Positions 1-64,000 of a DNA stretch of 64,000 bases are shown one piece after another (the stretch's first letter is position 1; each line of letters begins with the position of its first letter). Under the pieces are notes generated by a model. That model had not been told where the DNA came from, ran no database searches, and saw only the letters and a list, made by a program, of their open reading frames with translations. The position numbers were made by a program, and so were the translations under genes. The stretch comes from Euryarchaeota archaeon UBA251. GTDB taxonomy: Archaea > Thermoplasmatota > Poseidoniia > Poseidoniales > Thalassarchaeaceae. The stretch spans positions 260 through 64,259 of the forward strand of contig DAFJ01000024.1 of assembly GCA_002497905.1 (NCBI GenBank), read 5' to 3'.

Positions 1-1
1 G

Positions 2-3000
2 GGTTTCCATCATACGACATGGGCTAATTATTCCGATGTTGCAGTTCTCATCAATAACAGAAGTATGGACAGTGTCCAAATAGGCGAAACTTTCGCTGCA
101 GCTCGTGGTATTCCAGAGGAACGAATCTTCCGCTTAACCAATGAAAGCACCCCTACCAGTGAGACAATCAATGCAGGGCAATTCGACGAGTTCTTTGCTG
201 ATCCAGTTCGAGAGATGATGCTAAATCGGTCACTTGGCGGCGAAATCAACTACATTGTCACCACAAAAGGCATTCCACTTCGGGTTAATGGAGGCACTAA
301 TTCACGTGCATCATTTGATTCAGAACTAGCTCTAATCGATTCTGCGCAGTATTCTCCAGCAATTCATGCGAATTACTGGACTGAGCATGCGTATGGCCCT
401 TGGTCGGACACAGTTGGAGATGATTATTCCAGTTATAGTGAGACGCCTGTGCCAATATTCAATCGGATTGATCAGGGATTCTATATTGTTACTAGATTGA
501 CTGGATATGATGTTAGTACTGCACTTGGCCTCATTGATCTTGCCAACGAGTCATACGGTTCTAGAGGCACTACTGTTCTCGATTTGGCTACAAATCGGAA
601 TTCTTCTGGATATCAGTTCTGGAATGATGCCCTATATCGTGCCGATGAAATAGTCAATGGCACCCTTGGTTTTCCTACCGAGTTCAATCAGAACTCAACT
701 TATCTGACGAATGTCGATAATGTAATCCAATATGCTGCGTGGGGGAGTAACGACGGCTCTTGGGGGGATAACCAACTACCAGACAGTGGGTTGGATGCTC
801 CGGATGGCTCTACAAGTTCGGGTATCCGTTCATGGGAGGCATCCACTCCTGTGGTATCGGTAGGGGAGACAAGTGATTGGTACTGGGACGATTCCGTTAA
901 GAAAAATGGCAATGGGGCAGCATCTCTCAGTATTTCATCGGCACCGTGCTCGGCAACAAATGGGGAGATTACCTCAGGCCTCTTAGCTGAGTATTTCGAC
1001 AATCAGGGATTGTCTTACAACTCATCCTTCATGCCGAATCTCACAAACCGTGCCCCGAACCATTTCCGTTCCGAGGCCAACATCGATCAGACTCAAGTGA
1101 ACACATATTGGGCCGGTCTCGATTCACGGTTTGCCGACTATTTCTCGGTACGTCACACTGGTGTGCTGACAATTCCCGAGGATGGGAACTGGACAATCTA
1201 TTCTAATGCTGATGACGGTGTTATGATTTGGATTGATGACGTCCTAGTCGTCAACAATTCAGGTGTGCATGGTATGCGAGAGGTGGGTGTTACGGTCAAT
1301 CTTACGGGGGGCGAACATCGATTCCGAGCCGAGTTCTTTGAGCATGGCGGATGGGCCGGTCATATCGTTTCATGGGAGGGTCCAAATCTAACAAAACAGG
1401 TAATTCCTCCTTCAGCGTTCAGTCGTGCGATGAGTGCTCCCATCCGTTCGGATATTCTAGTCCATCATTGGGATTTTGAAGCTGGGAACGGAACAGTCGT
1501 CGAGGACTTGGTTGGTGATGCGAATCTTTCCATGTCAGGGTCTCCAACATGGCAATCCTGTTTGCTTGGGAACTGTATCCATTTGGATGGTGTTGATGAT
1601 GAACTACGAGTGGATGTTGACGATCGCTTAGGTAATTTCACTATCTCCCTGTGGGCTAAGGCGAACCATACAGGACAACCAGGGTATGCCTCTGTTGTAG
1701 CTGTGAATGATGTGGGTGGCGATTTCGATTCTTTCCAAATTATGACTAGTGGTTCGACACCAGGTGTCTGGCAACTATATCACAACTCTAGATACGATTT
1801 TGGCACAGTTTCTGCAAGTGAATGGGTTCACTTTGTGGTGGTGAAGGACGGTGATCAACTGATGCAGTACATGGATGGAACTCTCGTCAATAATATCACA
1901 TTGCCAAGCGGAGCAATCGATGAGATTGATCTTTACAAATTCGGTGTTAATCGAGCAGGAAATACGCATTGGGCTGGACAAATCGACGAGGTTCAGGTGT
2001 GGACCGAGGCTCTCAATGCATCCGACATTACTCTGGTTAATGGGGAAGTAGCCCTCGATTGTCCATCTTTCACAACCGTTGGTCAGGGATTAAGTCGAAT
2101 CTCTACTAACCTCACAATTGATTTAGAACAGACAGACCATGCGTGGATTCTCTCAGGTCATGGCCGATCTACAGGGGAGATTAATGCAGATTGGATGTTG
2201 AACATAGAAGCTTACGACGGCAATGGCTCTCTTCTTTCAGTCAATTCAACCAATCCAACTACCATGACACCTTCTTGGGCCCAACAGGCCATACGATTCC
2301 GTCCACATGAAAATGCAACCACATTACAGATTTCTTACGAAGCCGAGATTCTGAATATTAGTCGCGAAGGCACCTTGCACTTCGACACGACAAATCTTCG
2401 AATTATCCGCCCACATATGGGCTGGATTCCAGGGTCTATCGCGGAGACTGCAGTATCAACGGGGGGGCGTTCCTTCAATTGGGGCACAGAATATGGGCAG
2501 AGCCTCATTGCCGATATTCTTGAGGATGGTGTTTCTGGTGTCAAAGGATATGTGTACGAGCCTTATCTGACAGCAGTATCTAGGCCAGATTTGATGACTG
2601 CTTACTATGCATCAGGGTACAATCTTGGTGAGGCTTACACTGCATCTAACGGCCACCTGTCTTGGATGGGAGTGGTTGTAGGGGACCCAAAGATGGCGCC
2701 ATTTTCGGATCAGTTACACGACGTAGAAGTTCGGAATGTATCGATACCTGTTAGGGCTTCAGCGAATGAGAATTTTGAGATACATGTGGACGTTGCAAAT
2801 CTTGGTGCATCATCCGCATCTGGATGGATTGAAGTTAGGGAAAGAATTGGTAACTATCTGTTGACAAATCAATCGATTACTTTGCCTGCAGGCGATGAAC
2901 CGGGTTCTATCGCAACACTCCTCATCCCGGTTATGACTTCAACTACCGGATATGTGGATTTCCAGGTTCGTTACATCGCGGATGATGGTCCAATCTTGAA

Positions 3001-4987
3001 TCGATCCCAGTTTGTGCAGTCGAGAATTCTCTCAGAAAGGGTCGTACACAACAATTTTCAAACGGTGAATACGCAAATTAACGGGCCCCCGGTAATCACA
3101 GATATTGCTTGTTCGTCAAATGTTGTCCCACGCGGTGCTACTGTTGCTTGTTGGGTGGATGCGACGGATGATTTTGGTATGGCAACAGCTCAAATGACAA
3201 TCATCGGACCAGAAGGATTTGTCTTGATTTCGATGAATGCTCTATCGAGTGGTTCCGAACGATGGACAGCCTTCTTCGATGTTCCTGGTAATGCCACCCT
3301 TGATTTTTATGATGTACAATTCGATATTACCGACATCGATGGCGTCAATGTGACTTCAAACCTCACCGATGCTCTTGAATTCATAGATTCCCCTTCGATT
3401 TGGTATGGGATTCACATTCAGGGTGCTGATGAGAACGATTGGAACGGAGATACAAATCTTCCATCAAGCACCCCTGAAGGAATGATTCGAGGGAGAGAAG
3501 CAATCATTCGTGCTTGTGTTGAGGATGTAGATCATGATCCTATTACTGAGGCTCCTACGTTCTCTTTTGAATCCGGTGTCTTAGGGGTTGTCGTCGCTCT
3601 TCCGAAGGATCCATCATCTAGTTTTCATTGCTATGCAAGCACCTTACTCCTTCCATTAGATCAGCCATTAATCCCCATTCTTGGCCGTCTAATTGATTCA
3701 GAGGGAAATACCCAGTCAACCCGATCGATCCGCGTTGAAAACGAGGCACCAACCGTTTTGTTGACCTTTGAGAGGGAGGGTATATCGGAAGGTTTCGCAT
3801 TTGGTGTTGGAAATGAATCAGTGAGAATTTCCGTGTTGGATTTGGATGCTGTAAATGGAATGGCAAATGGTCAATTGACATTGCAATGGCCAGAGCAGGG
3901 TGAGATGAAAATCCCGTTCACGGCCATGACTGATGGTACTGATACTATCGTCCCGATTCCGATGCCTGGCCCGGGTCTGACGGCAGGTACGCTCTTACTC
4001 GATGTATCTGTTATCGATCGTGATGCAGGTCAAGCTATCCAATCTATTTCTTTACCTGTAGAGACTCGTCCACCGTCAATTTCAGAGATTAACATCTGTC
4101 GAGGAGGGGAGATATTCCCTCTAGTAAATGGTTCAATCTTGAATCGAGGTGAGGCCAATCACATGGTAGTGTCTCTCGATATCCATCGCAAGGTCTTGCA
4201 GACGACTGCATCAATTCGTCAGGCAGGGTGGAGTGAGACGCTTGATTTCTCACTTGAAACCCCTTCTAACTGTGAGGTATTAGATGCCATTGTATACACT
4301 GTGAATGTTCCTTCAGATTTCACAGAGGGGGGGGCCTCAATCGTATTGATTGCTGTGGATCAGGATGGGCTGGCCTCGGGCTGGACCGAATCGATTGAGA
4401 TTATTTTTCCCTCACCTGTAATTCACGATATTCATTGGCCATTAGGGGCTGAGGTTGGTATCCCTAGTACGATAGGGTTCAATGTAACAGATCTTGACGA
4501 CTTGTCTAGTGTTCTGTGCAATATCGATATTGTTCAAGGGAACCTTAGTATTCTATCTGTAGAGGCGTCACCCGGCCAGGAGGGTGGCATTCTTGTCGAA
4601 TGGAAACCAGGTCGACCGATGGAGAACGTCAGTGCAAGTATTGTGTGTCGAGATGAGCTTGGTCGTGTTGACGAATCCAATATCACGGGATTGAATGTCA
4701 CAGGGGAGGTGGAACTACTCATAGATGATTCATTTGAAGAAACTGAGGAACAGGCGGATGGAATTGGTTTCATGTTACCTGGTGTCGTACTCGCAGTTCT
4801 GATACTGTTGCTGTTAATTACTCAAGTATTACGCAGCGCACGTTTTACTTCGATGAAGGATGAATCCGAATCTCCTTGGATTGTTGCGGAATCCGATGCT
4901 TTACTGATGCAACTCGACACCTCTTCAATTACTGATGATGAATCTGATGTTTCGACAAATGATAGTGATGTTGTGAATGAGGATTGA
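2..4987 (+). CDS. Giant membrane-anchored surface protein (5' end outside the window) with PA14 and LamG/concanavalin-like lectin domains, a long beta-rich stalk, a C-terminal TM anchor and an acidic tail
   Basis: The frame is open from nt 2 with no stop before the ATG at 65, so the true start lies upstream. PA14-like block GLLAEYFDN..FSVRHTG..DDGVMIWIDD..HIVSWEG at ~977-1385. LamG-like block HHWDFE..LDGVDDELRV..FTISLWAK..IDEVQVWTEAL at ~1460-2030. Hydrophobic helix LPGVVLAVLILLLLITQVL at ~4770-4835. Confidence 0.85.
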   Translation, partial: GFHHTTWANYSDVAVLINNRSMDSVQIGETFAAARGIPEERIFRLTNESTPTSETINAGQFDEFFADPVREMMLNRSLGGEINYIVTTKGIPLRVNGGTNSRASFDSELALIDSAQYSPAIHANYWTEHAYGPWSDTVGDDYSSYSETPVPIFNRIDQGFYIVTRLTGYDVSTALGLIDLANESYGSRGTTVLDLATNRNSSGYQFWNDALYRADEIVNGTLGFPTEFNQNSTYLTNVDNVIQYAAWGSNDGSWGDNQLPDSGLDAPDGSTSSGIRSWEASTPVVSVGETSDWYWDDSVKKNGNGAASLSISSAPCSATNGEITSGLLAEYFDNQGLSYNSSFMPNLTNRAPNHFRSEANIDQTQVNTYWAGLDSRFADYFSVRHTGVLTIPEDGNWTIYSNADDGVMIWIDDVLVVNNSGVHGMREVGVTVNLTGGEHRFRAEFFEHGGWAGHIVSWEGPNLTKQVIPPSAFSRAMSAPIRSDILVHHWDFEAGNGTVVEDLVGDANLSMSGSPTWQSCLLGNCIHLDGVDDELRVDVDDRLGNFTISLWAKANHTGQPGYASVVAVNDVGGDFDSFQIMTSGSTPGVWQLYHNSRYDFGTVSASEWVHFVVVKDGDQLMQYMDGTLVNNITLPSGAIDEIDLYKFGVNRAGNTHWAGQIDEVQVWTEALNASDITLVNGEVALDCPSFTTVGQGLSRISTNLTIDLEQTDHAWILSGHGRSTGEINADWMLNIEAYDGNGSLLSVNSTNPTTMTPSWAQQAIRFRPHENATTLQISYEAEILNISREGTLHFDTTNLRIIRPHMGWIPGSIAETAVSTGGRSFNWGTEYGQSLIADILEDGVSGVKGYVYEPYLTAVSRPDLMTAYYASGYNLGEAYTASNGHLSWMGVVVGDPKMAPFSDQLHDVEVRNVSIPVRASANENFEIHVDVANLGASSASGWIEVRERIGNYLLTNQSITLPAGDEPGSIATLLIPVMTSTTGYVDFQVRYIADDGPILNRSQFVQSRILSERVVHNNFQTVNTQINGPPVITDIACSSNVVPRGATVACWVDATDDFGMATAQMTIIGPEGFVLISMNALSSGSERWTAFFDVPGNATLDFYDVQFDITDIDGVNVTSNLTDALEFIDSPSIWYGIHIQGADENDWNGDTNLPSSTPEGMIRGREAIIRACVEDVDHDPITEAPTFSFESGVLGVVVALPKDPSSSFHCYASTLLLPLDQPLIPILGRLIDSEGNTQSTRSIRVENEAPTVLLTFEREGISEGFAFGVGNESVRISVLDLDAVNGMANGQLTLQWPEQGEMKIPFTAMTDGTDTIVPIPMPGPGLTAGTLLLDVSVIDRDAGQAIQSISLPVETRPPSISEINICRGGEIFPLVNGSILNRGEANHMVVSLDIHRKVLQTTASIRQAGWSETLDFSLETPSNCEVLDAIVYTVNVPSDFTEGGASIVLIAVDQDGLASGWTESIEIIFPSPVIHDIHWPLGAEVGIPSTIGFNVTDLDDLSSVLCNIDIVQGNLSILSVEASPGQEGGILVEWKPGRPMENVSASIVCRDELGRVDESNITGLNVTGEVELLIDDSFEETEEQADGIGFMLPGVVLAVLILLLLITQVLRSARFTSMKDESESPWIVAESDALLMQLDTSSITDDESDVSTNDSDVVNED

Positions 4988-5019
4988 GTTGATTACTGTA
5001 GCAAAGCCTTGATTGGCTA

Positions 5020-5271
5020 ATGCCTTTATCGCCCTCCATGGCAACTGGATACGTGCTTGTGAATGTTGAACCGGGAATGGAGTTCTCTGTCTTTGAATCG
5101 GTTAAGGGACTGGATAAAGTTGCAGATGCAACTCTCCTTTTCGGCGACTATGATCTAATAATCAAGGTAATTTCAGAAGACATGTCTTCTATTGCCGCAT
5201 TTGTCGTTGAGAAAGTACGCCAAGTCGAAGGTGTTTCAAACACAAAAACACTTGCTGGCGCTGAGATTTGA
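5020..5271 (+). CDS. Stand-alone Lrp/AsnC-type ligand-binding (RAM) domain protein without an HTH
   Basis: 83-aa ORF. The pattern GYVLVNVEPG..DLIIKV..VEKVRQVEGVSNTKT is typical of the C-terminal effector domain of Lrp/AsnC regulators. ATG at 5020, alternative ATG at 5041. Confidence 0.65.
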   Translation: MPLSPSMATGYVLVNVEPGMEFSVFESVKGLDKVADATLLFGDYDLIIKVISEDMSSIAAFVVEKVRQVEGVSNTKTLAGAEI

Positions 5272-5351
5272 GCACATCGATGGACTGCGAGGAACCCCTC
5301 GGAATCCCTGAAAAACCGTTGATTTCGGAGACGTATTGCGTTTTTGTGGTT

Positions 5352-5394
5352 AAAGTTTATACGCGAGAAACCAAGCAGGTTTGTTCACAGGTGA
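5352..5394 (+). promoter_or_regulatory. Putative archaeal BRE/TATA (AAAGTTTATA, 5352-5361) and Shine-Dalgarno (AGGTGA, 5389-5394) for the MC1 gene
   Basis: The A/T-rich TTTATA lies ~40 nt upstream of the ATG at 5401. AGGTGA lies 6 nt upstream of that ATG. Confidence 0.35.
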
Positions 5395-5400
5395 AGCCTG

Positions 5401-5667
5401 ATGAGTGAAAAGAAGTACTTCGTACTAATGGAAAACGGGAAGGACACCTCCACGGTGTACCACAACAAGCAGCCCCGCCAGGCGGCCCTAAAGGCCGCCA
5501 ACAAGGGACACAAGGACATCCGTCTGCGCGAGCGCGGCACGGACAAGGTCCACGTGTTCACTGGGCAGCGCAACCAGGTGCCAAAGCCTGCTAGCGCACC
5601 TGCGTGGCTGAAGGGTGACACGGTCTGGAAGGCCAACGTCAGCAAGGTCGGCATCGAGCGCCTTTGA
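5401..5667 (+). CDS. Archaeal chromatin protein MC1 (non-histone chromosomal protein MC1 family)
   Basis: 88 aa and basic. KQPRQAALKAANKG and IRLRERGTDKVHVF match the signature segments I recall from Methanosarcina MC1 (GKQPRQAALKAANRG, IRLRERGTKKVHVF). The PAW..K..V.K..IE+L tail is also shared. Confidence 0.85.
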   Translation: MSEKKYFVLMENGKDTSTVYHNKQPRQAALKAANKGHKDIRLRERGTDKVHVFTGQRNQVPKPASAPAWLKGDTVWKANVSKVGIERL

Positions 5668-5734
5668 GCAGCTCTGCAGACACCCTCTTGGAAATAATTC
5701 CCATGAACCGCCCTTAGGGCCCAGAACATCCCCC

Positions 5735-5769
5735 GCCTTAGACCGTCGGCGTCCCCTTCGGTCTTAGGC
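5735..5769 (+). terminator. Stem-loop downstream of the MC1 gene, possibly a terminator or stability element
   Basis: GCCUUAGACCG (5735-5745) pairs with CGGUCUUAGGC (5759-5769) at 10 of 11 positions, with a 13-nt loop. A pyrimidine tract CTTCTTCTCT follows. Confidence 0.3.
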
Positions 5770-5858
5770 GAACCCCTTCTTCTCTGAATTATCCATTTGA
5801 GTTATTGGATAGAGGTTATTCTTGATAGAGTGTCTTCAGGTTTTTTTTCCTGATAGCA

Positions 5859-6440
5859 ATGCAGATGTCTCCCTTTGAATTCGTGACTATTTTCTGTTCG
5901 TTGATTCTTGGTTTGGCTCTTACGCACATCTTTCGAGCAGTATCGGATTTGTATGAAATACGTGACCGAGTCAAAACATATTGGCTCAATTCGCTTTGGG
6001 TTGTCACCGTTACTATGTGGGCGATTTACACATGGTGGGGGTTGTGGTCGCTATCTATCGATATGGATATCTGGAATTATGGACAATATTGGTTCCTGGT
6101 CGTGAATCTGTCTTCAATCTACTTTTTCACGACACTGGTCCTTCCTAAAGCAACAGATGAAGGGCAGATTAATCTTGAAAATCACTACTATTCGGTGCAC
6201 AAGGCCTTCTTTGTCATCGTAGCAATTTCGTTATTCTCATCTAGCGCGGTGAACTTTGCTCTGTTCGGGAAGGCGCTAGCTACACCTCAGGTGATTATGC
6301 CTACAATTGTGGGTTGTGCTGCTGTAGGGGCTGCCATTAACAATTCCAAGAAGTATCACCAAGTCATCGGTGTTTTCATGTTCTTGATGTTCATTGCCTT
6401 CCAGATGACAGATGAATTGGTAATCACCTTCACACCCTGA
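5859..6440 (+). CDS. Polytopic membrane protein, unknown function
   Basis: 193-aa ORF with ATG at 5859 and about six hydrophobic helices. I recognise no family motif. Confidence 0.55.
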   Translation: MQMSPFEFVTIFCSLILGLALTHIFRAVSDLYEIRDRVKTYWLNSLWVVTVTMWAIYTWWGLWSLSIDMDIWNYGQYWFLVVNLSSIYFFTTLVLPKATDEGQINLENHYYSVHKAFFVIVAISLFSSSAVNFALFGKALATPQVIMPTIVGCAAVGAAINNSKKYHQVIGVFMFLMFIAFQMTDELVITFTP

Positions 6441-6455
6441 TCGGATGCAACTTGC

Positions 6456-7223
6456 TTATTTGCGAAGACCAAGTTTCTTCGCAAGTATCGCAAGTGGGTC
6501 GTAGTATTCGGTGACTACACGTTCCTTTAACGGAATGATTGCGTTGTCTGTAATGTTAATTCCAGCAGGGCATACTTCTGTGCAGCAACGAGTAATATTA
6601 CAGTAATTGATGCCAAAATCGTCCTTTATCTCTTTCAATCGTTCTATCTTGTCAAGCGGATGCATTTCTAAACCTGCAAGTCGGACAAAGAACCTTGGAC
6701 CAACAAATTCTTCGAACATTTGGTGTTCACGCATTACATGGCATGTATTCACACATAACATGCACTCAATGCAACTTCTGAATTCTTGAATCCGATTTGC
6801 TTCGTTTTGATGGAAAACCCAATCTTTCTCATCTGGGCCTGAGATTGGCGATATTCGCTTATCTGTTTTGTAAGCCCACGATGTGTCTGTGACTAGATCG
6901 CGAAGTAGCGGAAATGATTGCATGGGTTTTATTGTAATTGGAGCAGATGGGTCAGGCATATCATGAAACACTTCGTCCATTCTAGTCATGCACATTAGTT
7001 GTGATTTTCCATTAATTTCCGCGCTGCAAGATCCACATTTACCAGCCTTACAATTCCACCTACATGCTAAATCAGGTGCGTCAGATGATTGTATTCTATG
7101 AATAACATCGAGAACAACCATACCTTCGTCTAATTCGACAGTGTAGTCGATCATTTCTCCTTGAGCGACTCCTGAATCATCAGGAGCGCCCCTGAAGACA
7201 CTGAAAGTAACTTTGTCTGCCAA
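6456..7223 (-). CDS. sdhB: Succinate dehydrogenase/fumarate reductase iron-sulfur subunit
   Basis: 2Fe-2S motif CRWNCKAGKCGSC and 4Fe-4S/3Fe-4S motifs CIECMLCVNTC and CTEVCP. The start is TTG at 7223, 2 nt after the sdhA stop. Confidence 0.9.
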   Translation of the reverse strand: MADKVTFSVFRGAPDDSGVAQGEMIDYTVELDEGMVVLDVIHRIQSSDAPDLACRWNCKAGKCGSCSAEINGKSQLMCMTRMDEVFHDMPDPSAPITIKPMQSFPLLRDLVTDTSWAYKTDKRISPISGPDEKDWVFHQNEANRIQEFRSCIECMLCVNTCHVMREHQMFEEFVGPRFFVRLAGLEMHPLDKIERLKEIKDDFGINYCNITRCCTEVCPAGINITDNAIIPLKERVVTEYYDPLAILAKKLGLRK

Positions 7224-7225
7224 TT

Positions 7226-9058
7226 TTATTCCTCCTCGTGCAGGTCATCCTTGTCAAGGTGCACCTTCAATTCCTCGGGTATTGGAGGGTACTTGGTATA
7301 ATCAATTACCATATTTCCACTTTCATCTTGTTTGATACGACTGTTGATTTTTCCCCATTTTTGATGATCTGGGATCGGAAAATCCTCTCTCGTGTGGCCA
7401 CCTCGACTTTCCTCACGATGTAATGCAGCAAGAGCGCACATCCGGCTAACATCTATCATCGCCTGTATTTCCAACGATTGATGCCAGCCGGGGTTGTATA
7501 TCCTGCCACCTGGAGAAGATGTAAATTTCGCTCTATTCTCTAACTCATCCAGATCTTTCAAGGCTTCTTTGAGTAGTTTTCCAGTGCGGATGATCCCTAC
7601 TTTGTTTTGCATCATGTGGCGCAAATCCTCAACAACAGTTGCGGGGTTCTCACCTTCTGAGCGGTTGAGTGGGGCTAGGGTAGTTTTGATTGCATAATCA
7701 ATTTCTTTTTGATCGATATCAAGATAATCTGAAGTGGATTTTGCAGCAATAGCCGCGGCTTCTCCTGCAATCTTCCCGAACACAATCAGGTCTGAGAGGG
7801 AATTTCCTCCAAGCCGATTGGCTCCGTGGAGTCCTGTCGCTGCTTCTCCAGCAGCATATAACCCTGGAACTGTTGTTTCTTGGGTATACGAATCAACTTT
7901 GACTCCCCCCATAACATAATGCGCGGTTGGCCCAACTTCCATAGCTTGCTTGGTAATGTCAACTGCGGCGAGTTCCATGAATTGGTGATACATACCTGGG
8001 AGTTTCTTTCTAACTTCATCTTCGTCTCTCCATGAAATATCAAGATATGCTCCACCATGTTCAGATGCGCGGCCTGCTTCTCGTTCACTGTTTATCGCTT
8101 TTGCAACAACATCTCGGGTTAGCAGTTCAGGGGGCCGTCTTTTTGTTGCGAGTTTGCCGGCGATCACTTCTTCTACCCATTCTAGAGCCTCTTGCTCTGT
8201 ATCTGCAAATTCCTCTCTGTACATTTCTGGAACATAATCGAACATGAATCGTTTCCCTTCGGAATTACGCAGCATTCCACCTTCGCCTCGAACTCCTTCA
8301 GTAACTAAGATCCCTTTTACTGACGGTGGCCAAATCATTCCAGTAGGATGGAACTGTACGAATTCCATGTCACCCATATGTGCTCCAACCCAGTATGCAA
8401 GCGCATGTCCTTCTCCAGTATATTCCCAAGACCCAGAACAAACTTCCCAGCATCGAGTTATGCCTCCAGTTGCAAGAACGATTTTTTTTGCTTTGAAAAG
8501 ATGCAAACTACCATCTTGACGGTTGTAACAAAAAAATCCACTGATATGGCCATCGGTCTTGAATAGCGTTCGAACCGTATATTCCATGAATACCTCCATG
8601 CCTGTGTGGATTCCTTTTTGCTGCAATGTTCGTATTATTTCGAGACCAGTTGCATCTCCGATATGGGCAAGCCTTGGGAAGGTATGGCCTCCGAAGTTTC
8701 TCTGATTGGTTATCCCTTTTGGAGTTCGATCGAAAACAGCCCCCCATTGTTCCAATTCTCGGATACGGTCAGGTGCTTGTTGAGCATGAATTTGAGCCAT
8801 CCTCCAGTCTCCAAGATATTTTCCTCCTTTCATTGTATCACGAAAGTGTGTTTGCCATGAATCACGATGATCTTTGTTTGAAAGAGCTGCTGCGGCTCCT
8901 CCTTCAGCCATAACTGTGTGAGCTTTTCCTAGCATTGATTTGGAAATAATAGCAACTGAAACATTATGAGAACTTGCTTCGATTGCAGCTCTGAGGCCTG
9001 CCCCACCAGCTCCAATCACTACCACATCATACTGGTGAGTAGTATATCCTTCATCCAT
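7226..9058 (-). CDS. sdhA: Succinate dehydrogenase/fumarate reductase flavoprotein subunit
   Basis: N-terminal FAD fold YDVVVIGAGGAGLRAA, an FAD-attachment-region His in GKAHTVMAEGG, and HPTG, RGEGG and GANRLGGNSL motifs. Confidence 0.95.
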   Translation of the reverse strand: MDEGYTTHQYDVVVIGAGGAGLRAAIEASSHNVSVAIISKSMLGKAHTVMAEGGAAAALSNKDHRDSWQTHFRDTMKGGKYLGDWRMAQIHAQQAPDRIRELEQWGAVFDRTPKGITNQRNFGGHTFPRLAHIGDATGLEIIRTLQQKGIHTGMEVFMEYTVRTLFKTDGHISGFFCYNRQDGSLHLFKAKKIVLATGGITRCWEVCSGSWEYTGEGHALAYWVGAHMGDMEFVQFHPTGMIWPPSVKGILVTEGVRGEGGMLRNSEGKRFMFDYVPEMYREEFADTEQEALEWVEEVIAGKLATKRRPPELLTRDVVAKAINSEREAGRASEHGGAYLDISWRDEDEVRKKLPGMYHQFMELAAVDITKQAMEVGPTAHYVMGGVKVDSYTQETTVPGLYAAGEAATGLHGANRLGGNSLSDLIVFGKIAGEAAAIAAKSTSDYLDIDQKEIDYAIKTTLAPLNRSEGENPATVVEDLRHMMQNKVGIIRTGKLLKEALKDLDELENRAKFTSSPGGRIYNPGWHQSLEIQAMIDVSRMCALAALHREESRGGHTREDFPIPDHQKWGKINSRIKQDESGNMVIDYTKYPPIPEELKVHLDKDDLHEEE

Positions 9059-9068
9059 AGGTCAAACC

Positions 9069-9923
9069 TCAGAATATCCTGGGGTCGCTGAGGACCCCCT
9101 CTGCGACACCCCACACAAATAAGTCCCCAAGAAAAACCATTGCTAAACTGGTCCAAAACCAAAATCCATGGTGAATATTGAAACCACTTACAATTTCGTA
9201 CATTTTTCCTTGAAATTTCCCAAGGCTACCCCTCCATCTATTTGCTCCTCCTCCAATCAAATGTCTGAATGCATGGCATGATGTTACGTACATAGTTAGA
9301 AGGAAGGCTTCGATTGTAAGCACTATTGTTCCAATGGATAGCCCAATGCTAGTTTGTCCATTAGGCGAGTAGAATTGCATTGTGTGAAGGATATCGAAAT
9401 ACTTCATTGTCAGTATGATCAATGCTAGGTATAGCATGTATCTATGTAGATGATTAAAGAAGAAAAGTCCTCTTTCACCACGGTATCCAATCTTCTTGGA
9501 AATTTTAGGCTCCGCGACCATACATGCGCTTGGACTAGCAAAAAAAGTCCTGTAGTACACTTTTCGCATGTAATAGCAAGTCCCGCGAAAACCAAATGGA
9601 ATCCATAGAATCAACATCGCAGAATTTGCCCAATTTGGAACATCTAGATTCCAGAGATGGATGATATCTGGAGAGAAAATTGGACTTGTAACCCTGTGAT
9701 TTTCATAGTGGATTTGAGAATCAAAGAAAACCAGCCTCAACACTGTGTATACTAAGGCTGCAGTTAGTGCAACCCCCATCCACAGTGGTTGTGTCCACCA
9801 CCGATCAATCCTATCCGTTTCTCCAAAACCACTGGACATTGGGAGCTTGACTGTAGTTCCCATAGTATAGCACCTTACCCTTTTTTCAACGGTCTTTATC
9901 TCTATTGTTTCTTGGAATCCCAT
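9069..9923 (-). CDS. sdhC: Probable SDH membrane anchor/cytochrome b subunit (single large subunit, five helices)
   Basis: Sits directly upstream of sdhA-sdhB on the same strand. About 5 TM helices with conserved His residues. ATG at 9923 overlaps the upstream stop (TGATG); the track start at 9926 is TTG. Confidence 0.5.
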   Translation of the reverse strand: MGFQETIEIKTVEKRVRCYTMGTTVKLPMSSGFGETDRIDRWWTQPLWMGVALTAALVYTVLRLVFFDSQIHYENHRVTSPIFSPDIIHLWNLDVPNWANSAMLILWIPFGFRGTCYYMRKVYYRTFFASPSACMVAEPKISKKIGYRGERGLFFFNHLHRYMLYLALIILTMKYFDILHTMQFYSPNGQTSIGLSIGTIVLTIEAFLLTMYVTSCHAFRHLIGGGANRWRGSLGKFQGKMYEIVSGFNIHHGFWFWTSLAMVFLGDLFVWGVAEGVLSDPRIF

Positions 9924-10150
9924 CAAGCATTACATTTAGTAGACGCATGAGTCCCATCGCTTCTTCGATCTTGCCTGATAATCCTGTAAGTTGCTAGAGT
10001 TAAAACAACTGAAATTATTGACCAAGCCACTGTTGAAATCACCAGAAGAAATGAGCCGATATAATTCAAAATCATCTCACTGGTTTGTATCTTGTTGAGG
10101 CTGCTAATCATGATTCCAAAGACAATGACGGCCAGAATCGATTTGGCCAT
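9923..10150 (-). CDS. Small two-helix membrane protein, unknown function, first gene of the sdh cluster
   Basis: 75 aa with two hydrophobic helices. ATG at 10150; its stop overlaps the next start. Confidence 0.4.
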   Translation of the reverse strand: MAKSILAVIVFGIMISSLNKIQTSEMILNYIGSFLLVISTVAWSIISVVLTLATYRIIRQDRRSDGTHASTKCNA

Positions 10151-10203
10151 GTTATTTTGTCGATACCCTCCTTCTTTAGGTATTGCTTGAACTCATTTTC
10201 CAT

Positions 10204-11838
10204 TCAAGCAAGGCCGCCATAGTCTGCTTCTGCTTCTTCAATCTCGATTTCATCCACGTCCATTTGCGCGAGTTGTAATTTACCACTCAATTCATCGTTT
10301 ACTGCGTGCCAGTAGGAGTAAGCCTCAATCACCCAAATCCCAGATTCACGTGTTCCATTACCTGACCCCTTAACGCCACCGAATGGGAGGTGCGCCTCCG
10401 CGCCCGTGGTGGAGTTGTTGATACCTGTCATTCCTGCCTTAATTCCAGTTTTGAAGCGATAGGCTTCGAGGCGATCGTTGGTATAGATTGCCGATGATAG
10501 GCCGTAGGGCGAAGCATTCGCAAGGTGAAGGGCGTGGTCGAAGTCTTTCGCTTTCACGATTGTGACAACGGGCCCGAATATCTCCTCATGGAAGCATTCC
10601 ATATCTTCTGTGACATCAACATAGACATGAGGCCACATGTAGACTCCCTCGTTGGCAGATCCAAGGAAATTTTCTGGAGCGCTAGCTTCGGTAATCCGCC
10701 CTTCTCCATGAATGCGCTTTGCACCGGACGCATCGCACATATCGAGACCCTTTAGGAAGTCCTTGGCGTATTTTTCGGATAACATGGATCCATACAACAC
10801 ATCCTCATGACGCATTGAGTCACCGATTTTTGTTGTTCGAACCTTGTTCATGTACATCTCAAGGAATTTGTCGTAGATACTCTCGTGGACAATCAGGTTA
10901 CCAAGGCTTGTGCAACGTTGCCCCGCTGTTCCAAATCCTGCCCAGTAGGCGCCAGTAACTGCGTTTTCGAGATTTGCAGAAGGCATGATGACAAGTGGAT
11001 TCTTTCCGCCAAGTTCCAAAGAGCAGGAAACGAGGTTTCGTCCACAAATTTCTCCAATCATCTTGCCAACACCTGTCGACCCGGTGAACGAGATTTTGTT
11101 GACAAGCCCATCATCCACAGCATCCACTAGGTGTTGTCCAGCACCGCTACCTTTCCCGTGCACGAGATTGATTACACCATCAGGGATTCCAGATTCGTGC
11201 ATAATTCGTGCAAGTGCGAATGAAAGAAGAGGCGCATCTTGAGGCGATTTCCAGACACAAGTATTTCCACACATGATGGCTGGAATCATTTTCCAGAAAG
11301 GAACTGCTGAAGGGAAGTTACAAGCATTAATGATACCACACACGCCCAGTGGTCGGCGATAGGTGAAGAGTTCCTTATCAGGGAGTTCACTGTTGACTGT
11401 CTGGCCGTATAGGCGTCGTCCCTCGGACTGGAAAAATAGGCAAGTATCAATCGCTTCCTGAACCTCTCCAGCACTCTCCTTCAGGGTCTTTCCAATCTCA
11501 CGACTCTGGAGGCGAACAATCTCATCTTTGTGTTCCATTAGGAGGCGACCCATATTGCCGATTATTTGGCCACGGGTGGGCGCAGGTGTTGCTGCCCATG
11601 ATGGGAATGCAGTGCGAGCTGCAGCCAAGGCATCCCTCACATCTTCCTTAGTAGATAGCGGAAATTCTCCTAATTCATCCTCAAGCCAAGCCGGGTTTGT
11701 GGAAACGAAGGTACTTCCGTCCGATGCTAACTTCAGTTGCCCTCCAATGATGTTGTATCCTCGGATTTTTGGAGATCCGTTCGGATTCTTTGAAGACGTT
11801 TCCATGGATTCAAAGCCAGTTTCAAGGATGTGTACCAT
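10204..11838 (-). CDS. NAD(P)-dependent aldehyde dehydrogenase family protein
   Basis: ALDH signatures ELGGKNP and GQRCTS (catalytic Cys) plus FTGSTGVG. ATG at 11838, alternative ATG at 11805. Confidence 0.85.
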   Translation of the reverse strand: MVHILETGFESMETSSKNPNGSPKIRGYNIIGGQLKLASDGSTFVSTNPAWLEDELGEFPLSTKEDVRDALAAARTAFPSWAATPAPTRGQIIGNMGRLLMEHKDEIVRLQSREIGKTLKESAGEVQEAIDTCLFFQSEGRRLYGQTVNSELPDKELFTYRRPLGVCGIINACNFPSAVPFWKMIPAIMCGNTCVWKSPQDAPLLSFALARIMHESGIPDGVINLVHGKGSGAGQHLVDAVDDGLVNKISFTGSTGVGKMIGEICGRNLVSCSLELGGKNPLVIMPSANLENAVTGAYWAGFGTAGQRCTSLGNLIVHESIYDKFLEMYMNKVRTTKIGDSMRHEDVLYGSMLSEKYAKDFLKGLDMCDASGAKRIHGEGRITEASAPENFLGSANEGVYMWPHVYVDVTEDMECFHEEIFGPVVTIVKAKDFDHALHLANASPYGLSSAIYTNDRLEAYRFKTGIKAGMTGINNSTTGAEAHLPFGGVKGSGNGTRESGIWVIEAYSYWHAVNDELSGKLQLAQMDVDEIEIEEAEADYGGLA

Positions 11839-11913
11839 GAGGGGCCATCGAACCTCGTCTCATCAATGTGACGAACGGCTCTTGACGACGTAGAGTGTAG
11901 GTTTCGGTTTGGG

Positions 11914-11953
11914 TTTAATAGCCCCCAATGAACAGTTCCTATCACCCGAGGTG
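11914..11953 (+). promoter_or_regulatory. Putative TATA (TTTAATA, 11914-11920) and SD (GAGGTG, 11948-11953) for cdc48
   Basis: An A/T box lies ~40 nt upstream of the ATG at 11959, inside the divergent spacer shared with the aldehyde dehydrogenase gene. Confidence 0.3.
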
Positions 11954-11958
11954 CAAGG

Positions 11959-14181
11959 ATGGCAGGAGCAGATGAATCAGTGACTCTCCGTGTTGCGAAA
12001 GCAATTCCCAGTGATGTTGGACATGGCCGAGCTCGTGTCCCATTCAACAATGATCTTGATCTGAAGCCAGGTGATATCATCGAGATATCTGGCGAGAACA
12101 AGACGGCTGCAGTTGTATGGCGATGTCGGCCAGAGGATGCTAATCTTGGTGTCATCCGAATAGATGGCATCATCCGAAAGAACGCAGGGGTTAGCCTTGG
12201 CGACCGTGTCGATATCAGTAAGGTCGAGGTCAAGAAGTGTGAACGCCTCGTTCTTTCTCCAGTTATGGCTAAGCAGCAGAAGGTCCGCTTTGGACCAGGT
12301 ATCGAAGGATTTGCTCGCCGAGGTTTGAACAAGAGACCAGTTGTAGCCGGGGATCGGATTTTCATCCCTGGTATGACTCTATTTGCTGAGGCCCTCCCCT
12401 TCGCAATCGTAAGCACTCGACCCAAGGGTATCGTACAAGTCGCGCCAGAGACGGAGATTGTAATCAAAGAGGAGATACTAGACGAGGAAGAGGATGCTGC
12501 TGGTCATCAAATCGCGTACGAAGATATCGGCGGCTTGGGCAATCAACTCCAGAAAGTCCGAGAGATGATTGAACTCCCACTCAAGCATCCGATTCTGTTT
12601 CGCAGGCTGGGTATAGATCCACCCAAAGGTGTGCTCCTTCATGGTCCGCCTGGAACAGGAAAGACGATGATTGCCAAGGCGGTTGCTTCTGAGACACAAG
12701 CCCATTTCACTTCGATTAACGGTCCAGAGATTATCTCGAAGTATTATGGTGAATCGGAGAAGCAACTCAGAGAGATTTTCGATGAAGCTACTCAAAATGC
12801 TCCTGCGATTATTTTCATTGATGAATTGGATAGTATTGCCCCTAAGCGAGAAGACGTCACAGGGGAGGTAGAGCGTCGTGTTGTCGCGCAACTACTGACA
12901 TTGATGGATGGTATGCATGGACGTGACAATGTCATCGTAATCGGGGCAACGAATCGTCGTGATGCGATTGATCAGGCCCTACGGCGCCCCGGTCGATTCG
13001 ATCGTGAACTTGAAATTGGCGTGCCAGACAAGGAAGGTCGACGCGAGATAGTTGACATCCACACGCGTGGTATGCCAATTAGTGACGATTTTGAGATAGA
13101 ATGGGTCCTCGAGAATACTTACGGTTTCGTTGGCGCAGACATCAATGCCCTCGTTCGAGAGGCCGCCATGAAGGCTCTTCGGCGCTATCTTCCGGAAATC
13201 GACCTAGATGAGGAAGAGATTGCACCCGAGGTTCTTGAGAAGATGGAGGTTCAGATGAACGATTTCAAGGAGGCGATAAAGGATATCGAACCCAGTGCAC
13301 TGAGAGAGATTTATGTCGAGATTCCAGAGGTATCATGGGACCAGGTAGGCGGTCTTCATGAGATTAAAGATCGGCTTAAGGAGAGTATTGAATGGCCATT
13401 GACTCAGCCAGAGTTGTTCGAGCATTTTGGTGTGAAACCTCCTAGAGGTGTAATCCTCTTTGGTGCACCCGGTACTGGGAAGACCCTCCTTGCAAAGGCA
13501 ATTGCGAATGAAGCGAAGGCGAATTTCATCTCTATCAAGGGTCCAGAGATGATTTCGAAATGGGTGGGGGAATCCGAACGAGGTATTCGTGAGGTGTTCA
13601 AGAAGGCTAAGCAAGCCTCACCTAGCATCATTTTCCTCGATGAATTCGAATCAATCGCAGGTGCTCGTGTTGAGAATAGGGGCGAAGGTAGCGACGTGAT
13701 GAATCGTGTCGTCAACCAACTCTTAGCTTCAATGGACGGTGTCGAAGCCCTAGATGGAGTCATTGTCATTGCAGCAACAAACCGTCCTGAAATGATTGAC
13801 CCAGCACTTCTCCGGTCGGGTCGTTTCGAACGGGTCCTGCACGTCCCTCCGCCAGATGAGGAATCTATCCGTGAGATTTTGAAGATCCATACTGATGGTA
13901 TGCCAATTGGAAAGTTCTCTCTGGATGATATGGCGAAGCCGTTGGCTGGATATACCGGAGCAGATATCGAGGCAATTTGTCGTGAAGCCGCTCTTATCGC
14001 CATGAGGGCAAAGAGGAAGACAATTACTCGTAAGCACTTTGAGGAGGCTATCGATAGAGTTCGTCCTACTGTGACACCTCAGATGATGGAGTATTACGAA
14101 AAGCTTCAATCGATGCTTACCAGTGGACTTGATTCTATTCGACGTAATAATGACGGTCTTCGTGGGATTGAATCGGTGTGA
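11959..14181 (+). CDS. cdc48: Cdc48/VCP/p97-type AAA+ ATPase with two ATPase domains
   Basis: N-domain followed by two AAA modules. Walker A GPPGTGKT and GAPGTGKT; Walker B IIFIDELD and IIFLDEFE; 740 aa. Confidence 0.95.
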
Positions 14182-14190
14182 GGTGATTCG

Positions 14191-14433
14191 ATGCCTGCAA
14201 CCTTCACGCGGGAACTTCTCGCGAGGGAGGTTCGGGACAGGAGTGGAGATGTTCTCGGCCATGTCGCCGATCTTATTGTTGACTCACGCACCGGCTCTGT
14301 AACCTATATTTTGGTTAAGATTGCGCAGGAATTAGATCCTGCCCAACTACCATGGCCTTCCGAGGGGGGAATGATTCCTCTCCCCATAGACGAGGTCCGA
14401 GAAATCGGCGCAATCGTTCAACTGCATCGTTAA
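14191..14433 (+). CDS. PRC-barrel domain protein
   Basis: 80 aa. VRDRSGDVLGHVADLIVDSRTGSVTYILV is typical of a PRC barrel. A strong SD GAGGTGAT (14180-14187) overlaps the cdc48 stop. Confidence 0.6.
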   Translation: MPATFTRELLAREVRDRSGDVLGHVADLIVDSRTGSVTYILVKIAQELDPAQLPWPSEGGMIPLPIDEVREIGAIVQLHR

Positions 14434-14503
14434 TCTGTATGCGCGGGACCGCACAACCGTCTTAAGGCTCGCATGAACGTCTGAATCTTGCTCCACTTGT
14501 TGG

Positions 14504-16159
14504 ATGGTGATTGGATTGGCTACATTGAGCGCTGCTGCTGCGACAGATTGGTTGCGTTCAGCGAACGGACGTCGTTCGATTGCGATAGTCCTGTTTTATC
14601 TCACGCTTGGAACCCTTCTAATGACGGTGGCGGGCACTTACATCGAAAGATCAGAAGTACACCAGAGTGCTTACGGAACGGATTGGAATGATATGAGTTC
14701 CTTCCGTGAAGATATCAAGGCACAGAACCTCACAACCACTAGCATAGTCAGTAGCCCTCTTCTTCTAGAGGAGATTCAATCGCCTAGCGATACGGTGTTT
14801 GTAATCTCAGGCGTGGAACGCGATACAATCTCGTTACCAAGTTTCAGTGGGGATTCATCTGTGATTAATTTGGTTGAAGGACTCGGTTATTCAAACTCTG
14901 AGATTGAAGCCATTAGGACCTTTGTTGAACGTGGTGGGACTCTAATCATGCTAGATGATTTTGGATATTCACAAGGCCTAGCTGAAGATTTTGGTCTTGG
15001 GTTTAGCGGTCACCAATTGTATGATACACAGACATGGGATCCTAGTTTAGACTACAATTTCGTATGGTCGAATATTACGAACGGATTCAATTACACCAGC
15101 ACTTCGGGTCCAAAGACGGAAACAAATCCTTGTACTGCGGATGGAGATATTGACGGAGTCCCCGATTTCCTCGATGTTGAATCTAGTAATCCTAGTGTTG
15201 GATTCGAACGTCTGCCTACCTCGACGGATCTTGGCCTCTGTGCGCACCGATGGGATTCTGTAACTCAGCAATATGATACAGACCCTGGTTACGATCTTCT
15301 TCTCAACCAACCCAGCGCATTCGATAAGGACCTCTCAGGAGACGAGGATCAGAATCTCTATGCGATCGGCTACTCCTCTCAAGATGCATATCTTGACACC
15401 AATGATGATGGTCAGCTAACTGTTGGATTCAGTGGTTCAGAAGTTGGTGCCGATGAGCAGGGTCCATTCGCTACATACATCAAATACTGCAGGTCAAGGA
15501 ACTGTGACAATGCTGATGCTGGTCGTGCATTCTTCGTGACAGATGGCAGCCTTCTAATCAATGCGCTTTACGATACTGTGGGCTTAGCGGAGGGTGCTTA
15601 TGGGGACCTGAACAAGACGGTGCCTGATAATGACAATCGGCGATGGGTTTTGGATGCACTTGCTGAAGCACTCATGTCAGAGGATGGTGAGATATCTGCA
15701 GAAGCACAAGTGATTTTTGATGAAAGTCGCCATCAGCAACCAAGTTTCATGGGGGATACCTACAATCTTCTCTACTATATTCTGATTTACTTTACTAACG
15801 ATTGGATGGCGATGCTGTTTATGTTCCTTGGACTATTCGTTATGTTTGAGTTCATTATCATCAAGAAGATGGATCCAGAGCCGTGGAGGCACGTCTTCAG
15901 CATCATCTACTATGGATATGGAGATGCAGCGAGATATGAGTACTACGCGAATCCAAAGAAGATCAAGCAAATCCTACTAACCAGAGTGAGAAACGTCAAT
16001 TCATTGAGTCGTGAGGAATTCGATGCCTTGCCTGCACGTGAGTTACAGAAGATGGTGGATGATCCTGTGCTCGTTAAATTCATCTTCGAAGATCGCCGAT
16101 ATTCGATGGAGGAAGTCATCGCGGTGATTAAGCGAATCAAGACATGGGGGCGGCGCTGA
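14504..16159 (+). CDS. Membrane protein with a large acidic extracytoplasmic domain, tentatively DUF4350-like
   Basis: TM helices at both ends. The GGTLIMLDDFGYS segment and a Ca-binding-like DGDIDGVPDFLD are present. It lies immediately upstream of, and overlapping, a DUF58 gene, as is typical for DUF4350/DUF58 operons. Confidence 0.55.
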   Translation: MVIGLATLSAAAATDWLRSANGRRSIAIVLFYLTLGTLLMTVAGTYIERSEVHQSAYGTDWNDMSSFREDIKAQNLTTTSIVSSPLLLEEIQSPSDTVFVISGVERDTISLPSFSGDSSVINLVEGLGYSNSEIEAIRTFVERGGTLIMLDDFGYSQGLAEDFGLGFSGHQLYDTQTWDPSLDYNFVWSNITNGFNYTSTSGPKTETNPCTADGDIDGVPDFLDVESSNPSVGFERLPTSTDLGLCAHRWDSVTQQYDTDPGYDLLLNQPSAFDKDLSGDEDQNLYAIGYSSQDAYLDTNDDGQLTVGFSGSEVGADEQGPFATYIKYCRSRNCDNADAGRAFFVTDGSLLINALYDTVGLAEGAYGDLNKTVPDNDNRRWVLDALAEALMSEDGEISAEAQVIFDESRHQQPSFMGDTYNLLYYILIYFTNDWMAMLFMFLGLFVMFEFIIIKKMDPEPWRHVFSIIYYGYGDAARYEYYANPKKIKQILLTRVRNVNSLSREEFDALPARELQKMVDDPVLVKFIFEDRRYSMEEVIAVIKRIKTWGRR

Positions 16160-17415
16160 ATATGTGGACTCGAAAGGCTTCGATTCTTGGTGCATCTGGA
16201 GTATCATTAGTTCTCATTGGAATGATGATGTCTAACTTCCAAATGATGGTTTTTGGTGTTGCTTTTGTTTCTTTTATCGCTGTAGCCTCATGGATTACAG
16301 GTCATGGTGACATCGAGGTTGTTCGTACTCTCAGTGCCGATAATCTGTACAAGGGTGACGACCTATACGTTGATCTTGAGATTACCAATTCTTCTTGGCG
16401 TAGGACTCAACAACTCGAAATCTACGATAATATCCCACATGAAATGAAACTGCGAAGTGGACTCAATTACATGCGTGTCAATCTTGGACCTGGTGAAACT
16501 ACTCGTATTCGTTACGTACTTCGTTGCCCTCTACGGGGGCACTACTCCCTTGGCCCAATTTCGATTCGCTACCGCGATTCGTTCAATCTATTTGCACAGG
16601 AAATGTATGTTGACCACCGTTCGGATCTTATTGTCTTCCCACAGGTGCGTGAAATTGAGGAGGCGATGGTTCGTAGTCGCACTCCTAAGATGTATACCGG
16701 TGCAACGACTCTCAGGACACCTGGTCCGGGAACTGAGTTCTTCAGCCTACGTGAGTATGTCCCGGGTGATCCGTTTAAGATTATCAATTGGAAGGCATTT
16801 GCCCGAACGGGCACATTGATTGTCAATGAGAAGTGTAGGGACGCAGTAACAGACGTATTCATTTTACTCGACAGCCGTGATATCAGCCGTATTGGTACAG
16901 TGCTCAAGAATCCACTTGAGGTGGGCACAGTCGCAGCAGCATCTCTTGCATCGTATTTCATCAAACGTCGTGATAGCGTGGCTCTTGCAGTATACGATGA
17001 TCGCCTTTCATTCCTACCACCAGACACTGGTGATAAGCAGTATTTCAAGATCCTGAGTAGCCTTGCTGGAGTTGCTCCAAAGGGTGCGATGCCCCTGCAA
17101 GCTGTGACAAACGCGCTTTCATCTCGATTCAGTCGAGGCTCCCCAGTCTTCATCATTAGTGCGGCTGAGGGTGATGGGACAACAATTCCTGCGGTGCGAG
17201 ACCTTGCTGGACGTGGCCACGAGGTCATTATCCTCAGTCCGAGCAGTGTTGATTTTGAACGGCTCGTTAGTCGAATTCCTCGAACATCCTATGAGGTTCT
17301 CAAGCTTGAGCGTCAGAATCGTTTGACTGCTCTTGCTGGATTCGGAGCACGTGTGATTGATTGGATGCCGGACGTGGAGCTGTCCCAAGCTCTGTTACAG
17401 GTCAAGATGGGGTGA
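16144..17415 (+). CDS. DUF58 family protein (vWA-like, MoxR-operon associated family)
   Basis: N-terminal TM hairpin and the DUF58 signature REYVPGDPFKIINWKAFARTG. ATG at 16144 overlaps the upstream gene; alternative ATG at 16162. Confidence 0.8.
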   Translation: MGAALNMWTRKASILGASGVSLVLIGMMMSNFQMMVFGVAFVSFIAVASWITGHGDIEVVRTLSADNLYKGDDLYVDLEITNSSWRRTQQLEIYDNIPHEMKLRSGLNYMRVNLGPGETTRIRYVLRCPLRGHYSLGPISIRYRDSFNLFAQEMYVDHRSDLIVFPQVREIEEAMVRSRTPKMYTGATTLRTPGPGTEFFSLREYVPGDPFKIINWKAFARTGTLIVNEKCRDAVTDVFILLDSRDISRIGTVLKNPLEVGTVAAASLASYFIKRRDSVALAVYDDRLSFLPPDTGDKQYFKILSSLAGVAPKGAMPLQAVTNALSSRFSRGSPVFIISAAEGDGTTIPAVRDLAGRGHEVIILSPSSVDFERLVSRIPRTSYEVLKLERQNRLTALAGFGARVIDWMPDVELSQALLQVKMG

Positions 17416-17419
17416 TAGA

Positions 17420-18661
17420 ATGGCAGACGAAGTGAACTTACAGAGCGAAGGGCAGACCAGTCTGCATTTGCGTTCTCTTCGCCGGAAGTGGCAGGTACTC
17501 GCCCTCCAGATTACTGCAACGATTTCTCTCGTTTGGATGTACATAATGATGACACGTACCTATGGGTCATGTGATCCAATTGATGCAACTTGGTGTCCAG
17601 CTGTGGATCACACGATTACTCTCGGCGCCTTAGATCAATATCTTGTTTCGATTAACAAGTCATTGCCTATTCCTGATTGGATGATTGGTATGGGTAACGA
17701 GGGGGACGGCCGATATTGGATGCCACTCTTGATTATCGGGGCAATTGTTGCCGGATGGACCTTCCTCGGCTATCAGTCGATGAAGATTCGGCGCCGTGTT
17801 AATCTGGGTATTCTATCGGTTGCATTACTGTATCTTGCAGGTCTTTTCCTCATTACATGGCTCTTCGGAATGATTGGCTCATTTACCCTATACTTGCCCT
17901 TTGGCCAAGACGAAATGAATCGGAATCATGTGGAGTATCTCATCGGGCCGTTACTGCTCTACATTGAACTCTTCATTCTACTGATTTACTTCCTTCCTGT
18001 ATTCACTGGATTGATGGGTGTATGGCGTTTGTCTAAGCAGCAGATTACATGGTCGGTAGGTTCCACTATCGTCTATCTAGGAATTCATTCATTGCTTTCC
18101 TATGAGGGCGTTCGATCTTCTGTTGAGGTCAATCTTCAGGCTCTTCCAGTACAGATTGGTGAGGCTACTCAATGGGGAGGCCTAATTGCGCCAGAAATTG
18201 TCCCGTTGTTGACGATTGGTCTACTGATGATGATCTTCTTGGAATCAGGTTCTGCAACAATAAGATACATGCAGTATGCGTTCAAACTCCCCGAATCTTG
18301 CAAGAAAGATCCAGAATACGTCCGGCAATTCGACAATATTCTGAATTCCCATCTCAAGCATACAGCTGGCATGACTTTCTTTGTGGGTCTTGTTACTGCC
18401 CTTGCCCTGAAGTTTGATGACTTGATTGTTGACCTCATGTCTGTCTTCGAAGGGACGCAGTGGAGTGGCCAAGTTGAGGAGTCACTCGAGCTTCAACTTA
18501 CCTATGGGACTGTAATTTCAGCACTAATTTTCGTAATCTTTGTTGCAGGAATGCGTTACATCATTCCATGGGCTCGTATTAGCGGCCTAATTGAGAAGGG
18601 ATTGAATCAGGTCAATGGAACTGTAAGGGCTACAAACAGTTCAACGATCGAAGAACCGTGA
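17420..18661 (+). CDS. Polytopic membrane protein (~9 TM), third gene of the DUF4350/DUF58 operon
   Basis: ATG at 17420, 4 nt after the DUF58 stop (the track start at 17357 is TTG). Many hydrophobic helices. Confidence 0.6.
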   Translation: MADEVNLQSEGQTSLHLRSLRRKWQVLALQITATISLVWMYIMMTRTYGSCDPIDATWCPAVDHTITLGALDQYLVSINKSLPIPDWMIGMGNEGDGRYWMPLLIIGAIVAGWTFLGYQSMKIRRRVNLGILSVALLYLAGLFLITWLFGMIGSFTLYLPFGQDEMNRNHVEYLIGPLLLYIELFILLIYFLPVFTGLMGVWRLSKQQITWSVGSTIVYLGIHSLLSYEGVRSSVEVNLQALPVQIGEATQWGGLIAPEIVPLLTIGLLMMIFLESGSATIRYMQYAFKLPESCKKDPEYVRQFDNILNSHLKHTAGMTFFVGLVTALALKFDDLIVDLMSVFEGTQWSGQVEESLELQLTYGTVISALIFVIFVAGMRYIIPWARISGLIEKGLNQVNGTVRATNSSTIEEP

Positions 18662-18895
18662 AAGGATTTCTGAGATCATTAGTCCGATAAGCACTCCTGG
18701 GAAGCAGGCAAGTCCTACTACCAACTCGGGACCCATGGGGCCAATACCGCCTTCTGTCCAACCATACCATCCTACTGTTGCTGCAATGATTAGGCCAAGA
18801 AGAAGTGAGAGGATATCGAAGGGTCGGCGATACCTTACTGGAGCGATATCCTCCTCTCGTGCAAGGAGAGTTGGGAGTTGATCTATGTCCGACAT
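18641..18895 (-). CDS. Small two-TM membrane protein
   Basis: 84 aa, ATG at 18895. Follows the coiled-coil gene stop codon after an 8-nt gap (11 nt from the last sense codon) on the same strand. Confidence 0.45.
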   Translation of the reverse strand: MSDIDQLPTLLAREEDIAPVRYRRPFDILSLLLGLIIAATVGWYGWTEGGIGPMGPELVVGLACFPGVLIGLMISEILSRFFDR

Positions 18896-18906
18896 AGGAC
18901 TCCCTC

Positions 18907-21900
18907 TCAGATGTCGAGATCCGCTAAATCGTCCTCAAGCGACGACAAGGCATCACGTTGGTTTGGGTCTGCTGGCATGGGAACACCGTTCCGGATAGAT
19001 TGTCGGTGCTCGGACATAGAATCGACTTCACGGAGTTGCCGTTCGGTCTCATGGAGGTCTTGAACTTCCTTTGATCCAAGGATTGCTGAGGTTGGAACAA
19101 GGCCTAGATCAGATCGGTTTGAGATACTGACGCCATGTGTCTCTGAAGGTTCAGGTAGGGGTTCCCAAGTAGAGCGAACTTCACCATCATTTCTTTCCAC
19201 CTTGCTGTTTTCTTCTTTCCGTTCTGGATCCATTTCTTGAAGTGCCCGGTCATCAATCTCAGGGCGTTGCACCCCAACTAGTCGCCCAGTCTCGAAAGGT
19301 AACATACCGGATCTTTGGAAGCGCCAGATTGGCCCATGGAATCCCCCTTCCTCACTTGAGAGTGCTTCGAGACGCTTCGCCATCCTCTCCAGTGCTTCAA
19401 TAGTCGAGGCAAGATCCACGGATTGTCCTGCGTCTCTCTGGTCTGCATCGATGTAGATATCGTCGAGGGCTGATTGGATAAGTGCTTGAGTTTCAGCAGC
19501 TATGCGCGGCAGTGTCTCAGGGCGTGTAAGCATTCGCTCAATCGCTTCAATTCGGCTTCCAGGCATACCAAGATCATTGAGGCTACGGAGAACGTCACGC
19601 ATTTGTCCAATGGTGGTGGCTGCTTCTTCGTAACCACGAATTATGTCTTCCAAATCTAGTACTACATCGTTGACAATTTGCCCGAGCATGTGGTGCAGGC
19701 GTTGTTGAACCGACCAGCGTGTCAGGCCACGGACAGCAGAAGCAGTCTCTGGAGCCTGTTGTTCAAGAAGATCCATCACTTCAGTCGAAAGAAGGTGACG
19801 TGGTGTTGCTGCAACTTCATCAACAGTGTGTTGGATAACCGCTAGTCCTCTCTCGACAGCGCGATCGAGGAGAACCATAGATAGGCCACGATTACGAGCA
19901 CTTTCCATCCGTTCAAGCACTGGTTCGAGTGCACGCAGTCCCTCGTCGTCAAGGAGGGCTCGTGCGAGCGGCTCTTCTTGGAGGCGTGCGCGGATACGGT
20001 CAGCTTCAGCAATGTCAACTAGTGCCTGTTCATGAGCATCAGTGAGTTCTTCTGCATCAGCAATCATCTCTCTGAGTTCCGCTTCTGCCTGCGCCTTCCG
20101 TGCATCGAGATCACCTAGTTCCCGCATCAGAGTCCGTCGTTCTGACATGAGTTCTTTCAATTCGGTCTGAAGGAGGGATTGCCTTCTCTCAAGGTCATTC
20201 GTGCGACCTCGATCTTCGTCGATTTGTCTCCTTAGAGTGTGGAGATCCCCTTCAAGTGCTGCAACTTCCGCTCGATGATTTCTCATACGTACTTCGGCTT
20301 CCTTTGTTTCTGCTTCAGCGAGACGGTGCCGGTCGCGTAGAGATGCGACCTGTTCGGAGAGAACACGTTGGACACGCTCATCTTCGTTGAGTGCAGTGCG
20401 GACTTCGTCGAGTCGAGATTCGGCATCATTGAGGGTAGCACGCGTCTCTACCTCCTTCTTCATAATCTCCTCAAGCTCAGTACTCAGTTCCTCGCGCTTC
20501 TTGCTCTCACCTATAGCCGATGCAATCTCACTGGCCTTGCGCTCGACGAGGTGTTCGAGTTCTGCGACACGCTTCGCAAGAGAATCAGCTCTTGTTCGAT
20601 CAGCCTCGCTAGATTCACCTGCACGTTGGACAATGAGTCGCGCTTGGTCCAATTCATCGTTTAGGCTTCGAGCCCGGTTAGTGGCCTCATCGAGGAGTGC
20701 TGTCTTCTGGGCGAGGGTTTCATCGGATTGAGTGCGTTGAGTCTGTTCCTCTTCGAGCATCCGTTCCAAACGACCACGGTCCCGCTCTAATCCAATTTTG
20801 TCATCTTCTAATCGTCTGATTCGGTCGAGGACTTGGCGATCTTCAGGCTGTAGTACTTTGCCCGCTGCAGAAGATGGTAGAATCTTCGCGGTAGCACGTC
20901 CACCCGTGTCTAATAATCTCCATTGGATCTTTGAAGAGGCTACAGCGTCCATCCCCATCTCGAATCGGTATAGTCGATCCAAACGGTCAGTAAGGAGGTC
21001 GCGCCTACTCTCTGAACGTGTGCGGACAGTGGCTATCGAATGACACATCGCTTCGAGAGTGAATCCTTCGATATTCCCTCGGCCAAGTGTGAGCCTTGCA
21101 GAGCGTTCCAAGCGATGGAGTTGAAGATCAGCACTTGGCGATGAGATATTACGAATTGAGGCAGCTAATTCCTCGACTGTTGAATAGATACCTGAGGGCA
21201 GCCCATCTATGAGAAGGATGGATACGGGTTCTCCCTTGCCTTCCGATTTCAAATGTCCCGTAATTTCCTCGGTCTTTGCCGTGGATAACATTGAGATTAA
21301 TGCGTCGACACCTCCTTTTCCTTCTCGAACAATGAATCCGTCTGATGGCGCCACAATCTCTGCATCAGCATCGTTTTCCGCAGGTTCAATCATGCCTGCA
21401 GCATTCATCAGGAGTGTCATAGGGTCGGCCCCGCCGGTCGTCCAGAGTGCTAATCCTGCTGTGCCATCTCTTGCGACAGTCATTTCATGCTCATCGAAGG
21501 CTTGTCGATACCAGGGTGCAGGGGATGCTCCCATGAGTTGAGTCAAGGCATCCATGCCTCTCATTTGGGCATCAAGATCTGCAGAAAGTGCATCCGGGTC
21601 AGCCGGCGTTTCACCTGAGGAATGGATGAGAACCCCATCCTCGAATGCTAGAGCCGCGATAACTCCAGTTTCCGATTCAAGCACGTCGACGACGAGGGGC
21701 CAATCATGCGTGGCTGCAGGTAGACGCCGTCCGGCTAGACCTAATGTTCCCATCAATGCCGGATCAGCAAGACATTCGGGAATGCCATCGATGAGGCTCC
21801 GCACTTCCTCTAACAATAGGGTGTATGCCTTGTGTCTCAATTCGTGAGCATCCTCTAACTCTACCAATCGTGCTTTTGCCGCATGTCCTCCGAGGTAGTG

Positions 21901-22086
21901 TTTGTTCTCCTCGGCATCAGCCAGCCAGCCGACTATATGTCCACCTGCCACAATTCTGTGTGCACAGGGGCTTCGTGACTTTGGTTTGTAACTCGAGATG
22001 ATTCCACATTCGAAATCAACCACTTCGTTCAGCGCACTCCCGTCGAATGTGCGGTCTATGGGGTCTCCATGGGGTAGGTCAAACAT
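18907..22086 (-). CDS. 1059-aa protein with a Roadblock/LC7-like segment, a PATAN(DUF4388)-like segment, a ~300-residue coiled coil and a helical C-terminal region
   Basis: Roadblock-like TGVIAALAFEDGVLIHSSGE..AGLALWTTGGADPMTLL at ~21382-21714. PATAN-like VDALISMLSTAKTEEITGHLKSEGKGEPVSILLIDGLPSGIYS at ~21052-21339. Uninterrupted E/R/L/A heptad-rich region at ~19927-20800. Confidence 0.7.
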   Translation of the reverse strand: MFDLPHGDPIDRTFDGSALNEVVDFECGIISSYKPKSRSPCAHRIVAGGHIVGWLADAEENKHYLGGHAAKARLVELEDAHELRHKAYTLLLEEVRSLIDGIPECLADPALMGTLGLAGRRLPAATHDWPLVVDVLESETGVIAALAFEDGVLIHSSGETPADPDALSADLDAQMRGMDALTQLMGASPAPWYRQAFDEHEMTVARDGTAGLALWTTGGADPMTLLMNAAGMIEPAENDADAEIVAPSDGFIVREGKGGVDALISMLSTAKTEEITGHLKSEGKGEPVSILLIDGLPSGIYSTVEELAASIRNISSPSADLQLHRLERSARLTLGRGNIEGFTLEAMCHSIATVRTRSESRRDLLTDRLDRLYRFEMGMDAVASSKIQWRLLDTGGRATAKILPSSAAGKVLQPEDRQVLDRIRRLEDDKIGLERDRGRLERMLEEEQTQRTQSDETLAQKTALLDEATNRARSLNDELDQARLIVQRAGESSEADRTRADSLAKRVAELEHLVERKASEIASAIGESKKREELSTELEEIMKKEVETRATLNDAESRLDEVRTALNEDERVQRVLSEQVASLRDRHRLAEAETKEAEVRMRNHRAEVAALEGDLHTLRRQIDEDRGRTNDLERRQSLLQTELKELMSERRTLMRELGDLDARKAQAEAELREMIADAEELTDAHEQALVDIAEADRIRARLQEEPLARALLDDEGLRALEPVLERMESARNRGLSMVLLDRAVERGLAVIQHTVDEVAATPRHLLSTEVMDLLEQQAPETASAVRGLTRWSVQQRLHHMLGQIVNDVVLDLEDIIRGYEEAATTIGQMRDVLRSLNDLGMPGSRIEAIERMLTRPETLPRIAAETQALIQSALDDIYIDADQRDAGQSVDLASTIEALERMAKRLEALSSEEGGFHGPIWRFQRSGMLPFETGRLVGVQRPEIDDRALQEMDPERKEENSKVERNDGEVRSTWEPLPEPSETHGVSISNRSDLGLVPTSAILGSKEVQDLHETERQLREVDSMSEHRQSIRNGVPMPADPNQRDALSSLEDDLADLDI

Positions 22087-22090
22087 TTCA

Positions 22091-22417
22091 TCACCTCAAC
22101 AAATTGGCAAGATCGCCTCGCGTTCTCCTGACTTCGTGGGCACAACGCCCAAGACGTCTTGGGGAATCAGTCTTCATCCAGAGCAATGCGTCGTCCCCTG
22201 TTCTTGAAGCGATGACCGCCCCTTGTTCAGACTCAATCCACCACTCTTGTAGCTGCCCAATTCCCGATTCACGTGCTAGACGTTCGACTGTAGTCCATGA
22301 AGGGACGGAGGATATTCCGTCTTTAGAAGGAGTAATCATTGTACCGTCTAGTTTCTCCATCCATGATTCGACCACACCAGGGAGGTGGGTATATGCGCGA
22401 ACGACGTTCTCAATCAT
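22091..22417 (-). CDS. Roadblock/LC7 (MglB-like) domain protein
   Basis: 108 aa. LPGVVESWMEKLDGTMI and GAVIASRTGDDALLWMKTD fit the Roadblock alpha-beta-alpha pattern. Its stop lies 4 nt before the 1059-aa gene. Confidence 0.5.
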   Translation of the reverse strand: MIENVVRAYTHLPGVVESWMEKLDGTMITPSKDGISSVPSWTTVERLARESGIGQLQEWWIESEQGAVIASRTGDDALLWMKTDSPRRLGRCAHEVRRTRGDLANLLR

Positions 22418-22519
22418 GCTATCTAAAGAGGTTCAGGTTGTATTCGACTTCAAGAACTTGCCCCTGAAAGGGGCCACAGATAGTGTTTCGAGGGTTTCTT
22501 GTCTGGTGCCGAGAATCTG

Positions 22520-22636
22520 AATTGGAATCATTATCCAATTGGAGGAATCTAACTTCCCACTTCTAATTTCTAAAAGTGTATTTTCCAATTGAAAAATCTA
22601 ATTTCTAATTGATTAATTGAACGATTCGTTGAAGCC
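22520..22636. promoter_or_regulatory. AT-rich, repeat-laden divergent promoter region
   Basis: Perfect 10-bp palindrome TCCAATTGGA (22534-22543). 12-nt direct repeat TCTAATTTCTAA at 22562-22573 and 22597-22608. CCAATTG occurs twice and AATTGA three times. Confidence 0.4.
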
Positions 22637-23653
22637 ATGAAGCCACTACCGAGATTCGTGCCCAGTGCTCTCGAAGTCACTTCCTGTTCTCGTTGTTCTC
22701 GTGATTCCATCATACATCAGATATACAGCGGGCAGCATCTCTGTGGTAGTCACCTCGTCGAATTGATTCACAAACGTGTATCGAAGACATTACGACGTCA
22801 ACTCCCCCTTCCAAAGAATGCACTGTCGACTCTTGGACGACCATATCGGGTGCTTGTAGCGGTGAGCGGTGGCAAGGATTCCGCTCTTATGTTGCATTTA
22901 CTTCATCGGATTCTCGGTAAGCGACGTGATGTAGAGATTATTGCTGGAGTGGTAGACGAGGGTATCGAAGGTTATCGTGCACCGTCGGTAGATTGTGCAC
23001 AATCCCTTTGCGATCATTTAGGCATCCGTCTCGAGAGAATATCGTATCCAGATCTTTCTTTTCCAAAGATGGATAATCTTGTCCAATCTCTTCCTCAGGT
23101 AGGTGAATCGAATGATGAGGTGAATGGTATGATGCCGTGTAGTTTCTGTGGAGTATTTCGCCGCCAAGGCCTCAATGCACTTGCTGAAAGGGTAGGAGCA
23201 GATGTCATGGCTTTGGGTCACAATCTCGATGATGTTGCTCAATCTATTCTCATGAATCTTCAGAAGGGAGAGGTTGATCGAACAATTCGACTAGCTCCGC
23301 ATACTGAACAGAAGATTGACGGGTTAACGCCAAGAATTGTACCTCTTCGCTGGATTCCAGAACAGGAGATACACGCTGCTGCAATTCAACTTGATCTACC
23401 CATTCATCATGGAAACTGCCCTCATGCTGGCGGAGCGCTTCGACAGAGGAGTCGTTTGATAGTTGCTGAAATTGAACGGGATGTTCCAGGCAGCCGTCAT
23501 GGGTTACTACAATCCATGGATCGAATCAAGGAACTTGCTCGTGAATCTAATGTTTCAAACAATGAGTCAATCCGTTCCTGTGAGAATTGTGGCCAGCCGA
23601 CGAACCGCCCTATTTGTCAAGCTTGTACTATGCGAGAATGGTTCATGGATTGA
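22637..23653 (+). CDS. ttuA: PP-loop ATPase of the TtuA/Ncs6(NcsA) tRNA 2-thiolation family
   Basis: N-terminal Zn finger CSRC..CGSH, PP-loop VSGGKDS, Fe-S Cys cluster CSFCG..GNCPH, and C-terminal Zn finger CENCG..CQAC. Confidence 0.75.
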   Translation: MKPLPRFVPSALEVTSCSRCSRDSIIHQIYSGQHLCGSHLVELIHKRVSKTLRRQLPLPKNALSTLGRPYRVLVAVSGGKDSALMLHLLHRILGKRRDVEIIAGVVDEGIEGYRAPSVDCAQSLCDHLGIRLERISYPDLSFPKMDNLVQSLPQVGESNDEVNGMMPCSFCGVFRRQGLNALAERVGADVMALGHNLDDVAQSILMNLQKGEVDRTIRLAPHTEQKIDGLTPRIVPLRWIPEQEIHAAAIQLDLPIHHGNCPHAGGALRQRSRLIVAEIERDVPGSRHGLLQSMDRIKELARESNVSNNESIRSCENCGQPTNRPICQACTMREWFMD

Positions 23654-23719
23654 GTATTTCTTACAGAAAAGAAAATCCCCAATATGGGACCACTGTCATT
23701 TTTACCCACTTCTGAAAGA

Positions 23720-25144
23720 TCATTCAATGGGGCGTTGTATTGCCTTTATCTCAAGGAACTCATCTAGACCTTCCACGCCAAGTTCTCGCCCATTCCCCGA
23801 TTGCTTGTAGCCGCCAAATGGTGCACTGACATTGAATGGTCCACCGTTTATGCTTACTTGACCAGTGCGCATACCCTTTGCGAATGCCATCGCTCGTTCG
23901 GAATCGCCTGACCAGACGCCGCCAGAAAGCCCGTAGATTGAATCGTTTGCTAGGGCAAGTGCCTCTTCTTCAGATTCGTATGTTGTAATTGTCATTACAG
24001 GGCCGAAAACCTCCTCTTTCCAGATTGTCATTTCAGGAGTGACGTCAGCAAAGGCAGTTGGCCGAACAAAGAAACCAGTTTCGATACCATCTGGCATCCC
24101 GGTACCTCCTGCAATCATTGTCGCACCTTGATCAATAGCCGATTGTATGTAACTGCGGACACTAGCTTGCTGTTTCGCAGATACCATTGGTCCACAGCGT
24201 GTATTCTCATCTAGTGGATCACCTGGAGTGTAGCCTTCTACACGCTTTTTGACTAACTCTAGAATCTCCTCTTTGTGTGCTACTGGGATAATGAGTCGAG
24301 TTAGTGCAGAACAGGTCTGGCCTGAGTTTTGGTAGCAGGCGCCAATCGATGATTTTGCAGCACGGATAACATCAGCGTCGTCGAGTATTACATTCGCGGA
24401 TTTCCCTCCAAGTTCAAGGGTCACGCGCTTCACAGTCGGTGCAGCCGCCCGAGAGACACGGATGCCAGCGCCGGTGGATCCGGTGAACGAAACCATGTCG
24501 ACATCTGGATGTCCCGAGAGAATCTCTCCAACCTCACTACCGTGTCCACTGACTAGGTTGAATACCCCTGGTGGGAGGCCAATGTCATGGAGAATATCAG
24601 CGAGTAAGAATGCGTTTAGTGGAGCCTCTTTGGATGGCTTGAGTACCATGGTGCAGCCGGCAGCAAGTGCAGGAGCTACCTTGCCGACAATCTGGTGGAG
24701 TGGAAAGTTCCACGGAGTGATGAAAGCACATACTCCTACAGGTTCCTTCGTGATAATCGAGTTTCGGACTTCATGCTCCCATTCGTAGGATTCAAGCATT
24801 TTCGCGTAAGATCTTGCAACAACGCGTGGAGTACCAACCATCGCCATACGGCTGTAGCCAATTGGTGTCCCAACTTCCGCTGTTATTGTCTGTGCTAACT
24901 CCTCGGTGAGTTCCTTGAGAGCCAACGAAAGGTCGTTGAGAGCAGACATACGAGTTTCGATGCTACTGTTAGCCCATTCCGGGAAGGCGCGTTTCGCCGC
25001 GGCAACTGCGAGATCTACATCTGCTGCCGATCCGGCGGGAACAGAACCGATGACCTGCTCGGTTGTGGGGTTGATAACCTCAATCGTTCCATCACCCTGA
25101 GAGGCAATCCATGCTCCATCGATGTACAGTTCTTCGCGTTGCAT
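23720..25144 (-). CDS. NAD-dependent aldehyde dehydrogenase
   Basis: ELGGKSA, GQTCSA (catalytic Cys), FTGSTGAG; 474 aa. Confidence 0.9.
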   Translation of the reverse strand: MQREELYIDGAWIASQGDGTIEVINPTTEQVIGSVPAGSAADVDLAVAAAKRAFPEWANSSIETRMSALNDLSLALKELTEELAQTITAEVGTPIGYSRMAMVGTPRVVARSYAKMLESYEWEHEVRNSIITKEPVGVCAFITPWNFPLHQIVGKVAPALAAGCTMVLKPSKEAPLNAFLLADILHDIGLPPGVFNLVSGHGSEVGEILSGHPDVDMVSFTGSTGAGIRVSRAAAPTVKRVTLELGGKSANVILDDADVIRAAKSSIGACYQNSGQTCSALTRLIIPVAHKEEILELVKKRVEGYTPGDPLDENTRCGPMVSAKQQASVRSYIQSAIDQGATMIAGGTGMPDGIETGFFVRPTAFADVTPEMTIWKEEVFGPVMTITTYESEEEALALANDSIYGLSGGVWSGDSERAMAFAKGMRTGQVSINGGPFNVSAPFGGYKQSGNGRELGVEGLDEFLEIKAIQRPIE

Positions 25145-25214
25145 CGGTCTTCCTGAGGAATACGTATCTTATGACCTTCATGGACTTCAATAACGTAGAC
25201 CTCCACCGCGAAGT

Positions 25215-26012
25215 ATGACTGTCGGCGTGGTAACCCAGGGTCAAACTGCGGTCGTGACGTTGTCAGAAGAAGCCTCTAACAACGCCTTCGATGCGGTCTC
25301 AATGGCGGCAATATCGGCCGAACTTACACGTCTGATGGATGATCCTGACATCAGATCCATCGTGATTACCGGGTCTGGTCGTGTGTTTTGTGCTGGTGCT
25401 GACATTCAGTCATTCAAGTATGCAATCGAGGATGGCTCTGCAGCGGACCTTGTTGCTACCTTGACCGGTATCCTTCATCCACTCCTTGTTCGTATGCGTG
25501 GCGATCCTACTGTTATGGTGGCAGCCATGAATGGAGCTGCTGCTGGAGGAGGTCTCGGGCTTGCATTAGCTTGTGATGTCCGCATCGCATCAACTAACGC
25601 ACGTATGGCCTCTGCATTCTTCCGGCTTGGACTCTCTCCAGATGGTGGAACTACGTGGCTTCTTCCACGTCTTGTGGGTATCCAGAATACTCGTCGTTTT
25701 CTCTTTGAAGATCAGACCTGGAGTGCAGAGGAAGCTTTGGATTTAGGTGCAGTCGATGAGGTTGTTGAAGCTGATGAACTCATACCTCGTGCGATTCGTA
25801 TTGCGATGGATTGGGGGCGCTGGTCTGATCAATCAAAGAGGTCTACAAAGCAGTTGTTGGATTCTCAATCCTCGACTTTCTTTGAGACTCAATTAGAATT
25901 TGAACGAATGCTCATTACGGAATCAAGCCGTTCACCCGACTTTGTCGAAGGTGTCGAATCTTTCCTCGAGAAGCGCGATCCAATCTTCCATTCTTCTGAT
26001 GAATCAGAATAA
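25215..26012 (+). CDS. Enoyl-CoA hydratase/isomerase (crotonase) family protein
   Basis: FCAGADI and AAMNGAAAGGGLGLALACD oxyanion-hole segments; 265 aa. Confidence 0.85.
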   Translation: MTVGVVTQGQTAVVTLSEEASNNAFDAVSMAAISAELTRLMDDPDIRSIVITGSGRVFCAGADIQSFKYAIEDGSAADLVATLTGILHPLLVRMRGDPTVMVAAMNGAAAGGGLGLALACDVRIASTNARMASAFFRLGLSPDGGTTWLLPRLVGIQNTRRFLFEDQTWSAEEALDLGAVDEVVEADELIPRAIRIAMDWGRWSDQSKRSTKQLLDSQSSTFFETQLEFERMLITESSRSPDFVEGVESFLEKRDPIFHSSDESE

Positions 26013-26279
26013 TTCAGCAGAGGATTCAATCCGTCTAAGCTGTGTAACTCGTAATGCGACTAGTGCGACACATGCCCCTGCAGCAATGTTCGATCCGATA
26101 ATTGCGAGTGAATTAATTAGAAATCCGTAGATTATCCATAGGACTAAGGCGATACAGATTGCTAAGAGGGTTGGTATTGAGATACCATCGTGAAGCCGTT
26201 GAACCATTACGCGATGGAGTTGTGGAAGCCAAGCGACGACACCGAGTAATCCGGCCATAGCACCGATTGCTTCAATCAT
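26004..26279 (-). CDS. SemiSWEET / PQ-loop three-helix transporter
   Basis: About 91 aa with three TM helices and a PQ motif (AWLPQLHRV). ATG at 26279; the track start at 26294 is GTG. Confidence 0.6.
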   Translation of the reverse strand: MIEAIGAMAGLLGVVAWLPQLHRVMVQRLHDGISIPTLLAICIALVLWIIYGFLINSLAIIGSNIAAGACVALVALRVTQLRRIESSAELF

Positions 26280-26303
26280 GACATCTGAAAGCACTGCGTC
26301 ACC

Positions 26304-27191
26304 TCAGAGATTGTGGTCACGATCACTTTTCTCACCTTTTGACCAATCATAGATACCTCGTCCGGTTTTCTTTCCGAGTTCACCATCTTCAACCAGTTGG
26401 TTGAGTAGTGGATGCGGGAGATATCGAGTATCATCGAAGGCCTTTGCAAGGTTGTTTAGGATATCTCTGCGAACATCGAGGCCTACAAGATCAGTTAGTT
26501 CCAAGGGTCCCATCGGGTGCCTGTATCCTAATCGCATCGCTGTGTCAATGTCGCTAGCAGAAGCGACGCCGTCCGCTAGCATACGAATTGCTTCGTTTCC
26601 GAGCACGACACCGAGCCGACTCGTGGCGAACCCTGGCACATCTCGGACTAGGATAGAGGTCTTGTCTAGATGTTCAGCGATACTTCGAGCCGCTTCGATG
26701 GTCTCATCACTCGTGCCATCATGTTGGATGAGTTCGAGGAGTGCCATCAACGGAACCGGATTGAAGAAGTGCATGCCGATGACACTTTGTGGCCTTGTGG
26801 TTACTTCTGCAATTTCTCCGATGGGGAGTCCAGAGGTATTACTTCCAAGGATTGCATGTGCAGGTGCTGCAGCATCGATTCTTTGGAAAATCTCTCTCTT
26901 TAGATCCATAATCTCTGGAACTGCTTCGATAACTAGATCTGCTTCACATACAGCGTCCTCAAGAGAATTTGTAGGGTGAAGATTTGCACTCCATTCAGAC
27001 TTTTGATTCTCGGTGGTCTTACCCCTAGCGATGCCCTTGTCCCAGAATGCATGTATACGTTCCATCCCTCGTTCAAGACCTTCAGGAAACGCATCATGGA
27101 GGTGTGTCTTCCAACCGGTTTGAGCACAGATTTGGGCGATACCCGCCCCCATCGTCCCGGCTCCAATCACGGCGACGGTTCGTATGTCCAT
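26304..27191 (-). CDS. 3-hydroxyacyl-CoA (3-hydroxybutyryl-CoA) dehydrogenase
   Basis: Rossmann motif VAVIGAGTMGAGIA, HFFNPVP motif and a C-terminal dimerisation domain. Confidence 0.9.
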   Translation of the reverse strand: MDIRTVAVIGAGTMGAGIAQICAQTGWKTHLHDAFPEGLERGMERIHAFWDKGIARGKTTENQKSEWSANLHPTNSLEDAVCEADLVIEAVPEIMDLKREIFQRIDAAAPAHAILGSNTSGLPIGEIAEVTTRPQSVIGMHFFNPVPLMALLELIQHDGTSDETIEAARSIAEHLDKTSILVRDVPGFATSRLGVVLGNEAIRMLADGVASASDIDTAMRLGYRHPMGPLELTDLVGLDVRRDILNNLAKAFDDTRYLPHPLLNQLVEDGELGKKTGRGIYDWSKGEKSDRDHNL

Positions 27192-27192
27192 A

Positions 27193-28149
27193 TCATTCGA
27201 CAGTTATTGCCTGTACATCACCCTTCGCGCTCTGAGCGAATGCAACACCTCCGACGATTAGAACAAAGGCAAGTAGGAGACTCCACCCCAACTTCTCATC
27301 TAATAGGATCCAACCACTCAGAATTCCAAACAATGGAACCAGATAGACGTAGAGTGCGGCAGGCCCGGCTCCGATTGTTCGGATACCTTCTGCATACCAT
27401 ACATAGGATACAACAGTAGATAGAATGGCAAGGAAGAGGATTGCTGCCAATGCTTCTGTGGATGGTATGACCCATTGGCTTGATGCACCTTCCCAGATGA
27501 ATCCAGGTGTCAGAAATATGAGACCAGTAATCGATGACCAGACGGTGATGCGCAGTGGTGACATTGGTTTTTCACCATCTGGCGCGCTAGTCATACCTCG
27601 CTTCATTGCAATTGCAGATGCTGACCATGACAGTGCTGCCAACATTATGAACAAATCACCCAAAATTCGTGTGCCATTTGGTATGTCTATGTTCGGTGAT
27701 TGGAGGAAGAGAATCGCAACACCAGCGATTGCGAAAATGATCCCCGTTCCGAGTCGAGAAGTCATCTTCTCGTTAAGGAAGAAGATGGCTAGTATTGCAG
27801 TAAATAGTGGGTTAAATGTAATCATTAGTGATGCATCACCTGCTGCAGTCCGCTCCATGCCGAGCATGAAGAATACCTGGTAAAGAAAGGTTGAGAAGAA
27901 GCCGACAAAGGCTACGATTTTCCATTCTCTCATGTTTGGTAATGTAAAACGTCCAGTCGAAGCTAGCCAAGTGATGAATGCTAGGACGGCAACGAGGTAA
28001 CGGAGCCAAGATGCAGTGAAGGTGGGTATTTCTTGAGCAAGAACCCGTCCTGCCACCCAGCCAACGCCCCATATAGCGGCAACTACGACCAACCTAAGAT
28101 GGACAGTGAGGTGTTGCACACGATGCCGTCCATGTTTACGATGAATCAA
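27193..28149 (-). CDS. EamA/DMT superfamily transporter
   Basis: About 10 TM helices in two EamA-like repeats. The TTG start at 28149 directly abuts the upstream stop. Confidence 0.7.
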   Translation of the reverse strand: MIHRKHGRHRVQHLTVHLRLVVVAAIWGVGWVAGRVLAQEIPTFTASWLRYLVAVLAFITWLASTGRFTLPNMREWKIVAFVGFFSTFLYQVFFMLGMERTAAGDASLMITFNPLFTAILAIFFLNEKMTSRLGTGIIFAIAGVAILFLQSPNIDIPNGTRILGDLFIMLAALSWSASAIAMKRGMTSAPDGEKPMSPLRITVWSSITGLIFLTPGFIWEGASSQWVIPSTEALAAILFLAILSTVVSYVWYAEGIRTIGAGPAALYVYLVPLFGILSGWILLDEKLGWSLLLAFVLIVGGVAFAQSAKGDVQAITVE

Positions 28150-28710
28150 TCATTCGCGTCCATATGCAGCAAGCGCGGCTTGGAAGAGACGCTGTCTAGG
28201 CACGTCATGCTCCAAGAAGCACGTGAATGGAGCTAGGTCCTTCAGTAGCTCGATAGTACCAACATAGGCTCCATAGATGAATGGGTCAGCCTCCTCAGTC
28301 GCAGGTATCTCAAATCCGAGTTTTGCTAGCCCCTTACGTGTATCCTCATCCCATATTGCATATGTGTGGCTAGTGAAGTGCAGGTAAGCAGAAAGCCGTC
28401 GTAAATCGGAGGTCATTACATCGTCTAGGCTTTCGAATAGTAGGGTATCTGGATAGCGAATTGCAAGAAGGAATAGGCGTAGCATTATCTCCTGTTCACT
28501 AGATATTTTCAGTTCTTCTAACCCCATCCATTCGTCGATTAGGCCAAACATATGATTGGGATATGGACGATACACCTTGTAGAGTAACTCTTCGTAACCT
28601 TCGGGATCTTCTTCGGCTTGGTGATGGTGCATCTCGAAGAGTTCGGGGACTCTCTCAAAGAAGGGGCGTAGACGATTACGGTCAACAGCAAGAAGGGATA
28701 GTGTCTGCAT
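28150..28710 (-). CDS. Hypothetical soluble acidic protein, downstream partner of the BoxB-like gene
   Basis: 186-aa ORF with ATG at 28710 and no recognisable motif. Same strand, 26 nt after the BoxB-like stop. Confidence 0.5.
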   Translation of the reverse strand: MQTLSLLAVDRNRLRPFFERVPELFEMHHHQAEEDPEGYEELLYKVYRPYPNHMFGLIDEWMGLEELKISSEQEIMLRLFLLAIRYPDTLLFESLDDVMTSDLRRLSAYLHFTSHTYAIWDEDTRKGLAKLGFEIPATEEADPFIYGAYVGTIELLKDLAPFTCFLEHDVPRQRLFQAALAAYGRE

Positions 28711-28736
28711 TTCTCACACGCTCCGATGGATTAGAA

Positions 28737-29882
28737 TTACTCCTTCCATTCACGATATTGAATCCATTCAACACCGGGGGCCATGTATTCTTCCATGAGT
28801 TTCTTTTCATCCGCTTCTGTAGGAAGGTTATCGTCAAGGTATTTTTGCCACTCAGAATCGCTTCCTTCGAATGGTTCGCCAGTGATAGTGTAGCGTTTGT
28901 CTGAGTACATGCCGATACCTCGATTGAATTTGTCTGAAGGACAGAACAACTCAGGTTCGCCTTCTTTCCTAGCCTTACTTGTCCGCTTCATGTCTGCACG
29001 GATTTCATCGAAGTAGAGCATGCGACTTGCTTCGTTTAGGTGCTCTCGATCAGCCTTTTCGGAAGATTCGCGCTCATCATATCTGCCCTTAACTCCATAG
29101 ACGTAAGCCCATTGAGCGGAAGTCGACTCATCTGTTCCAAATAGGTCAAGGCCGGTGCTGACCCATTTGTTGATGTATTTCTGAAGGAAGGCGACAGGAA
29201 TCACACCAGCTCTCACGATTCTGCGGATTCCATTTGCTCCGGTGCCTAAGTGGAAAGACTCTTCTTTTAGCATGGGTCCCATTGAAGCAGCCAGAGGCTG
29301 GAACGAACTTGTTGAGAGCATCTTGAGTTGATACTTCCCATCTCGGTCGATGAACTGGGTGAAGCAGAAGAAATCGAGCCAGTGATCAATTGGAGCGTTG
29401 AATGAACCAAGAAGACGGGTACCATCCTGTGCGTTTCTTTCAAGGAGTTTCGCGGCTTCTCTTACACCCTGTTCGCCGAAGTATGTGCAGAGGAGGTAAG
29501 CCATTTGCCATCCGTGGCGTTGTTCTTCACACATGATTCGAAGTGCGGACTTTCGATCGTACTCGGTCGGGGCAGTTGCAAGGAGATGGTTTTGCTGTTC
29601 GACGGAGGCGAATTCAGTGTCGCCCTGAACACTGACCATGGTTAGGATAGCATCGATAATGTTCTGTTGGGGGATTTGCATTCGGCGTTTCCATTTGGGC
29701 ATGCCCGCGAAATCACCGAATTCGATTGTATCTCCTGCGGAATCCCAATCAAAGCGAATTTCGAAGCGGTAGTCCCCAAGCCAAGATGGATCGAAGCCGA
29801 TACGAGTTTGCCAATCTTGGAATTCTTGGACCCACCCCTCAAAGTTGGGATGGTAATTCTCTACAATCTCAGTGGTGCTCAT
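28737..29882 (-). CDS. Diiron-carboxylate oxygenase of the BoxB (benzoyl-CoA 2,3-epoxidase component B)/PaaA-like group
   Basis: Two E-x-x-H diiron motifs, MCEEQRHGW and LKEESFHLG. VQGDTEFASVEQQ and FIDRDGKYQL closely resemble BoxB segments I recall (QGDTEPASVEQQ, DRDGKFQL). At 381 aa it is shorter than canonical BoxB. Confidence 0.65.
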   Translation of the reverse strand: MSTTEIVENYHPNFEGWVQEFQDWQTRIGFDPSWLGDYRFEIRFDWDSAGDTIEFGDFAGMPKWKRRMQIPQQNIIDAILTMVSVQGDTEFASVEQQNHLLATAPTEYDRKSALRIMCEEQRHGWQMAYLLCTYFGEQGVREAAKLLERNAQDGTRLLGSFNAPIDHWLDFFCFTQFIDRDGKYQLKMLSTSSFQPLAASMGPMLKEESFHLGTGANGIRRIVRAGVIPVAFLQKYINKWVSTGLDLFGTDESTSAQWAYVYGVKGRYDERESSEKADREHLNEASRMLYFDEIRADMKRTSKARKEGEPELFCPSDKFNRGIGMYSDKRYTITGEPFEGSDSEWQKYLDDNLPTEADEKKLMEEYMAPGVEWIQYREWKE

Positions 29883-29963
29883 GTTTAGTAGGGGGTGGAT
29901 GGTGGTATTTCAACATCAGCCATGGCCCGTGGAAAGCCATCCTGCGAGCAGGTGACTGGAATC

Positions 29964-30824
29964 TTAGTTTCCGGAGAAGCGCGGAGTTTCCTTTTCGACA
30001 TAGGCTTTGATTCCGGCCTTTGCATCATCCGATTGGAAGAGATCGGACTGGAGTTCACGCTCTAGCGCAAGATGATACTCCAATGGAATCTCCATCCCAC
30101 TCTGCACGCTTCGCTTGATGTTCCCAATGGCCTTAGCTGCAGCGAAAGGAAGGGTGAATCGACCAGCATAGTCTAGGGTATCTTGTCGGTATTCTTCGAG
30201 AGTCATACTGTCATATATGTCGTGCACTAGATCCATTTCTTTGGCCTCTTCAAACGAGAATTTTCGACCAGTGACCATGATCTCCATCGCTTTCGCTTTA
30301 CCGACGAGACGTGAAAGTCGAGCAGTACCACCTGTGCCTGCGAGGACACCAAGGGAGACCTCTGGAAGTCCTACCTGGAAGTTGCCCTTGCGACCAATGC
30401 GAATATCTGCTGCCATGGCGATTTCAAGGCCACCACCAACAGTATGGCCGTTCAGAGCAGCGATAACGAGTTTTGGGGTCTGTTCTAGGCGAGAGAGAGT
30501 TTCGTTTGCATGGAGGCAGAAGAAGTACTTGTAGCGCGGCGTGAGTTTGTTGAGATACTTGATGCTAGCACCAGCTGAAAAGAATTTGTCACCGTGTCCA
30601 GTGAGAAGTATTACTGAAACATCATCATCAAATCGAGCTGCAAGGATTGCGTCATCGATATCGTGCCACATTTCGCGAGTGTAGGTATTCACCGACGTCT
30701 TGTCGCCTTCAAGCGGTTCACCATCCGAATCGGAGATAAGTTCGATGATGGCGACACCATTGTCACTCACACCGTAGTTCACAAGTCGGTTCTTCATAGG
30801 CTTCAGTTCAGGCCACTCTGACAT
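29964..30824 (-). CDS. Crotonase-superfamily enzyme (enoyl-CoA hydratase/hydrolase)
   Basis: FFSAGASI and ALNGHTVGGGLEIAMAAD oxyanion-hole motifs. ATG at 30824 avoids overlap with the upstream gene; the longer track ORF to 30956 is probably an artefact. Confidence 0.8.
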   Translation of the reverse strand: MSEWPELKPMKNRLVNYGVSDNGVAIIELISDSDGEPLEGDKTSVNTYTREMWHDIDDAILAARFDDDVSVILLTGHGDKFFSAGASIKYLNKLTPRYKYFFCLHANETLSRLEQTPKLVIAALNGHTVGGGLEIAMAADIRIGRKGNFQVGLPEVSLGVLAGTGGTARLSRLVGKAKAMEIMVTGRKFSFEEAKEMDLVHDIYDSMTLEEYRQDTLDYAGRFTLPFAAAKAIGNIKRSVQSGMEIPLEYHLALERELQSDLFQSDDAKAGIKAYVEKETPRFSGN

Positions 30825-30867
30825 ACATCGCCCAACGGAACGGGGCATAAGAAGTTGAGGTCGAGTA

Positions 30868-32106
30868 TCAGGCGGTGTCATTATCGCCGAAGGACACCCG
30901 TCCCCCGGAGGATCTGATACTCTTCCACTCCTCTGCAATCTCGTTCGCTCTGACACTCATTTCCCACTCGTCTCGCTTCAACGCCTTTCTGAAGGGCATT
31001 CTTCGTGCAGTTCGCCCATCGGTCAGTTGCACCTTTCTAAGTAGCAGTTGTTTTGTAATCGGCCAAAGCATACGGCGAAACAATCCTGGCTTGTATAGAC
31101 GTTCCATGAACAATAGACCATCTCCAGTTTTCTCTTGGTTCTTCATCCAATAAGTAGCGACTCGCTTGAATCCACGGTCGCCAATACGGTTCATCAGTAG
31201 GCGGTTAGTTGCACTAGTACGAATCGATGGGAGCAACGTGGAGCGGATACGTGCATCGTATTCTTGGCCGCCTCCATTGAGGATGGTTTGCGCTGCGTGA
31301 ACACCACTTGTAATCGCATAACGCATTCCAAAGCCCCACATAAAGTCCTGAAGCCCACCGGCTTCACCAACGTAGTACTTTCCATCATGGTAGTAGGAAT
31401 TAGGGAGGGAGAAGTCACCCATCCCTCCGACCCGTTTGATAGGTTCACGATCGAGGTCAGGATACATCCGTTCATACCAGGCAATAGTCTCGTTGAGATA
31501 TCGATTTGATTGTTTTTGTTTACGCCATAGACAGGTGCATATGAGGCCTATTCCTTGTATGACTATTAGGTAAGAATAGGCGCCTGGCGCTAACTTGTCA
31601 TTGAGTTGAAATGTCACATGATCAGGGTGAGATGTTCGAAAAACTTCGCCAAATGCGACTGCACTCGTCTTCTTCGGACCTGCGGCAATGATGGTGCAAG
31701 TTTCTGGGTCAACCTTTGAACCGTATCTAATTTCTGCACCTGCTTTGATTGCCATCCGCTTGAATCCCTGGTCGATACAGTGTTCATCTGTACCTCGTTC
31801 AACAATTCTGAACGCTAGTCGAGGGCTCTGAGGTATGGTGATTGTGTCATCTGGGTGTGCCAGATCCATCTGCTTGAAATCTGTTGAACGGAAGCCATCA
31901 GGATCTAGTCCCCATTCTCTCATTTCATCGAAGAAGTCACTGCTTTGTGTCCAATTTTCAAGGCCTTGAAAATCTCCATCAAAACGGGCTCCGGAATCTT
32001 TCCGAATATCGTGAACGGTGACATTCCGGCCCGCTTTAGCAAGAATAGTGGCCGCCGCGAGGCCGGAAAGACCAGCACCGAGAATGTGGATAACCTCGTC
32101 CGACAT
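30868..32106 (-). CDS. FAD-dependent oxidoreductase (geranylgeranyl-reductase/FixC-like fold)
   Basis: The dinucleotide fold IHILGAGLSGLAAATILAKAG sits right after the ATG at 32106. GD motif VGEAGG. Confidence 0.75.
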   Translation of the reverse strand: MSDEVIHILGAGLSGLAAATILAKAGRNVTVHDIRKDSGARFDGDFQGLENWTQSSDFFDEMREWGLDPDGFRSTDFKQMDLAHPDDTITIPQSPRLAFRIVERGTDEHCIDQGFKRMAIKAGAEIRYGSKVDPETCTIIAAGPKKTSAVAFGEVFRTSHPDHVTFQLNDKLAPGAYSYLIVIQGIGLICTCLWRKQKQSNRYLNETIAWYERMYPDLDREPIKRVGGMGDFSLPNSYYHDGKYYVGEAGGLQDFMWGFGMRYAITSGVHAAQTILNGGGQEYDARIRSTLLPSIRTSATNRLLMNRIGDRGFKRVATYWMKNQEKTGDGLLFMERLYKPGLFRRMLWPITKQLLLRKVQLTDGRTARRMPFRKALKRDEWEMSVRANEIAEEWKSIRSSGGRVSFGDNDTA

Positions 32107-32187
32107 GGCGTCTCCTCGGAATCGCCATGCATCAATGTGCCCAAGAATGCTCCGAAGCACCTTTGCGTTCGATGCCGTCCATGCATC

Positions 32188-32613
32188 ATGGCCGAGCGGG
32201 TGGTAATCCATGTTGAGACCGATCATCTTGATTCAGATGCTCTCAGATCTAAACTCGATTTGTCTGGTTGTGGTGGCGTAGTGTCCTTCCTAGGGATTAC
32301 ACGAGGAGTGGAAGACGGAATGGAGGTCCATGCGCTTGAATTCGATGCTTGGGAAGAGCGCCTTCCTACGGTTCTGAATGATCTTGTCCTAGAGTCAGTG
32401 AATCGTTTCGGTGTACTCGCGGTTGCTATAGCGCATCGCATCGGTCGTGTCGGAGTAGGTGAACCGATTGTGTCGATTCATGTCGGTTCTGCACATCGTA
32501 AGGAGGCCTTTGAGGCCTGTTCATGGCTTATCGATTCCCTCAAGAAACAGGCCCCTTTGTGGAAGAAGGAGATTCGAGAGGATGGGACACATTGGAAGGA
32601 GGGATTGGGATGA
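32188..32613 (+). CDS. moaE: Molybdopterin synthase catalytic subunit MoaE
   Basis: GEPIVSIHVGSAHRKEAFEACSWLIDSLKKQAPLWKKE matches the MoaE signature (..HR.eAF.a....id.lK...PiWKKE). ATG at 32188. Confidence 0.8.
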   Translation: MAERVVIHVETDHLDSDALRSKLDLSGCGGVVSFLGITRGVEDGMEVHALEFDAWEERLPTVLNDLVLESVNRFGVLAVAIAHRIGRVGVGEPIVSIHVGSAHRKEAFEACSWLIDSLKKQAPLWKKEIREDGTHWKEGLG

Positions 32614-33071
32614 ATGAGAAGGGCATTGATGGCATAATTCCTGTAGGACACAAGCCCATTATCGAGCGTTATGCTCAGGCTGAGGGCCGGCTACGTCTTG
32701 GTTCGGAAAGTATCGCTGCTATCCATCAAGGACTTGTGTCGAAGGGAGATGTATTGGAAGCGAGTACCGTAGCTGCCATTCAAGCGGCTAAAGAGACCCC
32801 ACGTGCGATTCCCCATTGCCATCCCATTCCACTGGAGAGTTGCCGAGTTGAGTGGGATTGGGAAGAATCCGACCTGATATGTCGAGTTAGTGTGTCTGCC
32901 CATTGGAAGACCGGCGTAGAGATGGAGGCACTTTGTGCTGTGACTACCGGGTTACTCTGCGCACTCGATATGGTGAAGTCCTTCGAGAAGGATGATGATG
33001 GTCAGTATCCATCTACTCGAATCCATGGAGTTCGAGTTCTGGAGAAGCGTAAATCCGATGGTGAGGTTTAG
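32610..33071 (+). CDS. moaC: Cyclic pyranopterin monophosphate synthase accessory protein MoaC
   Basis: KGDVL..A..AAIQAAK.T...IP.CHPIPL and TGVEMEAL motifs. ATGA overlap with the moaE stop. Confidence 0.85.
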   Translation: MNEKGIDGIIPVGHKPIIERYAQAEGRLRLGSESIAAIHQGLVSKGDVLEASTVAAIQAAKETPRAIPHCHPIPLESCRVEWDWEESDLICRVSVSAHWKTGVEMEALCAVTTGLLCALDMVKSFEKDDDGQYPSTRIHGVRVLEKRKSDGEV

Positions 33072-33095
33072 ACACCTAATCCTCTACGAGCCACC

Positions 33096-34049
33096 ATGAA
33101 GCGCACCGCCGATCTGGCTGAGTCCTTCCTGAGAGCAACTGAAGCCGCTGCCATTGCTGCAGCTGATTGGCGTGGCCGAGGAGAGGGGAAAATAGCAGAT
33201 GGTGCCGCGGTAGAAGCTATGCGTGCGGTATTCGACACAGTTCCTTTCGACGGTCGTGTTGCAATTGGTGAAGGGGAGCGTGATGATGCACCCATGCTTT
33301 GGATTGGGGAACCACTCGGCAACCGACAGGGGGACTCTGATGCGCTGAGTATCGATATTGCAGTTGATCCTCTTGAGTGTACTAACCATTGTGCTAAGGA
33401 TTCACCTAACGCAATCGCAGTCCTTGCAGCCGCTCCTCGCGGAACTCTACTCCATGCACCTGACTGCTACATGGACAAGATTGCCGGTCCTGCTGAACTT
33501 GCGGGAAAGATTTCTCTTGAAGCTGATGTTGCTTACAACATTGAAGCGGCTTCGCAGGCGCTAGACAAGCCGGTTCGTGATCTTTTGACAGTAGTCATGG
33601 ATCGTCCTCGTCATGAGAATCTCATTCGTGAGCTTCGAGATTTGGATGTAAAGGTCCGTTTGATTGGCGATGGTGATGTGTCTGCGGCTCTCGATGCTGC
33701 GAATCCAGATTCCGAGGTTGACATGCTGATTGGTATTGGTGCCGCCCCGGAAGGCGTCATTACCGCTACAGCATTACGTGGTTTAGGGGCTCATTTTGAG
33801 GGGCAACTTGTGTTCAAGAATGATGGTCATCGAGAACGTGCGGAGGATATGATAGATGGTGATATCGAGCGTATATGGCAGCGGGATGATCTTTGCACAT
33901 CTGATGATGCAATCTTCGTTGCGAGTGGTGTATGCAGCGGTTATCTTCCTGGTGTAGAGTTTCTACCCGGGCGCACTGCCGTTCATAGCGAGATTATCGA
34001 TGTCATGCAAGGAACTCGCCGATTCGTGAGCAATGACTACCCTCGTTGA
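33096..34049 (+). CDS. glpX: Fructose-1,6-bisphosphatase class II (GlpX type)
   Basis: ATEAAAIAAADWRGRG.K..AD.AAV.AMR and GEGERDDAPMLWIGE motifs; 317 aa. Confidence 0.9.
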   Translation: MKRTADLAESFLRATEAAAIAAADWRGRGEGKIADGAAVEAMRAVFDTVPFDGRVAIGEGERDDAPMLWIGEPLGNRQGDSDALSIDIAVDPLECTNHCAKDSPNAIAVLAAAPRGTLLHAPDCYMDKIAGPAELAGKISLEADVAYNIEAASQALDKPVRDLLTVVMDRPRHENLIRELRDLDVKVRLIGDGDVSAALDAANPDSEVDMLIGIGAAPEGVITATALRGLGAHFEGQLVFKNDGHRERAEDMIDGDIERIWQRDDLCTSDDAIFVASGVCSGYLPGVEFLPGRTAVHSEIIDVMQGTRRFVSNDYPR

Positions 34050-34097
34050 GAATACTCTGTGCGAACTCTTCAAGGACTGTTAGAGGGTGCTTTGGCC

Positions 34098-35111
34098 ATG
34101 GACACAGCGCTCCTTGAATCAACAGCGAATTTCCTCGTGGGACCCGGACGAGGCATCCTCGCGGCAGATGAATCCAATGGCACCATGACGAAGAGACTCG
34201 AAGCAGTTGGGGTAGAATCTTCATCGGAAACACGGCGAGAGTACCGTGCTAATTTGTTCGCTATGCCAACGATGGCGAAAGCAATCAGTGGTGTGATTCT
34301 CTACGATGAAACCATCCGCCAGAATGCAGTTGACGGCACCTCAATCCCTGATTATCTACATGCTCGCGACATCATGCCTGGCATCAAAGTGGATACTGGA
34401 GCCAAACCACTCGCTTGTAATGATGGTGAGACTGTTACAGAGGGTCTCGATGGTTTACGGGATCGCTGTATGGAGTATTTCCAGATGGGTGCCCGATTCG
34501 CTAAGTGGAGAGCTGTAATCCGCATTGATGATGGCATGCCTTCAGATGCTTGTATATCCACTAACGCTCATGCTCTCGCACGTTATGCTGCCATCTGTCA
34601 AGAACAAGGGCTCGTCCCAATTATCGAACCCGAGGTCTTGATGGAGGGAAATCATGATGCTCAACGATGCTTCGATATCACCGCGACTGTCCTTGATGCT
34701 ACATGGGAAGCTTGCGCGGTTCAGGGTGTTCATCTTCCTGGTGCACTTCTGAAGCCTAACATGATTCTTCCAGGTAAGGCACATGCTGTCCGTAGCGATG
34801 TGGATACATGTGCTAGGATGACCATTGATCTTCTTCACAACCATGTCCCTCACGAAATCCCTGGTGTTGTTTTCTTGTCTGGCGGACAAACCGAGGTCGA
34901 AGCTACGGCGCATCTCAACGCGATGAACAACATGGGGCCTCATCCGTTCCAATTGTCTTACTCTTATGGTCGGGCACTCCAATCATCCACCCTCAAAACA
35001 TGGGCGAAGAATCGCGACAATGTAGGCGAAGCTCACGAAGTATTTGCTCATCGATGCGAGATGGCACATCTTGCCCGTTCAGGCTCCTGGTCCACAGATC
35101 TAGAGGTATGA
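34098..35111 (+). CDS. fba: Fructose-bisphosphate aldolase class I (eukaryote/bacterial 'Glycolytic' family)
   Basis: GRGILAADESNGTMTKRL, the Schiff-base region LLKPNM and YSYGRALQ. ATG at 34098; the track start at 34059 is GTG. Confidence 0.9.
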   Translation: MDTALLESTANFLVGPGRGILAADESNGTMTKRLEAVGVESSSETRREYRANLFAMPTMAKAISGVILYDETIRQNAVDGTSIPDYLHARDIMPGIKVDTGAKPLACNDGETVTEGLDGLRDRCMEYFQMGARFAKWRAVIRIDDGMPSDACISTNAHALARYAAICQEQGLVPIIEPEVLMEGNHDAQRCFDITATVLDATWEACAVQGVHLPGALLKPNMILPGKAHAVRSDVDTCARMTIDLLHNHVPHEIPGVVFLSGGQTEVEATAHLNAMNNMGPHPFQLSYSYGRALQSSTLKTWAKNRDNVGEAHEVFAHRCEMAHLARSGSWSTDLEV

Positions 35112-35117
35112 GCATTC

Positions 35118-35897
35118 ATGCGCATCGTCTCTTGGAATCTTAATGGAATCCGTGCAGCAATCCGGAAGGGATTGGATCTTTTCATTCATGAATTAGATGC
35201 GGACATTTGGCTCTTCCAAGAGGTTCGTGCTCTTCCCGAGCAACTTCCCAAGGATTGGACTCCTCCCTCTGATATGCAGGTAGAATGGCATCCTGCGGAG
35301 AAAAAAGGGTACTCTGGTGTGGCGACTTGGGGTCGCGGAGTATTCACAACTATTGGAAAAGGCATGGGACGTGGAGATGATCCAGGAGATTTGGAAGGTC
35401 GTATACTTGTTACGCAGCATAATGGGATTAGATGCATAAACACGTATCTACCAAGTGGTTCATCAAAAATCGAACGACAGTTATACAAGGAGAAATGGAT
35501 GAATGATTGGGCTGAATGGTTAGAATCTGAACTTGTCAGCGAGGAGCCTGTAATCGTCGCGGGCGACTTGAATATCGCTCATGAGGAAATCGATATTTGG
35601 AACGCTCGCGGAAATATGATGTCATCAGGCTTCCTTCCTCAGGAACGGGAATGGTTCAGTAGTCTTCTTGGAAATGGTTGGCATGATCTCTGTCGTGAAC
35701 ATTGGGGCCCAGTTCAGGGCCCCTATTCTTGGTGGTCAAACAGGGGGCGAGCACGGGAGGACAACAAGGGTTGGCGCATCGACTACATACTAGGAAACGA
35801 TGCTGCGAAGGAACGATTCAAGGATGCACGCATTGTGAGAGCAGGTGGCCTCCAGGTATCTGACCATGCGCCAGTAGTTGTTGACTTTGACATCTAA
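35118..35897 (+). CDS. xth: Exodeoxyribonuclease III / AP endonuclease
   Basis: MRIVSWNLNGIRA, LQEV, GDLNIAH, RIDY and SDHAP motifs. Confidence 0.9.
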   Translation: MRIVSWNLNGIRAAIRKGLDLFIHELDADIWLFQEVRALPEQLPKDWTPPSDMQVEWHPAEKKGYSGVATWGRGVFTTIGKGMGRGDDPGDLEGRILVTQHNGIRCINTYLPSGSSKIERQLYKEKWMNDWAEWLESELVSEEPVIVAGDLNIAHEEIDIWNARGNMMSSGFLPQEREWFSSLLGNGWHDLCREHWGPVQGPYSWWSNRGRAREDNKGWRIDYILGNDAAKERFKDARIVRAGGLQVSDHAPVVVDFDI

Positions 35898-37646
35898 TCA
35901 GACTCGTCGTCGTAACCTTTCCATCCGTCCATCTGCGTCACCTAGTGCGTCGAGACATCTAGGGACATCGGCTACTTCGTAGGCCTCCTTCACACTGGCG
36001 ACTGCGGCTTCGCATTCCAATCGTTCTAAATCATCAGGGCCAATTCCGGTCTTCTGTAGACGATTCCTGAGGTCTTTCCATTCACCGAGTAGGAATTCAA
36101 GGAGTTCTGTAGCATCTTCTATCGCAGCAGTACGAGCATCGAGTTCCTTTGTTAATTCATCCATAGACTCTGCAGCAGCCCTCCAAGACCCTTTCTTAGT
36201 AGCATCAAGGATTTGCCCTAATTTTGCTTCCCAATTTTCTTCATCAGACCAACCGACCCATCGCTTGCGTAGGGTTTTGCGTTGTCGCAGTGATCGTTGA
36301 ACACTCGCCTTAGCTTCCTCAGTAGCCTCAATCTCCCTTCGGATGGAATCTGCCAGTCCTCGTGCAAGAGAACCATCTCCTGCGTCTAGTGCTTCTTCTG
36401 CACGATTGAGCATTTCCTCCCAGAGCGTGATATCGAGCCCATCAGTCCGTGCGAGCAGGTCTTTTGCGTCTTGCACAGCTTCAGAGGCTGCTTCCATGGC
36501 TTCACCGAGATTGCTGACGTGTGTAGGGATAGCCAGAGCGATAGTCAATGCATCTCCAGGTTCTTCCGCATCCATTGCATCCTGTGCCGCTTGTAGGAGC
36601 GCATTCATCCGTTCTAAATCGGTTCCAGTCACCCCTTCCATGGATTTTTTTGCTTCATGAATTGCTTTTTCTGCATTCGCCCAGTTTGCGATGATGTCTT
36701 GCGCTCGAGTTTTTGCACGCCGATACAACATCTCCCCGTCTCGTAGACTACCAAGTTCGACCTCTCTTCGCCCTTGTTCCAGGGCCTTCATAGGCCGTTC
36801 AGCGAGAGGTGCGATTTCTTCAGATTCTTTGACGAATGTTGCGGCGTCCTCCTCAATTACCGTTATGTCTTCGGAGAAACTCAGGATGCGTTCCAGGTCA
36901 TCTTCCGCTTGTCGGAGAAGATGCATCCCCTCGTCGTGATCCGTCCAACCAACTTCGTTTGCCTTGGAGAGAAGAGATATTGCCTGATCGATGATGGTAC
37001 CGGAGGCTCGTACTTCGAGGAGACGAAGTTCAAGGGTCTCGTATCTATCTTTGAAAGCGCGTCTTTGTGTACGATCATCCTTGCCAAGTCGGAGATCGAA
37101 GCCGAATACAAAACCGGCGAACAACAGAGCAACTAGATACATCGCGATTTCTCTCTCAGGAATTTCAGCGATACACCATGCGGCTGCGATACCTATTCCA
37201 AGTAATCGTGTCATAGCTCGATATCGGATAACTTCGGATCGTGCCTCTTGTCCGAAAATTATCGTGTTTGAAACCATCAGGACTGCCCCGGAAAACATCC
37301 ATCCAATTCCAGCGAATTGACCGTCTTGGTGTTGGGATTCGATTGCATAAAACAATCCTGCCACTATGAGGGCAGGGCCAAGCATACCGCTTATAGTGCC
37401 AATTCGGGATCTCTGGTTAGGTCCGAAATCAACTAAATCTGCAACGAGGAGAGAACATCCGAGAAGGGCGAATAAGGGTATGAAACCATTGGACTCAGTA
37501 TCCCCTGATAGTGTTGGAAAGGCTAGGTATGCACCGAGAGAAACTAATGCAAGTGTGGTAATCAATCCGATACCATCTACGGGGCGTCGCCAAGCAGAGA
37601 GAGCTTGCTGAATACGCAATTCCTTGGAGTCCACCTCTCCCTCCAT
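35898..37646 (-). CDS. Membrane protein (~6-7 N-terminal TM helices) with a ~390-aa acidic all-helical cytoplasmic domain
   Basis: 582-aa ORF with ATG at 37646. Hydrophobic N-terminal third, then an A/E/L/R-rich helical region. Confidence 0.6.
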   Translation of the reverse strand: MEGEVDSKELRIQQALSAWRRPVDGIGLITTLALVSLGAYLAFPTLSGDTESNGFIPLFALLGCSLLVADLVDFGPNQRSRIGTISGMLGPALIVAGLFYAIESQHQDGQFAGIGWMFSGAVLMVSNTIIFGQEARSEVIRYRAMTRLLGIGIAAAWCIAEIPEREIAMYLVALLFAGFVFGFDLRLGKDDRTQRRAFKDRYETLELRLLEVRASGTIIDQAISLLSKANEVGWTDHDEGMHLLRQAEDDLERILSFSEDITVIEEDAATFVKESEEIAPLAERPMKALEQGRREVELGSLRDGEMLYRRAKTRAQDIIANWANAEKAIHEAKKSMEGVTGTDLERMNALLQAAQDAMDAEEPGDALTIALAIPTHVSNLGEAMEAASEAVQDAKDLLARTDGLDITLWEEMLNRAEEALDAGDGSLARGLADSIRREIEATEEAKASVQRSLRQRKTLRKRWVGWSDEENWEAKLGQILDATKKGSWRAAAESMDELTKELDARTAAIEDATELLEFLLGEWKDLRNRLQKTGIGPDDLERLECEAAVASVKEAYEVADVPRCLDALGDADGRMERLRRRV

Positions 37647-37685
37647 GAATTCAGGGACGCGTTATCCTCCATGAATCGACCGGAT

Positions 37686-40481
37686 TCATGGGCGCCCAAA
37701 ACGCCGATCAAAGAGGACACCTGCGGTGTACGCGATTAGCACAATCCAGATGATCATCTTAGCTGTCTCTCGCCAAGCTGGCTCCACTATGGGGCCTGCA
37801 CTGGCTATACTATTGATTTCACCATCTTTGATCCATTCAACAACAATGCTCTGTGTTCCACTAGGGAGATCCTCGAATTCAAGGCTAAGTGTAAGGATAC
37901 CTTCTGAATCGATTGTTGCAGCTGGGAGGGTGCCATTATCACATGAATTCGCCATGCAGACGCTTACATCATGAGAATCTGCACCCATGTTCGCAACAAC
38001 AATCCGGACAGTCGCGGGTTGTCCACTCACACCTCCATCGACAATCATTACATCCTCAATTCTTGGTAGGAACGTTCCGGATGGATGGATTTCCACGATG
38101 GAAGAATGACTTCCGATGTTGCCTGCCCGGTCCGTACCAGTTACGACAAGGGTATGTCTTCCGCGATTGAGCCCATTTATTGGGAATCTATCTGCATCCT
38201 CCCATGACGCATTTTCAAAGAGAAGTATACCATTGATTGAAGCAGTCCAAAGCACGGCATCAATAGGGTCAAGATCATCGAATGATTCAGACATATCAAT
38301 CTCGATTATCGACTCCATTTTGGCAGTGTTTGTTGAGCCTATTGGTAATCCATTAACGAGAATCGAAGGTCTCGGAACCGGGCCAAAGAGATCGAGGGAG
38401 GTTACAGACCATTCTTTCTCTATGGTGTTCCCCACGGAGTCTGAAACCTCCAGCTTCAGCCACCGAACAGCGGGTTCCCGTTCTTTATGACGTTCCTCAA
38501 TCGTCATGTGCATGCCGTTGATATGATCGCCCTGTGGCCACATCTCAGCGAAGTAGAGGCGATTGTCAGCCATCCGGTTCCATCCATCGCTTCGGTTTGA
38601 GGTCAGGATGATTTGGGTTGATTCCCCATTTGTATCGTTCGCGTGTATATCAACGATGATGGTGCTAGTAGCATTAATCGATACTGCATCCATAAATTCG
38701 ATTTCGTGCAGAATTTGTGCCCAGTAGGATGGATGATCTTCGAGCATTACAATCTCCCAGTTAGGTGGAGTGGAATCGAGGACTAGGTCATGAGTAATAT
38801 CGGTTCGATTACCATGGGAATCGATACAGGTGGCTTGAATTAGCACGTCTTCTCCTTCCGATTGCTCTGCAGAATCAAAGGTAATGGAGAAGTTTGCTCC
38901 ATTATGAGCGCCAGTAAAATCGTCTCCAATAATCTGCCATTGCATCTGGACATCGCCTGGACTTGAATCGGTACAAGTCATAGTCTGCTCGATGGGCCCT
39001 CCAAGGCGGGCATAGTTGTTCGATAACCCGATACCATTGATTGAAACCTCTGGTGCCTCATTCTTTGCGATAACAATGAGAATCTCTCCAGTTACATCCA
39101 TCGAGGAGCGTTGGACAGTCACCTGATTCCCATTTGCCAAAATATGATTCGATTGTGGACTTTGTCGCATTTCCCATTCATCGGGTAGAGTTATGCTTAG
39201 GTCGATACCATCGCGAGCATCGCCTCGGAACGGTACAACTAATCTTCTACTCATATCAGTGTCGCTTTCTCTCCCAATCTGTCCGGATTCTGACCACCCC
39301 CAACTAACTCCATCGTCGAGAACCCCTGGTGAAGAGGGCTCAATCCAAGCATCCGTGGGAGATATTGGAGGATATGCAAACATCGCTCTATCATCGAGTA
39401 TACAACAGCCCACATGACTCCCATTCCACCATTTCAAATCATGTAGCATGTTACTGAAGGAAGAGAACTCAGCCCCTTGGACAATACCGTCCCAATTACC
39501 ATGGAATCGATCAATTTGGATTCCAATTCCTGAGGTGATGGCAGGGAGAGATCCATGGCCGATGAGGGAATCAAATCGATGATTTGCTGAGAAGTATGCC
39601 TCGATAGCTGTATTTGGATTAAGTGGGGAATTAGCGAAGATGAGTGATGCAGATCCTGACGGTAGGTTACGTGTGTCTATGGGGGAATTTAGCCATGCTT
39701 CAATGTCCTCAAAGAGTGCATCATCGATGATATGGGCATGAGCTTCGATTTCTCCATTATCGAGTCGCCAGAGGTGCCATTCACCACCACTTATTCTCGG
39801 CATGAGGTAGTCTATGGCTCCATTCACCTCGATAATCTCAGACCAACCACTGGGAGAATGCCGAATCAGCATGGAACCGTTCCAATACGAATTACTAGCC
39901 ATTAAGCGGAGATTGCCGATTGACATCACGTCAATCTCGTTTTCACCGTTCCATTCAGTTAGCTGAATCTGTTCTCCATCACGTATTTCGATCCAACCTT
40001 TCGAAGCATTTGGTAGATGAATTGAATCGTCATCAATCGGATTTACTTGCCATCCAATGGTCCGATTTGTGAGGGTACGAATCACTGTTGTCTGCCCAAC
40101 TCCAGTCAAGTTAATCTGATCTTCAGTGAGAATTTTGACGTCTACGATGGTGGTATTTGTTCCGTTGGGGTGGATGACATCGGACCGCTCAATGTGTAAA
40201 TCACTAGTGAATATCTCAGGGCGAAAGGATTCTGATGAAGTCCACCCAATAGAATATGTTGTACCCTGTACATCGGTTGCTGCAGAGAGAACTCTTCCAG
40301 ACCATGGGTCGATGAGTTCAATCGTTATATCTGCTACAGGGTAAGGATTTCCTGATGAATCAATGAATCTAAACTCAATCCCTGAAGGTTCAGGCACCTC
40401 TGCTCCATGAAGAGGAGTGCTTGAGAGAACCAATACGAAGAGGACAAGGAGTGTGTGTAGGCGAAAGGGATTCACCCCCAT
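37686..40481 (-). CDS. Secreted, C-terminally anchored 931-aa surface protein (beta-rich/Ig-like)
   Basis: Signal peptide LLVLFVLVLSSTPLHGAEV and C-terminal TM IIWIVLIAYTAGVLF followed by basic residues. Its start overlaps the stop of the upstream sugar kinase by 10 nt. Confidence 0.75.
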   Translation of the reverse strand: MGVNPFRLHTLLVLFVLVLSSTPLHGAEVPEPSGIEFRFIDSSGNPYPVADITIELIDPWSGRVLSAATDVQGTTYSIGWTSSESFRPEIFTSDLHIERSDVIHPNGTNTTIVDVKILTEDQINLTGVGQTTVIRTLTNRTIGWQVNPIDDDSIHLPNASKGWIEIRDGEQIQLTEWNGENEIDVMSIGNLRLMASNSYWNGSMLIRHSPSGWSEIIEVNGAIDYLMPRISGGEWHLWRLDNGEIEAHAHIIDDALFEDIEAWLNSPIDTRNLPSGSASLIFANSPLNPNTAIEAYFSANHRFDSLIGHGSLPAITSGIGIQIDRFHGNWDGIVQGAEFSSFSNMLHDLKWWNGSHVGCCILDDRAMFAYPPISPTDAWIEPSSPGVLDDGVSWGWSESGQIGRESDTDMSRRLVVPFRGDARDGIDLSITLPDEWEMRQSPQSNHILANGNQVTVQRSSMDVTGEILIVIAKNEAPEVSINGIGLSNNYARLGGPIEQTMTCTDSSPGDVQMQWQIIGDDFTGAHNGANFSITFDSAEQSEGEDVLIQATCIDSHGNRTDITHDLVLDSTPPNWEIVMLEDHPSYWAQILHEIEFMDAVSINATSTIIVDIHANDTNGESTQIILTSNRSDGWNRMADNRLYFAEMWPQGDHINGMHMTIEERHKEREPAVRWLKLEVSDSVGNTIEKEWSVTSLDLFGPVPRPSILVNGLPIGSTNTAKMESIIEIDMSESFDDLDPIDAVLWTASINGILLFENASWEDADRFPINGLNRGRHTLVVTGTDRAGNIGSHSSIVEIHPSGTFLPRIEDVMIVDGGVSGQPATVRIVVANMGADSHDVSVCMANSCDNGTLPAATIDSEGILTLSLEFEDLPSGTQSIVVEWIKDGEINSIASAGPIVEPAWRETAKMIIWIVLIAYTAGVLFDRRFGRP

Positions 40482-41467
40482 CTCTTCCCATCGTCATGGA
40501 TGATGACGCTGCCGCGCTTATCAAGAATCAAGGGGAGGATGCGATGATTCGCATCGAGTTCTTGTCGCAGTGCTTCACGAACTCTTGATTCTCCATGAGC
40601 GAGGAAGAATCCACCTCCTCCTGCCCCCAGCAGTTTCGCTCCAGAGGCCCCACAACTTAGGATACGGTCATGGAGGGCGTCTAGGTTGTCTCCTGTAATA
40701 CCCTCGACTAACGTCCGTTTAATCTGCCATGATGCTTCAAGTAATCCTCCTACAGTTCCTAAATCACCTCGCTCGATGGCTCCTCTGACCTCGAATGCTT
40801 GTTCTCGGAGGCGTTCAAGTTCCGCCATACGATTACCAGTATTTTCTTTCTGTGCAGAAAGTACTGAGGATGCACTTCGAGTCATGCCTGTGAAGATAAG
40901 GGTAAATTCGGATTCAATTCGGTTAACAATCGATTCAGACAACTCCAATGGATCAATACTAACGCTTCCATCAGGGAGGAAGCCAATTGTGTTGGCTCCA
41001 CCCACGGCAGCGGCGAACTGATCCTGCTTGCCTATGGGCTGTCCAAGCACATCGATTTCGATTCGACAGGCCTCTTCGGCCAATTCTACAGGATTCATTG
41101 GACGACCTACTAGGGTAGAGAGGGCATTGAGAAGTCCTACAGTGACAGCAGAGGAGGACCCAAGTCCTGTCCCGCGGGAGGGGATGTCTGCGATGGTAGT
41201 AATCTCCACTCCATGAGTTACTCCTGTCGATTTCATCGCTTCACGTACGAGATCATGCTGGACCTTATCTAACGAATCTACAAGTTCCATGTTTGAGTAT
41301 GAAACACGGATTTGGTCGTCGAATCTTGGATTAACGGTCACGTATAGGTAGCGCGCCATTGCCATGGAGGTGACTGCTCCCCCGTGGGGGCTTTGTTCGT
41401 AGAATGCGGCGAGATCTGTACCCCCCCCGCAGAACGACGCTCTCACCGGGGTTCGGCTGATGAGCAT
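40472..41467 (-). CDS. GHMP-family sugar kinase (HddA/fucokinase-like)
   Basis: SRTPVRASFCGGGTDLAAFYE N-terminus, GHMP motif GTGLGSSSAV and GAGGGGF. ATG at 41467; the track start at 41491 is GTG. Confidence 0.75.
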   Translation of the reverse strand: MLISRTPVRASFCGGGTDLAAFYEQSPHGGAVTSMAMARYLYVTVNPRFDDQIRVSYSNMELVDSLDKVQHDLVREAMKSTGVTHGVEITTIADIPSRGTGLGSSSAVTVGLLNALSTLVGRPMNPVELAEEACRIEIDVLGQPIGKQDQFAAAVGGANTIGFLPDGSVSIDPLELSESIVNRIESEFTLIFTGMTRSASSVLSAQKENTGNRMAELERLREQAFEVRGAIERGDLGTVGGLLEASWQIKRTLVEGITGDNLDALHDRILSCGASGAKLLGAGGGGFFLAHGESRVREALRQELDANHRILPLILDKRGSVIIHDDGKRWG

Positions 41468-41580
41468 GGTTCTCCGACAGAACCCCTTCACATGAAGTCC
41501 ACGGAAGCGCCCCTATCTGGGGGTTCAGAACACGGGAAGGAATATGGTCGGTTTCATCCCGGTTAGGGAAGGGGAGAGCC

Positions 41581-42513
41581 ATGGCGAGTCTCATTACGAT
41601 GGATGACCTGACGAACGAAGAGATCATCTCGATACTAGATATAGCGGAACAGATGTTACCGATTGCACGTGGTGAGGCGCATACTCCAATCCTTGCAGGT
41701 AAGGTATTAGCTAACCTGTTTTTCGAACCATCTACTCGAACTAGGATGTCCTTTGAAGCAGCTATGAAGCGGCTTGGCGGCTCAGTTTTGAATCTTGGAG
41801 ATGTTTCAACTTCGTCAGTTGTCAAGGGTGAGACTTTGTTTGATACGATGCAGATGATGGACGGATATGCGGATATTGCTGTAATTAGGCATCCTCGTCA
41901 GGGTGCTGCGAAGTATTCGTCAGACGCAGTTAAAATCCCTGTAATCAATGCAGGAGATGGCGCAGGTCATCATCCTACTCAGACGTTGTTGGACTTATTC
42001 ACCATCCGCAAATGTCATGGTACGCTCGAAGGCCTCCAAGTTGCTCTTGTGGGCGACCTCCGTTACGGCCGCACAGTTCACAGTCTTTCTGGAGCTCTTG
42101 CCCGTTTCGGGAGTTCACTCACTTTCATTTCACCGTCGTCTCTTTCGATGCCCAGAGAGATTGTGCAGGATCTCCATAAATCGGGCGTGGATATTGTTGA
42201 GACAGAGGACTTCCTCGGGTCGATTGAATCATTGGATGTCATTTACATGACTCGTATTCAGAAGGAGCGTTTCCCCGATGAAGAGGAGTATCGGAAGGTT
42301 GCCGGTATCTTTTGCTTGACTGCTAAGGACCTTGTAAACGCCAAGAAGGATATGATCATCATGCATCCACTCCCTCGAGTCAATGAAATCGCCCCAGACG
42401 TTGATTCAACTCCTCATGCCAAGTACTTTGAACAGGCATTCTACGGCGTCGTTGCGCGAATGGCATTGCTCTGTCGTCTTCTCGAAGTAGATGTTCAGGA
42501 GGCGATTGAATGA
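41581..42513 (+). CDS. pyrB: Aspartate carbamoyltransferase catalytic subunit
   Basis: FFEPSTRTR, HPTQ and HPLPR motifs. Confidence 0.95.
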   Translation: MASLITMDDLTNEEIISILDIAEQMLPIARGEAHTPILAGKVLANLFFEPSTRTRMSFEAAMKRLGGSVLNLGDVSTSSVVKGETLFDTMQMMDGYADIAVIRHPRQGAAKYSSDAVKIPVINAGDGAGHHPTQTLLDLFTIRKCHGTLEGLQVALVGDLRYGRTVHSLSGALARFGSSLTFISPSSLSMPREIVQDLHKSGVDIVETEDFLGSIESLDVIYMTRIQKERFPDEEEYRKVAGIFCLTAKDLVNAKKDMIIMHPLPRVNEIAPDVDSTPHAKYFEQAFYGVVARMALLCRLLEVDVQEAIE

Positions 42514-42983
42514 GCGAGCAAGGTATGAGAAGGGTAACTGCGATTCAGAACGGGACTGTTATCGATCATATCCCAGCAGGATCATCATTGAGTGTTCTTG
42601 GTATGTTGGGACTCCTTGATTCTCGACGCACTCCTATCTCACTTGTCATGAATGTTCCAAGCAAGAAGTTAGGACGCAAGGACGTGATTAAAGTCGAAGA
42701 TCGTGAATTGACTCAGGAGGAACTTGATCGCCTCGCGATTATTGCTTCAAATGCATCAGTCGCTATCATCAGAGACTTCAGGGTTGCGGAGAAGAGGACC
42801 GTAGAACTTGGTTCTGAGTTAGTAAACATCGCTCGTTGCTCTTTCTCAAATTGTATTACGGCGAATCCAAGAGAACCACTTCCACACCGCTTGGTTGTGC
42901 GAAGTGCTGAACCTATGGAATTGAGATGTGCTTATTGTGGAAGGATTCAGGAGATTGGCGATCTCGTCAATCATTTGATTTGA
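42510..42983 (+). CDS. pyrI: Aspartate carbamoyltransferase regulatory subunit
   Basis: I.NGTVIDHI N-terminus and the C-terminal Zn site CSFSNC..CAYCG. ATGA overlap with pyrB. Confidence 0.9.
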   Translation: MSEQGMRRVTAIQNGTVIDHIPAGSSLSVLGMLGLLDSRRTPISLVMNVPSKKLGRKDVIKVEDRELTQEELDRLAIIASNASVAIIRDFRVAEKRTVELGSELVNIARCSFSNCITANPREPLPHRLVVRSAEPMELRCAYCGRIQEIGDLVNHLI

Positions 42984-43031
42984 TGTCCTTTTCTACGGAG
43001 AAATTAGAACAGGTCTTACGGTGCGGTATCC

Positions 43032-43457
43032 ATGGTCCATATAACGGAGAATGATCGTCTCATACTCGATGCTTTACGAAGAAATAGTCGGGCAACAGCA
43101 CGTGCGATTGCTGAGTCCGTGGGGTTGAATCAACGCACAGTTAGTGCGCGGATTACACAGTTGGAGGAAAGTGGAGTCATCCGCCAATACACGATACGTG
43201 AGAGTGGGGCTGGTTTGTCCGCATTAATCCGAATAAAGGTCAGTCCTGGTGCAAAGGAGATTGGTGCCTTAGGTGCGGAGATACGCACTTGGTCTGGAGT
43301 GGATACAGTGTTTGAAATTGCGGGTGAGGCCGATCTCATTGCCCTTGTTCATGTCTCTGATACGATATCTCTTCGCACCCTTCTTGACCGTATTTGGGAA
43401 TCTTCATCTGATCAAATTGCTTCGACTATTACGGAACTCGTTCTGGAACAGTATTGA
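43032..43457 (+). CDS. Lrp/AsnC family transcriptional regulator (HTH plus RAM domain)
   Basis: DRLILDALRRNSRATARAIAESVGLNQRTVSARI HTH followed by the effector domain; 141 aa. Confidence 0.85.
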   Translation: MVHITENDRLILDALRRNSRATARAIAESVGLNQRTVSARITQLEESGVIRQYTIRESGAGLSALIRIKVSPGAKEIGALGAEIRTWSGVDTVFEIAGEADLIALVHVSDTISLRTLLDRIWESSSDQIASTITELVLEQY

Positions 43458-43508
43458 TGCCCTGTCCTTCACCGAAGGAAACATGAGGTCGAAGCCTAAA
43501 TTCAGACC

Positions 43509-44117
43509 ATGGTGGATGAGCAGATGGTGGTTCGCACGCCGCGGCTCGTCCTCATTGCAGGGGCTACAGGTACAGGAAAGTCAAGGCTCGCCCATATGGT
43601 TGCACATGAGATGGGTTTCAGTCGATGTGTATCTACGGACACGATTCGAGAGGTACTCCGGGTTGGCCGTTCTCCCAATGATTCTCCTGAACTTCATCGT
43701 TCCAGTTACTCTCATGGGAAAACGGGTGACTCTGTGAACGACTGGTTAGATGCTTGCGATCCAATCAGACCTGGTATATCAGCAGTCATTAATCGTGCTC
43801 GATCCCAAGGCGTCGACCTTGTTCTCGAAGGTGTGCATCTAATCCCTCAGTCCAATTGGATTAGGGAATGGCGTGAGAGTGGGGGGCGTGCAGTCGGGAT
43901 CTATGTCACAGCGGATGCCGAGGCACAACATCGCGGATTTATCGTTGAACGTGAGTCCAGTAGTTATCGTGGTTCAGAGAGGTATATGATGGCCTTTGAA
44001 CGAATTCGAGCAATCCAGCGCGCCATGATGGAGCGCGGACGCCTTGCTGAATGGATCCGAATTGATCCTCTTCTCCACGAGGATCCATTGATTCGTGTCC
44101 GTCAGAATCTGATGTGA
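43509..44117 (+). CDS. P-loop kinase of the 2-phosphoglycerate kinase family
   Basis: Walker A AGATGTGKS followed by VSTDTIREVLR, characteristic of the 2PGK family as I recall it. Confidence 0.6.
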   Translation: MVDEQMVVRTPRLVLIAGATGTGKSRLAHMVAHEMGFSRCVSTDTIREVLRVGRSPNDSPELHRSSYSHGKTGDSVNDWLDACDPIRPGISAVINRARSQGVDLVLEGVHLIPQSNWIREWRESGGRAVGIYVTADAEAQHRGFIVERESSSYRGSERYMMAFERIRAIQRAMMERGRLAEWIRIDPLLHEDPLIRVRQNLM

Positions 44118-44549
44118 TTATGATACATCGATTTCTGCGTGTAAATCAAAGAGAAGTCGCCCGTTTCGATCAGCAATTCCTGCTTCAGCGACGACGGTGC
44201 AAATATCAGAATCGATTGTTGCATTAAGATCAACAAGAATGATTTCTACACCTCGATGTTCCCCATGTCGCATCAAATCCGCCTTTACACTATTTGCTGC
44301 ATCTAGACACCTTTCTTCCACTGTCCCAATTCCGTTCAAGTCATCGAATCGATGCTGAATTGATGTTTTCCAGACCTCACTAGTCTCTTCAGCAGTTTGT
44401 AGTACAGCATCATCGGATGCATTGTAGGGTTCCCCCATACCGACAACCTTCACGCTATAGATCGCCATCGACAATAGTGCAAGAATGAGAACCACTCCTG
44501 TAGCTAGGAGCATTTGTGCCTCATCATTAGAACGCTCTCTTCTCATCAT
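44118..44549 (-). CDS. Type IV pilin-like protein (class III signal peptide candidate)
   Basis: MMRRERSNDEA/QMLLATGVVLILALLSMAI: a charged N-terminus, then A-Q, then a hydrophobic helix. ATGATGA start/stop overlap with the upstream gene. Confidence 0.5.
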   Translation of the reverse strand: MMRRERSNDEAQMLLATGVVLILALLSMAIYSVKVVGMGEPYNASDDAVLQTAEETSEVWKTSIQHRFDDLNGIGTVEERCLDAANSVKADLMRHGEHRGVEIILVDLNATIDSDICTVVAEAGIADRNGRLLFDLHAEIDVS

Positions 44550-44992
44550 ATGCCCCCTCCAACATGCCAAACCTGTACTCCAATAGTCCACAAGTGGCCG
44601 TCTACGTCTTTCAGATGCATCACTGACAGGGTTTGAGATGGCGGGATCTCAGCATCTCCCGCTCGTTCCATGGCACCGGAGTCCACTGCTAGCCAACAGT
44701 TGCCAGTCACGGTCTTAGGTAACTGTTCAAGTATCAGAGTACAAGCTTCATCACGGCGGTCAGCCTCAAGATAATTTTCCAGAGTTGATGATCCGTCTTC
44801 ATCGACTACTGCTACAGATAGTAAGTGCGCATCTTCGGCAGCGAGCCGGAGGGATGCATCCGATGCAATTGCGTTGGTATCAGGCACCTGAAGTTGGATT
44901 ACAAAGGCTGCGGCAAGGAAGAACAACCAGAATAGTGTAATCATCTCAATCATGTGGACTTGAGCGGAATCATCTCGAAACAAATGTTTCAT
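44546..44992 (-). CDS. Type IV pilin-like protein (class III signal peptide candidate)
   Basis: MKHLFRDDSA/QVHMIEMITLFWLFFLAAAFVI. ATG at 44992, 4 nt after the platform gene stop; the track start at 45019 is TTG. Confidence 0.5.
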   Translation of the reverse strand: MKHLFRDDSAQVHMIEMITLFWLFFLAAAFVIQLQVPDTNAIASDASLRLAAEDAHLLSVAVVDEDGSSTLENYLEADRRDEACTLILEQLPKTVTGNCWLAVDSGAMERAGDAEIPPSQTLSVMHLKDVDGHLWTIGVQVWHVGGGI

Positions 44993-44996
44993 CCAA

Positions 44997-46532
44997 TCAC
45001 CCTGGAGCGGTCCTACCAATAGAGTGCACCAACCCTTCAGCCATCGGTACTCCGATGAGGTCCGGGGTAAAGGCCACGAAGTTGAACGCTAATAGGGCTA
45101 GCATCAGCATGAATCCAGAGTGTTTCATTCCGTTCGATAGACGGCCAGTTGCCATCAGGCCTGCCATCGCACCATTGCCCACGGCTTGTGCTGATACTCC
45201 GTAGAAGAACACCACGAGGAAGAATAGTGGATCTACGGCGTTAATTTGCATGTTCCCAATACTTTCGGATTCTCCCCCACTATTGGATGAAGCAATCGCC
45301 GGGATGAATACCTTCGACAAAACAACGATAACTCCCATGAATACCAGATAGGATACCCATATGACGGAAATATACGAGGCGATTGCACGCACACGCTCAC
45401 CTTCAAGGAATTTTATTTCTCGAGAATCATTGGCTGCGGTAACAAGAATATCAGAGATTTTCCCACCTGCTTTGTTTGCCTCATCCACTAGAGATACAGC
45501 TCGATGGACAAGAGGAGTATTCACCCGTCCAGCGAATAACCTCATGACGTCACCAAAGGGAATCCCCCACGATAATTGATCTGACATCTTTTGGATGTCA
45601 TCGTTCAAAGCTCCATATTCGGAACGAGCTAATGTGCGAACTGAGACCACCATGGAGAGCCCTCCCTTCCAGTATTCTGCGAGGTCACGCAGGAAGTCAG
45701 GAAACTTGTCCTCGATTGCCTTAATCTTCCGTGCCTGTGCATCTTTGTAGATGGAAGGAGGGAATACCGCAACCAAAAGACCAATTCCAAAGAAGTTGAC
45801 GAATATAGTTGGATGAAGATCGAAGGGTCCGAGTTCAAATCCTGGTCCAATCCAAAGTGATTTGTTGTTCATGTTATCCGGTATTCCATCATACGCATCC
45901 ACAGATACAGTGAACTCGAAGGTCCTAAGGGTGGGTTGACCAGGTTCTATTTCCACCCACACTTCGTACTTCTTGTTGGCTTCAACAGGAATGTCTTGAA
46001 GTCCGCACTCATCCGAGTTGGCGACAATCTGTGCACTATCTTGTACTGATGTTGTCAAGTCATAGTACCGTTCAACGACAGAGAGTGTGAATACTCCGTT
46101 GTTGTCTGCTTCTGCTGAACATTCTATGTTGGCGAACTGTTGGGGATGAGGCATCGTACCAAGTCGTTGTTTGTCAATGCCTGGGACTACGAAGAAACCT
46201 GCACCGCCAGGTGATCCTACCTTCGACCATTCTTCAGTCCAAATTTCCGTAGAGGGAGATTCCTGAGTAAGGAAGCAGGATTCGTTGTCCGAATAGGTTG
46301 GAGGAACTGGGCTGTTCGGATCGAAGGAATCCGGACAAGCCATGTTGAGGAACATCGGCATCTGATTTATCGGTTTGAATACGAGGTCCGCGTTGGTAAT
46401 CCAAAATCCCATACAACCCACGCCAAGCATCATACATATGGCGAGGATGATGCTAAAATTGGTCTCAGACCGGTCGTCTTTTGGGAGTTCCAGCCTGACC
46501 TTAATCTTCTTCTTACGGTTCTTCTTTGCCAC
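44997..46532 (-). CDS. Pilus assembly platform protein (T2SS-F/TadC/ArlJ-like domain) with a ~180-aa Cys-containing extracytoplasmic insertion
   Basis: The C-terminal half FPDFLRDLAEYWKGGLSM..EANKAGGKISDIL plus TM helices fits a T2SSF domain. GTG start at 46532, preceded by SD GGAGGG. Confidence 0.65.
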   Translation of the reverse strand: MAKKNRKKKIKVRLELPKDDRSETNFSIILAICMMLGVGCMGFWITNADLVFKPINQMPMFLNMACPDSFDPNSPVPPTYSDNESCFLTQESPSTEIWTEEWSKVGSPGGAGFFVVPGIDKQRLGTMPHPQQFANIECSAEADNNGVFTLSVVERYYDLTTSVQDSAQIVANSDECGLQDIPVEANKKYEVWVEIEPGQPTLRTFEFTVSVDAYDGIPDNMNNKSLWIGPGFELGPFDLHPTIFVNFFGIGLLVAVFPPSIYKDAQARKIKAIEDKFPDFLRDLAEYWKGGLSMVVSVRTLARSEYGALNDDIQKMSDQLSWGIPFGDVMRLFAGRVNTPLVHRAVSLVDEANKAGGKISDILVTAANDSREIKFLEGERVRAIASYISVIWVSYLVFMGVIVVLSKVFIPAIASSNSGGESESIGNMQINAVDPLFFLVVFFYGVSAQAVGNGAMAGLMATGRLSNGMKHSGFMLMLALLAFNFVAFTPDLIGVPMAEGLVHSIGRTAPG

Positions 46533-46550
46533 CGTATATCCCTCCTCTAT

Positions 46551-47618
46551 TCACATCTCGTTTTCTTTTGACATCAGCCAGACAAAGAGGGAATATGCGA
46601 TGTGGATCATAGGTAAGAGACCCATTACGATACCATATACCATATTTTCTGAAATTTGAGATCCAGCTCCGGATACCCAGAACATAATGACTAGCATGAC
46701 GATAAGGAAGAGAGGCATTGCAACTGCGACCACAATATATGTCTCAGCGAACATTGCAAGGGTCTCAAGGAACATTGTCAATCGTATGCGATTTTCCCGC
46801 ATGTAGTGCTCTGCACGGTTGAGGAAGTACAACTTGAGATTTCCACCAGAGGATAGGGTACCAACCATCCCTTGGAAGAATTCAGTGACCCAAGTAGAGG
46901 CGGCCCGATCAACAGCCAGTTTGACTGCTGTGATGATATCGTAGCCGAATAGTGTCATGTCACGATAAATCATCGAAGAGTCGTAGGCAATGTCGCCATA
47001 GATTTCGCCGTTCTTTGCAAGTGACCTAAAAATCCGCACCGGTGTTGCATTCGCTGCGGACATCGCTGCAGTATAGGATGAAGCGTAGGGCAAAAATTTC
47101 TCAAGCCGCTCTGCCCGCTCTGCCCGCTTACGTTCAGCCTCTCCACCGAAGTAACGGTTGGACATCACGGGGACGATTAGCGCGAGAAGACCTACAACTA
47201 ACACCTTCCACAATAAGGGAAAGGTCTGGGTAGCATAATGCGGACATCCGTTTCCAGGAAGAGACGGGTTGAGGTCGTTTTTGTGCCAGAATTCCCAGTC
47301 TTGACATGGCATGACAGTGGCAACATCCTGAATAGATTCATAGATGGCAATTAGTCCAGCACCGGGAAGGAATACGAGTGCCAGAAGTCCACCACATCCG
47401 AAGATGACTGCAATCGTACTCATCAGTTGAGTCGACTTGTAGACCTCTGGCATGACTCGTATGTCTGCTTGAACAAGCAACTTGGTGAGATCAGCATCAC
47501 CCCTAGCACGATCGCGGTACATCCTTCCAAAGAAAGCCGTGGAGAACTTTTGCCACGGTGTGAGGGTCATGCCTTCGAATTCGTAGACCTTCTCCCTCGA
47601 TTTTCGTTTCTTAGCCAT
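46551..47618 (-). CDS. Pilus assembly platform protein (T2SS-F/TadB/ArlJ-like)
   Basis: YASSYTAAMSAANATPVRIF..DIITAVKLAV..TLSSGGNLKLYF plus flanking TM helices. SD GGAGGG upstream of the ATG at 47618. Confidence 0.7.
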   Translation of the reverse strand: MAKKRKSREKVYEFEGMTLTPWQKFSTAFFGRMYRDRARGDADLTKLLVQADIRVMPEVYKSTQLMSTIAVIFGCGGLLALVFLPGAGLIAIYESIQDVATVMPCQDWEFWHKNDLNPSLPGNGCPHYATQTFPLLWKVLVVGLLALIVPVMSNRYFGGEAERKRAERAERLEKFLPYASSYTAAMSAANATPVRIFRSLAKNGEIYGDIAYDSSMIYRDMTLFGYDIITAVKLAVDRAASTWVTEFFQGMVGTLSSGGNLKLYFLNRAEHYMRENRIRLTMFLETLAMFAETYIVVAVAMPLFLIVMLVIMFWVSGAGSQISENMVYGIVMGLLPMIHIAYSLFVWLMSKENEM

Positions 47619-47635
47619 CCCTCATCCCTCCGGGT

Positions 47636-49159
47636 TCAGCGAAGGCCATCGACGCGGGCGAGGATTTCCTCAGGCCTGACGTAGAACTCCGTGATGATTT
47701 GTGCGACCTGATCCGACTTTCGGATATCGTTGAGCACCATCCAGTCTAGGATGCGCTTACGGGTCCGGAGTTCATTCCGCATCCGCTCTTGGCTGAAGTT
47801 GATCTTAACCATAATTTTCTCAAGGACATATGATTTGCCACTGAAGTCGAAGTCGTCTCTTGATGGGTCCCACTTGAACACTTCATTGGTGATGATTTCT
47901 TGGCTATGAGGGTCGACCCCTACAATCTCGACAATTTGCTTAGTTCGTCGTACACGTCGACCGTTGATTCTCGTCTGGATTTGAATTGCGATTGCCTCAA
48001 GTGCAGGTAAAAGAACACGTGGGATATCGATTGGCTTGTTTTCTAACCGATGGACTAGTGATGCAGCTGAATCAGCGTGGACTGTAGAATAGGAACAGTG
48101 CCCTGTTGCCATTGCTTGGAATAGAACATATGCCTCTGAACCACGAATTTCACCCACAATGATGTATTCAGGCCGTTCACGGAGGGCGGCCTTGAGAAGT
48201 TCGAACTCCGTAATTTCTCCTTCCGAGGATTCACCTCCGAATCCTTGACGGGTAAGTCCTGGAATCCAGTTTGGTTGAGGGATGTTCACTTCACGTGTAG
48301 ATTCAATACTGACGATTTTCATCTGCCATGGGATGAATAGACACATCGCATTCAGAGTAGTAGTTTTCCCGGAGGCAGTGCCTCCAACGAATAGCATTGA
48401 AACACCTTGCTGGAATGCGATCCATAGGTAGGCTACCATCAGGCTGGTCATGGTTCGGAACGCCACAATATCGCATGGGCTGAACGGATCTTCGCGGAAT
48501 CGGCGAATACAGAATGCGGAACCACGGGTCGATACTTCGCGACCGAGTTTCATGACAATACGGGAACCATCCATTAGCGTTGCATCGAGTAGAGGTTCAG
48601 CTACGGAGATGTGCTTGCCGCAGCGCTGTGCGAGCTTAATCACATATGCTTCTAATTCATCATCTGTTGGCCATGCAATGGTCGTCTCCACGGATTCGAA
48701 TTTTCGATGGTAAGCGAAAATCGGAACATTTGTACCATCGAGTGAGATATCCTCGACGTTAGCATCATTCATCAGCACGTCCATTCGGCCGTAACCAATT
48801 AGATCACGTCGGATGTAATAGAAAATCTTGGATCGAGACTTCTTGCTGATTTTCATCCGGTATGATTTGATAATCTGATCCATCGCGGCGCGAAGGTATG
48901 CAACAGGGTCGGCATCGATTTCTTCGATGTCCGCATTTAGTGCTTGGACGAAGATATTCATAATCTGGTCCTTTTGCTCGGTTTCTTTCTTGTTTAGTGG
49001 CGGTTCAATCACTTGGTAGAGAACATTCAGCGTACGTAGGTCGCGCACGATCCGTGCGAAGGAATGCGGAGGAGACACCGGGTATTTATCCAGTTCCTCG
49101 AACTGGTTTTGCTGTTTCTGACGCTTTTTTCCTTGGCTGCCCCGTCCTCTCCGCGCCAT
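47636..49159 (-). CDS. Type II/IV secretion-family assembly ATPase (archaeal PilB/ArlI/TadA-like)
   Basis: Walker A GGTASGKTT, Walker B/Asp box RPEYIIVGEIRGSEA and His box GHCSYSTVHA. SD GAGGTGAT lies before the ATG at 49159. Confidence 0.9.
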   Translation of the reverse strand: MARRGRGSQGKKRQKQQNQFEELDKYPVSPPHSFARIVRDLRTLNVLYQVIEPPLNKKETEQKDQIMNIFVQALNADIEEIDADPVAYLRAAMDQIIKSYRMKISKKSRSKIFYYIRRDLIGYGRMDVLMNDANVEDISLDGTNVPIFAYHRKFESVETTIAWPTDDELEAYVIKLAQRCGKHISVAEPLLDATLMDGSRIVMKLGREVSTRGSAFCIRRFREDPFSPCDIVAFRTMTSLMVAYLWIAFQQGVSMLFVGGTASGKTTTLNAMCLFIPWQMKIVSIESTREVNIPQPNWIPGLTRQGFGGESSEGEITEFELLKAALRERPEYIIVGEIRGSEAYVLFQAMATGHCSYSTVHADSAASLVHRLENKPIDIPRVLLPALEAIAIQIQTRINGRRVRRTKQIVEIVGVDPHSQEIITNEVFKWDPSRDDFDFSGKSYVLEKIMVKINFSQERMRNELRTRKRILDWMVLNDIRKSDQVAQIITEFYVRPEEILARVDGLR

Positions 49160-49214
49160 GGTATCACCTCAGTGCATGCGGAATAGGCATGAGGATTGGC
49201 ATAACCTTTGGCCT

Positions 49215-49763
49215 TCAATCGGTTCTGCCGAGGCCTTCCAAGAGGGCTCTCACATCTCTCCGGAATGAATTGATGTCATCTTCGTTATGAATCCGATAAT
49301 TTGCCTCATCTATTAGTGCTTCAACGCCCCAATTCCGTTCCCGTGTATCTCGTGTAGAGGTCCCCTCGTCATCAGATCGTCCTCGTCCACTCAATCTGGA
49401 GTCCCTGGTGCTCTCTGAAGCAAGAATCGCAAGAATATCCGGTTCATCCCCCATCAGTTCAATCAAAGCCTCTTTCTCGGGCGTGCTTCGCATACCGTCG
49501 ATAAGGACGAGAGGATGTTTGGAAACTGCGTTTTGAATGTCTGGCCACAATCTTCTCAGGACGACATCGTCTCCGAACTCTTTGCGGAGATCGACTGCTA
49601 CTTCTCCGATGTTATCTCCGTTGGGTTCCAAGCCGCGCTTCGCGGTTTCAGCACGGATCAAATCTCCCATTGTGATTACAGGTATGTCCATCATCACAGC
49701 GATTTCGGAGGCCACACTCTTCCCCGATCCGGGAAGTCCTGTGAGCACTAGAATCCTTGACAT
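49215..49763 (-). CDS. P-loop nucleotide kinase (archaeal UPF0200/CoaE-like family)
   Basis: ILVLTGLPGSGKS..ITMGDLIR..LIDGMRS..GRGRSDD pattern. Confidence 0.6.
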   Translation of the reverse strand: MSRILVLTGLPGSGKSVASEIAVMMDIPVITMGDLIRAETAKRGLEPNGDNIGEVAVDLRKEFGDDVVLRRLWPDIQNAVSKHPLVLIDGMRSTPEKEALIELMGDEPDILAILASESTRDSRLSGRGRSDDEGTSTRDTRERNWGVEALIDEANYRIHNEDDINSFRRDVRALLEGLGRTD

Positions 49764-49857
49764 GAGGGGTGGTATCTATTGGTCGCTCATGAACACACCG
49801 TACGCATGGTTTGAAGGGATTAGCACGTGACTCAGAGGTTATACGCAGAGACTACGT

Positions 49858-51495
49858 TCAGTTCTCGAACGGTGCACTCTTCCACTTTCGATCAATCAGG
49901 CGGAGGAATAGGAAAGAGAATGAAAGCAGAATCGCACAGATACCCATGATGTAGGTCATGTCGGTGGATTGCCTATCCTCTAGTTTGAGTGCTTGAGCTT
50001 CTGCATCAAGGCCCGAAGATGAGACCTGCATGCCCCAGTTTTCCAATAACGTGGTGTCCCCCTGTGTCCACGATAGGAGGAATAAGCCGATGAGTGGGAA
50101 TGCTGTTGCCATCCAGAAGCGAGCCATGATGCCACTGTCAAAGATGGCCTTGTTCGGGCGTAGCCCCATTAGCCAAGCAGAGAGTGACACGATGTAAATC
50201 GAGTTGGCGAGCATTACAATCATGGAGGCCAACATTACATCCCACTGATTTAGCATCCATGCCATAAGGAGAATAAACAGGACTCCAATCCAACTTGTTA
50301 GTAGGAAGTAAGTCCAGATTTTTGCTCTTAGTAGTTCAGGTACCGAGACAGGCATCGTGTTGAGGTGGTCTGGTGCATCAATCGCATTTAGCCATGAATA
50401 GAAATTGAATCCAAAGAAGCCGATGAATGGGGCATACGATAGGAGATTGAATGGTATTGGGAAAGCAGCAAACTCTGCTCCCCATGCCATAAGGAGGAGA
50501 AAAAGAAGAGGAACAGCGAAGGACCCTAGCATCTTGAAGAGAGTCCCTGAACGAAGGACATCTACAATCTCCTTTGCGATAAGAATCCTCATGCGACTGT
50601 CTTCCTTCAACCCAAGTTTCCCGAGTCGTTCGAACATCGGTAGAAACAGATCATCTCTTGCGGATATCCTAACTTCGAAGTCTTCAGGAAGTAGACCTGC
50701 GGCAAGCCATGCAACGATGATACAAGTTAGGAAACCAAGAGGCGTCCACCAGAAAATGGCGGTAGCATGAGCGTAGAGGCCGAGTACTACACGGTCGATT
50801 GGAATGATGTCAATGTAAACAGTGACTCCAAGGAGCGCTGCTAGTATTGGGATGCCGAATGTGAAAGGTTGTCCGCGGGATATCAATGTCGAGCCGAAGA
50901 AGGATAGTGCAATTCCCTGTGCCATCGTTAGTGATACACATAACAGGAATGGTAGAAGCGACGACCACAGGAGTGGCGTCGAGATACCTAGGAAAGATTG
51001 TGACAGGATTCCTAACCCCATCCCAATTGTTACTGGCGTCAGAATTAGTACAATGTAGAATGCAACTTCCTTGAGATAGTATGCGAGGTAGGTGGTTTGC
51101 AGGTCAATGGGTAACATAGCTGGTGATGCTAGGAGGAAATTTTTCCCACCACCTCGTTGGGATACTATAGATTGTCCGAGAAAGGCGAAACTTCCCATGC
51201 CCATTGAGAACAAGAACACCATGAGGTGGATACCTTGCCTTAATTCGTCAAAGGTGAAAGTTTCTCGAGCGAGTTCGTCGGCATTGGCCCCTACAACTCC
51301 ATCTCCAGTCAGGAATCGGAGTCCAATTGTAACCGCCATCGCAACGACAGCAAGAAGAGCGGGGAAAAGGAGGATACGCCGACTCTTGGCAAAGTCAACA
51401 TTCTGTCGCCATTCCTCCTTGAACATCATCCAGAAAGTAATCGGAAAAGCATCGAGGAAATGTGCCTCATCCCGACGAGCCGACACGGCTTTCAC
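49858..51495 (-). CDS. ABC-2-type transporter permease (>=12 TM)
   Basis: 545 aa, highly hydrophobic. The GTG start overlaps the stop of the ABC ATPase (GTGA). Confidence 0.7.
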   Translation of the reverse strand: MKAVSARRDEAHFLDAFPITFWMMFKEEWRQNVDFAKSRRILLFPALLAVVAMAVTIGLRFLTGDGVVGANADELARETFTFDELRQGIHLMVFLFSMGMGSFAFLGQSIVSQRGGGKNFLLASPAMLPIDLQTTYLAYYLKEVAFYIVLILTPVTIGMGLGILSQSFLGISTPLLWSSLLPFLLCVSLTMAQGIALSFFGSTLISRGQPFTFGIPILAALLGVTVYIDIIPIDRVVLGLYAHATAIFWWTPLGFLTCIIVAWLAAGLLPEDFEVRISARDDLFLPMFERLGKLGLKEDSRMRILIAKEIVDVLRSGTLFKMLGSFAVPLLFLLLMAWGAEFAAFPIPFNLLSYAPFIGFFGFNFYSWLNAIDAPDHLNTMPVSVPELLRAKIWTYFLLTSWIGVLFILLMAWMLNQWDVMLASMIVMLANSIYIVSLSAWLMGLRPNKAIFDSGIMARFWMATAFPLIGLFLLSWTQGDTTLLENWGMQVSSSGLDAEAQALKLEDRQSTDMTYIMGICAILLSFSFLFLRLIDRKWKSAPFEN

Positions 51496-52307
51496 TCCTC
51501 TTCGGTCAAGCCATCGGATTCAGCTTCAATATCTTCTATGGAGCGTCCTACGAGGCGGATGAAGATGTCCTCCAAGGTTTCTTCATTGGTATCTCTTAGA
51601 TCTGAGAGTCGTCCCGCTGCAAGAACCCGTCCGTGATCAATAACTGCTACCCGCGTACAGAGTCGTTCGGCGATTTCGAGGATGTGGGAGCAGAGGAAAA
51701 TAGTTCCTCCATTACCTACGTGTTCGAGTAGGAGTTCACGACATTTTCTTTGATAGATGGGGTCAAGGTTCACGAATGGCTCATCGAGGAACAATAATCG
51801 AGGCTCATGTATGAAGGCCGAGGCTAGCATGACCTTCTGTCGTTGACCTTTGCTCAGATCCTTGCATAGCGTCGTTCGTTTGTCAGTCATGCCAAACCAA
51901 TCAAGCCAGTATGCTACCTTTTCTGATAGATTGTCGACACGCCTGAGACGTGCAACAAATTCGAGAAATTCAGCCGCAGTGAGGTAGGATGGAGGAGATT
52001 CAGATTCAGGGACGATTCCAATATTAGCCTTGACAAGTCGCGGTTTATCTCCTACGTCGATACCGAGAATCTTAGCTTCTCCTTCTGTAGGTGAAAGCTG
52101 ACCCGTGAGCAGACGAATGAAGGTGGACTTCCCTGCTCCATTTGGACCGAAGACCCCGAAGAATTCACCTGATTTGACTTTGACATCGAGGGGTTGTAGG
52201 GCGACGAAATCACCGAATCTCTTAGCGAGACCCTGTGCCTCGACCAAAGTCTCGGACACTGAGTCACTCTCCAGTCCACTCCGGGGTACTGCGTTCAAGG
52301 AAGGCAT
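51492..52307 (-). CDS. ABC transporter ATP-binding protein
   Basis: Walker A GPNGAGKST, signature LSKGQRQK and Walker B LLFLDEP. ATG at 52307 overlaps the upstream gene by 44 nt; an alternative GTG at 52259 lies 4 nt after that stop. Confidence 0.9.
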   Translation of the reverse strand: MPSLNAVPRSGLESDSVSETLVEAQGLAKRFGDFVALQPLDVKVKSGEFFGVFGPNGAGKSTFIRLLTGQLSPTEGEAKILGIDVGDKPRLVKANIGIVPESESPPSYLTAAEFLEFVARLRRVDNLSEKVAYWLDWFGMTDKRTTLCKDLSKGQRQKVMLASAFIHEPRLLFLDEPFVNLDPIYQRKCRELLLEHVGNGGTIFLCSHILEIAERLCTRVAVIDHGRVLAAGRLSDLRDTNEETLEDIFIRLVGRSIEDIEAESDGLTEEE

Positions 52308-53163
52308 TTACCCCGATATCTTTGTCTTTTGTGTCGAAGAGATCTACGAACATGTTGTGCTCTAACAGAACACCATCTGAGATTGGATGATCAAGGGCGG
52401 CCCTCACAGCACGCTTGGCCACTTGGACTGTTAGTGGGGATTTGGAAGCCAGATTCTCTGCGAGTTCCATCCCTTTATCCATTAGTGAATCAGGCTCAAT
52501 CACGTGATTGACGAGTCCAATACGATGGGCTTCTTCTGCATCAATCATGCCTCCCCCCATCACCATCTCCATTGCACGGCCGTAACCGATGAGCCAGGTA
52601 AGTCGCTGCGTTCCTCCGCCTCCGGGAATTAGGCCGAGATTAATCTCGGGAGTGCCAAACATGGAGCGAGGGGTAGCAATCCTGATGTCACAGGATATGG
52701 CTAGCTCGCTTCCACCGCCGAGAGCGTATCCATCAATTAGTGCGATAGTTGGTTTTGAGATATTCCAGACAGCTTCCCAGACATTATCTTCAAACTCAGG
52801 ACGTATTGTTGCACTGTCTTTTCCTTTGAAGTCAGAGACATCGGCTCCTGCGACGAAGGCATGTGGTTTGGGACGTTTACCTTCCGGAGCTGGTCCTGGC
52901 TTTGCACCTTGGAAAATGATGACACGGACATGGTCTGCATCATCTGCCCAAGTAGCGAGTTCTTTGATTGCCTCCTTGACTTCATGATTTAGAGCATTCA
53001 GTTTCTCCGGCCGATTTACAGTTGCAATAACAACAACCCCAGTTCCAGAAATGACTTCTTCAACCGTCAGTTCATCGATGTCAGGTTTCTTGACCATAAG
53101 GGGGTGGAAGCGCATTCGATACATAGCATCATGGTTTGAAAAGATCCAGTAATCCACCCTCAT
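52264..53163 (-). CDS. Enoyl-CoA hydratase/isomerase family protein
   Basis: FVAGADV and IDGYALGGGSELAISCD motifs. ATGA overlap with the upstream gene at 53160-53163. Confidence 0.85.
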   Translation of the reverse strand: MRVDYWIFSNHDAMYRMRFHPLMVKKPDIDELTVEEVISGTGVVVIATVNRPEKLNALNHEVKEAIKELATWADDADHVRVIIFQGAKPGPAPEGKRPKPHAFVAGADVSDFKGKDSATIRPEFEDNVWEAVWNISKPTIALIDGYALGGGSELAISCDIRIATPRSMFGTPEINLGLIPGGGGTQRLTWLIGYGRAMEMVMGGGMIDAEEAHRIGLVNHVIEPDSLMDKGMELAENLASKSPLTVQVAKRAVRAALDHPISDGVLLEHNMFVDLFDTKDKDIGVNAFLERSTPEWTGE

Positions 53164-53975
53164 TCAGGGGGTGGTGGCAGGTCCATATCACCTGGAGGAG
53201 GAGGTAGGGGGAGTCCTCCCTCGCCAGGCAAGGGTGGTGGAGGCAAGCCTCCAAAATCTAGAGCAGGTTCCTCTTCAGCAGCTCGGAGCCCTTCATCTAG
53301 AGGGATTCTTAGTTTGATTACACGGTTTTCATCGATTTGGATAAGGATTCGACCATATGGGTGACCTGGCTTGGGAGATTCTGGTTCATCGATGATTTGC
53401 AATGTGTTTCCAGGTTGCTTAATCAAATCGCGAAGTTCCTCATTTCCAGTTCGAATATATCTAGAACGAAGGGTATCCCCTCTAATTTTCGCTAACTGCT
53501 TCCTTCTGCGTTTTTCGACTTCAATACGGATTTCATCCTGAGTGGTTCGCCGGGTCTCGACGACTGTATCGATCTCGGTTTCAAGCATTGATTGAGCATC
53601 AATTTCGACCACATATTCCTGTGCCTCAACCACGTCTTCGACAATTGCTTGAACCTCGACAAAAGCCTCCTCGTCAGAGTTTTCTTCCTGCTCCGTGACC
53701 ACATCAACACCCCTAGTACGCTTGATGGGAACCTCTGGTTCAATCGAATCAGGAAGCTCTTCGTCATTGACTTCTTCATCTTCGCTTCGCGTCTTGGACA
53801 TTGATTTCCGTGGTTGGGGAGCGGGTTCTCCACCAGAGAACATCAGATATGCAAGCAAGATGAGCAGTATTCCAGCGTATGTCATCTCGCCATTTAGGGT
53901 GAGATCAATGGAGAGCAGACCGAGGACTCCAATGAGAAGACTCGTCCAGAGCACCAATCGGAAGAAGGATGCCAT
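53160..53975 (-). CDS. Membrane-anchored protein with an acidic linker and a C-terminal polyproline tail
   Basis: Two N-terminal TM helices, an E/D-rich middle, and the C-terminus LPPPPLPGEGGLPLPPPPGDMDLPPPPE. ATG at 53975; the track start at 54005 is GTG. Confidence 0.6.
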   Translation of the reverse strand: MASFFRLVLWTSLLIGVLGLLSIDLTLNGEMTYAGILLILLAYLMFSGGEPAPQPRKSMSKTRSEDEEVNDEELPDSIEPEVPIKRTRGVDVVTEQEENSDEEAFVEVQAIVEDVVEAQEYVVEIDAQSMLETEIDTVVETRRTTQDEIRIEVEKRRRKQLAKIRGDTLRSRYIRTGNEELRDLIKQPGNTLQIIDEPESPKPGHPYGRILIQIDENRVIKLRIPLDEGLRAAEEEPALDFGGLPPPPLPGEGGLPLPPPPGDMDLPPPPE

Positions 53976-54024
53976 TGTTCCACCTTTTCTAGGCCACAAG
54001 GTCACGTGTATTGAGGTTGGTGCT

Positions 54025-54615
54025 TCATCCTCGGTCTTCCAGCAGTGTCACCAGTCGTGCCATTGCATGGCCACGGTGGGAAAGAGCCTTCTTTTCATCG
54101 ATGGACATTTCTGCAAATGTCCGCCCATCTCCATCTTCGGGGATGAATAAGGGGTCGTAGCCAAATCCTCCGTCTCCTCGAATTTCTTCCGAAAGCCGGC
54201 CACGGCAGCTACCCTGGGCTACAAACCTCTCTGATTCGATTTGGAGCACAATTGTAGATTGGAACTCAGCACCACGTTCTCTCCGTCCACGCATTAATCG
54301 AAGAATCCCTTCAAGGCCTAGACTTTCGAGTATATGGGCAGAATATACTCCTGGGAAATTAGGATGCGCATCGATGAAAAATCCGGCATCTTCGACCATT
54401 ACACCGTCTATTTGGTGCGCATTTTCAACATAAGATTCGGCTTGCTCGATTTTGCTCAGAGCAACGGTAACTAGGTCCCTAGCTTGTACTTCGACAAGTT
54501 GTACCTTATTGGTACCGCCTACGATGGAGACAATTTCGTATCCCCATGGTTCAAGGGCATGCTTCGCTTCTCGTAACTTACCTTCGTTAGAGGTTAGGAA
54601 AAGAATTCTCTTCAT
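54025..54615 (-). CDS. Non-canonical purine NTP pyrophosphatase (HAM1/RdgB/ITPase)
   Basis: MKRILFLTSNEGKLREA, GFGYDPLF and SHRG motifs. ATG at 54615, 1 nt after the bud32 stop. Confidence 0.85.
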   Translation of the reverse strand: MKRILFLTSNEGKLREAKHALEPWGYEIVSIVGGTNKVQLVEVQARDLVTVALSKIEQAESYVENAHQIDGVMVEDAGFFIDAHPNFPGVYSAHILESLGLEGILRLMRGRRERGAEFQSTIVLQIESERFVAQGSCRGRLSEEIRGDGGFGYDPLFIPEDGDGRTFAEMSIDEKKALSHRGHAMARLVTLLEDRG

Positions 54616-54616
54616 C

Positions 54617-55282
54617 TCAACCATGGTATCGAACCCGCCCCCTGATCTGGTTGAACCGTTCGATGACCTCACTCGCAGATGGTTCACCACTGTCTTGTTG
54701 ATCAGCGTAACCAGTCAAAACCTCCTCGAGGGCGTATGGATGATCGGGGTGACTAGCACTGAGGCATTCGTTTAGAACTTGAATATCCTGTCCGAGAGCT
54801 TCAATTTCAGGTGAGAGGCGACCGAGTCCGAAATCAATTAGCCCAACTCCTTCCTTCTCATCCCACATGATGTTGTGCGTGGTTAGGTCTCCATGAGATG
54901 CACCATTGAGGTGTAGTCGCCGGATGTTTGCCCCTACTGAGCGCAAAACATCTTTCGTAGAAGATTCAGACATAATGGAAGAGCGTAAGTGCTCAAACAG
55001 CGGGAGGCCGGGAATACGCGTCATGATGATAGTTCCTGTATCGATATCTGCATCGAGGATTAGTGGAGTATTCATTCCAATGTGGTGCATTTGGCGGAGG
55101 ATTCGCAATTCGCTGAGGATGCGTGTTTTGGTCAGCGCACGATCCAGACTTGGATCTCGATATCCTCGTGGCCGCCTAACTTTCATCACGGCCTCTTCAT
55201 CGAACCATTGTCCGAGGTGGACAAGCCCCTCTGCGCCTTCATGAATAAGGGGTCCTTCAGACCACGGCATGCCCGCCCCCAT
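54617..55282 (-). CDS. bud32: Bud32/PRPK-type atypical protein kinase (KEOPS subunit), stand-alone
   Basis: GAEGLV..VMKVRRPRGYR...LD..L...R...E...L and catalytic HGDLTTHNIM..LIDFGL. Confidence 0.85.
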   Translation of the reverse strand: MGAGMPWSEGPLIHEGAEGLVHLGQWFDEEAVMKVRRPRGYRDPSLDRALTKTRILSELRILRQMHHIGMNTPLILDADIDTGTIIMTRIPGLPLFEHLRSSIMSESSTKDVLRSVGANIRRLHLNGASHGDLTTHNIMWDEKEGVGLIDFGLGRLSPEIEALGQDIQVLNECLSASHPDHPYALEEVLTGYADQQDSGEPSASEVIERFNQIRGRVRYHG

Positions 55283-55328
55283 GACTCCACGGTGAAGAAG
55301 ATGGATTCAAATGCACCGGGAATGACGC

Positions 55329-56480
55329 ATGTTCGAAATGAGTGTCGGACTCCCTGTGGCCTCCTGCGCATTCGATCCTGATGAAGAGAATCATCGTCAG
55401 CGGATTATTGCGGCGAAAGCTGCCTTGAAAGATCGAGTATTGATTCTCGGCCATCATTATCAGCGCGATTCAATAATCGAACATGCTGATGCTACGGGGG
55501 ATTCCTTTAGCCTCTCTCGGCTCGCTGCAGATAGTACTGCGGATCATATTGTGTTCTGCGGCGTCCATTTCATGGCCGAGTCAGCAGATATACTGACAGA
55601 TTCCACTCAGATAGTGAGCATGCCTACTACGAGGGCGGGGTGCTCTATGGCGGATATGGCGAATGTACCCGATGTCGAAGAGTGCTGGGCGACACTAATC
55701 GATGAGTTCGGTTTGTCTGATCCAGCGAATCGAGAGGATCCAGATCAGGTTGCTAAGGAGGAAGATGCATTCCTTGTTCCTGTGACATACATGAACAGTT
55801 CCGCTGCCCTCAAGTCCTTCGTAGGTAAGCATGGAGGGATTGTATGTACCTCTACAAATGCGCGTGGCGTGCTTGAGTGGGCGCTTGAACGAGCAGGAGG
55901 TCAAGGCAAGGTTCTCTTCTTCCCTGATCAACACCTTGGCAGGAATACTGCACTTAGTATGGGCTTCGATGAGCCGGATATGGCAGTGTGGACCCCCGGG
56001 GAAATATGGGATGATGACAGTATCCAAGCGGCTCGATTCATCCTATGGCATGGGTACTGTTCCGTGCATCAGAGGTTTACAGTGGATCAGATTGACCGAT
56101 TGCGTATGACTCATTCTGATGCACAAATCGTAGTCCATCCTGAGTGTAGTCGTGAGGTTGTCGATGCCGCCGATGCTAACGGTTCCACAGACTATATTCG
56201 GAGATATTGTGATGCTGCACCTTCTGGATCTATTATCGGCGTAGGTACAGAGGTCAATCTTGTTGAGAGATTAGATGAACAGTATCAAGATAAATCGATT
56301 ATCTGCCTTGATGATTCAATATGTCCTTGTTCAACAATGTACATGATCCATCCTCGATTCTTAGCAGAGCAACTTGAGGCAATCCTCAGAGGGGATTTCA
56401 ATCGGAATGTTATCGCAGTCGATGATAGAACGGCGAAGAATGCCTCGATTGCTTTGAACAGGATGTTGGCGACCCAGTGA
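55329..56480 (+). CDS. nadA: Quinolinate synthase
   Basis: ILGHHYQ, FCGVHFMAE, VHPEC and CPCSTM motifs, with the Fe-S Cys ligands present. Confidence 0.9.
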   Translation: MFEMSVGLPVASCAFDPDEENHRQRIIAAKAALKDRVLILGHHYQRDSIIEHADATGDSFSLSRLAADSTADHIVFCGVHFMAESADILTDSTQIVSMPTTRAGCSMADMANVPDVEECWATLIDEFGLSDPANREDPDQVAKEEDAFLVPVTYMNSSAALKSFVGKHGGIVCTSTNARGVLEWALERAGGQGKVLFFPDQHLGRNTALSMGFDEPDMAVWTPGEIWDDDSIQAARFILWHGYCSVHQRFTVDQIDRLRMTHSDAQIVVHPECSREVVDAADANGSTDYIRRYCDAAPSGSIIGVGTEVNLVERLDEQYQDKSIICLDDSICPCSTMYMIHPRFLAEQLEAILRGDFNRNVIAVDDRTAKNASIALNRMLATQ

Positions 56481-56729
56481 TCAAAGTTCGCCAGCCTGCT
56501 CACGCAAGCGCCAGACACAAATGTCGTATCGGCCGGAGAGTGCTCCACCGCGCTTCGTAGTCGAGACCTTCTCGATGTCCTTGTCCTTGGACAGAACATT
56601 CCCCAATTGCTGAGGGGTGGTTCCGTGTCGAGTCGTGGTATTCACGTGCTCGAGGATTTCAGTTGTGTTAGCCTCGCCCTTTTCGGCGAGGAATCTCTTG
56701 ATGCGTTCTCGTAGTCTTGTAGTTCTCAT
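56481..56729 (-). CDS. Small winged-helix-like DNA-binding protein (paralog B)
   Basis: 82 aa. RIKRFLAEKGEANTTEILEHV..LSGRYDICVW. ATGA overlap with paralog A. Confidence 0.55.
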   Translation of the reverse strand: MRTTRLRERIKRFLAEKGEANTTEILEHVNTTTRHGTTPQQLGNVLSKDKDIEKVSTTKRGGALSGRYDICVWRLREQAGEL

Positions 56730-56977
56730 TGTTGTTCCCTCCTATTGGTCATCCAATCGACAGAGGCCCATTCGCAGATTCTGTAGCCGGAAGAGAGCAC
56801 ACCACTCCTACGTACGAGATCGACACGGACGACCTGAGAATCAGCTCGAAGCATCTTCTCAATCTCCTCTAGGCTCGCACTATTGCCATTAGCGTGTGCG
56901 TGCTCTGCAATCTCGGACGTATTCCGAGGTTTATTCTGGAGGTAGGATCGAATTAGAATTCTAAGATTCTCGCTCAT
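56726..56977 (-). CDS. Small winged-helix-like DNA-binding protein (paralog A)
   Basis: 83 aa. IRSYLQNKPRNTSEIAEHA..LSSGYRICEW shares the [ST][ST]EI.EH and LS.GY.IC.W motifs with the neighbour. Confidence 0.55.
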   Translation of the reverse strand: MSENLRILIRSYLQNKPRNTSEIAEHAHANGNSASLEEIEKMLRADSQVVRVDLVRRSGVLSSGYRICEWASVDWMTNRREQQ

Positions 56978-57111
56978 TTCCGGGCCTCCAGGTCTCTACC
57001 GGCACAATCGTCGCAATGTACAACTCCAGCCGATGTAAGCGCCATGGTCGGGGGGGTTATCAAATGACCGCCGCCATTCTGGAAGATAGTTACACATTCG
57101 TCGCAGAAAAT
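56974..57111 (-). CDS. Cryptic 45-codon zinc-ribbon-like reading frame (CxxC..CxxC) lacking a canonical start
   Basis: Hand translation gives IFCDECVTIFQNGGGHLITPPTMALTSAGVVHCDDCAGRDLEARK*. Its TGA overlaps the ATG of the next gene (ATGA at 56974-56977). The only ATG (57045) lies after the first CxxC, and an in-frame TAA sits at 57115-57117. Confidence 0.2.
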   Translation of the reverse strand: MFCDECVTIFQNGGGHLITPPTMALTSAGVVHCDDCAGRDLEARK

Positions 57112-57261
57112 ACCTTATTTTTCTGATTTAACGATTAGTTCATGCTAACATTTAGCGCACCTACTCCGTTTTATGTAACAAATTGTAACTTAAACAGTTG
57201 TTAAATAAGAAATATATCAAGATTGAAATATGAATGTGGTTCAGACGCTTCTGAGTACACA

Positions 57262-59799
57262 ATGGCGAATCCGATCAAGGTCGCGAGGATTCGGGGTCGA
57301 CATCGTCGACTTATCCTCATTCAACTCGCTGTTGAGTCCGGGACAGTGACTGAGATTGCCCAGCGAGCCGGTCTTCATGTTCCTCACGTGTCGACGGAAC
57401 TCAAGCGGATGCGTCAGGAAGGACTCATTGAACTAACGGATGCTCCTGGAAGTAGAGGAGCATCTCTTGCATTAACTGCCTCTGGATTCAGTATGTTGGA
57501 GTCAGATGAGCTTTCACGGATTACTGAAGTTTTGTTCGAGGAACAGAAACCAAAATCATGTGCAGTCATCTCTATTCTTGGCCGGGATGCTCTCCTTCTT
57601 CTCTCTGATCGTGTCGAATCTTCGGTTGTACACCTTCCATTGATTGATGGTACATGGACAATCGCGGAAACCCGTGAAAGGAGTTCACGCCATTACAATC
57701 AGATGTTTGAGAGGTTGGATGCTCATTTTGAGTCCAATCCTGAACGCTTGGAAGGTTGGTTGGATGCTCGTTTCGGTCTGTTGCGGATTCGATTGTTAGA
57801 CGATGCTGTCATCAATCGTATTGCATTGAACCGTTGGGTGGAAATAGATACTGGATCTTACGATCAGGAACATCCACTGTCCGCCGACCCATCTGCTTGG
57901 CAGTTAGGAAGAGTAGGGCGCGACGGCCCTCCTGCGATGTCAGTAAACTCTGTAGTTAGTCAAGTAGCTTCTGATGAGGTGTCCATGCAACTTATTCAGA
58001 TTGCAAGTACTGGTGGTGCATTTTCAATCGGCCGTCGTCGAATACTTCAGAGGGAAAGCACACCTTTGCCCCTCGGAATTCTAACCGATTGGATAGAAAT
58101 TGTACATCCTCGCCTCCGACCTCAGGTCCGTTCCTCTCGACTTGTTGCGCTTCAAGAACACATCCTGCGTGGTCGTACCGGCGGTAGAGCCCGTCGAGTA
58201 TCAGATGCGACTCTTCGTAGATTCAAAGATGACTTTGGAGGGCGAGAATTCACAGAGGAATGGGATTATGATTACGTTACGATTAACGATCTTTCAGCGA
58301 CTGGCATTCAGTCTCTACTTATCTGGGCTCTGAATCGACCGATTTCGATGCCATTAGTCCTTGACGTTCCAACTCCTTTGCCAGATGTACTTTCTCGTAG
58401 GATTCATCGTTCTGAGGACTTACGACTTCTCATCGCACCGTGGTCCACAATCCAAATGACACGCGGCGATCGTCTCGAACATCACCCCATCCATCGTCTC
58501 CCAGATCTCCGCTGGATTCGTTCCGATGGAACCGAAGGTATCGTGCATATTGGATATGGTGCACCCTCCTTGTTTAGGCCACCTCTTGGATGGAGTGTCC
58601 CAGATAGTCCCGAGGAACTCGATGATATGTCAACTTCCTTCACTACATCCATGCGTCCTCCATTGATTGAGGATACTCTTGAGGAGCAAATCCTGTATGC
58701 TTGTTCCATTCATGGTGATGGAGACGAAAAATTCGCTAATTCGATAGAACGGGTTAACCCATTGGCAGCATGGATTGCATCGAGTGATGTGAACCGGATT
58801 GACCGTTGGCAGAGAACTCATGATCGCATGGAAAATCACTGGTCAAGTCTACTTGCAGTAAATCAGGTTCCAATCTCACGTATTCCTGAGATTATCTGGA
58901 TTACTTCGGATGAGTGGAGGTTTGCTCTTGATCAACATCTCAATGAAGTTCTCATCGTCGATGATGAGAAGCGCAGCATTATGCGTCGAATTGCGTTGTA
59001 TGCGGAGGATGAGATGACGCGTTCTTGGGCGTCAGGATGCCTTCTATCAATCGCTCAATGGTTAACGAATAATGAAGTCGCTGATTTGCTTCGATGGGGG
59101 ATCGATGCTTGGATTAAATCTCCACCCATTCGTTGTTCTGGTACTTTGTCAGGTATTGCCTATCTGCTATCGATGTATCCCGAATCTCGCAAGGGAGGTA
59201 TCGAGATAATCTCTGAATCTCTTATTCGTAGATCCTACACTCTTCCAGTCAACCATGATTTACAGACATGGAGGTTGTTAATGCATTGGAATGAATTTGG
59301 TTCTGCACCTGATACAAGGGATATCATACGCATTATCCAGCATTTACCATGGTCATGGTGGTCATCACACGCTGCCGAGGTTCTCACAATTCTTACCGAG
59401 AGTGGGGCTGGTCGTTCAGAACTGTCATGTAATCCAGCTCCTTGGCCGGCTCTTCTCTTCCAGCCCCTCGATTCTGAGATTGCTTTGCCCCTTGCTCCTC
59501 CGGGAATCCATCCAGGTTTTCGTCCAAGCCTTTCAGATAGAATTCGACGCCTACTATCGTCTACGCGCTTCGATGAAGCGGTACAGGATTCCTTGATCGA
59601 TGCGGCTCAAGCTATCGAGGATATGAGGGCGGACCGCCCCCCTCGTCCAGGCTCTACACATCGTCACGTAGGTTGGCTTTGTCGCCCAGTAGAGCAGTGG
59701 CCTTCTTCTCATCATCTAATCGATGTTGATGGTTCTCCTGCAATTATGCAATTACTTGGTAGAATGTCCGCCGGAATCCCTCAGATACCGTATCGGTGA
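57262..59799 (+). CDS. 845-aa protein with an N-terminal ArsR/TrmB-like winged HTH fused to a large Trp-rich helical domain of unknown function
   Basis: HRRLILIQLAVESGTVTEIAQRAGLHVPHVSTELKRMRQEGLIEL is a wHTH. I saw no P-loop or nuclease motif in the remainder. ATG at 57262; the track start at 57223 is TTG. Confidence 0.7.
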   Translation: MANPIKVARIRGRHRRLILIQLAVESGTVTEIAQRAGLHVPHVSTELKRMRQEGLIELTDAPGSRGASLALTASGFSMLESDELSRITEVLFEEQKPKSCAVISILGRDALLLLSDRVESSVVHLPLIDGTWTIAETRERSSRHYNQMFERLDAHFESNPERLEGWLDARFGLLRIRLLDDAVINRIALNRWVEIDTGSYDQEHPLSADPSAWQLGRVGRDGPPAMSVNSVVSQVASDEVSMQLIQIASTGGAFSIGRRRILQRESTPLPLGILTDWIEIVHPRLRPQVRSSRLVALQEHILRGRTGGRARRVSDATLRRFKDDFGGREFTEEWDYDYVTINDLSATGIQSLLIWALNRPISMPLVLDVPTPLPDVLSRRIHRSEDLRLLIAPWSTIQMTRGDRLEHHPIHRLPDLRWIRSDGTEGIVHIGYGAPSLFRPPLGWSVPDSPEELDDMSTSFTTSMRPPLIEDTLEEQILYACSIHGDGDEKFANSIERVNPLAAWIASSDVNRIDRWQRTHDRMENHWSSLLAVNQVPISRIPEIIWITSDEWRFALDQHLNEVLIVDDEKRSIMRRIALYAEDEMTRSWASGCLLSIAQWLTNNEVADLLRWGIDAWIKSPPIRCSGTLSGIAYLLSMYPESRKGGIEIISESLIRRSYTLPVNHDLQTWRLLMHWNEFGSAPDTRDIIRIIQHLPWSWWSSHAAEVLTILTESGAGRSELSCNPAPWPALLFQPLDSEIALPLAPPGIHPGFRPSLSDRIRRLLSSTRFDEAVQDSLIDAAQAIEDMRADRPPRPGSTHRHVGWLCRPVEQWPSSHHLIDVDGSPAIMQLLGRMSAGIPQIPYR

Positions 59800-59831
59800 C
59801 TTGATAACGGAACGGAGTCGGAGTATGCTTG

Positions 59832-60098
59832 CCCCGACTGCAACACCGTGCTGACGACCTCCCTCGCCGGAAGGAAGGATGACGTTCGGTACCACGTTCG
59901 GGGATTCGCCGTCGATCGAAGTTCACGGGGACCATCTGGGATGATCCGTGAGGCAAACGACGGCTGGACGGACTATGGGTCCCCGGTTGACCGAATGGGA
60001 TGATTCATGGGACAACCAATCCGTCCGACAGACGTCCTGGGGCAGGGTCAGGCCCGTGAGCTACGGCGATGAAGCGGGAAGTTACGCCCCGGGACACA
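59832..60098 (+). ncRNA. Candidate multi-hairpin H/ACA-type guide sRNA: four tandem K-turn-capped hairpins, the last two followed by ACA boxes
   Basis: Hand-folded. H3: 10-bp lower stem 60034-60043/60086-60095, pocket of 9+7 nt, upper stem 60053-60057/60073-60078, K-turn (GA 60058-59; GC-UACG-GC; bulge GAU 60068-70; GA 60071-72), ACA at 60096-98. H2: 8-bp stem 59965-72/60020-27, K-turn (GA 59989-90; CC-GAAU-GG; bulge GAU 59999-60001; GA 60002-03), ACA at 60028-30. H1 and H0 have the same architecture but no ANA box. The region is locally GC-rich and has no credible ORF. Confidence 0.55.
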
Positions 60099-60142
60099 GA
60101 CTCTGTCGGATGTTTCAATTCACTCCTCCTCTACCTAAGGCC

Positions 60143-61150
60143 ATGAGCGAACGGATTGGCCTTCTTGGTGGAACGTTCGATCGCCTCCATGTAGGCCATC
60201 ATCGCCTGATTGAAGAGGTCGCCGCTCGCTGCGATAATCTTGAGATTCATGTGACTTCAGACAGTATGGCTTCAGCAAAGGGAAATCAGGTCCAATCTTA
60301 CGACCAGCGCTTTGAATCACTTTCTACATTTATTGAACAGACTGGAGTTCAAGCTTCAGTACACATGTTAGATGATCCATTCGGACCTGCACCACATCGG
60401 GAAGATTGTGTAGTCATTGGTTGCACCTCTGAGACACTAGATGGTTGTGAGCGAATCAACGAGATGCGTCTTGAAGCGGCATTGAAACCATTGGAAATTG
60501 TGGTTGTGGCACATTTCATCGATGAAGCAGGGGAGATCCTTTCATCATCACGAATTAGGAGCGGTATAGTATCACCATCTGGGACTCTCTGGATTCAGGC
60601 ATCGGATTTCGATACTGTTCGTTATATGCCTGCAGTCCTTGATGAGGAGTTGAAGCAACCTTTGGGAACGTTGCACAAGGGTCCAGAGGATAATCCATCC
60701 ATCGCCCTTGAATCCGCTCTTTCAACTGTGAAGGATAAATCCATGATTATCGCAGTTGGGGATGTCACCGTTCTTTCTCTCGAAGAGAGTGGTCATATCC
60801 CGCGTGTTGCAGTCATTGACGGTTGTACGAAAAGGCAGGAATGGAGTCCATCATCTCGGATTACTCTTGATGAGTCTAAACGCTTCCATGCGGTCAACCC
60901 AGCAGGAACGCTAACGCGATCTATGTACGAAGCTTGTCGAGATGCCATGCATTGGGATGGACCCACGGTTATCGATGTTGAAGGAGAGGAGGATCTTTCT
61001 CCGATTCCTTTGATTCTAATCTGTCCCCTAGGTACAGTCATCATGTATGGTCAGCCAGGAGAGGGGATCGTCGTCCGTCGTGTGGATTTAGCCGCCAAAT
61101 CTAGGGCTCGCCGTTTTCTTGATGCGTTTCAGTCAACGGAGTCGAAGTGA
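60143..61150 (+). CDS. Bifunctional CoA biosynthesis protein: archaeal/eukaryotic-type phosphopantetheine adenylyltransferase fused to a DUF359-like (GTP-dependent dephospho-CoA kinase) domain
   Basis: The N-terminus GLLGGTFDRLHVGHHRLI is the cytidylyltransferase (T/H)xGH motif. The C-terminal half IIAVGDVTV..PRVAVIDGCTKR resembles DUF359. ATG at 60143; the upstream 65 codons of the track ORF overlap the RNA locus. Confidence 0.7.
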   Translation: MSERIGLLGGTFDRLHVGHHRLIEEVAARCDNLEIHVTSDSMASAKGNQVQSYDQRFESLSTFIEQTGVQASVHMLDDPFGPAPHREDCVVIGCTSETLDGCERINEMRLEAALKPLEIVVVAHFIDEAGEILSSSRIRSGIVSPSGTLWIQASDFDTVRYMPAVLDEELKQPLGTLHKGPEDNPSIALESALSTVKDKSMIIAVGDVTVLSLEESGHIPRVAVIDGCTKRQEWSPSSRITLDESKRFHAVNPAGTLTRSMYEACRDAMHWDGPTVIDVEGEEDLSPIPLILICPLGTVIMYGQPGEGIVVRRVDLAAKSRARRFLDAFQSTESK

Positions 61151-62130
61151 TGCTCATCACTATCACCGTATGTGCACGTGATGCTGAAGATTGGGTGGAT
61201 GATTGTCTTTCCTCGCTCTGTGCTCAGGATTACCGGCCATTACAGATCATAGCCGTGGATGACGGTTCAAATGATGCAACATTGGAACGGATGCAGTCAT
61301 TCATACCACCACTGGATAGTGACCTCGAACTTCTTGTTCGTAGTCAAGGAAGAGTAGGCCTATCAGCCGGTCGTAATCGTGCTGTGAACGAGGCCGCTGG
61401 TGAGTGGATTGCGATTACCGATATCGATTGCCGTCCGGATCATAACTGGATTAGTACGATGCTTACCCACTTGCCTAGCCTAGAAGGTGAGAATGTTGTC
61501 GCTTTGACGGGTCGGACTGTATTCGCTCCGGGATCAAGTCGAATTTCTCGTCTTCGTTCAGAGGCCATCGCAAAGAAGTATGCGAGTCGAGATAAAATTG
61601 TGTTACTTGCCAATGGCCCATGTTCCATGTTTCGTGCTGATATGCTTCGTTCAATTGGTGGTTTTTCACCTGATTGGTTTCATGCAGAAGATATGGAGGT
61701 CAGTATCCGGATGATCCAGAATGGAGGAACCATTCTCTATGTCTCTGAAGCGACGGTCCAACATGTGGCAGAGGAGGGCCTCTTACGATTCCTCAAGAAG
61801 AGATATCGAGATGCTCGTGCTCATTTCAGAATTGTTCGACGATATGGGTTTCGTGGAGTTAAGACACCTGAACAATTGACGATGAATCATGATTTCATCT
61901 CAGATGGTGCTATCATATCCCTCATACTTCCTATGTTGGGGTTATGGTCACTTGCTGTCAAATTGCTTTGCTACGATTACCCAACCATTGCTCTATTGGG
62001 TATATTCGTGGAAATTACCATGTTTGCTGTACCTTGGTCACGAATTCGAATCCTATGGAGTGGCGCTATCTGGCTAGGAGTTGGACAAGGCATCATAGAT
62101 GCAATTCTTGGTCGCGCAGGACACCGATAA
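61150..62130 (+). CDS. Family 2 glycosyltransferase with C-terminal TM helices
   Basis: ITVCARDAEDWVDDCLSSL..QIIAVDDGSNDAT and a DxD-like ITDID. ATG at 61150 overlaps the upstream TGA by 1 nt. Confidence 0.8.
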   Translation: MLITITVCARDAEDWVDDCLSSLCAQDYRPLQIIAVDDGSNDATLERMQSFIPPLDSDLELLVRSQGRVGLSAGRNRAVNEAAGEWIAITDIDCRPDHNWISTMLTHLPSLEGENVVALTGRTVFAPGSSRISRLRSEAIAKKYASRDKIVLLANGPCSMFRADMLRSIGGFSPDWFHAEDMEVSIRMIQNGGTILYVSEATVQHVAEEGLLRFLKKRYRDARAHFRIVRRYGFRGVKTPEQLTMNHDFISDGAIISLILPMLGLWSLAVKLLCYDYPTIALLGIFVEITMFAVPWSRIRILWSGAIWLGVGQGIIDAILGRAGHR

Positions 62131-62679
62131 TCAAGCATCTTCTGCATCAGAATCGAGGTGTGGAAGCATGATGCCGAACCCGATTAGGGGGATGGTAATT
62201 GCGTACACACCAGGGTCGACCCAAGTCATGTTCATTCCAGACCATCCGAAATAGAAGATGAGTCCAATCAAGGTCATCCAGTTACCAATCATCTTGTTGG
62301 TCCCATTACTTGCGTCAAAGAAAGGTGTCCAGCGGTCGAGGGTAAGGAAACTTTGCAACCATCCAACAAACCCATTTTCCTCAGTAGATTGCAGAATCAT
62401 GAATCCAAGACCGAGGCAGGCGAGAGCCATGGCGGTAAACACCATGTCACCTGAACTGAAGACAACTCCATCGTGAGTTACGTGTGTGTTGTCTGCAAGG
62501 TATCCATACGTGAGGAAGCCAGCCCAGACAACCTTCTGTCCCGCAGCGTATGCACCATACAGGACATTAATCACATCGACGAGCAGAGCCCAGATACCTA
62601 TACTCGTCAGAATGCGCCCAAGGGTGGGCGATTCTGGAATGAAGGAGGGGTTAACCTCGTCGACCGCATCATCCGCCAT
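62131..62679 (-). CDS. Polytopic membrane protein, unknown function
   Basis: 182 aa with 5-6 hydrophobic helices; ATG at 62679. Confidence 0.5.
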   Translation of the reverse strand: MADDAVDEVNPSFIPESPTLGRILTSIGIWALLVDVINVLYGAYAAGQKVVWAGFLTYGYLADNTHVTHDGVVFSSGDMVFTAMALACLGLGFMILQSTEENGFVGWLQSFLTLDRWTPFFDASNGTNKMIGNWMTLIGLIFYFGWSGMNMTWVDPGVYAITIPLIGFGIMLPHLDSDAEDA

Positions 62680-62730
62680 GACCGTTCGACCGGAGAGGTC
62701 GTCTTAACCGTTGCCGGATGAGACCGCGCC

Positions 62731-63969
62731 TTATCCAAGCCTTTTCTGGAGTTTGTAGGCTCCCTTAGATGCCGCTTCGAGGCCAGGATTATCTTGGGCT
62801 AGGATCTGTATTGCATCGATTCCCTTTGGGATGAGGCTATACACATGCTTCGTTCTTCCATGGCGGCCTAGGAAGACGTTTCTTACATGTGCCAGGCCAG
62901 CCGAATCAAACTCGTTGATGATTGTTGATACTCGCCGTGATGTCAATGGTCTGAAGCCCGCGCGGGAGCAAGCTTGAGTGTAGGTTTCCCAGATTGTTCC
63001 ACTATTTTGGGTATGGACACCGTTTCTCTGATTGATGAGGATAGACATCAGGATCAATTTCTGGTGCTCAGGAAGGCCTTGCATGAGCGTTATGGCGCGA
63101 TCCTGTTCCATTTGGGCTTGAGCGCTGATTACATGTTCGATATTGATGCTGTTCGCATCACCAATCTCCGCTCGTTGTGCGGATACGCGAAGAAGATCGA
63201 TTGCCCTCCTTGCATCACCATGTTCCTTAGCAACTAGGTCAGCACACAGCCTAATTCCAGATTCATCCCAGGTTCCTTCGCGAAGACCATCTTTTGCTCG
63301 GTTGATTAGAATGTCATTGACTTGGTCAGCAGTGTAGGGTATGAACACAATGTCTTCTGCTGCAAGTCGAGAACGTATGGGGCCGGTCAGTGAGTCGGTA
63401 AAAGAGAAGTCGTTACTGATTCCAATAATTGAGGCTCTTGCCGTACTCAGGAGTACGTTCAGAGTGGTTAGGTCGTAGAGCAATTGTTCCTCGGATTGTG
63501 CTGCAAGGCGATCCATTTCGTCGAGAACAATGACATGGACTCCTGATCGGCGATCCATGCGACGAACTGTTTCCTCAAGGACCCTGTCTGCAGGCCATCC
63601 AGTGAATGGAATAGTGACGTCGCCCTTCTCCCTGAGTCGGGTGGCGATACTGTGCAGTACCCTATATCGAGTGTTAGTATGCTGGGCATTCACCTCATGT
63701 GATGTCACACTACTACCGATTGCTTCTGCCCGTTCCTCAAGTTGCTGGATTACGAATCGGGCGGCTGCAGTCTTCCCCGCACCTGTCGGGCCGTAGAGAA
63801 TCATGTTACCCGGGATGTGACCTTCAAGAGCATCCGCGAGGTTGAGTACCATGGCGTGTACTTGTGCATCTCGATGACAGAGGGCAGAAGGAGAGTGGCG
63901 AGGGTCAAAGACTCGACGATCTGAGAACATTGAGTTTGAACGACTCGCCGCTTCAAAGATGTTCGTCAT
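62731..63969 (-). CDS. cdc6: Orc1/Cdc6 replication initiator
   Basis: Walker A GPTGAGKT, Walker B VIVLDEMD, and a C-terminal winged helix ..SRRVSTIINEFDSAGL... ATG at 63969; the track start at 63993 is GTG. Confidence 0.9.
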   Translation of the reverse strand: MTNIFEAASRSNSMFSDRRVFDPRHSPSALCHRDAQVHAMVLNLADALEGHIPGNMILYGPTGAGKTAAARFVIQQLEERAEAIGSSVTSHEVNAQHTNTRYRVLHSIATRLREKGDVTIPFTGWPADRVLEETVRRMDRRSGVHVIVLDEMDRLAAQSEEQLLYDLTTLNVLLSTARASIIGISNDFSFTDSLTGPIRSRLAAEDIVFIPYTADQVNDILINRAKDGLREGTWDESGIRLCADLVAKEHGDARRAIDLLRVSAQRAEIGDANSINIEHVISAQAQMEQDRAITLMQGLPEHQKLILMSILINQRNGVHTQNSGTIWETYTQACSRAGFRPLTSRRVSTIINEFDSAGLAHVRNVFLGRHGRTKHVYSLIPKGIDAIQILAQDNPGLEAASKGAYKLQKRLG

Positions 63970-64000
63970 TTCAATCACTCCAAATCCAAGCACATGTCCA

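Follow-up and report, generated by a model that had tools for sequence, protein, structure and literature searches.

Results

The window, a 64,000-nt stretch of contig DAFJ01000024.1, contains a GC-rich spacer directly upstream of a gene for a fused phosphopantetheine adenylyltransferase/GTP-dependent dephospho-CoA kinase (PPAT/DPCK). A preliminary description of this DNA had singled out the spacer by its composition, and GC content is indeed 0.60-0.62 across 59800-60099 versus about 0.45-0.52 in its surroundings. Two open reading frames overlap the region, one of 400 aa (59948-61150) and one of 51 aa (59848-60003). As the preliminary description had anticipated, the longer one masks the locus: the PPAT/DPCK gene truly starts at ATG 60143 rather than GTG 59948, with tblastn matches in relatives spanning residues 1-335 from ATG 60143, and the CoA-gene reading frame has a spurious N-terminal extension that overlies the RNA whose four hairpins (H0 to H3) are listed below. 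An RNA lying under such an extension will be missed by automatic annotation.

59801..59807, + strand: TATA-like box (TTGATAA), putative sRNA promoter
59830..60101, + strand: whole sRNA, ~270 nt, with predicted ends
59832..59903, + strand: hairpin 0 (H0), no ANA box, both stems covarying
59832-37/59898-903 and 59846-52/59883-89, + strand: lower and upper stems of H0
59838-45 (CUGCAACA) and 59890-97 (UACCACGU), + strand: pocket strands of H0
59853-54, 59855-77, 59878-80 and 59881-82, + strand: GA, apex, bulge and second GA of H0
59908..59964, + strand: hairpin 1 (H1), no ANA box, with covariation and 23S complementarity
59908-14/59958-64 and 59922-29/59945-52, + strand: lower and upper stems of H1
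59915-21 (AUCGAAG) and 59953-57 (GCAAA), + strand: pocket strands of H1
59930-31, 59932-39, 59940-42 and 59943-44, + strand: GA, CC-AUCU-GG, bulge GAU and second GA of H1
59965..60030, + strand: hairpin 2 (H2) with ACA box, ACA in 21/21, with covariation and 23S complementarity
59965-72/60020-27 and 59982-88/60004-11, + strand: lower and upper stems of H2, A60007 bulged
59973-81 (CUAUGGGUC) and 60012-19 (ACAACCAA), + strand: pocket strands of H2
59989-90, 59991-98, 59999-60001, 60002-03 and 60028-30, + strand: GA, CC-GAAU-GG, bulge GAU, second GA and ACA of H2
60034..60098, + strand: hairpin 3 (H3) with ACA box, ACA in 21/21, with covariation and 23S complementarity
60034-43/60086-95 and 60051-57/60073-80, + strand: lower and upper stems of H3, G60074 bulged
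60044-50 (AGGGUCA) and 60081-85 (GUUAC), + strand: pocket strands of H3
60058-59, 60060-67, 60068-70, 60071-72 and 60096-98, + strand: GA, GC-UACG-GC, bulge GAU, second GA and ACA of H3
60143..61150, + strand: PPAT/DPCK gene, downstream neighbour outside the RNA (Pfam PF01467 and PF04019, NCBIfam NF001985)

The 5' end of the sRNA was set by the TATA-like box; its 3' end was placed ~3 nt past the last ACA. In 19/21 homologues, a box of the form TT(G/C)AWRW begins 27-35 nt 5' of the H0 lower stem, counted to the stem's first base, and the sequence around it is unconserved. Homologous four-hairpin RNAs, such as those at L008:3624-3906 and L010:3190-3481, were found in Marine Group II (MGIIa and MGIIb) 5' of the same CoA gene. 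The RNA stands directly upstream of PPAT/DPCK in all 21 genomes, and this synteny is strict in MGIIa, MGIIb, and the window's own lineage. The distance from the last ACA to the start codon is 40-75 nt, variable in length and unconserved in sequence.

In all four hairpins the same elements follow one another: lower stem, two-sided internal loop (the pocket), upper stem of 7-8 positions, GA, C-stem with its loop, NNU bulge, and second GA. The lower stems that had been drawn by hand for H0 to H3, as well as the upper stem of H1, exist at the coordinates listed above, and the arrangement of lower stem, two-sided loop, and upper stem expected of H/ACA RNAs was found in all four hairpins of the 21 homologues. 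Linkers between hairpins are only 0-7 nt long. The GA...NNU-GA pattern recurs with the same segment lengths in every hairpin of 21/21 RNAs, always with the 3-nt bulge on the 3' strand, so the K-turn signature of H/ACA RNAs is present at the sequence level throughout. In the window it yields GAUGA at 59878, 59940, 59999, and 60068. The preliminary description had taken the bulge to be GAU in every case, which holds within the window's own group and relaxes to NNU across homologues. It had also given each hairpin a 2-bp stem closed by a tetraloop; this stands for H1, H2, and H3, whereas the C-stem of H0 is weak and its apex, 23 nt long, has only weak structure. Two of the pockets required redrawing. 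The internal loop of H2 measures 9+8 nt rather than 6+6, and the strands suggested for H3 overran the pocket top by two nucleotides and are better drawn as 7+5 nt (AGGGUCA and GUUAC). The two positions removed from each side, 60051-52/60079-80, are G.A in the window and G-C in relatives.

Between the pocket and the G.A pairs, H1 has 8 stacked upper-stem positions, and H0, H2, and H3 have 7 each. One or two positions beside the G.A pairs are usually non-Watson-Crick, leaving 5-6 regular pairs. By the published rule, 5-6 bp separate the K-turn from the pocket (PMC7991803, PMC2377435), a spacing that our hairpins fit only if the non-Watson-Crick positions are counted with the K-turn.

An ACA follows the lower stem directly in H2 (60028-30) and H3 (60096-98), as had been claimed, and does so in 21/21 homologues at a fixed distance from the pocket of 16 nt in H2 and 15 nt in H3. 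According to a review, the target U or pocket top lies 14-16 nt from the ANA box (PMC7991803), a range that includes both hairpins. In Pyrococcus, 14-15 nt is functional and 13 or 17 nt is not (PMC2377435), so the 16 nt of H2 falls within the former range and one above the latter. H0 and H1 have no ANA box 3' of their lower stems in the window, in agreement with the preliminary description, but the lack is not conserved elsewhere: AAA stands 3' of H0 in MGIIb only and 3' of H1 in MGIIa only. Their distances from pocket to lower-stem end are 13-14 nt in H0, and short and variable (10-14 nt) in H1.

Comparative evidence for the structure is strong, while single-sequence evidence does not exceed chance. 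On the + strand, the minimum free energy (MFE) of the window's own sequence was no better than that of shuffles (z-score of -0.86), and a crude scan for K-turn hairpins gave 43 matches in the window versus about 35 in shuffles. Among the close relatives L001, L002, and L004, in contrast, 59830-60101 is 98.5-100% identical while the flanking coding sequences are only 78-95% identical. Compensatory change in orthologous spacers had been proposed as a check, and 21 homologues supplied it: internal-loop strands are invariant and stems covary. RNAalifold applied to an unfitted MAFFT alignment returned 38 pairs, 22 of them compensatory. In this alignment 97.4% of cells were paired, and 22/35 pairs were altered on both sides as opposed to 1-5 with slid partners, a result equalled by 0/500 shuffles. 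With a curated alignment covering all eight stems, 44/66 pairs were altered on both sides. Homologues differ by insertions and deletions whose lengths are not multiples of three, and by apical segments of varying length. Conservation between groups ends immediately past CACA. Conservation of the RNA extends over a whole archaeal class, which the preliminary description had not foreseen.

Two further helices were considered and rejected. A hairpin at 59815-59841 in the MFE fold acquired substitutions in L002 and L004 that were not compensatory, and a 7-bp helix enclosing H3 (60025-31/60103-09) had support limited to the window's own group. A scan with Rfam covariance models, another check that had been suggested, matched the region to no family. 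Nothing relevant was found at gathering thresholds in the whole window and five homologous loci, or at E ≤ 10 in the spacer.

The preliminary description had also proposed searching rRNA for bipartite complementarity around an unpaired U-N. We searched MGIIb, related Thermoplasmatota-like, and haloarchaeal 23S rRNA, mapping positions to E. coli by alignment. The haloarchaeal rRNA operon came from a plasmid record, and archaeal 23S contigs were baited with a spurious open reading frame antisense to 23S domain V. Matches in zero-offset canonical geometry were scored on the MGIIb 23S (L160) against 1000 shuffles per hairpin, with L160 assigned to MGIIb because the adjoining eIF-6 shows full identity to a protein of Candidatus Thalassarchaeum. 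Contigs L152-L158 were set aside as other lineages with A loop CUGCUCG. No 23S gene was present on 120 MGII 16S contigs, which were fetched with the EURY806 probe site. Archaeal helix 69 sequence had no match in viral contigs, and no targets of H0-H3 were found in E. coli rRNA and MGII 16S rRNA.

Complementarity leaving 5'-UN-3' unpaired was found for H1, H2, and H3, each reached by at most 1/1000 shuffles, and not for H0. On L165, which carries a full-length MGIIb-like 23S and 5S, the sites of these three hairpins were the only strong matches. H3 matched helix 69 (GUAAC-UA-UGACCCU) of the MGIIb 23S through 12 Watson-Crick pairs (0/1000 shuffles), and helix 69 was also its top match in haloarchaeal and five other archaeal 23S sequences. 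Its predicted site is E. coli U1915, a position at which pseudouridine is universally conserved (PMC2584109). H2 matched the A loop (GGUUGU-UC-GCCCAU) through 12 pairs including one G.U (0/1000 shuffles), although its pocket boundary was trimmed after the first match was seen and the P-value is somewhat optimistic. The predicted site is U2555, or U2554 under U-N-N registration. The H2 guide of the MGIIb L010 group has two substitutions, both of them mismatched to the A loop in the MGIIb 23S tested.

H1, though it lacks ACA, has a highly significant canonical match, which the preliminary description had not foreseen. The pocket forms 11 Watson-Crick pairs at zero offset with UUGC-UA-CUUCGAU of the MGIIb 23S (1/1000 shuffles), with U-A left unpaired at the upper stem's base. 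The target, E. coli position 2496 in the peptidyl-transferase ring, is U only in this clade. Canonical anchoring of Cbf5 is unlikely at H1 given the lack of ANA and the variable 10-14 nt distance. By analogy with atypical Sulfolobus and Pyrobaculum H/ACA RNAs, H1 most likely guides pseudouridylation at 2496 in an ACA-independent manner.

H0 behaved differently from the other hairpins. Its loop cores, GCAACA and (U/C)ACCA, do not vary among the 21 sequences, yet it had no convincing canonical U-N target in E. coli rRNA, MGII 16S, or the haloarchaeal, MGIIb, and MGIIb-like 23S. A canonical H0 target would be expected to read 5'-UGGUR-UN-UGUUGC-3'. Six 23S sequences of the clade conserve UGUUGC, which is complementary to the H0 5' loop strand, at E. 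coli 2607-2612. A pairing of H0 with 2607-2620 in which the two halves are swapped was not adopted; it was suggestive for one guide/target pair only (2/300 shuffles), and its 3' half is unconserved in L165.

Discussion

Taken together, these results argue that the spacer encodes one independently transcribed, ~270-nt archaeal sRNA of the box H/ACA class with four tandem K-turn hairpins, to which we assign a probability of roughly 0.82. The original proposal that H2 and H3 are H/ACA guides holds at the sequence level with respect to stems, 3'-strand bulge, ACA, ruler distance, and 23S complementarity. If the RNA works as other members of its family do, L7Ae would bind each K-turn and Cbf5-Nop10-Gar1 would dock on the lower stem and ACA of H2 and H3. 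The 23S rRNA would pair with both pocket strands except for a U-N at the upper stem's base, and Cbf5 would isomerise this U.

The role of H0 and H1 permits another reading. These hairpins may be non-catalytic, L7Ae-bound tethering or chaperone modules that hold 23S domain V or another partner while H2 and H3 modify nearby positions, which we regard as possible though on the unlikely side. snR30/U17 is a non-modifying H/ACA snoRNA to which such modules can be likened. Tethering fits the lack of a conserved ANA and stem-end distances that, unlike those of H2 and H3, are not constant. It also fits the mere 59 nt separating the H1 site (2496) from the H2 site (2555), the invariant H0 loop with no U-N target, and the UGUUGC conserved in clade 23S. 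However, tethering alone does not require the exact canonical geometry in which H1 pairs, with its unpaired U-A and zero offset. Moreover, the swapped-order match of H0 is weak, and ACA-less Sulfolobus RNAs do guide pseudouridylation (PMC11077068).

A broader model would have one scaffold simultaneously clamp helix 69, the peptidyl-transferase ring (2491-2504), the A loop (2549-2562), and possibly 2607-2612 (through the invariant GCAACA of H0) of nascent 23S rRNA. Two of its modules would be catalytic and ACA-anchored, and the two ACA-less ones would rely on neighbouring modules or on L7Ae/Nop10 alone. Such an RNA would be both a guide and a folding chaperone for the peptidyl-transferase centre, and would be intermediate in evolution between atypical and canonical H/ACA RNAs. 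We consider this model unlikely.

It is improbable that the primary transcript is cut into separate sRNAs, such as H0-H1-H2 closing at the ACA of H2 and a single H3, with no four-hairpin RNA in the cell. Processing of this kind draws on the 3-4 nt linker that separates the ACA of H2 from H3 in 21/21 homologues, since H/ACA RNAs normally end 3 nt past ACA (PMC7991803). Yet described archaeal sRNAs with two H/ACA motifs, or with three, keep their internal ANA boxes uncut (PMC2377435). The only positionally conserved TATA-like box lies 5' of H0, and the 0-7 nt linkers leave no space for internal promoters.

We attach very little probability to a role of the region as a 5' leader acting in cis on the CoA-biosynthesis gene, in which L7Ae on the four K-turns would regulate translation. 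Strict synteny with PPAT/DPCK and conservation of all four K-turn signatures are what a leader would predict, but conservation stops at the last ACA ahead of an unconserved 40-75 nt of variable length, and the ACA boxes, fixed ruler distances, and three rRNA-complementary pockets would go unexplained. The probability of chance structures in a GC-rich spacer, or of coding sequence, is close to nil: the poor single-sequence fold, the frequency of K-turn-like hairpins by chance, and the overlapping reading frames speak for such readings, but the homologous protein starts at ATG 60143, and they are refuted by near-invariance of the region while relatives' genes diverge, extensive compensatory covariation, and the indel pattern of homologues.

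Marine Group II ranks with the most abundant archaea in surface seawater. Our results predict, from complementarity, three specific pseudouridines in the 23S catalytic core of this uncultured clade, and the predictions are directly testable on environmental RNA. A weak literature search, in which H/ACA was unsearchable as a term, gave no report of an H/ACA guide from Marine Group II or its relatives and nothing usable on four-hairpin H/ACA RNAs.

Box C/D sRNAs likewise contain L7Ae-binding K-turns built on GA/GA pairs, and the 3'-strand GAUGA resembles a C box. This class was rejected, as the RNA ends carry no paired C (RUGAUGA) and D (CUGA) boxes, a C'/D' pair is absent, no guide of 10-12 nt lies 5' of a D box, and only GA is conserved on the 5' strands. 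Rfam C/D models scored about 9-13 bits on the spacer versus gathering thresholds of 41-70, with E of about 9, which is noise.

A haloarchaeal H/ACA guide acts on helix 69 at H. volcanii 1940/1942. H3 is predicted to address the same universally conserved loop position, E. coli 1915 (PMC2584109), although organism and sequence differ. Yeast snR191, likewise a helix 69 guide, is listed as the guide for the two rRNA pseudouridines of highest conservation (PMC2377435).

A close likeness is to the multi-motif H/ACA RNAs of Pyrococcus and Thermococcus, such as Pab35 with three motifs (PMC2377435). These also have tandem hairpins with a K-turn or K-loop, each composed of a lower stem, a pocket, and a short upper stem, with ANA about 14-15 nt from the pocket. 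They address several sites per RNA, with targets clustered in 23S domains IV and V. Archaeal H/ACA RNAs have been described with one to three hairpins (PMC7991803, PMC11077068, PMC2377435), so the four found here are one more than the described range, as the preliminary description had stated. The RNA further differs in that two of its hairpins are without a conserved ANA box and one of its predicted positions, 2496, has U in this clade only. It has no detectable sequence or Rfam similarity to the Pyrococcus and Thermococcus RNAs, and its hosts are mesophilic, uncultured Marine Group II and relatives.

Precedent for H0 and H1 comes from atypical RNAs of Pyrobaculum and Sulfolobus islandicus, in which a K-turn upper stem and a guide without ACA direct pseudouridylation with Cbf5 (PMC11077068). 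The atypical RNAs are single hairpins that also do without the lower stem, whereas H0 and H1 keep covarying lower stems of 6-9 bp and are fused to ACA-bearing hairpins in one transcript. By the published definition they are not members of the atypical class, but they may work similarly. The spread of ACA-independent guiding outside Crenarchaeota and the positioning of Cbf5 without ACA have been stated as open questions (PMC11077068), on which this RNA bears because a single transcript unites canonical ACA-anchored motifs with ACA-less motifs that keep their lower stems.

Genomic context

The candidate sRNA, with four tandem hairpins (H0 to H3), occupies most of the 343 bp spacer between an 858-aa open reading frame (ORF) and a gene for coenzyme A synthesis (the CoA gene).

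57223-59799: upstream ORF, 858 aa, HTH-containing (basis: ORF and short HTH match)
59830-60101, + strand: sRNA, hairpins H0 to H3
60028-60030 and 60096-60098, + strand: ACA triplets after H2 and H3
60143-61150, + strand: fused phosphopantetheine adenylyltransferase / GTP-dependent dephospho-CoA kinase (PPAT/DPCK) gene, starting with ATG

The window DNA is archaeal and encodes Orc1/Cdc6, Bud32, and archaeal-type CoA enzymes. The HTH match in the 858-aa ORF is short and N-terminal (residues 28-78 only), and the residual ~780 residues matched no family in Pfam or NCBIfam.

As the preliminary description had stated, the spacer is GC-rich (0.60-0.62 versus ~0.45-0.52 in its surroundings), and the stems and both ACA triplets were found where it had placed them. 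GAUGA occurs at 59878, 59940, 59999, and 60068. The sRNA had also been thought to be masked by a 400-aa ORF. We agree, as 59948-60142 is a spurious 65-codon upstream extension of the CoA gene, given that homologues of its protein align only from the ATG at 60143 onward and not from 59948. Such an extension would hide the sRNA in automatic annotation.

On its own, the spacer sequence was statistically unremarkable: the + strand MFE had z = -0.86, and a crude scan for K-turn-capped hairpins counted about as many in shuffled windows (~35) as in the window (43). Rfam returned no matches for the whole window at gathering thresholds and noise alone for the spacer at E ≤ 10, and none of its models recognized the homologous sRNA loci. 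In the MFE fold, CCGACAG (60025-60031) and CUGUCGG (60103-60109) form a possible 7-bp helix enclosing H3, which competes with the H2 lower stem and the H2 ACA. The downstream arm of this helix is conserved within the window's own group only.

Conservation and covariation of the hairpins

We retrieved related loci with the downstream CoA protein as query, taking one genome per species. This yielded four close relatives (UBA40, SAT164, XB_MAG72, and SAT165; 81-97% amino acid identity in the CoA protein) and ~17 Poseidoniales (Marine Group II, MGII) genomes (34-47% identity). The spacer was nearly invariant among close relatives: in loci L001, L002, and L004 the sRNA was 98.5-100% identical, versus 79-95% for the CoA gene and 78-91% for the upstream gene. 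The same arrangement of GAUGA-type motifs lies directly upstream of the orthologous CoA gene in MGIIa and MGIIb too. In all 21 homologous loci (MGIIa, MGIIb, and the window lineage), the sRNA gene sits directly 5' of the PPAT/DPCK gene on the same strand, separated by an unconserved gap of 40-75 nt.

In a MAFFT alignment of the 21 homologues, invariant blocks (GCAACA, (U/C)ACCA, CGAAG, GCA, GGUC, ACNACC, GGGUCA, GUUA, and every GA...UGA) alternate with variable blocks, and between-group conservation ends right after the last CACA. In 19 of the 21, a TT(G/C)AWRW box precedes H0 by 27-35 nt, which suggests that the sRNA is transcribed from a promoter of its own, beginning at the base of H0.

The compensatory changes sought in the stems were found by two counts. 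RNAalifold predicted 38 pairs on the MAFFT alignment, 22 of them with compensatory changes. Across the 35 of these pairs that were counted, 97.4% of cells were paired and 22 pairs had changed on both sides, versus 1-5 when 3' partners were slid by 1-3 columns; none of 500 shuffles reached the observed pairing and covariation values. Because MAFFT misregisters three stems, we also segmented each sequence on invariant anchors and included all eight stems. Both sides had then changed in 44 of 66 pairs, with 92% canonical cells versus 31-46% when slid. Lower stems were fitted in this alignment, which partly accounts for their 100% pairing but not for the sequence change with pairing retained.

One plan recurs in all four hairpins of all 21 RNAs: lower stem, pocket (a two-sided internal loop whose strands are the putative guides), upper stem, GA, C-stem with loop, bulge, and GA. 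The lower stem has 6-11 bp across hairpins and homologues (fewer in H0 of locus L014), the upper stem has 7 stacked positions (8 in H1), and the bulge is 3 nt on the 3' strand with U last. This plan is that of a K-turn bulged on the 3' strand. The preliminary description gave all four hairpins the same apex, which holds for the GA/3-nt bulge/GA plan but not for H0 in full, whose apex is longer than the others and weakly structured. GCCGGA is conserved in the long H0 apex (window 59866-59871; L010 and L013-L017) across the window group, MGIIb, and L014. It is absent from MGIIa, whose H0 apex is 6-10 nt shorter than those of other groups.

In each of the 21 sequences, ACA comes directly after the lower stems of H2 and H3, as first described for the window, and lies 16 nt (H2) or 15 nt (H3) from the pocket top in every lineage. 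In the window, H0 and H1 share the architecture without an ANA box, also as described. Across the homologues the corresponding length is 13-14 nt in H0 and 10-14 nt in H1, and neither has a conserved box.

Predicted targets in 23S rRNA

Target tests covered E. coli rRNA, MGII 16S (120 contigs, L031-L150, fetched via the EURY806 site), haloarchaeal 23S from plasmid pHmuk01, MGIIb 23S, related Thermoplasmatota-like 23S, and one 5S. Clade 23S contigs were fetched as those encoding relatives of a bait ORF, itself spurious and read antisense to domain V of 23S. L160 is MGIIb because its adjoining eIF-6 and a Candidatus Thalassarchaeum protein are identical. L164 and L165 belong to the same or a close lineage, the full-length L165 23S being 96% identical to L160, and L159 and L161-L163 carry related 23S of Thermoplasmatota-like lineages.

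No target was found for the pockets in E. coli rRNA or MGII 16S. On haloarchaeal 23S, H3 matched the helix 69 loop (GUAAC-UA-UGACCCU) and H2 the A loop (GGUUGU-UC-GCCUAU). The L160 23S was tested at zero offset with 1000 dinucleotide shuffles per hairpin.

Matches to L160 23S
H3: 12 Watson-Crick bp; reached by 0/1000 shuffles
H2: 12 bp including one G.U; reached by 0/1000 shuffles
H1: 11 Watson-Crick bp; reached by 1/1000 shuffles

The full-length L165 23S and 5S gave strong matches at these three sites only. The anticipated bipartite complementarity leaving U-N unpaired was found on 23S for H1, H2, and H3, but not for H0. In E. coli numbering, taken from an alignment, the U left unpaired corresponds to U1915 (H3), U2555 (H2), or position 2496 (H1). 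Helix 69 position 1915 is a universally conserved site of pseudouridine (PMC2584109). At 2496, E. coli and haloarchaea have C, and each of the six clade 23S sequences has U. At E. coli 2491-2504, clade 23S (L159-L165) reads UUGCUACUUCG versus UUGGCACCUCG in E. coli and haloarchaea (G2495C, C2496U, and C2499U). Such a change is unusual in the otherwise near-universal peptidyl-transferase ring, and it falls exactly where H1 matches.

The core of the H3 pocket strands suggested earlier is complementary to 23S, although the guide-target fit trims the 3' strand from AAGUUAC to GUUAC, leaving AGGGUCA / GUUAC as the pocket. On each side, the next two nucleotides up are paired GG/CC in MGII and are G.A/G.A in the window. 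In the L010 group of MGIIb, two substitutions in the H2 pocket create mismatches with the A loop of the MGIIb 23S tested, a sequence from another genus.

H0 had no canonical target in E. coli rRNA, haloarchaeal or clade 23S, MGII 16S, or L165 5S. Clade 23S conserves UGUUGC at E. coli 2607-2612, which is complementary to the invariant 5' strand of H0. In some clade 23S it is followed by a complement to the 3' strand, so that the two halves stand in the reverse of a guide's order. This swapped-order match is significant for one guide/target pair only (reached by 2 of 300 shuffles) and loses its 3' half in L165; a pairing near 2607-2612 is a lead only.

Several observations concern the retrieved contigs. 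None of 115 MGII 16S-bearing contigs (up to 14 kb; L031-L150) contained 23S, the two genes being unlinked. The eIF-6 gene adjoins 23S in L160, L164, and L165, and in L164 an apparent 5S gene, judged by eye, follows 23S. In the protein database, over 100 clusters (P0001-P0107) consist of spurious proteins translated from the strand opposite 23S domain V; they come from a wide range of archaeal lineages, and some bear the name 'hypothetical protein' in NCBI and JGI. For L159, gene calls and stored sequence disagree: the retrieved DNA does not translate to the protein looked up, one neighboring called gene has an in-frame stop, and another has Ns.

Comparison with known H/ACA RNAs

The spacer element is real, and its original H/ACA interpretation essentially right. 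It appears to be a new H/ACA-type sRNA, conserved class-wide in planktonic Thermoplasmatota, whose predicted targets all lie in 23S rRNA: helix 69, the A loop, and the peptidyl-transferase ring. Its main interest is twofold: the ACA-less H1 has a strong canonical predicted target, and the three predicted targets identified are concentrated on the catalytic core of the ribosome. A weak literature search, for which H/ACA was unusable as a term, brought up no work on Marine Group II H/ACA RNAs.

Archaeal H/ACA sRNAs have one to three pocket hairpins in which a K-turn or K-loop sits 5-6 bp above the pocket, ANA follows the lower stem at 14-16 nt from the target U, and complementarity to rRNA is bipartite around U-N (PMC7991803, PMC2377435, PMC11077068). 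H2 and H3 show the sequence-level features of such a hairpin with two small caveats: the ACA distance of H2 is 16 nt rather than 14-15 nt, and the 5-6 bp spacing applies to the upper stems only when the non-Watson-Crick position(s) beside the G.A pairs are assigned to the K-turn. H0 and H1 lack the ANA. Box C/D identity for these two was ruled out by Rfam C/D scores at noise level and by the hairpin segmentation. They resemble the atypical guides of Pyrobaculum and Sulfolobus in having no ACA, but retain a lower stem, which those RNAs do not have (PMC11077068). With two canonical and two box-less K-turn hairpins in tandem, the architecture is unusual, as first remarked; the range described so far ends at three hairpins (PMC7991803, PMC2377435, PMC11077068), and this RNA has four.
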